The notes under the pieces were generated by a model that was not told the DNA's origin, searched no databases, and saw nothing but the letters and a program-made list of their open reading frames with translations. The position numbers and the translations under genes are program-made. Below are positions 1 through 24,707 of a stretch of DNA of 24,707 bases, in pieces. The stretch's first letter is position 1, and each line of letters begins with the position of its first letter. This DNA is from Candidatus Eiseniibacteriota bacterium (GTDB taxonomy: Bacteria > Eisenbacteria > RBG-16-71-46 > DASYSL01): contig JANPEF010000120.1 of assembly GCA_031431875.1 (NCBI GenBank), positions 1 through 24,707 on the forward strand. The letters are read 5' to 3'.

Positions 1-2285
1 CCCGGGTAGCGATCGAACACGTACAGCGCCTGCGTGCCCAGATTCTTGGAATCGAGCACCGCACCGATGTCCGACGGATCGCACATGGCGAACAGCGGCA
101 TCAATGTGACGACCAGGTTGCGCAGTCCCGACAGCGCCTCGCCGGGCGCGAAGCCGGCCGCCTTGACCGCGGCGCGTGCGGCCGCCGGCGGCGCCCACCA
201 CAGCGACGCGGTGTCGAGCGTCAGCCGCGGCAGGTCGAGCGCCTTGTAGCCGATCGAGTCGAGCGAGTAGAAGCGCACTTTTTTCATCCCGATCGTGGCC
301 CAGGAGACAACGGCCTCGCCGTAAGCGATGGTTGAACCGAGAGCCTCCCGCACTCGTGCTGCGCCGGGATCCCGCAGGAGAATGTTCGTATCAAGAACTG
401 GTTGGGTGTAGTAATCCACCTCGCGCGGCTCGCACACCGCCTGCTTCATCTCGAGGTCGAGCTTCTGCACGAAGTACGATCGTCCTTCATGGAGATAAAT
501 CGCCTCGGGATACACCAGCTCCGGCGCCGAGATCGCGTCGACCGTGCCGAGCACGAGATTGTCGCGCGTGCCGTCGACGATGGTGAACGTGTTGTCCGAG
601 ATCGTGCGCAGGTTGATGCGCCCCGCCGGGTAGTCGGTCGACGCCCAGAACCAGCGGCCGTCGAGTACCCGCACCTGGCCGTCATGCGCCAGCGCCTCGA
701 GCAGTTCCGCCGACTGCGGGCCGAACGCGGCTGCATCGTCGGCCGTGATCGGCAGTTCGTACGCGGCCGAGGCGAGCTGTCCGGCGAGCAGGTACGGGTT
801 GTGCGGATCGACCACGGCCGCTTCGGGCGATTGCTCGAAGAAATACTCGGGATGACGCATGAGGTACTGGTCGATCGGCTCGTTGTAGGCGACACAGATC
901 GCCAGCGCCGCGTCGTGGGTTCGCCCGGCGCGTCCCATCTGCTGCCACGTGCTCGCGATCGTCGGCGGGAATCCCACCACCAGCGCGGCGTCGAGCGAGC
1001 CCACGTCGATGCCCAGCTCGAGCGCGTTGGTCGAGATCACGCCCGCCAGCTCGCCGCTGAACAGCCGGCGCTCGATCGCGCGCCGCTCCTCAGGCAGGTA
1101 GCCGCTGCGATACGGCGCGATGCGCGCGGCAAGTCCGGGTGCCTTCGCCAGCAGCGTCTCGTGCGCGTAGCGGTACAGGATCTCGGCGGTGACGCGCGCC
1201 TTGGTGAACGCGATCACCGACGCACCGCGGCGCAAGAGGTCGGTGAACAGTCGCCCGGCGTCGGCATTGGCGCTGCGGCGCTCCATCTTTTCGCGATCGA
1301 GGAAGCGCGGGTTCCACAGCGCCACGGTCTTGGGCCCGCGCGGCGAACCGTCGTCGGTGATCGGCGTCACCGGTCCGCCGACCAGCGCCTCGGCCAGCTC
1401 GGTCGGGTTACGAATCGTCGCCGAGCAGCAGACGAACACGGGGTCGGCGCCGTAGTGCCGCGCGATGCGCCTGAGCCGCCGCAGCACCAGCGCCACGTTC
1501 GAGCCGAAGATGCCGCGATAGGTGTGGATCTCGTCGATCACGACGAGCTTGAGCCCGCGGAAGAACCGCGCCCACTTGGGGTGATACGGCAGGATCCCCG
1601 CGTGCAGCATGTCGGGGTTGGAGAGGATCACCGTCCCCTCCTGGCGCAGCTTGCGCCGCGCGGCGGTGCTGGTGTCGCCGTCATAGACGCCGGCGCGCAC
1701 CCGCCGGCGGGGGTCGCCGCCCGCATCGGCCGCTGCATCAAGAAGCCGCCCGAGAGATTTCAACTGATCCTGCGCCAGCGCCTTGGTCGGAAACAGGTAC
1801 AGCGCATGCGCGCTGGGATCGGCCAGCAGCGCCTCGACGGCCGGCAGGTTGTAGGCCAGCGTCTTGCCGCTCGCGGTGCCGGTGACGAGCACGATCGAGC
1901 GGCCCGCTCGCACGTGATCGATCGCCTGTGCCTGGTGCGTGTAGAGCTGCTCGATGCCCTGCGCGCGCAACGCGGCGACGAGCGCCGGTGGAAGGGGCGC
2001 AGCAGGCGAGGCATGGCGCGCCGCGCGCGCCGGCTGGCGATGGACGTGCACGAACTCGCCGCCGTAGTCGCGCGAGCGGCGCACCTCGTCGATCCACGCC
2101 TCGAAATCGGGACCCTCGCCGGGCAGCCGGCGCGCGCTCCCGCCGCCGGGCTTCGCGGAGCCGGGCCCGGCGGCGACCGGACCGGCCGCGACCAGTTCGC
2201 CCGCCGCCGGGTCCGTCGCCGCACGCTGCCGGTTCGTGGCCAGCGGGCGCAGGCCGAACAGCGGGATCTCGGGTCCGTCGATCAC
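1..2285 (-). CDS. MrfA/YprA/SftH-type SF2 DEAH-box helicase (DUF1998 family), 3' end outside the window
   Basis: Not in the ORF track because it has no stop in the window; translated by hand from GTG at 2285. Motifs: Q motif LYTHQ, Walker A GTASGKT, motif II VIDEIHTYRGIFGS, STNALELGIDVG, QQMGRAGR, and C-terminal DYYT...LFAMCDPSDIG...LYVFDRYPG typical of the region leading into DUF1998. Frame is consistent from 2285 to base 3. Confidence 0.93.
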   Translation of the reverse strand, partial: MIDGPEIPLFGLRPLATNRQRAATDPAAGELVAAGPVAAGPGSAKPGGGSARRLPGEGPDFEAWIDEVRRSRDYGGEFVHVHRQPARAARHASPAAPLPPALVAALRAQGIEQLYTHQAQAIDHVRAGRSIVLVTGTASGKTLAYNLPAVEALLADPSAHALYLFPTKALAQDQLKSLGRLLDAAADAGGDPRRRVRAGVYDGDTSTAARRKLRQEGTVILSNPDMLHAGILPYHPKWARFFRGLKLVVIDEIHTYRGIFGSNVALVLRRLRRIARHYGADPVFVCCSATIRNPTELAEALVGGPVTPITDDGSPRGPKTVALWNPRFLDREKMERRSANADAGRLFTDLLRRGASVIAFTKARVTAEILYRYAHETLLAKAPGLAARIAPYRSGYLPEERRAIERRLFSGELAGVISTNALELGIDVGSLDAALVVGFPPTIASTWQQMGRAGRTHDAALAICVAYNEPIDQYLMRHPEYFFEQSPEAAVVDPHNPYLLAGQLASAAYELPITADDAAAFGPQSAELLEALAHDGQVRVLDGRWFWASTDYPAGRINLRTISDNTFTIVDGTRDNLVLGTVDAISAPELVYPEAIYLHEGRSYFVQKLDLEMKQAVCEPREVDYYTQPVLDTNILLRDPGAARVREALGSTIAYGEAVVSWATIGMKKVRFYSLDSIGYKALDLPRLTLDTASLWWAPPAAARAAVKAAGFAPGEALSGLRNLVVTLMPLFAMCDPSDIGAVLDSKNLGTQALYVFDRYP

Positions 2286-2298
2286 ACGCGGAATCCCG

Positions 2299-3513
2299 CT
2301 ATTCGATCACGATGCGGGTGGGGCGCAGGTCGTCGACGACCCAGCGCTCACCCTGCGGCACGACCGTGATCTCGAGCGCGTCGGCGCCGCCGGTGCCGCC
2401 GCGCCGGTAGCGCTGCGTGACGTCGTAGGGATCGGTGCCGGGCGCGGCGCGCAACGGTCCGATCGGGCCGCGCTCGAGCCCGAGTTCGCGCACCTGCTCG
2501 AGCACTTCGGGGCCGCTCGCGTAGGGCAGCGCGCTCTCGGGGCCGCCGTCGCGCAGCGCGTGCATGAACGCGACGATCGCGGAGTACGGCGACGGCGCGG
2601 CCAGCTCCTCGCGCAGGACCCACGTGGCGCCCGCGTAGGCGTAGCGCTGGCGCTTCTCGATGGCCGGGCAGGTGGGACAGGCATCGAACAGCGGATCGCG
2701 CCCGCCCGAGCCGCGCAGGATGAGCGACGGCAGGAGTTCGTCCGCGCTTCCCGGAAGCACGGAGACGCTGTCGGCGACGACCGGGAGCACGCGGTTCGAC
2801 GTGACGCGCCACGGCGCAGTTCGTCCGCCCGCAGCGCCACGCTCGATGACGGCGACCTCGACCCCGTTCGAGCCGCGCGGTCGCGTCCACGCCGAGACCA
2901 GCCCGACCCCGCCCGGACGCGTGTAGGTCGTCAGCGCACCGATCCCCTCGGGCCCGAAGCGCGCGCGGTGCGGCGCACTCGGCGGCAACGCCTGCAGCAC
3001 GGGCTCGCCCTGCGGCGCGGCCGGATCGGGCCAGGCCCAGAACTCGGTCCCGGCATCGGCGGCGCCAGTCGGATCGCGGACCACGACCTGCCAAAGCGCG
3101 AACGGCCCGGTGGCGACGACGATGTCGGTGGCCAGGCCGATCGCCGTGAGCGAGGCGAGCAGGTCGGAAGGCGTGGGCATGCCGGCATTGCTACGCGAAG
3201 GCAGGCGCTCGGCATCGCGGCCCAGCGCCTCGTTGGCGTTCGCATCGAGCCGGTCGACCCATGCCCCCGCGAACGCGGCCCGCGCCAGCGCACCGGCCAC
3301 GCGCGCCTGCAGCGAGTCGCCGCTCGCCCAGCCCTCGCGCGCGCGCTGTGCCCACGTGGCGAGCGAGTCGACGTCGGTGGCGACGTCCTCGACGATCAGA
3401 TCCTCGTCCTTCGGCGGATCGATGCCGTTGGAATGACAGCCGGCGAAGCCGGCCAGGGCGACGAGCAACGCAGCCGGGCCGGCCGCTTCCGCGAGTCCAC
3501 GCCGACGTCTCAT
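2299..3513 (-). CDS. Hypothetical lipoprotein (404 aa) with a CxxC motif; paralog of the upstream gene
   Basis: C-terminal part of ORF 2299..4707. ATG at 3513 overlaps the upstream stop (ATGA). N-terminus MRRRRG, hydrophobic stretch, then LAGFAG-C lipobox. Contains DACPTCP. Confidence 0.8.
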   Translation of the reverse strand: MRRRRGLAEAAGPAALLVALAGFAGCHSNGIDPPKDEDLIVEDVATDVDSLATWAQRAREGWASGDSLQARVAGALARAAFAGAWVDRLDANANEALGRDAERLPSRSNAGMPTPSDLLASLTAIGLATDIVVATGPFALWQVVVRDPTGAADAGTEFWAWPDPAAPQGEPVLQALPPSAPHRARFGPEGIGALTTYTRPGGVGLVSAWTRPRGSNGVEVAVIERGAAGGRTAPWRVTSNRVLPVVADSVSVLPGSADELLPSLILRGSGGRDPLFDACPTCPAIEKRQRYAYAGATWVLREELAAPSPYSAIVAFMHALRDGGPESALPYASGPEVLEQVRELGLERGPIGPLRAAPGTDPYDVTQRYRRGGTGGADALEITVVPQGERWVVDDLRPTRIVIE

Positions 3514-4712
3514 CGCGCGCCTCCGGCGCCGGAAGGCGCAGGCGCCGGCTTCGCCGGCTTCAGATTTGCCGGGGCGTCGAGGCGCTCGATCAGCCAGCGC
3601 CCGTCGACGAACTTCATCTGCACGTCGATCATCTTGTCGCGGCGCGCGGCGGTGCCGTACTGGAAGCGCATGCGCTGGCGCCAGGGTCCGCCGGCGCCCT
3701 GCCCGAGCGTTTCCCACGACTCCGGCTCCTTGAACGTGCCGAGCTTGAGCGTGCGCGCCTTGGTCAGCACCGCCGGAGTGGTCACCAGCTCGCGGGCGAG
3801 AGTCGTCTGCGTCGTCTCCAGCGCGCGCAGGAACAGCACGAAGGTGGCGAAGGGCGACGGCAGCGTGCGCCGGTCGAGCACCACGAAGCCCGAGTCCGAG
3901 CGCTGCCAGATCCGCTCGGAGAGCAAGGGCGGCAGCTCGGGTCCCGGCCGGAAGCGTGCGTCGGGAGGCGACACGACCCAGGCGAGCAGTTCGGGTACAG
4001 CGTCGTCGTTCAGGTCCACGAAGCGCGCGTTGCCCCGTCCGCCCAGGTCCAGGTCGCGGCGCCCCGCTTGGACGATCCCCCAGAAGTCGGCCCGCGGCGA
4101 CATCCGCAGGAGCGTGAAGAAGGGTTCGCGCGTCTCGCCGGTGCGCCGGTGATCGATGAACCCGGCCTCGTACGGCGCCTCGGACTTGCCGGTCCACCAC
4201 ACCTCGAGCTGCATGCGTTTGCCCCCGGTCAGCAGCATGCGCTGATGACGCAGCTCGTCGCCGCGCCACCAGTACAGATAGGTGACCGCCGCGTAGCCGT
4301 CGAACGCAGGGTTGAAGAACGTCAGCGCGCAGAACTGGGGCAGCTCGGCGTCCTGCGCGAAGTCGGCCTTCACGCCGAGCGAGTCGAGAACGGTGAGCAC
4401 GCCGCGCGCGCCACGCATCGAGCGCGATCCGAGCGCGCCGAAGTACTTGCGGGCGACGTGATCGAAGTGATCGAACGCGGCGAGCTCGGTCGGGCCGACG
4501 GTATCGGACTTGGCGGGAGCGAGCAGCGCCAGGCCCTCGTCGGCCCACAGCTTGAGCGAGTCGACCGCGGGCGGACGCCAGGGCGTGGCCGGCACGGCGG
4601 TGCGCGGCTTCTCGTCGGCGGCGCGGATGGGTTCGGGCGCTGCGACGAGCGCGGCGCACGCCAGCAATGCGACCACGGCGGCCACGGGTGCGAGAACCCC
4701 GCGCCACGTCAG
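3510..4712 (-). CDS. Hypothetical exported protein (about 390-400 aa); start uncertain (CTG 4712 overlapping the DUF72 stop, or GTG 4685)
   Basis: ORF 3510..4913 has protein-like composition downstream of about 4712. Signal-peptide-like WRGVLAPVAAVVALLACAALVAAPEPIRA; FVDLNDDAVPEL resembles an FG-GAP/Ca-binding loop; C-terminus resembles that of the downstream lipoprotein. Confidence 0.8.
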   Translation of the reverse strand: MTWRGVLAPVAAVVALLACAALVAAPEPIRAADEKPRTAVPATPWRPPAVDSLKLWADEGLALLAPAKSDTVGPTELAAFDHFDHVARKYFGALGSRSMRGARGVLTVLDSLGVKADFAQDAELPQFCALTFFNPAFDGYAAVTYLYWWRGDELRHQRMLLTGGKRMQLEVWWTGKSEAPYEAGFIDHRRTGETREPFFTLLRMSPRADFWGIVQAGRRDLDLGGRGNARFVDLNDDAVPELLAWVVSPPDARFRPGPELPPLLSERIWQRSDSGFVVLDRRTLPSPFATFVLFLRALETTQTTLARELVTTPAVLTKARTLKLGTFKEPESWETLGQGAGGPWRQRMRFQYGTAARRDKMIDVQMKFVDGRWLIERLDAPANLKPAKPAPAPSGAGGAR

Positions 4713-5563
4713 CGCACCTCGCCCATGAAGTCGCGTTGCACCAGGTCGCGCATCAGCAGCGCGTTGCGCGCCGCCTGCCCGGCGTGACAGTTGTTGAAGA
4801 AGACATAGACCTGGCGCGAGCGCTCGGCCAGTTCGCGGATCTTCCGCACCCATTCCGTGAGCTCCGCTGGCGAGTAGTCGTAGTCGTAGCGATCGCCCCC
4901 ACCGCGGCCCCACCAGGTCTTTTCGTTGCGACCGTGGAAGCGCACGTAGGCGATCGAGCCGGTGAGCCGCGCGACGGGCGGAACGAGCCCGGGGAGCGGC
5001 GGTTCATCGACGGAACAATAGCCGATGCCCCGTTCGTCGAGATACCGAAACACCCGCTCGTCGAGCCACGCGGCGTGCCGGAACTCGACGAACAGCGGCC
5101 CCCGCGCCGACAGCCGCTCGTGGAGCAGGTCGAGCCGCCGCCGCCCGGCCAGGTCCGGCCGGAACGCCCACGGAAACTGGAGCAGGACTCCGCGGTGCTT
5201 TCCGGCGGCGACCAGCGGGGCGAGGCAGTCGTCGAACGCCCGCCAGGTCGCTTCGGTGGGCTCGGCGGTCTCGTGGGTCATGGATTTGTGCGCCTTGACC
5301 AGGAACTCGAAGGCATCGGGCGTCCGCTCGACCAGCCCGGCCATGATTCTCGCCGGGGGGATGCCGTAGTACGTCGAGTTGATCTCGACCGCGTGGAAGC
5401 GCGTGGCATAGAAGCCGAGCATGTCGGCCTTCCGCGTCCGTTCGGGATAGAAGTTGCCGACCCAGTCGTCGAACGAAAAGCCCGACGTGCCGAGCGTGAT
5501 GGTGCCGAGGGCGGGAGCGGCGGACATCGCGGGCGCGGAGCTGGTGGCCACGGCCGGACTCAC
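4709..5563 (-). CDS. DUF72 (YecE/YunF-like TIM-barrel) protein
   Basis: Family motifs GTSGFS..W.G.FYP, VEINSTYY, FLVKAH, LLQFP, VEFRH..W, YVRFHGRN, YDYDYS..EL, YVFFNN...A..NA. GTG start overlaps the dinB stop (GTGA). Confidence 0.93.
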   Translation of the reverse strand: MSPAVATSSAPAMSAAPALGTITLGTSGFSFDDWVGNFYPERTRKADMLGFYATRFHAVEINSTYYGIPPARIMAGLVERTPDAFEFLVKAHKSMTHETAEPTEATWRAFDDCLAPLVAAGKHRGVLLQFPWAFRPDLAGRRRLDLLHERLSARGPLFVEFRHAAWLDERVFRYLDERGIGYCSVDEPPLPGLVPPVARLTGSIAYVRFHGRNEKTWWGRGGGDRYDYDYSPAELTEWVRKIRELAERSRQVYVFFNNCHAGQAARNALLMRDLVQRDFMGEVR

Positions 5564-6780
5564 CGCAGCGCCCCGGCGCGCAGCACTGCCCGCTCGCCCC
5601 AGCGATCGCGCACCTGGTCGACGCCGCGCAGCAATCGGCGCGCCTTGCGATCGGCGATCAGCAGCCCCTCCTGCTCGACGCCACTCGCCCGCTCGAGCGC
5701 TCCGCAGGTCACGCCGATCAGCCGCACGGGCCTCGGCGCCAGGTTCTCGCGCAGGAGCTTGAGCGCGACGCGGTAGATCGTGCGGTCGTCGTCGACGTAC
5801 TCGGACAGCGCCCGCTGGCGGATCACGGTACTGAAATCGCTGTAGCGGATCTTCAGGACGACGATGCGCCCGCGGTAGTCCTCGCGCCGCATGCGCCGCG
5901 CCACCTGGTCGGCGAGCCGCAGCACCAGGCCCTCGAGCACGCTTGCCTCGCGCACGTCGGTGAGCAGCGTGAACTCGTGGCCCATCGACTTGGCATCGAC
6001 GCCCTCGTAATAGGGCACGACCGGGGTGGTGTCCTCGCCCCAGGCCGCGATCTTCATGCGCGGGCCATTGACGCCGAATGCAGCCGCCAACCGCGCCTCG
6101 GAGGCGTGTGCAAGATCGCCCACGCTGACCAGGCCCAGCCGTCCGAGCGCGGCGGCGGTCTGCTCACCAATTCCCCACAACGCGCCGACCGGCAGCGGCC
6201 ACCAGCGCCGGCGAAACGCGTCCTCGTCGAGATACGTGAGGCCGTGCGGCTTGACCACGCCCGCGGCCATCTTGGCGATCAGCTTGTTGGGCCCGATCCC
6301 GACCGAGGCGGAGAGCCCCAGCCGTTCGGCCACCCAACGCTGCACGGTGCGCCCCGCCTGCTCGGCCGCCGAGCGGCTGACGCCGTACGCGGTGCCGGAG
6401 AGGTCGAGGAACGCCTCGTCGATGCTGAACGGCTCGACCGCGGGCGTGATGCGCTTGTACAGCTCGAGCAGGTAGAGCGAGATCGAGCGGTACTTCTCGG
6501 GATCGCCCTCGACGAACACGCCGCCCGGGCACAGTCGGCGCGCCTCGCCCGTGGCCATGCCGGAGTGCACGCCGAATGCGCGCGCTTCGTACGACGCGGT
6601 GGCGACCGTGCCGCGGCGATCGGGATCGCCGCAGATGACGACCGGACGCCCCTTGAGGCGCGGGTTCGCCGCCTGTTCCACCGCGGCGAAGAACGCGTCC
6701 ATGTCGATGTGCAGGATCATGATGATTCCGCGCCTCGGGAGCGGGCGCCTGCCGGCGGCGGGTCCCCACCCGGATCGCAC
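5560..6780 (-). CDS. dinB: DNA polymerase IV (Y-family); start GTG 6780 or ATG 6720
   Basis: Intact catalytic motifs ILHIDMDAFFAAVEQ, ASYEARAFGV.SGM and SIDEAFLD; also GIGPNKLIAKMAA..KPHG, LWGIG, and little-finger domain KSMGHE...LKIRYSDF...VRLIGV. GAGG lies 5 nt upstream of GTG 6780. Confidence 0.96.
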   Translation of the reverse strand: MRSGWGPAAGRRPLPRRGIIMILHIDMDAFFAAVEQAANPRLKGRPVVICGDPDRRGTVATASYEARAFGVHSGMATGEARRLCPGGVFVEGDPEKYRSISLYLLELYKRITPAVEPFSIDEAFLDLSGTAYGVSRSAAEQAGRTVQRWVAERLGLSASVGIGPNKLIAKMAAGVVKPHGLTYLDEDAFRRRWWPLPVGALWGIGEQTAAALGRLGLVSVGDLAHASEARLAAAFGVNGPRMKIAAWGEDTTPVVPYYEGVDAKSMGHEFTLLTDVREASVLEGLVLRLADQVARRMRREDYRGRIVVLKIRYSDFSTVIRQRALSEYVDDDRTIYRVALKLLRENLAPRPVRLIGVTCGALERASGVEQEGLLIADRKARRLLRGVDQVRDRWGERAVLRAGALR

Positions 6781-6834
6781 AGCATCCTCGTACCGTCCGA
6801 CAGGACGGCCCGACTCCCGAAGTCGCGGAACTCC

Positions 6835-7308
6835 CTAGGCCGGCGTGATGTCGATGGCTTCGAGCCGCTCGACCAGCCGCGACAACTGTCGCGGGCTGAC
6901 CGTGGCCATCGCGTAGCGATCGTTCCACGCCATGTGGCCGCCCAGCGCAACCCGCAGGTCGGGGCAGGCACGCAGCAGGGCCAGTGCGCTGCGGCCCTTC
7001 AGTTCGCGCACCACCGACGCGGCGAGCTGCGACGGACGGAGGCTGACGACGAGTCGGATCTGCGTCGGCGTGATCGCCACCCCCTGGAGCTGGAGGCCGC
7101 GCTCGCGGCACAGGTCCTCGAGGATCGAGCGCAGTGCCTGCCCACGCTTGCCCGTGAGCACCGGCGCCTTGCCGCGCGTCGACCAGGTGAGCTGGTAGTG
7201 CAGGCGGGCGATGCAGACCGGCTGCCACGCCCCATCGGCGGGACGGCGATCGAGCGAACGCACGAGCGGGAACGACGGGGTCGGAAGGCTGAGCGCGAAC
7301 GTGGACAT
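6835..7308 (-). CDS. IS200/IS605 TnpA-like (Y1 HUH fold) protein, predicted catalytically inactive, 157 aa
   Basis: GAGGAG-6nt-ATG at 7308. The scaffold follows TnpA (LHYQLTWST...PVLTG...LRSILEDLCRERG...LVVSLRP...VVRELKGRSA...WNDRY..TVS). The DHVH motif reads TQIR and the Y-I-x-x-Q motif reads RLEAI. Confidence 0.85.
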   Translation of the reverse strand: MSTFALSLPTPSFPLVRSLDRRPADGAWQPVCIARLHYQLTWSTRGKAPVLTGKRGQALRSILEDLCRERGLQLQGVAITPTQIRLVVSLRPSQLAASVVRELKGRSALALLRACPDLRVALGGHMAWNDRYAMATVSPRQLSRLVERLEAIDITPA

Positions 7309-7351
7309 GATCGACTCCTCTCGGTGGCGCGGGGGCCACTGTGCTGCTGCG

Positions 7352-7365
7352 TGATCATTTGTGCA
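7352..7365. promoter_or_regulatory. Candidate second LexA box (TGATC-ATTT-GTGCA)
   Basis: One mismatch to TGCNC-N4-GTGCA; 43 bp upstream of the TnpA-like start; shares TGTGCAG with both sites at the lexA promoter. Confidence 0.55.
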
Positions 7366-7383
7366 GTCGCCGGTCATTTTGAA

Positions 7384-7433
7384 GGAGCGCCCGCAAGCGC
7401 TCCCGCGACACCCCGAACCTTACGGGCGGGGTG
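7384..7433. repeat. Two adjacent inverted repeats between lexA and the TnpA-like gene
   Basis: GGAGCGC-6-GCGCTCC (7384-7403) and CACCCCG-11-CGGGGTG (7409-7433; GTAA tetraloop on the minus strand). Confidence 0.6.
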
Positions 7434-7451
7434 GGACCGAATCGTTTTCAG

Positions 7452-8168
7452 CTAGGTGCGGCGCGATCCTCCGGGCGGACGGACGAGGCCGACGACCACG
7501 CCCAGCACGCGGAAATCATCGTCGGGGCCGACGTGACGGACTTCGAAATCGGGGTTCTCGGGCACCAGGTCGAAGCCCCGCGCGGTGCGCCGGAACGTCT
7601 TCACGGTGGCATCCTCGCCGAGCAGCGCGACCACGGCGTCGCCGTCGCGCGCATGCTCCTGCTGGTGCACGACGACGAGGTCGCCGGGCAGGATCCCGCG
7701 ATCGCGCATGCTCAGGCCCTGCACGCGCAGGGCGAAGAGATCGCTACCGTTGCCGAACAGGTCCTCGATCGCGAGGTCGCCCTCGTGGTCTTCCTGGGCC
7801 TCGATCGGCACGCCGGCCGCGATGCGACCGAGAATCCGGATGCCCCCGGAAGCGCGATCGGCGACGCGGTCGCCGTGCTCGACGCGGTCGCCGCGTTCCG
7901 AGCCGCGCGCGGCGAAGGGGCGCACGAACGTCGCGCGCTCGACACCGGTCGCATCGTTGGGCACGACCAGCACCTGCACGCCGCGCGACTTGCGATCCGT
8001 ACGGCGGATATAGCCCGCGTCCTCGAGCACGCGCAGGTGGTGGCGCACGCCATTCGTCGAGCTGATGCCGAACTCCTCGCCGATCTCGCGCATGGTCGGC
8101 GCCGAGCCCTGCTCCTGACTGCGCCGGAAGATGAAGCTGTGAATGGCGCGGGTCTTGTCGTTGATCAT
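7452..8168 (-). CDS. lexA: Transcriptional repressor LexA
   Basis: Winged HTH PTMREIGEEFGISSTNGVRHHLRVLEDAGYI, Ala-Gly cleavage site GRIAAGVP, catalytic Ser (VQGLSM) and Lys (ATVK), ENPDF. GAGGGGAG RBS. Confidence 0.97.
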   Translation of the reverse strand: MINDKTRAIHSFIFRRSQEQGSAPTMREIGEEFGISSTNGVRHHLRVLEDAGYIRRTDRKSRGVQVLVVPNDATGVERATFVRPFAARGSERGDRVEHGDRVADRASGGIRILGRIAAGVPIEAQEDHEGDLAIEDLFGNGSDLFALRVQGLSMRDRGILPGDLVVVHQQEHARDGDAVVALLGEDATVKTFRRTARGFDLVPENPDFEVRHVGPDDDFRVLGVVVGLVRPPGGSRRT

Positions 8169-8232
8169 GTCGGGCTCCCCTCGACGACGGCTGCAACGTG
8201 CGACGCGCGGTCTCGACCGCGAAGACGGGAGA

Positions 8233-8262
8233 ACGCTAAGTGCACGGGTGTGCAGCGGTCAA
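8233..8262 (-). promoter_or_regulatory. Sigma-70-type lexA promoter TTGACC-N18-TAGCGT
   Basis: On the minus strand, -35 at 8262..8257 and -10 at 8238..8233, about 65 nt upstream of the lexA ATG. Confidence 0.7.
8241..8254. promoter_or_regulatory. LexA (SOS) box TGCAC-GGGT-GTGCA
   Basis: Perfect 5-4-5 palindrome in the -35/-10 spacer of the lexA promoter. Matches the TGCNC-N4-GTGCA box known for Fibrobacter succinogenes LexA. An extra GTGCA half-site lies at 8272-8276. Confidence 0.8.
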
Positions 8263-8376
8263 GGGATTTTTGTGCAGGTCCGGGAGGGAGTGGTCGAGGT
8301 GGGGTGTCGGGGCGGGCCGGGCGGGCGGGGTCGATCTGACGGCGCTGGTTCAAGATGGAACATGAGAGGCGAATCA

Positions 8377-8394
8377 ACTTGCTGCGCAGCAAGT
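8377..8394. repeat. Perfect 18-bp palindrome ACTTGCTGCGCAGCAAGT
   Basis: Read directly from the sequence; intergenic. Confidence 0.7.
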
Positions 8395-8441
8395 CGTCGG
8401 GCCGGCCAGGAGGATCGACTGGTCCCGGGACCGGTGATTTG

Positions 8442-8523
8442 GTGCCGGCTCCGCGCCCGGACTGCCCGACTCACATGCGCTGGAGCATGTGGACTTGCAC
8501 ATCCGCGCGGCTGGAACCGGCAC
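8442..8523 (-). repeat. 82-nt imperfect nested inverted repeat (rod-like hairpin)
   Basis: Outer arms GTGCCGGCTCC / GGAACCGGCAC (fully paired with one G-U on the minus strand), inner CGGA/TCCG, TGC/GCA and CACATGC/GCATGTG. Confidence 0.5.
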
Positions 8524-8739
8524 GACGCCGCACCTCGTGCACGGCTCGCCGGCGGACGGCTGCCCCCGAGGCCACGATCCTTCGTCGCTCCACCGACGCG
8601 CACCGTCGACCGGTCGACGATTTTCGCGTGCGCGCCCACCAACAGATGCTGCGCGCCGAAACAGAAGTGCGCCACGAACACGCTGCAGGACAAGCGCATC
8701 CCGCGCTCGAGAGCAGAACCGCGGCGGCACCGATCAGGC

Positions 8740-8755
8740 TGGCACATCGATTGCA
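8740..8755 (+). promoter_or_regulatory. Sigma-54 (-24/-12) promoter TGGCAC-ATCGA-TTGCA
   Basis: Matches the TGGCAC-N5-TTGCW consensus with correct GG-N10-GC spacing; intergenic; predicted start near 8766. Confidence 0.75.
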
Positions 8756-8765
8756 AATGCATCGG

Positions 8766-8889
8766 AATGTCGGCGGCACGAGCTTCGGCCCGCATCGTCG
8801 ACAGACAGGTGGTGTGGGGAGGGTGCCCCGGGGCTGACCGCTATCGGGGGCCGGTGCGGCCATAGGACGCTCACCCCCACCACCTTCTT
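8766..8889 (+). ncRNA. Candidate sigma-54-dependent small RNA or structured leader
   Basis: Begins at the predicted sigma-54 start site. Long stem AGGTGGTG(8807)...CACCACCT(8885) encloses an inner CCCCG/CGGGG stem and is followed by TTCTT. No family recognised. Confidence 0.35.
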
Positions 8890-9015
8890 GCGTCGCCGAC
8901 TTCGATCGCCCCGCCCCACATTCGGTTTTCGCAACCGTTCGATTCAACCCCTCTCGCACCTCTCCGCCGCCATTTCGGACATCCTGTGCGGCAACGCGCA
9001 AGCAGGAGACTGCGG

Positions 9016-9105
9016 ATGACTGTCTTCGCGTTGTGCGGTGCGGGCCGCGCGGGCCGTGCGGGCCGCGCGGGCAGCCATGGCTTCGTGTATCCTGCCACCG
9101 GCTGA
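9016..9105 (+). CDS. Candidate 29-aa small ORF MTVFALCGAGRAGRAGRAGSHGFVYPATG
   Basis: AGGAG-7nt-ATG; contains an in-frame 9-nt tandem repeat; no homology recognised. Confidence 0.25.
   Translation: MTVFALCGAGRAGRAGRAGSHGFVYPATG
9040..9075 (+). repeat. 9-nt tandem repeat (GCGGGCCGY) x4
   Basis: gcgggccgc gcgggccgt gcgggccgc gcgggcagc. Confidence 0.8.
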
Positions 9106-9164
9106 ACGCCGCCGCGGCTCGGCCGCGTGAGTCGAGCGGCATCACGTCTGTCGCGCCCGGGGCG

Positions 9165-9186
9165 CCACACATCCACACATCCACAC
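9165..9186 (+). repeat. 8-nt tandem repeat CCACACAT x2.75
   Basis: ccacacat ccacacat ccacac. Confidence 0.8.
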
Positions 9187-9236
9187 CAGGGAGATCGCAT
9201 GCCGACAGCGGCCACAGGCTCCGTCAAGGATCTCGC

Positions 9237-11903
9237 GTGACGCCGGAACGGATCGGCCCCTACCCGATCGAGCGCGAGATCGGCCGCGGCGGCATGGGCG
9301 TGGTCTTCCTGGGGCGCGATACGCGCCTCGACCGCCGGGTCGCCATCAAGGTGCTTCCCGAGGCGTTCGCCCGCGATCCCGAGCGGCTCGCCCGTTTCGA
9401 ACGGGAGGCGCGCCTGGTGGCGTCGCTCAACCACCCCAACATCGCCGGCATCTACGGGATCGAAGAGGACCAGGCCGGCCATCGTTTCCTCGCCCTCGAG
9501 TACGTCGAGGGCAACACGCTGGCGGAGCGGGTCGCGGGGGGGCCGCTGTCGCTCGACGAGACGCTCGATGTCTGCCGCCAGGTGGCCGCGGCGCTCGAAG
9601 CCGCGCACGAAGGCGGTGTCGTGCACCGCGACCTGAAGCCCGCAAACATCAAGGTCACGCCGGCGGGCGAGGTCAAGGTCCTGGACTTCGGGCTCGCCAA
9701 GGGCGCCGGCGGCGGCGGCTCGGAGCCGGCGTCCGATCTTTCCCACTCTCCCACGATGGCCCTCAGCGCGACCGGCGTCGGCGTGATCCTCGGGACCGCG
9801 GCCTACATGAGCCCGGAGCAGGCCCGCGGCAAGACCGTCGATAAGCGTGCCGATATCTGGTCGTTCGGCTGCCTGCTCTACGAGTGCCTGACCGGCCGCC
9901 AGGCATTCGCCGGCGAGACCGTTTCGGACATGATCGCGCGCATCCTCCAGGGCGAGCCGGACTGGAACGCGCTGCCGGCCGCAACGCCCGAGCGGGTGCG
10001 CGGGTTGTTGCGCCGCTGCCTCGAGAAGGATGCGAAACGGCGGCTCCGGGACATCGGTGACGCCCGCATGGAGATCGAGGACGTGCAGTCGGTGCGGGCG
10101 TCCAGTTCGTCGATCGGCACGGCTGCCGCGGCGGCCCCGGGCTCCCGCCGGTGGTTCGAGTGGTCGCGCCTCGTCGGCGTCGCCCTGCTGGCGGCCGCGG
10201 TGGCCTGGTTCGCGCCGCGCGCATTCAACCGCCCCGAGAAGGCACTGCCTTCGCGCTTCGAGATTATCCAGCCCGAAGACGTGTTCATGTCCGTCGACGG
10301 GGCTTCCCCCGCGCTCTCTCCCGACGGCCGCTCGTTGGCCTTCGTGGCAATCGACTCCACCGGCGAAGGACGCATCTGGCTGAGGCATCTCGAATCCACG
10401 GTGGCCCGGCCGATCCCCGGCACGAACGGGACGAGCCCCCTGATCTTCTGGTCCCCGGACAGCCGCCAGATCGCGTTCACCACCGATGAGAAGCTCAAGA
10501 GGGTCGCCGTGGCGGGCGGGGACGCCGAGGTCGTGTGTCCGATCAAGACGATCCGCGGCGGCAGCTGGAGCGCGGATGGCGTGATCCTCATCGCGCCCAA
10601 CTCGAATGACCGGATCTACCGCGTTCCGGCCGGCGGTGGCGAGCCGCAGCCGGTGACCACCCTCGACTCGACGCTCGGCGAGACGGCGCATCGTTTCCCG
10701 CAATTCCTGCCCGATGGGCGGCACTTCCTGTTCACTGCGCTTCCTGCGCGCGCGGGAAAATTCGACACCTATGTCGGCTCGCTCGATTCGCCCGAGCGCC
10801 GGCTGTTGCTGTCCGCCGACACCGGTGTGACCTGGGCGCCACCCGGCCACCTTCTGTTCGCGCGCGACGGCAAGCTCATGGCCCAGGGCTTCGACGCCCG
10901 GGCACTCAAGTTGCGCGGCGAGCCCACGTCCCTGGGCGATGCCGTCTCTCAGACGGAATTCTCGGGCGGCCCGATCGTCTCGGCTTCGCAGACGGGCTCG
11001 GTCGCCTTCGGCACGTTGCGCGTGACGAATCAGCGGCTGGCCTGGTTCGACTTCGCCGGTCAGGAGACTGCCTCCATCCCGCTCGCGCCCGGGCCCTACT
11101 CCGGCGTTTCGCTCTCGCCGGACGACCGGCGCGCCGCGCTCAGGCGATTCGAGTCGGTGGACGCGCAGGATCTCTGGATCGCCGACCTCGAGCGAGGCGT
11201 GGCCACTCGGCTCACCGACGATCAAGGAATCAGTGAAAGAGCATACTGGTCCCCGGACGGAACACGCATCGCCTACCTGTGGAGCAATCAATCGCCGCCG
11301 ATCTTGAAGATCAAATCGCTCGTTGGGGATTCCGTGTCGACGTTTCTGGACACCGACCCGCTCTTCAAGCAGCTGCATGGCTGGACGCCCGACGGGCGCA
11401 GCATCCTCTACTCGCGACTGGATCCGGTGTCCCAGTGGGACCTCTGGGTGCTCCCGCTGGATGGCGATCGCAAACCCCGTCCCTATCTGCAGACTCGCTT
11501 CGTCGAACTCGGCGGCCAGGTCTCACCCGACGGTCGATGGCTCGCCTACCAGTCCGACGAGTCCGGCCAGACCGAGGGCTACGTGCAGTCGTTTCCCGTA
11601 CCCGGGGGCAAGTACCAGGTCACGACCGGCGGCGGGTCGAATGCCGGCTGGAGCCCGGATGGCAAGCAGCTCATCTACAGGCTGAGTTCCGATCCGCTGC
11701 ACGGCTTCGAGGCAGACGTGCAAGCCGACGGCGAGTTTCGGCTCGGCCCGCCCCGTGTCGCCATCACGTGGCCGAAGGACAATCGGGGAGTCACGCGCGC
11801 CCGCACCAGCCGGCGGACTCTCGCCCTGCTCCCGGCGGGGAACGATCCGCCGCGATCGATCACGATCGTGCTCGACGGGCTCCCGGGGGCGTCGACACCC
11901 TAG
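9237..11903 (+). CDS. Hanks-type Ser/Thr protein kinase with a TM helix and C-terminal TolB/PD40-like beta-propellers
   Basis: AAGGA-6nt-GTG at 9237. Kinase motifs IGRGGMGVV, VAIK, HRDLKPAN, DFGLAK, GTAAYMSPEQ, DIWSFG. TM LVGVALLAAAVAWFA. Repeated (W/L)SPDG motifs. Confidence 0.95.
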   Translation: MTPERIGPYPIEREIGRGGMGVVFLGRDTRLDRRVAIKVLPEAFARDPERLARFEREARLVASLNHPNIAGIYGIEEDQAGHRFLALEYVEGNTLAERVAGGPLSLDETLDVCRQVAAALEAAHEGGVVHRDLKPANIKVTPAGEVKVLDFGLAKGAGGGGSEPASDLSHSPTMALSATGVGVILGTAAYMSPEQARGKTVDKRADIWSFGCLLYECLTGRQAFAGETVSDMIARILQGEPDWNALPAATPERVRGLLRRCLEKDAKRRLRDIGDARMEIEDVQSVRASSSSIGTAAAAAPGSRRWFEWSRLVGVALLAAAVAWFAPRAFNRPEKALPSRFEIIQPEDVFMSVDGASPALSPDGRSLAFVAIDSTGEGRIWLRHLESTVARPIPGTNGTSPLIFWSPDSRQIAFTTDEKLKRVAVAGGDAEVVCPIKTIRGGSWSADGVILIAPNSNDRIYRVPAGGGEPQPVTTLDSTLGETAHRFPQFLPDGRHFLFTALPARAGKFDTYVGSLDSPERRLLLSADTGVTWAPPGHLLFARDGKLMAQGFDARALKLRGEPTSLGDAVSQTEFSGGPIVSASQTGSVAFGTLRVTNQRLAWFDFAGQETASIPLAPGPYSGVSLSPDDRRAALRRFESVDAQDLWIADLERGVATRLTDDQGISERAYWSPDGTRIAYLWSNQSPPILKIKSLVGDSVSTFLDTDPLFKQLHGWTPDGRSILYSRLDPVSQWDLWVLPLDGDRKPRPYLQTRFVELGGQVSPDGRWLAYQSDESGQTEGYVQSFPVPGGKYQVTTGGGSNAGWSPDGKQLIYRLSSDPLHGFEADVQADGEFRLGPPRVAITWPKDNRGVTRARTSRRTLALLPAGNDPPRSITIVLDGLPGASTP

Positions 11904-11911
11904 TCGACGAC

Positions 11912-13876
11912 CTACGGCGCGAACACCACCCGCCGCCCTTCGCCGACGACCCGATCGTCGACCCACAGGCGCGCCCAGTAGACTCCCGCGGCCGAGCGCC
12001 GGCCCGCGTCGTCGCGGCCGTCCCAGCGCGGCGCGTTCGACGCGCGATACGCCCCGCCCGCAAGCGCGCCCAGGTCGTAGCGCCGCACGGCGCGCCCGCG
12101 TGAATCGTGGATCACCAGCTGCACGTCTCCCGCGGCCGTCGCCAGGTCGAACGGAAACGTGACCGAACCACCGAACGCCGGCTGTGGATACGGCGCGAGG
12201 AACGCGGTCGTTGCCGGTGCGGGTGGCGGCGGCGGCTCGCCGGTCACCACGATCGGCGAGAATGCGCGAGCGAACTCGCCGGGGAAGGTGCCCTGCGGCA
12301 GGAGCTCGACATAGTAGAAGTAGCGACCGACGGGCAGCAGTTCATCCAACTGGAACGGACACGGCCCCGCGAACGGGCTGCCGGGCAGTTCGATCGCCGC
12401 GGCCGGGATCGGCGGCGCGAGCGGCGGATTGGTCTCGAGGTCATCCCACGCCAGGCGGTGGACACGGAACGCGCGGCCGGTCGCATCGCCCGAGCAGACC
12501 ACGGTGACCCGCGCCGTATCCGGCGCGATGAACGTGCCGCCGATGGCCACGTCGCCCGCGAACGTCTGCGTCCACGCGAACTTCGCGCGCAGGCGGGCTC
12601 CCGTCGACGGCGGCGCTGTCCACACCGCGTACCAGCGATCGAGCGTCGGGTCGTACGCCGCATTGGGATACGAGTCGAGCGCCTGGAGTGCGCCGCCGGG
12701 CGAATCGAGCGTGGCGTAGCCGATCGGCTCACGCTCGACCGAAAGGACCTTCGCCGGCTGGCCGGGCGAGAAGTCGGTCCACAGCACCCGGTAGCGCGGC
12801 AGCGCACCCGCCGCGCACGGCGGGTTGCACACGTCGCTCGTTGCCAGGCTCAGGTCTCGCCAGTCGGGCGGCTCGTTGCCGCCACCCTTGACCACGGCGG
12901 CCTGGAAGATGATGGGACCGGGGCGGAAGCCAGCCGCGTTCCACACGTACTCGCGCACGTGGTCCTCCTCACCGGTGGGCGTTTCCTCGCGCACGAAGGC
13001 GACCATGCGCACGGCGCTCGACGTGTCGGGCTGCACCGCGTGCTCGAACACGGCGCGCGCCGCCAACACGTCGTTCGCACCCTGTTCCCACGCGCTCCCC
13101 GTCCACGTCTTCGCCCACAGCACGCTGGTCGCGTTGGCAAAGCCGAAAAACACGACCGGCCGACCGCCTGGGCCAGCGGCGATCTCGGGTCGCGTCTCGG
13201 CCAGGCCGGCGGCGCTCACCAGAATCGGCCCGCTCCACGCGCCCACGGCGAAGTGCACCGAGTACAGATCGCGATCGAGCGAGAACGGATTGTCCGGCGG
13301 GCCGACCGCGTAAGCGACCCAGGCCTCATCGCGGCTCACGGCGTGAACGGCGAACTCCGAGGGGAAGAACTCGCGGTTCGGCAGCGCCAGCCCCGTGGCC
13401 ACCGTTTCGGGCTCGGCCCACACGCCGTCGACGCGCCGGGCGACGACCAGGTTGCTGAACAGCGTCGCCGACCCGTCCCGATCGTCGAACTGCAGCCAGG
13501 CGAGCCAGAGCGTGCCGTCGGCGGCGCGGGCCAGGCGCGGGAACTGGTTCTGCAGCGGCGAGGGCGCGAAGACGCGGGCGGCCGGCGACCAACCAGTGCC
13601 GTCGAAGTGGCTCGACACGACTTCGTACGGCACCGTGTTCAGCAGGCGATTGGCCCAGATCGCGATCGGCGCGCCGTCGCGATCGAGGGCGACCTGCGCC
13701 CGCTGGCCTTCACCCGCAGCCGGGTCGATGAAGCCGGACACGGTCCAGCCTTCGGCGAGGACGGCGTCGGGCGCGGAGGCGGGCGTCGCGGCGAGCGCCG
13801 GCGGCGGCGGGGCGGCGACTGCAATGGCAAGGGCGAGGACAAGGGCGAGCCGGATGGCGAGCGGACGAACGCGCAT
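11912..13876 (-). CDS. Secreted hypothetical protein with a beta-rich/propeller-like body and C-terminal FlgD-Ig (T9SS-CTD-like) domain
   Basis: Signal peptide MRVRPLAIRLALVLALAIAVAA. Repeated G.W..P blade-like motifs. C-terminus PYPQP...F.L...V.L.IHDSRGRAVR...WDGRDDAG...AAGVYW.RL. Confidence 0.85.
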   Translation of the reverse strand: MRVRPLAIRLALVLALAIAVAAPPPPALAATPASAPDAVLAEGWTVSGFIDPAAGEGQRAQVALDRDGAPIAIWANRLLNTVPYEVVSSHFDGTGWSPAARVFAPSPLQNQFPRLARAADGTLWLAWLQFDDRDGSATLFSNLVVARRVDGVWAEPETVATGLALPNREFFPSEFAVHAVSRDEAWVAYAVGPPDNPFSLDRDLYSVHFAVGAWSGPILVSAAGLAETRPEIAAGPGGRPVVFFGFANATSVLWAKTWTGSAWEQGANDVLAARAVFEHAVQPDTSSAVRMVAFVREETPTGEEDHVREYVWNAAGFRPGPIIFQAAVVKGGGNEPPDWRDLSLATSDVCNPPCAAGALPRYRVLWTDFSPGQPAKVLSVEREPIGYATLDSPGGALQALDSYPNAAYDPTLDRWYAVWTAPPSTGARLRAKFAWTQTFAGDVAIGGTFIAPDTARVTVVCSGDATGRAFRVHRLAWDDLETNPPLAPPIPAAAIELPGSPFAGPCPFQLDELLPVGRYFYYVELLPQGTFPGEFARAFSPIVVTGEPPPPPAPATTAFLAPYPQPAFGGSVTFPFDLATAAGDVQLVIHDSRGRAVRRYDLGALAGGAYRASNAPRWDGRDDAGRRSAAGVYWARLWVDDRVVGEGRRVVFAP

Positions 13877-13991
13877 GGATGAGCACTCCGAAGACGAAAA
13901 TGCCCGGGGGCGCGAGTCGTCCCGCGCAGGGGCGGCCGCCCCCGGTCACCCGGTCCATGCAGAGTGTGGAGGATTCGGCCGGGCGGCACAA

Positions 13992-14024
13992 GCCGCGCCT
14001 GGGCCGCGCCTAGGCCGCGCCTAG
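13992..14024. repeat. 11-nt tandem repeat GCCGCGCCTRG x3 overlapping the histidine kinase stop
   Basis: gccgcgcctgg gccgcgcctag gccgcgcctag. Confidence 0.75.
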
Positions 14025-17000
14025 GCGGCGTTGCGCCTCGCGGCCCGGCGGACTACCTCGAGGACGTCCTCGAGGGTGAACGGCTTGGCGATGACGTCGG
14101 TCACGCCGGACTCCGCGAGGAGTTGGTCGTCGAGCTGGATCCCCCACCCGGTGACCAGCACCACGGGCGGCGCATCCGGACGCCCGCGCACGGCGCTCGC
14201 CACGTCCCAACCCGACATCTCGGGCATCCCCAGGTCGGTGAGCACCAGGTCGACCGGCGGGGACTGTAGATCGCGCGTCGACGCCTCGAGTGCGGCCACG
14301 AGCTCGCGGCCCGAGGCGAACGCCTCGGCGGTGTGGCCGGCGACGCGCAGCAGGTCGGCGAGCAGCGTGCGCACGCCGGGTTCGTCGTCGGCGACGAGGA
14401 TGCGCAGCGCGGGGCCGGTAGCGAACACGGTCGCCCCCGGGCGTGGCGGGGTGGCGGGGACGGCCGTGGCGAGGACGGTCCCCTCGGCCGCGGGCAGGAT
14501 CACGTGCATCGACGTGCCGCGGCCCGGCGCGCTGGTCACCTCGATGCGGCCGCCGTGGCGCTGCACGATGCCGTACACGACCGACAGTCCGAGGCCCACG
14601 CCGCGCACGCCCTTCGTGGTGAAGAAGGGATCGAAGATGCGCACGCGCTCCTCGTCGTCCATGCCGATGCCGGTGTCGGCGACCGTGAGGCACACCTCGC
14701 CGGTCGGCGTGCGGTCGGTGCCGAGGCGCAGCGTGCCGCCCTCGGGCATCGCGTCGAGCGCATTGAGGATGAGGTTGGTCAGCACCTCGCGCAACTCCGA
14801 CGCCTCACCTGCGACGTCCGGCACCGCTCCGGGCGTGTGCGCGACCTCGTAGGCGATGCCGGCGCGGCCGGCCTCGTCGCGCCAGCGACCGCGCGTGAGC
14901 GAGAGGCTATCCTCGATCACCTGCGCCAGCGCGACCGGGCGGAATCCGTGATCGGTGCGCACGCGCGTGAAGTCCTGGAGTCGGCGCACGGTCGCGGCGC
15001 CGTCCTGCGCCGCCTTTTCGATGATCTCCAGTTCGGCCGCCGTGTCGCGGTCGCCCGCACCATCGCCGAGCGCGAGCTTGAGCAACTGCGCACGGCCCAG
15101 GATGGCGCCGAGCACGTTGTTGAAGTCGTGCGCCACTCCCGACGCCATCTCGCCGAGCGCGCGCAACTTCTCGCTGCGCACGAGCCCGTCCTGCGCCTCG
15201 TCGAGCTGCGTGTACGAATCCTGCAGGCGGGTGAACAACTGCGCGTTCTTGAGCGCGACGCCGACGTGATACGACACCGCTTCGAGCAGGCGGACCTGCC
15301 CGTCGTCGAATCCTTCGGCTCGCGCCGAGGCGGCGACGATCGCGGCGGTGACGACGCCGTCGAGAGCGATCGGCACCAGCACCAGGCTCGCCATTCCCTC
15401 GGCGACGACGCGCGCCTCGACGGAGCATCTCTCGACGCCCAGGTCGGCCAGAACGAATGCGCGATGCGGCGTGAGCGTCTCGGGATCGATCGCCTCCTCG
15501 AAGCTCCACGCCAGGTCGTCGCCGTCGTCGGCCACCCCGCTCGACACGTCGAGCGCGACCGTCCGGCGAACGCGGCGCGCTTCGTGGTCGTAGTGCAGCA
15601 CGGCATAGCGCTCGCAGGGGACGACGCGCGCAAGCTGGCTCACGATCGCGCGATCGAGCCGCCGCGGATCGAGCGTCGAGGAGACGGCACGGGCGATCTC
15701 GTTCACCGCCTCGAAGCGCGTGGCGCGCGCCCGCGTCTCGACCAGCAGGCGCGCGTTCTGCAGGACCATCGCGGCCTGGTTGGCGACCGAGGCGAGCAGG
15801 CGCTCGTCGTCCGGGCCGAATGCGGCCAGGCGATCCGATTCGACGTCGAGCACGCCGAGCACGCGGTCGCCGATGCGCAGCGGCAGCGCGAGCTCCGAGC
15901 GGATGTCGTCGGTGGCCGCGACATAGCCCGCCTCGGCGGTGACGTCGGCCACGTTGATCACCACGCCATCGCGCAACGTGCGCGCCGTCACCGAGTCACC
16001 GTCGGCCGGGAGCCGAATCGTGGCCAGGTTCGCGTGGTAGCCGACCGAGGCGCGCACGTAGAGCGTGCGGCCACTCTCATCGGGCAGCAGGATCGCCGCG
16101 TTGCGGTAGTGCAGGCGCTGGTGCACGACGCGCAGGATGTCCTCGAGAACGGCCTCGAGCGCATCGGCCTTGCCGACCGAGCGGCTCACCTCGGTCAGCG
16201 TCTGGTTCTCGACCAGTTGCGCCTCGGTGCGGGCGAACAGGCGTGCGTTCTCGAGCGCCGCATCGATCGGGCGGAGGATGCGGCGCAGGAGCGCGATCTC
16301 GTCGTCGCTGAAGGCGTGCGGCCGGAGGCGTCCCAGCGCCAGCGCCGCGACCGTGCCGGCGCTGTCGCGCAGCGGCAGCACGACCACGCTGCGGGCGAGC
16401 CCCCCGAGTGCGGCGTCGAGCGCCGGCTCGGCGCCGACGTCCGCGATGCTCACCACCACGCCGGCGCTCGACGCGGCGCCATGCGCGGCCAGCGCGGCCG
16501 ACACGGGATCCGCGGCCACGACGCTCGGCGCGCCGACCCACCCGTACGGCGCGTCGAACACTTCGCGCAACGAGGTGAGCGCGCTGGCCAGCACGTCCGC
16601 GCGATCCAGCGAGCGCGAGACGCGGCGCCCGACCAGGTCGAGGGCCGCAAGTTCCTGGTTCTGGCGGCGCAGCCGGCGATCGTCGGCCCGCTCGCGTGTG
16701 ACGTCGCGCACGACCCACAGGCGACCGATCGGACGGCCGGCGCCGTCGCGCACGGGGCGCGTCGTCACGTCGACCAGGAGCAAACCGTCGCCCCCCGCAG
16801 CCGCGCCGGCAGGCGTGGCGGCTCGCAACGCGCCGCTGCGCGTGGCCTCCAGTTCGGGGCGCTCGAGCGCGCGCGCCACCCACTGGGCGGCAGCCCGCGG
16901 ATCGGCCCAGCGGTCGGCGAGCGCGGCCAGGCCCTGTTCGACGCTGCGGCCCTCGAACGCCGTGGCGGGACGCCCGCACAGGCGCGCGAACGGTTCGTTG

Positions 17001-17902
17001 ACGTGATCGATGAGCCACTGCCCATCGTGCGACGAGGCGAGAACGATGCCGTCGGCGGACGCGTGGATCGCGCCGGTCAGGCGCGCCTCGCGGGCGGCAG
17101 TCTCGGCCCGCGCGTGCTCGATCTCCACGTGCGCATCGGCCATTGCCCGGGCGAGGACGCCGATCTCGTCCTCGCGCCGCACGAACTCCGCGAAGTCCGT
17201 GGCCAGCGCGTCGCGGCGGCCGGCCGCTGCGGCAAGCGCACCGAGCGGTCGCGACAGCACGACGCGGAGAAGGAGCCACAGCGCGAGGCCCAGCGCGAGC
17301 GAGAACAGGAGTCCCGAGCGGTGATACTCGAAGTGGCGTGCCGCGCGCGCTGCCGCGGTGGCCGAGGTGTCCCACGTCAGCAGCAGGACCTCGGGCTGCG
17401 GGGTGCGCGGCCCGACGCGCGGCGTGTGCCGCACGGGATCGAGCGGAGCGACGGCGAACAGCGAGTCGCCGTCGGCCTGGTAGTCGGCCCACGCGCCGTG
17501 CATGCGGGCGCACGTGAGCCAGGCGCCCTGGGAATCGCCATGCGCCCCATCGCCGGGCACCTCGACCGTGCGGCCGATGCGCGAGGCATCGTTCGACCAC
17601 ACGATGGTCCTGTTGCGATCGACCAGTGCAGCGCGAGCGTCGGGAGAGGGCAGGTCGCCGACGGCGTCGATGGCCTCCTCGACCTCGATCACGTCGCCGG
17701 CGGAACGGTTCCACGCCCCGGCCATCCGCTCGGCGGCCTGGCGCGCCCGGGCGACCCCCTCGTCGACGCGGCGAGACTGGTCGCCGCGCCAGTTGAGCTC
17801 GACCTTGAGGGAAAGGGCGAGCGCCAGGCACACCGAGACCGTGACGGCGATCCGGGGAGCCAGCGAACGGTGCGGGATGACGACCTGTGGCAAGGAGCCC
17901 AT
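14021..17902 (-). CDS. Membrane-bound hybrid sensor histidine kinase (2 TM, HAMP, PAS, 3 GAF, HisKA, HATPase, REC); start ATG 17902 or 17944
   Basis: HAMP RPLGAL...REDEIGVLA; PAS end GRLWVVRDVT; three GAF ends ALENARL, VLQNARL, ALKNAQL; H-box GEMASGVAHDFNN; N-box NLILNALDAM; DTGIGM; FDPFFTTK; GLGLS; REC ILVADDE...LTDLGMP...AKPF. Confidence 0.95.
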   Translation of the reverse strand: MGSLPQVVIPHRSLAPRIAVTVSVCLALALSLKVELNWRGDQSRRVDEGVARARQAAERMAGAWNRSAGDVIEVEEAIDAVGDLPSPDARAALVDRNRTIVWSNDASRIGRTVEVPGDGAHGDSQGAWLTCARMHGAWADYQADGDSLFAVAPLDPVRHTPRVGPRTPQPEVLLLTWDTSATAAARAARHFEYHRSGLLFSLALGLALWLLLRVVLSRPLGALAAAAGRRDALATDFAEFVRREDEIGVLARAMADAHVEIEHARAETAAREARLTGAIHASADGIVLASSHDGQWLIDHVNEPFARLCGRPATAFEGRSVEQGLAALADRWADPRAAAQWVARALERPELEATRSGALRAATPAGAAAGGDGLLLVDVTTRPVRDGAGRPIGRLWVVRDVTRERADDRRLRRQNQELAALDLVGRRVSRSLDRADVLASALTSLREVFDAPYGWVGAPSVVAADPVSAALAAHGAASSAGVVVSIADVGAEPALDAALGGLARSVVVLPLRDSAGTVAALALGRLRPHAFSDDEIALLRRILRPIDAALENARLFARTEAQLVENQTLTEVSRSVGKADALEAVLEDILRVVHQRLHYRNAAILLPDESGRTLYVRASVGYHANLATIRLPADGDSVTARTLRDGVVINVADVTAEAGYVAATDDIRSELALPLRIGDRVLGVLDVESDRLAAFGPDDERLLASVANQAAMVLQNARLLVETRARATRFEAVNEIARAVSSTLDPRRLDRAIVSQLARVVPCERYAVLHYDHEARRVRRTVALDVSSGVADDGDDLAWSFEEAIDPETLTPHRAFVLADLGVERCSVEARVVAEGMASLVLVPIALDGVVTAAIVAASARAEGFDDGQVRLLEAVSYHVGVALKNAQLFTRLQDSYTQLDEAQDGLVRSEKLRALGEMASGVAHDFNNVLGAILGRAQLLKLALGDGAGDRDTAAELEIIEKAAQDGAATVRRLQDFTRVRTDHGFRPVALAQVIEDSLSLTRGRWRDEAGRAGIAYEVAHTPGAVPDVAGEASELREVLTNLILNALDAMPEGGTLRLGTDRTPTGEVCLTVADTGIGMDDEERVRIFDPFFTTKGVRGVGLGLSVVYGIVQRHGGRIEVTSAPGRGTSMHVILPAAEGTVLATAVPATPPRPGATVFATGPALRILVADDEPGVRTLLADLLRVAGHTAEAFASGRELVAALEASTRDLQSPPVDLVLTDLGMPEMSGWDVASAVRGRPDAPPVVLVTGWGIQLDDQLLAESGVTDVIAKPFTLEDVLEVVRRAARRNAA

Positions 17903-17979
17903 TGCCCCGGGGTTATCGGCCGGAAATGAAAGCCCTGAAGCCATTTGCAACGATCGCCCCCGGCCCCTAGGGTGGGTCC

Positions 17980-18864
17980 GTGACCCCCCTCGTCCTGACC
18001 GCGATGCTCGTCTACACCGTCCTCGCCGGCGCCACGTTCCTCGTCGCCCGGGTGACCGTCGGCGAGTTCGATCCGCTCGCCCTGGCGCAACTGCGCTTCG
18101 GGCTGGCCGCGGCTGCGCTTGCCGCCCTGCTGGTCACGCGGCGGGGTTTTCGCTCCGGGCTGGCCGCGCTCGTGCCACCGCGCGGGTTGCGCTTGCGGGT
18201 GTTCGTCCTCGGCGTGCTCGGCACGACGCTCAACCAGGGGCTGTTCCTGCTCGGCATGAAGCACACGATCCCGCCGCACGCAGCGCTGCTCTACGCGACG
18301 ACGCCGCTGCTGGTGCTCGTCCTCGCGCTCGCGCGCCGGCAGGAAAGGCTGGTGCCCATGCGCGCCGCGGGCATGGCGCTGGCGTTTGCCGGTGTGGCGT
18401 TCCTGCTGTTCGGGGGCGGTCCCGGCGACGGCGGCGCGACGCTGCTTGGTGACGGGCTCGTGTTCGGCGCGGTCATCGCGTGGGCGGGGTACACCGCGGG
18501 CAGCCGCGAGTTGCTCGCCCATCTCGACCCGCTCGAGCTCACCGCTGCGGCGACGGTGATGGGCGCGCTGGTCTTCCTTCCGGTCGGCGTCCCCGCCGTG
18601 CTGGCGCAGGACTGGACGCGCATCACCGGACACGGCTGGTTCGGGCTCGCCTACATCAGCTTCGTCACCTCGGTCCTGACCTACCTGATCTGGTCGTGGG
18701 CGCTGTCCCGCACCGAGGCCAGCCGCGTCGCCGTGTTCACCAACTTGCAGCCCATCGTCGCCGCGCTCCTGGCCTGGGCGATCCTCGACACGCCGCTCAC
18801 GGGCCACTTCGCGACCTCGACGGCGATCGTCCTGGCCGGGGTCGCGCTGGCCGAGCGGCGGTAG
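17980..18864 (+). CDS. EamA/DMT family transporter
   Basis: 294 aa with about 10 hydrophobic segments in two EamA repeats; motifs P..LA.LRF, GD.LV..AV.AWA.YT, ASRVAVFTNLQP. Confidence 0.92.
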   Translation: MTPLVLTAMLVYTVLAGATFLVARVTVGEFDPLALAQLRFGLAAAALAALLVTRRGFRSGLAALVPPRGLRLRVFVLGVLGTTLNQGLFLLGMKHTIPPHAALLYATTPLLVLVLALARRQERLVPMRAAGMALAFAGVAFLLFGGGPGDGGATLLGDGLVFGAVIAWAGYTAGSRELLAHLDPLELTAAATVMGALVFLPVGVPAVLAQDWTRITGHGWFGLAYISFVTSVLTYLIWSWALSRTEASRVAVFTNLQPIVAALLAWAILDTPLTGHFATSTAIVLAGVALAERR

Positions 18865-19164
18865 AGCTCCCGCTTTGCCCGACGCCCTGCATCCTGCAAC
18901 TGCGCCGGCACCGCCCCGACGCACTCCGGGCAAGCCAACTGCCTGCCCGGAAAAGACTTGACCCCGTCGGGGCTCCGCCCCGACAACATGGCACGCCCCA
19001 TGCACATCCCCGCCGGGACCAAGTGCGTCCTCGGCCTGCGCGGGAGACATGGCTATCGCCCGACCGCGCAGGGCCTGCTAGCCTTGGAGGATCACGCCTT
19101 CAATTCGGACCGGAACCGACCGCCACGCACCGATGGACCGAACATCAGGCCCTGGAACGAATCC

Positions 19165-21723
19165 ATGACCGAACGTCGCCGCACCCCGACCGTCGCACTC
19201 GCCGTCGCCCTGGCGACCGCCGCCACCGCTCTTGTCGCGCTGACCGGGCCTACCGCCGCCCAGACGCCGCGCAACATCGAAGCCGATCTCACCCGCCTCG
19301 AGCACAGTGCCCTCGCCCGCTTTCGCATGCAGCAGGACCCAGTGCGCGGTGAAGTCATCGGTGTGCTCATTCGCGGGACCGTCTCGCCCGACCTGGTCCG
19401 CGCCATGGGTGGCGACGTCAATACGGTCGCCGGCGACGTGATGAGCGTCCGCATGCCGCTGTCGGCCGCGCCCGCGATCGCGCGCCTGCCGGGTGTCGAG
19501 TCGATGCGCCTGGCGATGCCGCTCGAGAAGCATAACGACCTCGCCGTCGTCGACGCCGATGCGAACGGCAAGCGCTCGCAGTCGCCGCCCCTGCAGGGTT
19601 GGAACGGCAACAACGTGGTCGTCGGCTTCGTCGACTCGGGCATCCAGTACCAGCACGATGACTTCAAGAACCCCGACGGCACGACGCGCCTGATCGGCAT
19701 CTGGGACCAGAACGTGGGCGGCTCGCCACCCGCGGGCTACGGGTACGGCAACGACTGCACGATCGCCCAGATCAACGCCGGCACCTGCGCGCAGACCGAC
19801 GGGGAGGGCCACGGCACGCACGTCGCGGGCATCGCCGCCGGCGACGGCAGCGCGACCGGCAACGCGGTTCCCCAGTTCAAGTACGTGGGCATGGCGAACA
19901 AGGCGGGGATCGTCATGGTGAAGACGCTCTTCACCGACCAGGGCCTGATCGACGGCGTGAGCTACTGCTTCGCGAAGGCCGCTGCACTGGGCCGACCGTG
20001 CGTCGTCAACCTGTCGCTTGGCTCGAACCTGGGACCGCACGACGGCTCGACCGACCTCGAGATTGCGCTCAACTCGATGACCGGCCCCGGCAAGGTGATT
20101 GTCGGCTCGGCGGGCAACGACTTCGGCACCGGCACGCACGCGCGCTGCACGTCGACGGTTGCCGCCGACTCGGCGAGCTTCACCGTGCCCGTGTATGCGG
20201 GGAGCGCGTCCACCGACTTCTTCCTGCTCGACGGCTGGTACGAAGGCGCGGACAACTACCGCATCACGCTCATCTCACCGACAGGCAAGACGTTCGGTCC
20301 GGTCAACAAGGGGTCGTTCTTCGTTGCGCCGGCCGCCGGCGGCGACGCGCAGAACGCCGACGGCCGCGTCTACATCGAGAATGGCACCGCACCGACGGCG
20401 AACGGCGATGCCAACGTCTACATCGAGGTGAGCGACGTGTCCGCCGCGCCCAAGCCGCGCAACGGCGCCTGGCGCGTGCGCATCACGCCGGTCGCGGTCG
20501 CCACCAGCGGACGCGTGCACTTCTGGTCGTACTCGAACCTGACACCGGACTTCCAGGACGGCACCTTCACCACGCGGGCCACCAACGACGAAACGGTGAG
20601 CGCGCCGGCGACGGCCGACTCGGTGATCAGCGTCGCCGCCCACGCCTCCCGCGCCAGCTGGACGTCGTCGGCCCCGGGCCAGCCCGGCCCGTGGGCGTTC
20701 GGCGAGGTGCTCAATGCGATCGCCACGTTCTCGGCCTCGGGCCCCCGTCGCGATGGCGTGATGAAGCCCGATCTCTCGGCGCCCGGTTCGGCGATCGCGT
20801 CGGCGCTGTCGACCACGTGGGTGGCCGGCGGTGCGGGGGCCGGCTACGACGCGCGTCTCGCCGTGGACGACGGCAAGCATGCGATCCAGCAGGGCACGTC
20901 GATGTCGGCGCCCATGGTCGCGGGCGCCGTGGCGATGTTGCTGCAGCAGGACCCGAACATGGGACCGACGCTGGCCCGCCAGCGCCTGGTGCTCGGCGCC
21001 CGTGTCGATGCGCAGGTGACCGGCCAGGGCGCGGTGCCGAACAAGCGCTTCGGCGCCGGCAAGCTCGACCTGGGCACGGTGTTGCCGAACCTCGACACGG
21101 TGGCCCCGACGGCGGCGCTCGCGCGCCCCAATGGCGCCGAGATCTTCCTCGTCGGCACGAACGAGTCGGTCGAGTGGACGGCGGCGGACAACATCGGCGT
21201 CACCTCGGTCGACCTGCACGTCTCCAGCGACAACGGCCTCAACTGGGATCCGATCGCCACCGGGATCGCCAATAGCGGCAGTTACCTGTGGTCGGTGCCG
21301 AACACGCCGTCGACCGACGCGCTGGTGCGCATCACAGCGCGCGACACGCAGAACCAGGTGATCGACGTCAGCGACGCGGTGTTCACCATCGCGTCGAACG
21401 TCGACAGTGGTCCCGCGTCGCTGGCCTTCGCCGTGCGCAAGCCGACGCCGAGCCCGTTCTCCTCGGCCACCTCCATCGGGTTCGACCTGCCGGCCGCGGG
21501 CACGGGTTCCGTCGGTGGCGCATGGCCGGTGCGGGTGCGCGTCTTCAACCTGGCCGGGCGCCTGGTGAAGACCGTCGTCGATGCACCGCTGCCTCCGGGT
21601 GCACACGCCGCGCTGTGGGACGGCCGCGACGAGCGCGGGCTGCGCCAGGCCGCGGGCGTGTACTTCGTCGAAGTGTCGACGCCGGTGAACACGGGGAAGG
21701 TGCGGGCGGTGTACCTCAGGTAG
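19165..21723 (+). CDS. Secreted S8 subtilisin-like protease (Csp-like, with inserted domain), Ig-like domain and C-terminal FlgD-Ig domain
   Basis: Signal peptide from ATG 19165. Triad VDSGI / GHGTHVAGIAAG / GTSMSAP and oxyanion SAGND. DF..PDGTTR...IWDQ is characteristic of Csp-type subtilases. C-terminus FNLAGRLVK...WDGRDERG...AAGVYF. Confidence 0.94.
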   Translation: MTERRRTPTVALAVALATAATALVALTGPTAAQTPRNIEADLTRLEHSALARFRMQQDPVRGEVIGVLIRGTVSPDLVRAMGGDVNTVAGDVMSVRMPLSAAPAIARLPGVESMRLAMPLEKHNDLAVVDADANGKRSQSPPLQGWNGNNVVVGFVDSGIQYQHDDFKNPDGTTRLIGIWDQNVGGSPPAGYGYGNDCTIAQINAGTCAQTDGEGHGTHVAGIAAGDGSATGNAVPQFKYVGMANKAGIVMVKTLFTDQGLIDGVSYCFAKAAALGRPCVVNLSLGSNLGPHDGSTDLEIALNSMTGPGKVIVGSAGNDFGTGTHARCTSTVAADSASFTVPVYAGSASTDFFLLDGWYEGADNYRITLISPTGKTFGPVNKGSFFVAPAAGGDAQNADGRVYIENGTAPTANGDANVYIEVSDVSAAPKPRNGAWRVRITPVAVATSGRVHFWSYSNLTPDFQDGTFTTRATNDETVSAPATADSVISVAAHASRASWTSSAPGQPGPWAFGEVLNAIATFSASGPRRDGVMKPDLSAPGSAIASALSTTWVAGGAGAGYDARLAVDDGKHAIQQGTSMSAPMVAGAVAMLLQQDPNMGPTLARQRLVLGARVDAQVTGQGAVPNKRFGAGKLDLGTVLPNLDTVAPTAALARPNGAEIFLVGTNESVEWTAADNIGVTSVDLHVSSDNGLNWDPIATGIANSGSYLWSVPNTPSTDALVRITARDTQNQVIDVSDAVFTIASNVDSGPASLAFAVRKPTPSPFSSATSIGFDLPAAGTGSVGGAWPVRVRVFNLAGRLVKTVVDAPLPPGAHAALWDGRDERGLRQAAGVYFVEVSTPVNTGKVRAVYLR

Positions 21724-21733
21724 CAGGCGGCGG

Positions 21734-21756
21734 TCGCTCCTCGATCCGGGGAGCGA
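21734..21756 (+). terminator. Hairpin just after the S8 protease stop
   Basis: TCGCTCCTC-5-GGGGAGCGA; no U-tract. Confidence 0.35.
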
Positions 21757-21810
21757 GATGAGGCGTTCTCGCCACCTTCGATGGAAGTGGTTCGAGTTTG
21801 CAATCACGAA

Positions 21811-21850
21811 ACGCCCTCTCTCGCCTCTGCGGGAGGGGGCGTCGTCGTTT
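21811..21850 (+). terminator. Likely intrinsic (possibly bidirectional) terminator
   Basis: 14-bp stem ACGCCCTCTCTCGC/GCGGGAGGGGGCGT with two G-U pairs on the + strand, flanked by AAA and CGTTT; lies between convergent units. Confidence 0.6.
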
Positions 21851-21874
21851 GGTCTCGGCTGACTGGTTCGTTGA

Positions 21875-21979
21875 TTACGCCGCGTCGATTTCGACGAAGA
21901 GCACGTCCGAGACCGGCGGGGGAACGTGCGCGCCCCAGCTCGTCGGGCCGGGTTCGAGAACCACCATGTATCGACTCAT
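21875..21979 (-). pseudogene. hicB: Internally deleted HicB-family antitoxin remnant (34 aa)
   Basis: Hand translation MSRYMVVLEPGPTSWGAHVP|PPVSDVLFVEIDAA*. It joins the N-terminus (Y.VV.E...SWGA.VP) and C-terminus (P.P.S....VE..AA) of short HicB proteins and lacks the DLPGC...EAI core. GGAGGG RBS. Confidence 0.75.
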
Positions 21980-22049
21980 GAATCACCCTCCCTCTTCACC
22001 AGCCTGGCTTGCTTGAGATCAGGAGGCGGAGCAGCTCTCCCACCTTCAC
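21976..22049 (-). pseudogene. hicA: Internally deleted, frameshifted HicA-family toxin remnant
   Basis: GGAG-5nt-GTG AAG GTG GGA GAG CTG CTC CGC CTC CTG (MKVGELLRLL) is joined out of frame to CTC AAG CAA GCC AGG CTG... (LKQARLVKREGDS*), whose TGA overlaps the hicB ATG. The GSH catalytic core is absent. Confidence 0.65.
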
Positions 22050-22151
22050 CCACGCTCCGGATCTCCGGGGGCGGGACAATCGGGGCGAGACGAGCATCGC
22101 ATGCCATTCACAGCGCGGCTCGCTGGAGCGAGCGAAGGAGCGGCAGATTTT

Positions 22152-22697
22152 CTACCCGCGCGCGAGCGCCAGCACGAGCCCGCCGAACAGCGCCATCTCC
22201 GCCATTCGCTGGACGAGTCCGCGCACCGCCGCAAGCGCCGGCAGCGAAAACACGACGACGGCCACCGCGACCGCTCCCGCCGCAACCAGGTACGGCGACC
22301 CGCCCGTCTCGGACAGCCGGAAGAGCACGGCGGCCCCGCCGACGTATTCGACCGCGCCGCCCAGGTTGTGCAGCGCCTGCCGCGGCGAGCCGACCGCCGG
22401 AGCCCCGCGGTCGCAGGGTGCAAGAGCTGCCGCGACGTAGCCGATTGCGATGCACAGGGTGAGCGCTCCGGCCGCGGGCGCAGGCGTGTACACGAGCAGC
22501 GCGACCACGCCCAGCGCAACGCCGACCGGAAGGAACCATCCGTACGCGACCAATCGCGCGTTCGGATCGCCGACCTCGCCCAGCTCGCTGATCGTGTCGC
22601 GAGTGTGGCTGTATCCGGGCTTTCGCGCGCCGAAGCGCACGATGCCGAAGGCGAGATGGAGCGCGGAGAGAAGGATGAGAACGAGCGCCGCGCTCAC
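22152..22697 (-). CDS. DUF998 family membrane protein (181 aa)
   Basis: GTG at 22697 overlaps the hflX stop (GTGA). PGYSHTRDTISELG motif, PCD...H, RGLVQR; several TM segments. Confidence 0.85.
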   Translation of the reverse strand: MSAALVLILLSALHLAFGIVRFGARKPGYSHTRDTISELGEVGDPNARLVAYGWFLPVGVALGVVALLVYTPAPAAGALTLCIAIGYVAAALAPCDRGAPAVGSPRQALHNLGGAVEYVGGAAVLFRLSETGGSPYLVAAGAVAVAVVVFSLPALAAVRGLVQRMAEMALFGGLVLALARG

Positions 22698-23998
22698 CGC
22701 GCGTCGGGCGACGCGTCGCGGGCCGCGGCCGCCCGCCGATCCGCCGCAGCCTTGGCGCTCGCCGCCCTTGAGTCCCGCCGCGCCTGCCAGAGCTTCTCCC
22801 GCAGCTCGTTCATCCCCTCGCCCTTCAGCGCCGAGACGCGCAAGGCGCCGGCGAACTCGATGGGCAGCGCGTAGTAGGTCGGCTCCTCGGTGATCACGTC
22901 CGCCTTGTTGAACACGACGAGCGTGGGCCGGGCCGGCGGCGGCGTGTCGGCGGTCGGGTCGGCGGCGCGCACGGCAGCGGCGGCCTTCCTGGCCGCAGCT
23001 CCCTCGGGGGCGGCGATGGCGGCGAGCACCTCCTCGACGTTCCGCATGTGGCCGCGGAACTCGGGATCGCTCGCGTCGACGACGTGCAGCCACAGGTCGG
23101 CCTCGATCACCTCGGCCAGCGTCGAGCGGAACGACGCGACGAGATGATGCGGCAGCTTGCGGATGAATCCCACCGTGTCGGTGAGCAGCAGCAGTTCGCG
23201 GTTCGCGTTGACCATGCGCCGCGTGGTCGCGTCGAGCGTGGCGAACAGGCGGTCCTCGGCCTTGACGTCGGCGCGGGTCAGCGCGTTGAACAGCGTGCTC
23301 TTGCCCGCGTTGGTGTAGCCGACGACCGCGACGCGGAATTCGTTGGCGCGCGACTGCCGCTGCACGCGGCGCTCCTTCTCGACGACGGCCAGCTCGCGCT
23401 TGAGCAGCGCGACGCGATCGCGCGCCAGGCGGCGGTCGGTCTCGAGCTGGCTCTCGCCGGGTCCACGCGTGCCGATGCCGCCGCCCAGGCGTTCGAGATG
23501 CGACCACATGTGGCGCAGGCGCGGCAGACTGTACTCGAGCTGTGCGACCTCGACCTGCAGGCGTGACTCGCGCGTGCGCGCATGCCTGGCGAAGATCGAG
23601 AGGATGATCTCGGAGCGGTCAACGACCTTGCGATCGAGGGCCTTCTCGAGGTTGCGCACCTGCGCGGGCGTGAGGTCGTCGTCGCAGATCAGCGTGTCGG
23701 CGCTGGTCGACGCCATCAATCCCTTGAGCTCGTCGAGCTTGCCCTTCGAGAAGAGCGTCGCCGGTTGTGGCGTTCCGCGCTTCTGGATGAGTTCGCCGAC
23801 GACGATCGTCCCCGCCGTGTCGGCGAGGCGGCCCAGTTCGTCGAGTGAGGCGCGGGCTTCGGCGAGCGGGCGGCGGCCGGCGAAGCCGGCAAGCACGGTG
23901 CGTTCGGGGCGCTGGTCCTGTCGTGGATCGTGAATGGGAGGGCCTCCAGGGAGCGACGAACCGGCCGGACGGAAGGGTCCGGGAGCCGGCGGCGTCAC
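22694..23998 (-). CDS. hflX: Ribosome-splitting GTPase HflX; start GTG 23998 or possibly ATT 23935
   Basis: SLDEL..LADTAG, GKLDEL, LTPAQVRNLE, LQVEVAQL.Y.LPRL, GGGIGTRGPGESQLETDRR; G1 GYTNAGKS, G2 LFATLD, G3 DTVGFI, G4 NKAD, G5 SA. Confidence 0.97.
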   Translation of the reverse strand: MTPPAPGPFRPAGSSLPGGPPIHDPRQDQRPERTVLAGFAGRRPLAEARASLDELGRLADTAGTIVVGELIQKRGTPQPATLFSKGKLDELKGLMASTSADTLICDDDLTPAQVRNLEKALDRKVVDRSEIILSIFARHARTRESRLQVEVAQLEYSLPRLRHMWSHLERLGGGIGTRGPGESQLETDRRLARDRVALLKRELAVVEKERRVQRQSRANEFRVAVVGYTNAGKSTLFNALTRADVKAEDRLFATLDATTRRMVNANRELLLLTDTVGFIRKLPHHLVASFRSTLAEVIEADLWLHVVDASDPEFRGHMRNVEEVLAAIAAPEGAAARKAAAAVRAADPTADTPPPARPTLVVFNKADVITEEPTYYALPIEFAGALRVSALKGEGMNELREKLWQARRDSRAASAKAAADRRAAAARDASPDAR

Positions 23999-24004
23999 GC
24001 CCGG

Positions 24005-24033
24005 AGTCTAGGCCCCACCCGGAACCCGGTCAA
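24005..24033 (-). promoter_or_regulatory. Sigma-70-type hflX promoter TTGACC-N17-TAGACT
   Basis: -35 at 24033..24028 and -10 at 24010..24005; predicted start site near 23998. Confidence 0.7.
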
Positions 24034-24078
24034 CCGGGCCAAGTTACGACGAGGCAAGGACTTTGCCCGTTCCACTTC

Positions 24079-24107
24079 TTGACGCACCCGCTCCTGGACG
24101 GTAGCCT
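24079..24107 (+). promoter_or_regulatory. Sigma-70-type trxA promoter TTGACG-N17-TAGCCT
   Basis: -35 at 24079-24084 and -10 at 24102-24107; divergent from the hflX promoter. Confidence 0.7.
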
Positions 24108-24199
24108 TCCTGTGACGGCGCGCACCGATTGGGACGCGCCTGCGTCTAATGGAATGCACGGCAACATGATCCCCCCGACCCGTCGAACGGAGGTCCACC

Positions 24200-24529
24200 A
24201 TGGCGAACGCTCTCGCCGCCACCGATCAGAACTTCGAAGCCGAAGTGCTCAACTCCGATCTCCCCGTCCTCGTCGACTTCTGGGCGACCTGGTGCGGCCC
24301 GTGCAAGATGGTCGCGCCGATCCTCGACGAGATCGCGGGTGAGTACGTCGGCAAGCTCAAGGTGGCCAAGGTGGACGTCGACCAGAACCCCGGCATCGCC
24401 GGCCGCTACGGGATCCGCAGCATCCCCAGCCTGTTCCTGTTCAAGAACGGCCAGGTCGTCGAACAGCTCGTCGGCGCGATGCCGAAGCCGGCGATCCTGA
24501 AGAAGATCGAGGGACACCTGCCGGCGTAG
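24200..24529 (+). CDS. trxA: Thioredoxin
   Basis: [26 protein letters not shown]...VGA; GGAGG-6nt-ATG. Confidence 0.98.
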
Positions 24530-24568
24530 TCCCGCCACGCAGCAGTACCTCGCGCGTCACGAAGCACG

Positions 24569-24604
24569 AACGGGCGGTCCTCCTCGCGGGGAGCCGCCCG
24601 TTTC
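24569..24604. terminator. Probable bidirectional terminator
   Basis: AACGGGCGG...CCGCCCGTT stem with inner CTCC/GGAG pairing, between trxA and a convergent gene. Confidence 0.6.
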
Positions 24605-24608
24605 GCAC

Positions 24609-24707
24609 TCACTTCGGCCGCGGCCAGCGCGGCTTGCCGACATCCTTGCCGGACTCCATGTACGGCTTGAGGCGCCCGCTCAGGAAGTGCTGCCACACGC
24701 CGTCGAC
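24609..24707 (-). CDS. 3' end of a partial CDS (possibly SRPBCC-like C-terminal helix)
   Basis: Hand translation VDGVWQHFLSGRLKPYMESGKDVGKPRWPRPK*; GC3-rich codons. The family guess is weak. Confidence 0.55.
   Translation of the reverse strand, partial: VDGVWQHFLSGRLKPYMESGKDVGKPRWPRPK

What the first reader, a model, noticed from the sequence alone, without database searches (positions are those of the whole stretch)
6835..7308. Catalytically dead, apparently domesticated IS200/IS605 TnpA between lexA and dinB
Seen: an uninterrupted 157-aa ORF with a strong RBS keeps the Y1 transposase scaffold (LHYQLTWST, PVLTG, LKGRSA, WNDRY). By-eye alignment shows the conserved N-terminal His as Q39, the HUH (DHVH) as T82-Q83-I84-R85, the catalytic Tyr as R148 and the metal-ligand Gln as I152. 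There is no tnpB. Established: TnpA needs HUH plus Tyr for cleavage, and it binds ssDNA hairpins, with activity linked to ssDNA at replication forks. Inference: selective loss of all catalytic residues with the fold intact suggests exaptation as an ssDNA/hairpin-binding accessory of Pol IV. It would fill the slot that the inactive RecA-like ImuA holds in lexA-imuA-imuB-dnaE2 cassettes.
Basis: partly seen in the sequence, partly recalled or inferred. Interest (0 to 1): 0.88.

Follow-up and report, generated by a model that had tools for sequence, protein, structure and literature searches.

The report
Dead IS200 transposase under LexA control
A small gene between lexA and dinB descends from a jumping-gene enzyme, has lost every DNA-cutting residue, and is kept next to lexA behind its own LexA docking site in one order of uncultured bacteria, so it looks like an undescribed DNA-damage-response gene, not a helper specific to polymerase IV.

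Summary
Window 6835-7308 (-) is an intact 157-aa ORF with a GAGGAG RBS. It matches Pfam Y1_Tnp (8.4e-16) and folds like ISDra2 TnpA.

It is domesticated, not decaying:
- It is single-copy in a 98%-complete genome.
- It is found in 94 of 206 genomes of the phylum, all in one order, and in 0 of 104 genomes of the other families.
- The family forms one clade, and no member has the Tyr (always Arg or Lys).
- dN/dS (median 0.38) matches lexA (0.41) and dinB (0.37).

The Pol IV-accessory reading is only partly supported. lexA lies directly upstream in 35 of 35 non-redundant loci. A TGCAC-N4-GTKCA LexA-type box precedes the gene in 34 of 35. dinB follows it only in families f1 and f2. In f3 (81 of 89 genomes) the gene stands alone and dinB lies elsewhere.

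Outgroups carry lexA-Y-dinB-DUF72, where Y is a small DUF6504/ImuB-C-like ORF. Y travels with dinB; the dead transposase travels with lexA.

Most likely it is an SOS-induced, non-cleaving, dimeric ssDNA or hairpin binder. That function is inferred, not shown. I found no published description.

The parts
8241..8254 (.). LexA operator of lexA: perfect palindrome TGCACGGGTGTGCA, 73 bp upstream of the lexA start
   Evidence: A perfect TGCAC-N4-GTGCA box sits 44-90 bp upstream of lexA in nearly all loci of the order and in many outgroup loci.
7452..8168 (-). lexA (238 aa) with LexA DNA-binding and S24 peptidase domains; the Ala-Gly site, Ser153 and Lys190 are conserved
   Evidence: TIGR00498, 1.9e-46; invariant columns.
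7428..7440 (-). 13-mer TCGGTCCCACCCC, found only here and upstream of recA in the whole genome; role unknown
7383..7404 (-). G+C-rich hairpin (GGAGCGC-N-GCGCTCC) followed by TTCAAAA: a terminator-like element between lexA and X. Clearer hairpin plus T-run forms occur in the relatives.
   Evidence: fold; intergenic sequences of 35 loci. The simple terminator scan did not call it.
7352..7365 (-). LexA-type box TGCACAAATGATCA, 44 bp upstream of the X start codon
   Evidence: A box of this type lies at a fixed distance upstream of X in 34 of 35 non-redundant loci.
7315..7320 (-). Ribosome-binding site GAGGAG
   Evidence: Read from the sequence.
6835..7308 (-). X: 157-aa catalytically dead IS200/IS605-type TnpA homologue (Q39, T82-Q83-I84-R85, R148, I152)
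6733..6824 (-). Conserved 92-nt structured element between X and dinB, a likely dinB leader
   Evidence: -74.2 kcal/mol, z -4.1, 0 of 200 shuffles as stable. (8 of 37 pairs with compensatory change). (no Rfam match). (found only in f1 genera g1 and g4).
5560..6720 (-). dinB (Pol IV); ATG at 6720 fits the relatives, and the ORF listing also gives an upstream GTG at 6780
   Evidence: Relatives align from residue 21 of the long form.
4709..5563 (-). DUF72 gene, overlapping the dinB stop by 4 bases; the conserved last gene of the lexA...dinB-DUF72 cluster
   Evidence: PF01904, 4e-64. Synteny.

Best explanation
X descends from an IS200/IS605-type Y1 HUH transposase. The element landed just downstream of lexA in an ancestral lexA-(ImuB-C-like Y)-dinB-DUF72 SOS cluster in the ancestor of one order of Candidatus Eisenbacteria. 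It lost its nucleophilic Tyr (now Arg or Lys) and its mobility, and became a single-copy host gene.

It is transcribed from its own LexA operator, so it should be induced by DNA damage. In this window it heads the unit X-dinB-DUF72.

The protein keeps the TnpA fold and the two residues that define the obligate IS200/IS605 dimer. It most likely acts as a non-cleaving dimer that binds single-stranded or hairpin DNA exposed during the SOS response. Basic residues (R85, R148) now sit where the metal and the Tyr once held the scissile phosphate.

Shown: ancestry, loss of catalytic residues, fixation, selection, linkage to lexA, and the operator-like box. Inferred: LexA regulation in vivo, dimerisation, DNA binding and the physiological role.
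For: Ancestry and fold.

Loss of catalytic residues across the family: in 101 family sequences the Tyr column is always R or K (or a gap in fragments) and never Y. The Gln column is L, I or V. HUH reads QVR or RVH in f1 and HVH in f3.

Single origin from active enzymes: in a quick tree the family is one clade (SH-aLRT 99; 49 labelled rows plus 3 unlabelled fragments). Its nearest outgroups keep HUH and Y...Q.

Not mobile: one PF01797 match in the 98.45%-complete genome. The flanking intergenic sequences are not repeated in the genome.

Distribution: 94 of 206 genomes of the phylum carry it: f1 9/9, f2 3/3, f3 81/89, all other families 0/104. Seven of the 8 f3 genomes without X also lack a lexA match, so the locus is probably unassembled there.

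Selection: NG86 median dN/dS is 0.38 for X (519 pairs), 0.41 for lexA and 0.37 for dinB (36 pairs). For the closest pair, X is 0.16, lexA 0.12 and dinB 0.04. X and LexA pairwise distances correlate at r = 0.91, with equal mean divergence of 0.41 and 0.40.

Linkage and regulation: lexA is directly upstream in 35 of 35 non-redundant loci. A TGCAC-N4-GTKCA box lies upstream of X in 34 of 35, and the perfect palindrome lies upstream of lexA itself. In the own genome the same box type precedes the Y2-polY-dnaE2 cassette, and a 2-mismatch version precedes recA.

Insertion story: 16 of 20 outgroup lexA loci have dinB downstream, 14 of 20 have Y, and none has X.

Dimer determinants: P92 and T136 are invariant. 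By position in the alignment, not by a residue-level alignment to IS608, they correspond to the Pro after beta4 and the Thr in beta5. PMC3479197 names these as the IS200/IS605 dimerisation determinants that monomeric RAYTs lack (passages read).
Against: No experiment exists and every genome is a MAG. LexA binding to the box is inferred from motif conservation only. The box upstream of X in this window has 2 mismatches to the palindrome.

DNA binding and dimerisation are extrapolated from canonical TnpAs.

The HUH motif is strictly kept in f3 but lost in f1, so the two branches may not do exactly the same thing.

In f2 the homologue lacks the last strand and the C-terminal helix, so it may be decaying there.

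dN/dS by NG86 is inflated by saturation and GC3 bias. It is informative only relative to the neighbouring genes.

The careful tree search did not finish, so the quick tree was used.
Confidence: 0.6

Rival explanations
1. X is a dedicated accessory of Pol IV. It would bind ssDNA or hairpins, or the clamp, and load or target DinB, taking the place of the ImuB-C-like protein Y in this genus.
For: In f1 and f2, X lies upstream of dinB-DUF72. No LexA box lies between X and dinB, so dinB is probably read from the X promoter.

In the window's genus, Y is absent from the operon; the X-dinB gap is only 114 bp.

Quentin et al. [quoted passage not shown]
Against: In f3 (81 of 89 genomes with X) no dinB lies within 1.5-4 kb of X (26 of 26 loci). 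X is followed by a convergent gene in 13 of 18 loci checked. The dinB orthologue sits elsewhere in 5 of 5 genomes, with Y upstream in 4 of them.

In f1 genera g2, g3 and g4 and in f2, X and Y coexist, so X did not replace Y when it arrived.
Confidence: 0.12
2. X acts on the SOS switch itself through protein contacts. It would modulate LexA cleavage or DNA binding, or the RecA filament, much as DinI, RecX or phage gp7 do elsewhere.
For: Adjacency to lexA is invariant (35 of 35 loci) even where dinB has left. The two genes co-diverge (r = 0.91). X and recA share a 13-mer found nowhere else in the genome, plus the same left half of the LexA box.
Against: lexA and X are separate transcription units, with a hairpin and T-run between them, so adjacency may simply be inherited from the insertion site. 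Nothing in the sequence points to a protein-binding surface. The conserved features are those of the DNA-binding TnpA core.
Confidence: 0.12
3. X keeps an enzymatic activity without Tyr, for example metal-dependent hydrolytic nicking of ssDNA in the f3 forms that retain D-HVH.
For: D-H-V-H is strictly kept in the f3 sequences examined, which suggests the metal site still matters there.
Against: The window's protein and most of f1 have no His in the motif (QVR or QIR). The third metal ligand Gln is hydrophobic in all members. No alternative conserved nucleophile is seen.
Confidence: 0.05
4. X is a functionless relic of an old IS insertion, or its ORF is kept only because it carries the promoter and leader of dinB.
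For: In f2 the homologue is truncated at the C-terminus. One f3 locus (L047) has a broken X and no box.
Against: The frame is intact in nearly all of the 94 genomes. Amino-acid conservation equals that of LexA. dN/dS is below 1 and like that of the neighbours. A basic residue is conserved at the former Tyr position. The gene persists in f3, where no gene depends on it for transcription.
Confidence: 0.05

Closest known systems
IS200/IS605-family TnpA (Y1 HUH transposases: ISDra2, IS608, IS200; Pfam PF01797)
   Same: Same fold and length. Best sequence and structure matches. The core motifs W-x-T-R/K, LKG-x-S and W-x-x-x-Y-x-x-T-V-S are retained, as are the Pro and Thr that define the obligate dimer.
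   Different: No catalytic Tyr (Arg or Lys instead), no metal-ligand Gln, and no HUH in this window. There are no IS ends, no tnpB and no extra copies. It is fixed beside lexA behind a LexA-type box.
RAYT / TnpA-REP, the known domesticated Y1 transposase
   Same: A single-copy, vertically kept host gene derived from the same superfamily.
   Different: RAYTs keep HUH and Tyr, are monomers, have a Y...NP context and are flanked by REP repeats (PMC3479197, PMC6006769; passages read). X has none of these. 4er8 is a much weaker structural match (1e-5).
lexA-imuB-C-polY SOS operon (Geobacter type; Aravind 2013 PMC3765255, Timinskas and Venclovas 2019 PMC6511836)
   Same: The outgroup and ancestral arrangement here, lexA-Y-dinB(-DUF72), fits this known operon type.
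   Different: X is an extra gene inserted after lexA. Neither paper's main text contains the word 'transposase' (term searches). In the window's genus the ImuB-C-like gene has been lost from the operon.
Catalytically inactive accessory subunits of mutasomes (ImuA, ImuB)
   Same: An enzyme-derived protein that has lost catalysis and is under LexA control next to a translesion polymerase in this window.
   Different: It is unrelated in fold, and its conserved partner is lexA, not a polymerase. This is an analogy only.

Membership tests
IS200/IS605 TnpA (Y1 HUH transposase) | Sequence and fold of the Y1_Tnp domain | tested here: met
   PF01797 at 58.6 bits (cut-off 23), NCBIfam at 59.4 bits (cut-off 55). 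Foldseek top hits are ISDra2, IS608 and IS200 TnpA.
IS200/IS605 TnpA (Y1 HUH transposase) | HUH metal-binding motif | tested here: not met
   Q83-I84-R85 in the window. QVR or RVH in f1, HVH only in f3.
IS200/IS605 TnpA (Y1 HUH transposase) | Nucleophilic Tyr on helix alphaD with Gln four residues on (Y...Q) | tested here: not met
   R148 and I152. None of the 101 family sequences has Tyr.
IS200/IS605 TnpA (Y1 HUH transposase) | Part of a mobile element: subterminal hairpin ends, several copies, often tnpB | tested here: not met
   One copy in a 98%-complete genome. Flanks are not repeated. The neighbours are lexA and dinB. Position is fixed in 35 of 35 loci.
IS200/IS605 TnpA (Y1 HUH transposase) | Obligate-dimer determinants (Thr in beta5, Pro after beta4) | tested here: met
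   T136 and P92 are invariant in 51 sequences. Their role is taken from PMC3479197, and the match to the IS608 residues is by position in the alignment only. Dimerisation itself was not tested.
RAYT / TnpA-REP | Active HUH and Tyr (Y...NP), flanking REP or BIME repeats | tested here: not met
   No Tyr and no HUH. No repeated palindromes around the gene or matching the flanks elsewhere in the genome.
LexA (SOS) regulon member | LexA operator in the promoter region | tested here: met
   TGCACAAATGATCA at 7352-7365. The box is conserved in 34 of 35 loci, and the same motif occurs as a perfect palindrome upstream of lexA.
LexA (SOS) regulon member | LexA binding and damage induction | not testable with these tools
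   Needs EMSA or footprinting and expression data. No cultured host exists.
   dinB is adjacent in 9 of 35 loci only. It is absent from the X locus in f3. Y, not X, follows dinB.

The most novel reading that the evidence does not exclude
A transposase has been turned into a damage-response DNA sensor. X would be a LexA-induced, nuclease-dead HUH dimer that clamps hairpins or other folded ssDNA in gaps and at stalled forks, with Arg replacing both the metal site and the Tyr. There it would protect or flag these structures for the SOS machinery (RecA, translesion polymerases). This would be the first dead Y1 HUH protein recruited as a core SOS component, born from an IS insertion into the lexA operon.
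Probability: 0.35. Interest if true: 0.8.

Novelty: new variant of a known kind. Interest (0 to 1): 0.62.

Why it matters
Domesticated transposases are well known in eukaryotes. In bacteria the main Y1 example is RAYT, which is still an active enzyme.

Here a Y1 HUH transposase lost catalysis in stages: Tyr first, then HUH in one branch. It was nonetheless kept for the whole history of an order, wired to LexA and glued to lexA. That gives a clean natural series for asking what a TnpA scaffold does without chemistry. It also adds a candidate new player to the SOS response of an uncultured phylum.

The large phylogenomic survey of this superfamily discarded sequences without HuH and Y motifs as probably non-functional (PMC6006769), so such lineages have been systematically overlooked.

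The work also corrects the attractive but weaker idea that X is a Pol IV subunit. The polymerase-linked small protein in these genomes is the ImuB-C-like Y.

Tried and rejected
- **X with LexA complex prediction** (both as alignments): verdict 'no answer', score 0.00 against a mark of 0.32, and the controls were not run. This says nothing either way.
- **REP/IS-end idea:** blastn of the two intergenic regions against the whole genome found only the locus itself plus 15-26-nt chance matches.
- **Rfam** on window 5400-8600 at E <= 1: no match.
- **Conserved downstream partner of X in f3:** the glyoxalase gene seen in L049 occurs in no other locus.
- **Three lexA-X copies in G095 as evidence for a mobile two-gene module:** one extra copy (L045) has the same chromosomal neighbours (EamA, Asp-protease-PDZ) as the standard locus, and the other (L046) is broken. 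Mixed strains in the bin are more likely.
- **Genome-wide count of exact boxes:** 6 found against about 6.5 expected from base composition. The motif is not enriched as such; its value lies in position and conservation.
- **Simple promoter/terminator scan** of window 5400-8500: no sigma-70-like promoter, and no terminator at the lexA-X hairpin.
- **Single-protein locus search:** found only 2 loci; the alignment query was needed. L009 (Pedosphaera) is a 30-residue chance hit and was dropped.
- **Fibrobacter LexA motif:** I recall a published TGCNC-N4-GTGCA motif for Fibrobacter, but the searches did not confirm it. The literal motif string occurred in no paper, and the two papers opened did not give it. 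It stays a recollection.
- **Literature searches for a prior description:** searches listed nothing relevant. Passages read in PMC6006769, PMC3765255 and PMC6511836 do not mention it.

Full report
**1. The observation**

On the minus strand of the window, an uninterrupted 157-codon frame runs from ATG at 7308 to the TAG stop at 6835-6837. GAGGAG lies 6 nt upstream of the ATG.

The protein matches Pfam Y1_Tnp (PF01797) at 8.4e-16, 58.6 bits against a cut-off of 23. It just passes the NCBIfam IS200/IS605 transposase model at 59.4 bits against a cut-off of 55.

phmmer against PDB sequences puts ISDra2 TnpA first (2xm3, E 2.3e-15). The printed alignment, together with two MAFFT alignments that include canonical TnpAs, gives the following correspondences:

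| Canonical TnpA residue | Window protein |
|---|---|
| His of Y-H-L | Q39 |
| D-H-V-H | T82-Q83-I84-R85 |
| Tyr132 (nucleophile) | R148 |
| Gln136 (metal ligand) | I152 |

An AlphaFold2 model built on 51 sequences has mean pLDDT 84, with residues 1-23 disordered. Its best PDB matches are ISDra2, IS608 and IS200 TnpA (E 2e-11 to 1e-7). The RAYT 4er8 matches far more weakly.

The neighbours are a canonical lexA (7452-8168), dinB (5560-6720) and a DUF72 gene (4709-5563), all on the same strand.

**2. Organism and distribution**

Near-identical loci come from MAGs labelled Candidatus Eisenbacteria. The window's own assembly is 98.45% complete and has exactly one PF01797 match, this gene.

A profile of the family run over 206 genomes of the phylum hit 94 of them:

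| Group | Genomes with a match |
|---|---|
| f1 (window's family) | 9 of 9 |
| f2 | 3 of 3 (weak, E about 1e-13) |
| f3 | 81 of 89 |
| 15 other families | 0 of 104 |

- f1, f2 and f3 are the three families the tool labels 'same order'.
- There is almost always one copy per genome.
- Seven of the eight f3 genomes without a match also lack any lexA match, so the locus is probably just unassembled there.
- In 1.84 billion representative proteins, only three clusters score below 1e-30. The rest of the list is ordinary TnpAs at about 1e-10 to 1e-15.
- G072 is flagged as unpublished. It is counted in these tallies, but its locus duplicates the public record L005.

**3. Dead, but kept**

I examined 101 family sequences. 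These were 77 proteins from the database searches plus 24 translations from the window and fetched loci; two canonical TnpAs served as controls. The pattern is:

- **Tyr column:** always Arg or Lys, or a gap in fragments. Never Tyr.
- **Gln column:** Leu, Ile or Val.
- **HUH:** differs by branch. f3 keeps D-H-V-H. Two f1 genera have R-V-H. The rest of f1, including this window, has Q-V/I-R.
- **N-terminal His:** the other way round, kept in f1 (Q only in the window's own lineage) and replaced by L, V or F in f3.

So the nucleophile was lost once, at the base of the family. The metal site decayed later, in one branch only.

In a quick maximum-likelihood tree with 106 other hits, the family is a single clade (SH-aLRT 99; 49 labelled rows plus three unlabelled fragments that are clearly members). 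The nearest outgroups still have D-H-V-H and Y...Q. The careful tree search did not finish, so this rests on the quick tree.

Selection was measured against the neighbouring genes:

| Gene | Median NG86 dN/dS | Pairs | Closest pair |
|---|---|---|---|
| X | 0.38 | 519 | 0.16 |
| lexA | 0.41 | 519 | 0.12 |
| dinB | 0.37 | 36 | 0.04 |

Absolute values are inflated by saturation and GC3 bias, so the comparison with the neighbours is what counts. Pairwise protein distances of X and LexA from the same 30 loci correlate at r = 0.91, with equal means of 0.41 and 0.40 (the pairs are not independent). X therefore evolves like a vertically inherited host gene under the same constraint as LexA.

**4. What it is linked to**

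tblastn of the four window proteins against all fetched loci gave these results:

- lexA lies directly upstream, on the same strand, in 35 of 35 non-redundant loci that have upstream sequence.
- dinB-DUF72 follows X only in f1 and f2: 9 of those 35 loci, plus two f2 loci where only the profile sees X.
- In the 26 f3 loci there is no dinB within the 1.5-4 kb fetched.

In 18 f3 loci checked with Pfam, the next gene is a convergent EamA transporter (11 loci) or a convergent GTP cyclohydrolase II (2 loci); the ORF I picked in the other five had no Pfam match.

In five f3 genomes there is a single lexA beside X in four; the fifth has a second lexA elsewhere. The dinB orthologue (49-55% identity) lies far away or on another contig.

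**5. Regulation**

- **Box upstream of lexA.** A perfect palindrome TGCAC-N4-GTGCA sits 44-90 bp upstream of lexA in nearly every locus of the order and in many outgroup loci. In the window it is at 8241-8254.
- **Hairpin between lexA and X.** A G+C-rich hairpin with a T-run follows the lexA stop codon; its stem sequence varies among the loci.
- **Box upstream of X.** After the hairpin comes a box of the type TGCAC-N4-GTTCA, at a fixed distance from the conserved start of X, in 34 of 35 loci. By my estimate, at most 2 mismatches would arise by chance in about 1 locus in 10. The one locus without a box (L047) also has a broken X. In the window the box is TGCACAAATGATCA at 7352-7365, 44 bp before the ATG.
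- **Other boxes in the own genome.** An exact box precedes a second cassette on contig C55: a small Y-like ORF, a Y-family polymerase and a DnaE2-like polymerase. A 2-mismatch box with the same left half as the X box precedes recA.
- **No box before dinB.** No box lies between X and dinB in f1, so in this window dinB-DUF72 is probably read from the X promoter.

That LexA binds these sites is an inference from the motif and its conservation. My recollection that a similar motif was published for Fibrobacter could not be confirmed in the library.

**6. The ancestral operon and the real dinB partner**

In 20 lexA loci from the other families of the phylum, dinB follows lexA in 16 and X is never present.

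Where there is a gap of about 300 bp between lexA and dinB, it holds a conserved 83-84-codon ORF, here called Y. Y is found as follows:

- in 14 of 20 outgroup loci
- in all three f2 loci (lexA-X'-Y-dinB)
- in f1 genera g2, g3 and g4 (lexA-X-Y-dinB-DUF72)
- in f3, directly upstream of the relocated dinB (4 of 5 genomes) and of a dinB paralogue

Y gives marginal Pfam hits to DUF6504: 18-30 bits against a cut-off of 24.2, with 2 of 5 above the cut-off.

In size, operon context and conserved C-terminal Trp, Y fits the stand-alone ImuB-C protein of the lexA-imuB-C-polY operons described by Aravind et al. 2013 and by Timinskas and Venclovas 2019 (passages read). That identification is an inference.

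The window's genus alone has lost Y from this operon; its X-dinB gap is 114 bp. The history that fits best is:

1. The ancestor carried lexA-Y-dinB-DUF72.
2. An IS200-type element inserted right after lexA in the ancestor of one order.
3. It lost Tyr and mobility and was fixed behind a LexA box.
4. In f3, Y-dinB moved away while X stayed with lexA.
5. In this genus, Y was lost.

**7. Mechanism**

The shared features of all X proteins are the TnpA core and two invariant residues, P92 and T136. By position they correspond to the Pro after beta4 and the Thr in beta5. The RAYT structure paper names these as the determinants of the obligate IS200/IS605 dimer, and they are missing in monomeric RAYTs (PMC3479197, passages read).

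At the former active site, the nucleophile is a conserved Arg or Lys. In f1, one His of the HUH is Arg.

I therefore propose a damage-induced dimer that still binds single-stranded or hairpin DNA in the old active-site groove but cannot cut it, with basic side chains taking over phosphate contacts. DNA binding, dimerisation and the cellular role are inferred, not shown.

The idea that it assists Pol IV is not excluded for f1. Canonical TnpAs are reported to contact the beta clamp and fork-like DNA (PMC6006769, passages read). But this cannot be the family-wide function.

A role on LexA or RecA through protein contacts is an open rival. So, for f3 only, is a residual metal-dependent activity.

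**8. Comparison with what is known**

- **IS200/IS605 transposase:** X works with the scaffold of one but fails the defining tests of membership as a transposase. It has no HUH (in this window), no Tyr, no element ends and no extra copies.
- **RAYT:** X is not one.
- **Surrounding operon:** it is of a known type (lexA-imuB-C-polY).

I found no paper that describes a Tyr-less Y1 protein in the SOS regulon. The main survey of the superfamily removed sequences lacking HuH and Y motifs as probably non-functional.

Earlier notes of this scan describe the same family in other Eisenbacteria genomes. They agree on the main reading, but they are not independent evidence. Several of them call the gene phylum-wide. 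In my scan it is confined to one order of the phylum as this tool delimits it.

**9. Verdict**

- Domestication and loss of catalysis are well supported.
- The Pol IV-accessory interpretation is only partly supported.
- The best reading is a new, LexA-linked, non-catalytic descendant of an IS200-type transposase.
- Novelty: a new variant of a known kind.
- Interest: moderate to high. The gene is real, conserved and undescribed, but its function is still inferred and its hosts are uncultured.

Noticed in passing
L054:4800-5051, L052:4716-4967, L042:4440-4694, L005:4539-4787 and others; absent from window 6721-6834: A conserved 83-84-aa ORF (Y) lies between lexA (or X) and dinB in outgroups, f2 and part of f1, and upstream of the relocated dinB in f3. 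Pfam hits to DUF6504 are marginal. It fits the stand-alone ImuB-C protein of lexA-imuB-C-polY operons. It has been lost from this operon in the window's genus.
   Followed up: partly
window 6733-6824 (-): A 92-nt conserved structured element lies just upstream of dinB: -74 kcal/mol for the 120-nt region, z -4.1. Eight of 37 pairs show compensatory change in 6 sequences, and the central 30 nt are invariant. There is no Rfam match. A covariance model finds it only in f1 genera g1 and g4. It may be a new cis-regulatory leader of dinB.
   Followed up: partly
window 7428-7440 (-) and own genome C143:7487-7499 (-): The 13-mer TC[G/T]GTCCCACCCC occurs only twice in the 3.75-Mb genome, upstream of X and upstream of recA. 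In each case a LexA-type box with the same left half (CTGCACAAATG) follows 60-130 nt downstream. The same motif-plus-box pair recurs in a congeneric genome (L089). It may be a second shared regulatory site.
   Followed up: partly
own genome C55:38483-46500 (L081): A second SOS cassette: an exact LexA box, a Y-like small ORF (38539-38790), a Y-family polymerase (IMS domains) and a DnaE2-like Pol III alpha. This is an imuA-less mutasome variant.
   Followed up: partly
own genome C153:34643: An exact TGCAC-N4-GTGCA box lies about 220 bp upstream of an ORF whose N-terminus looks like MraZ (named from recall, no family search run). This hints that the cell-division cluster is under LexA control.
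   Followed up: no
window 4709-5563 (-) and loci L002-L007, L041-L069: A DUF72 gene is the conserved last gene of the lexA...dinB cluster across the phylum: 13 of the 16 outgroup loci with dinB, and all f1 and f2 loci with enough flank. This suggests an unrecognised DNA-damage role for this DUF72 clade.
   Followed up: no
f3 orthologues, e.g. L049:4050-4427, L025, L035: X proteins in f3 end in a conserved C-terminal tail of the form [L/F]-A-x-A-S, which is absent from f1. It is reminiscent of C-terminal degron or partner-binding tails.
   Followed up: no
L041:3990-4586, L043:3996-4442 (f2): The f2 homologue of X stops right after the L-W motif and lacks the last beta-strand and the C-terminal helix. 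It is either a shortened functional form or a decaying copy.
   Followed up: partly
G095: L044, L045, L046: One MAG shows three lexA-X pairs. One is degraded, and one sits on a short contig with the same neighbours as the standard locus. Mixed strains in the bin are more likely than true paralogues.
   Followed up: partly
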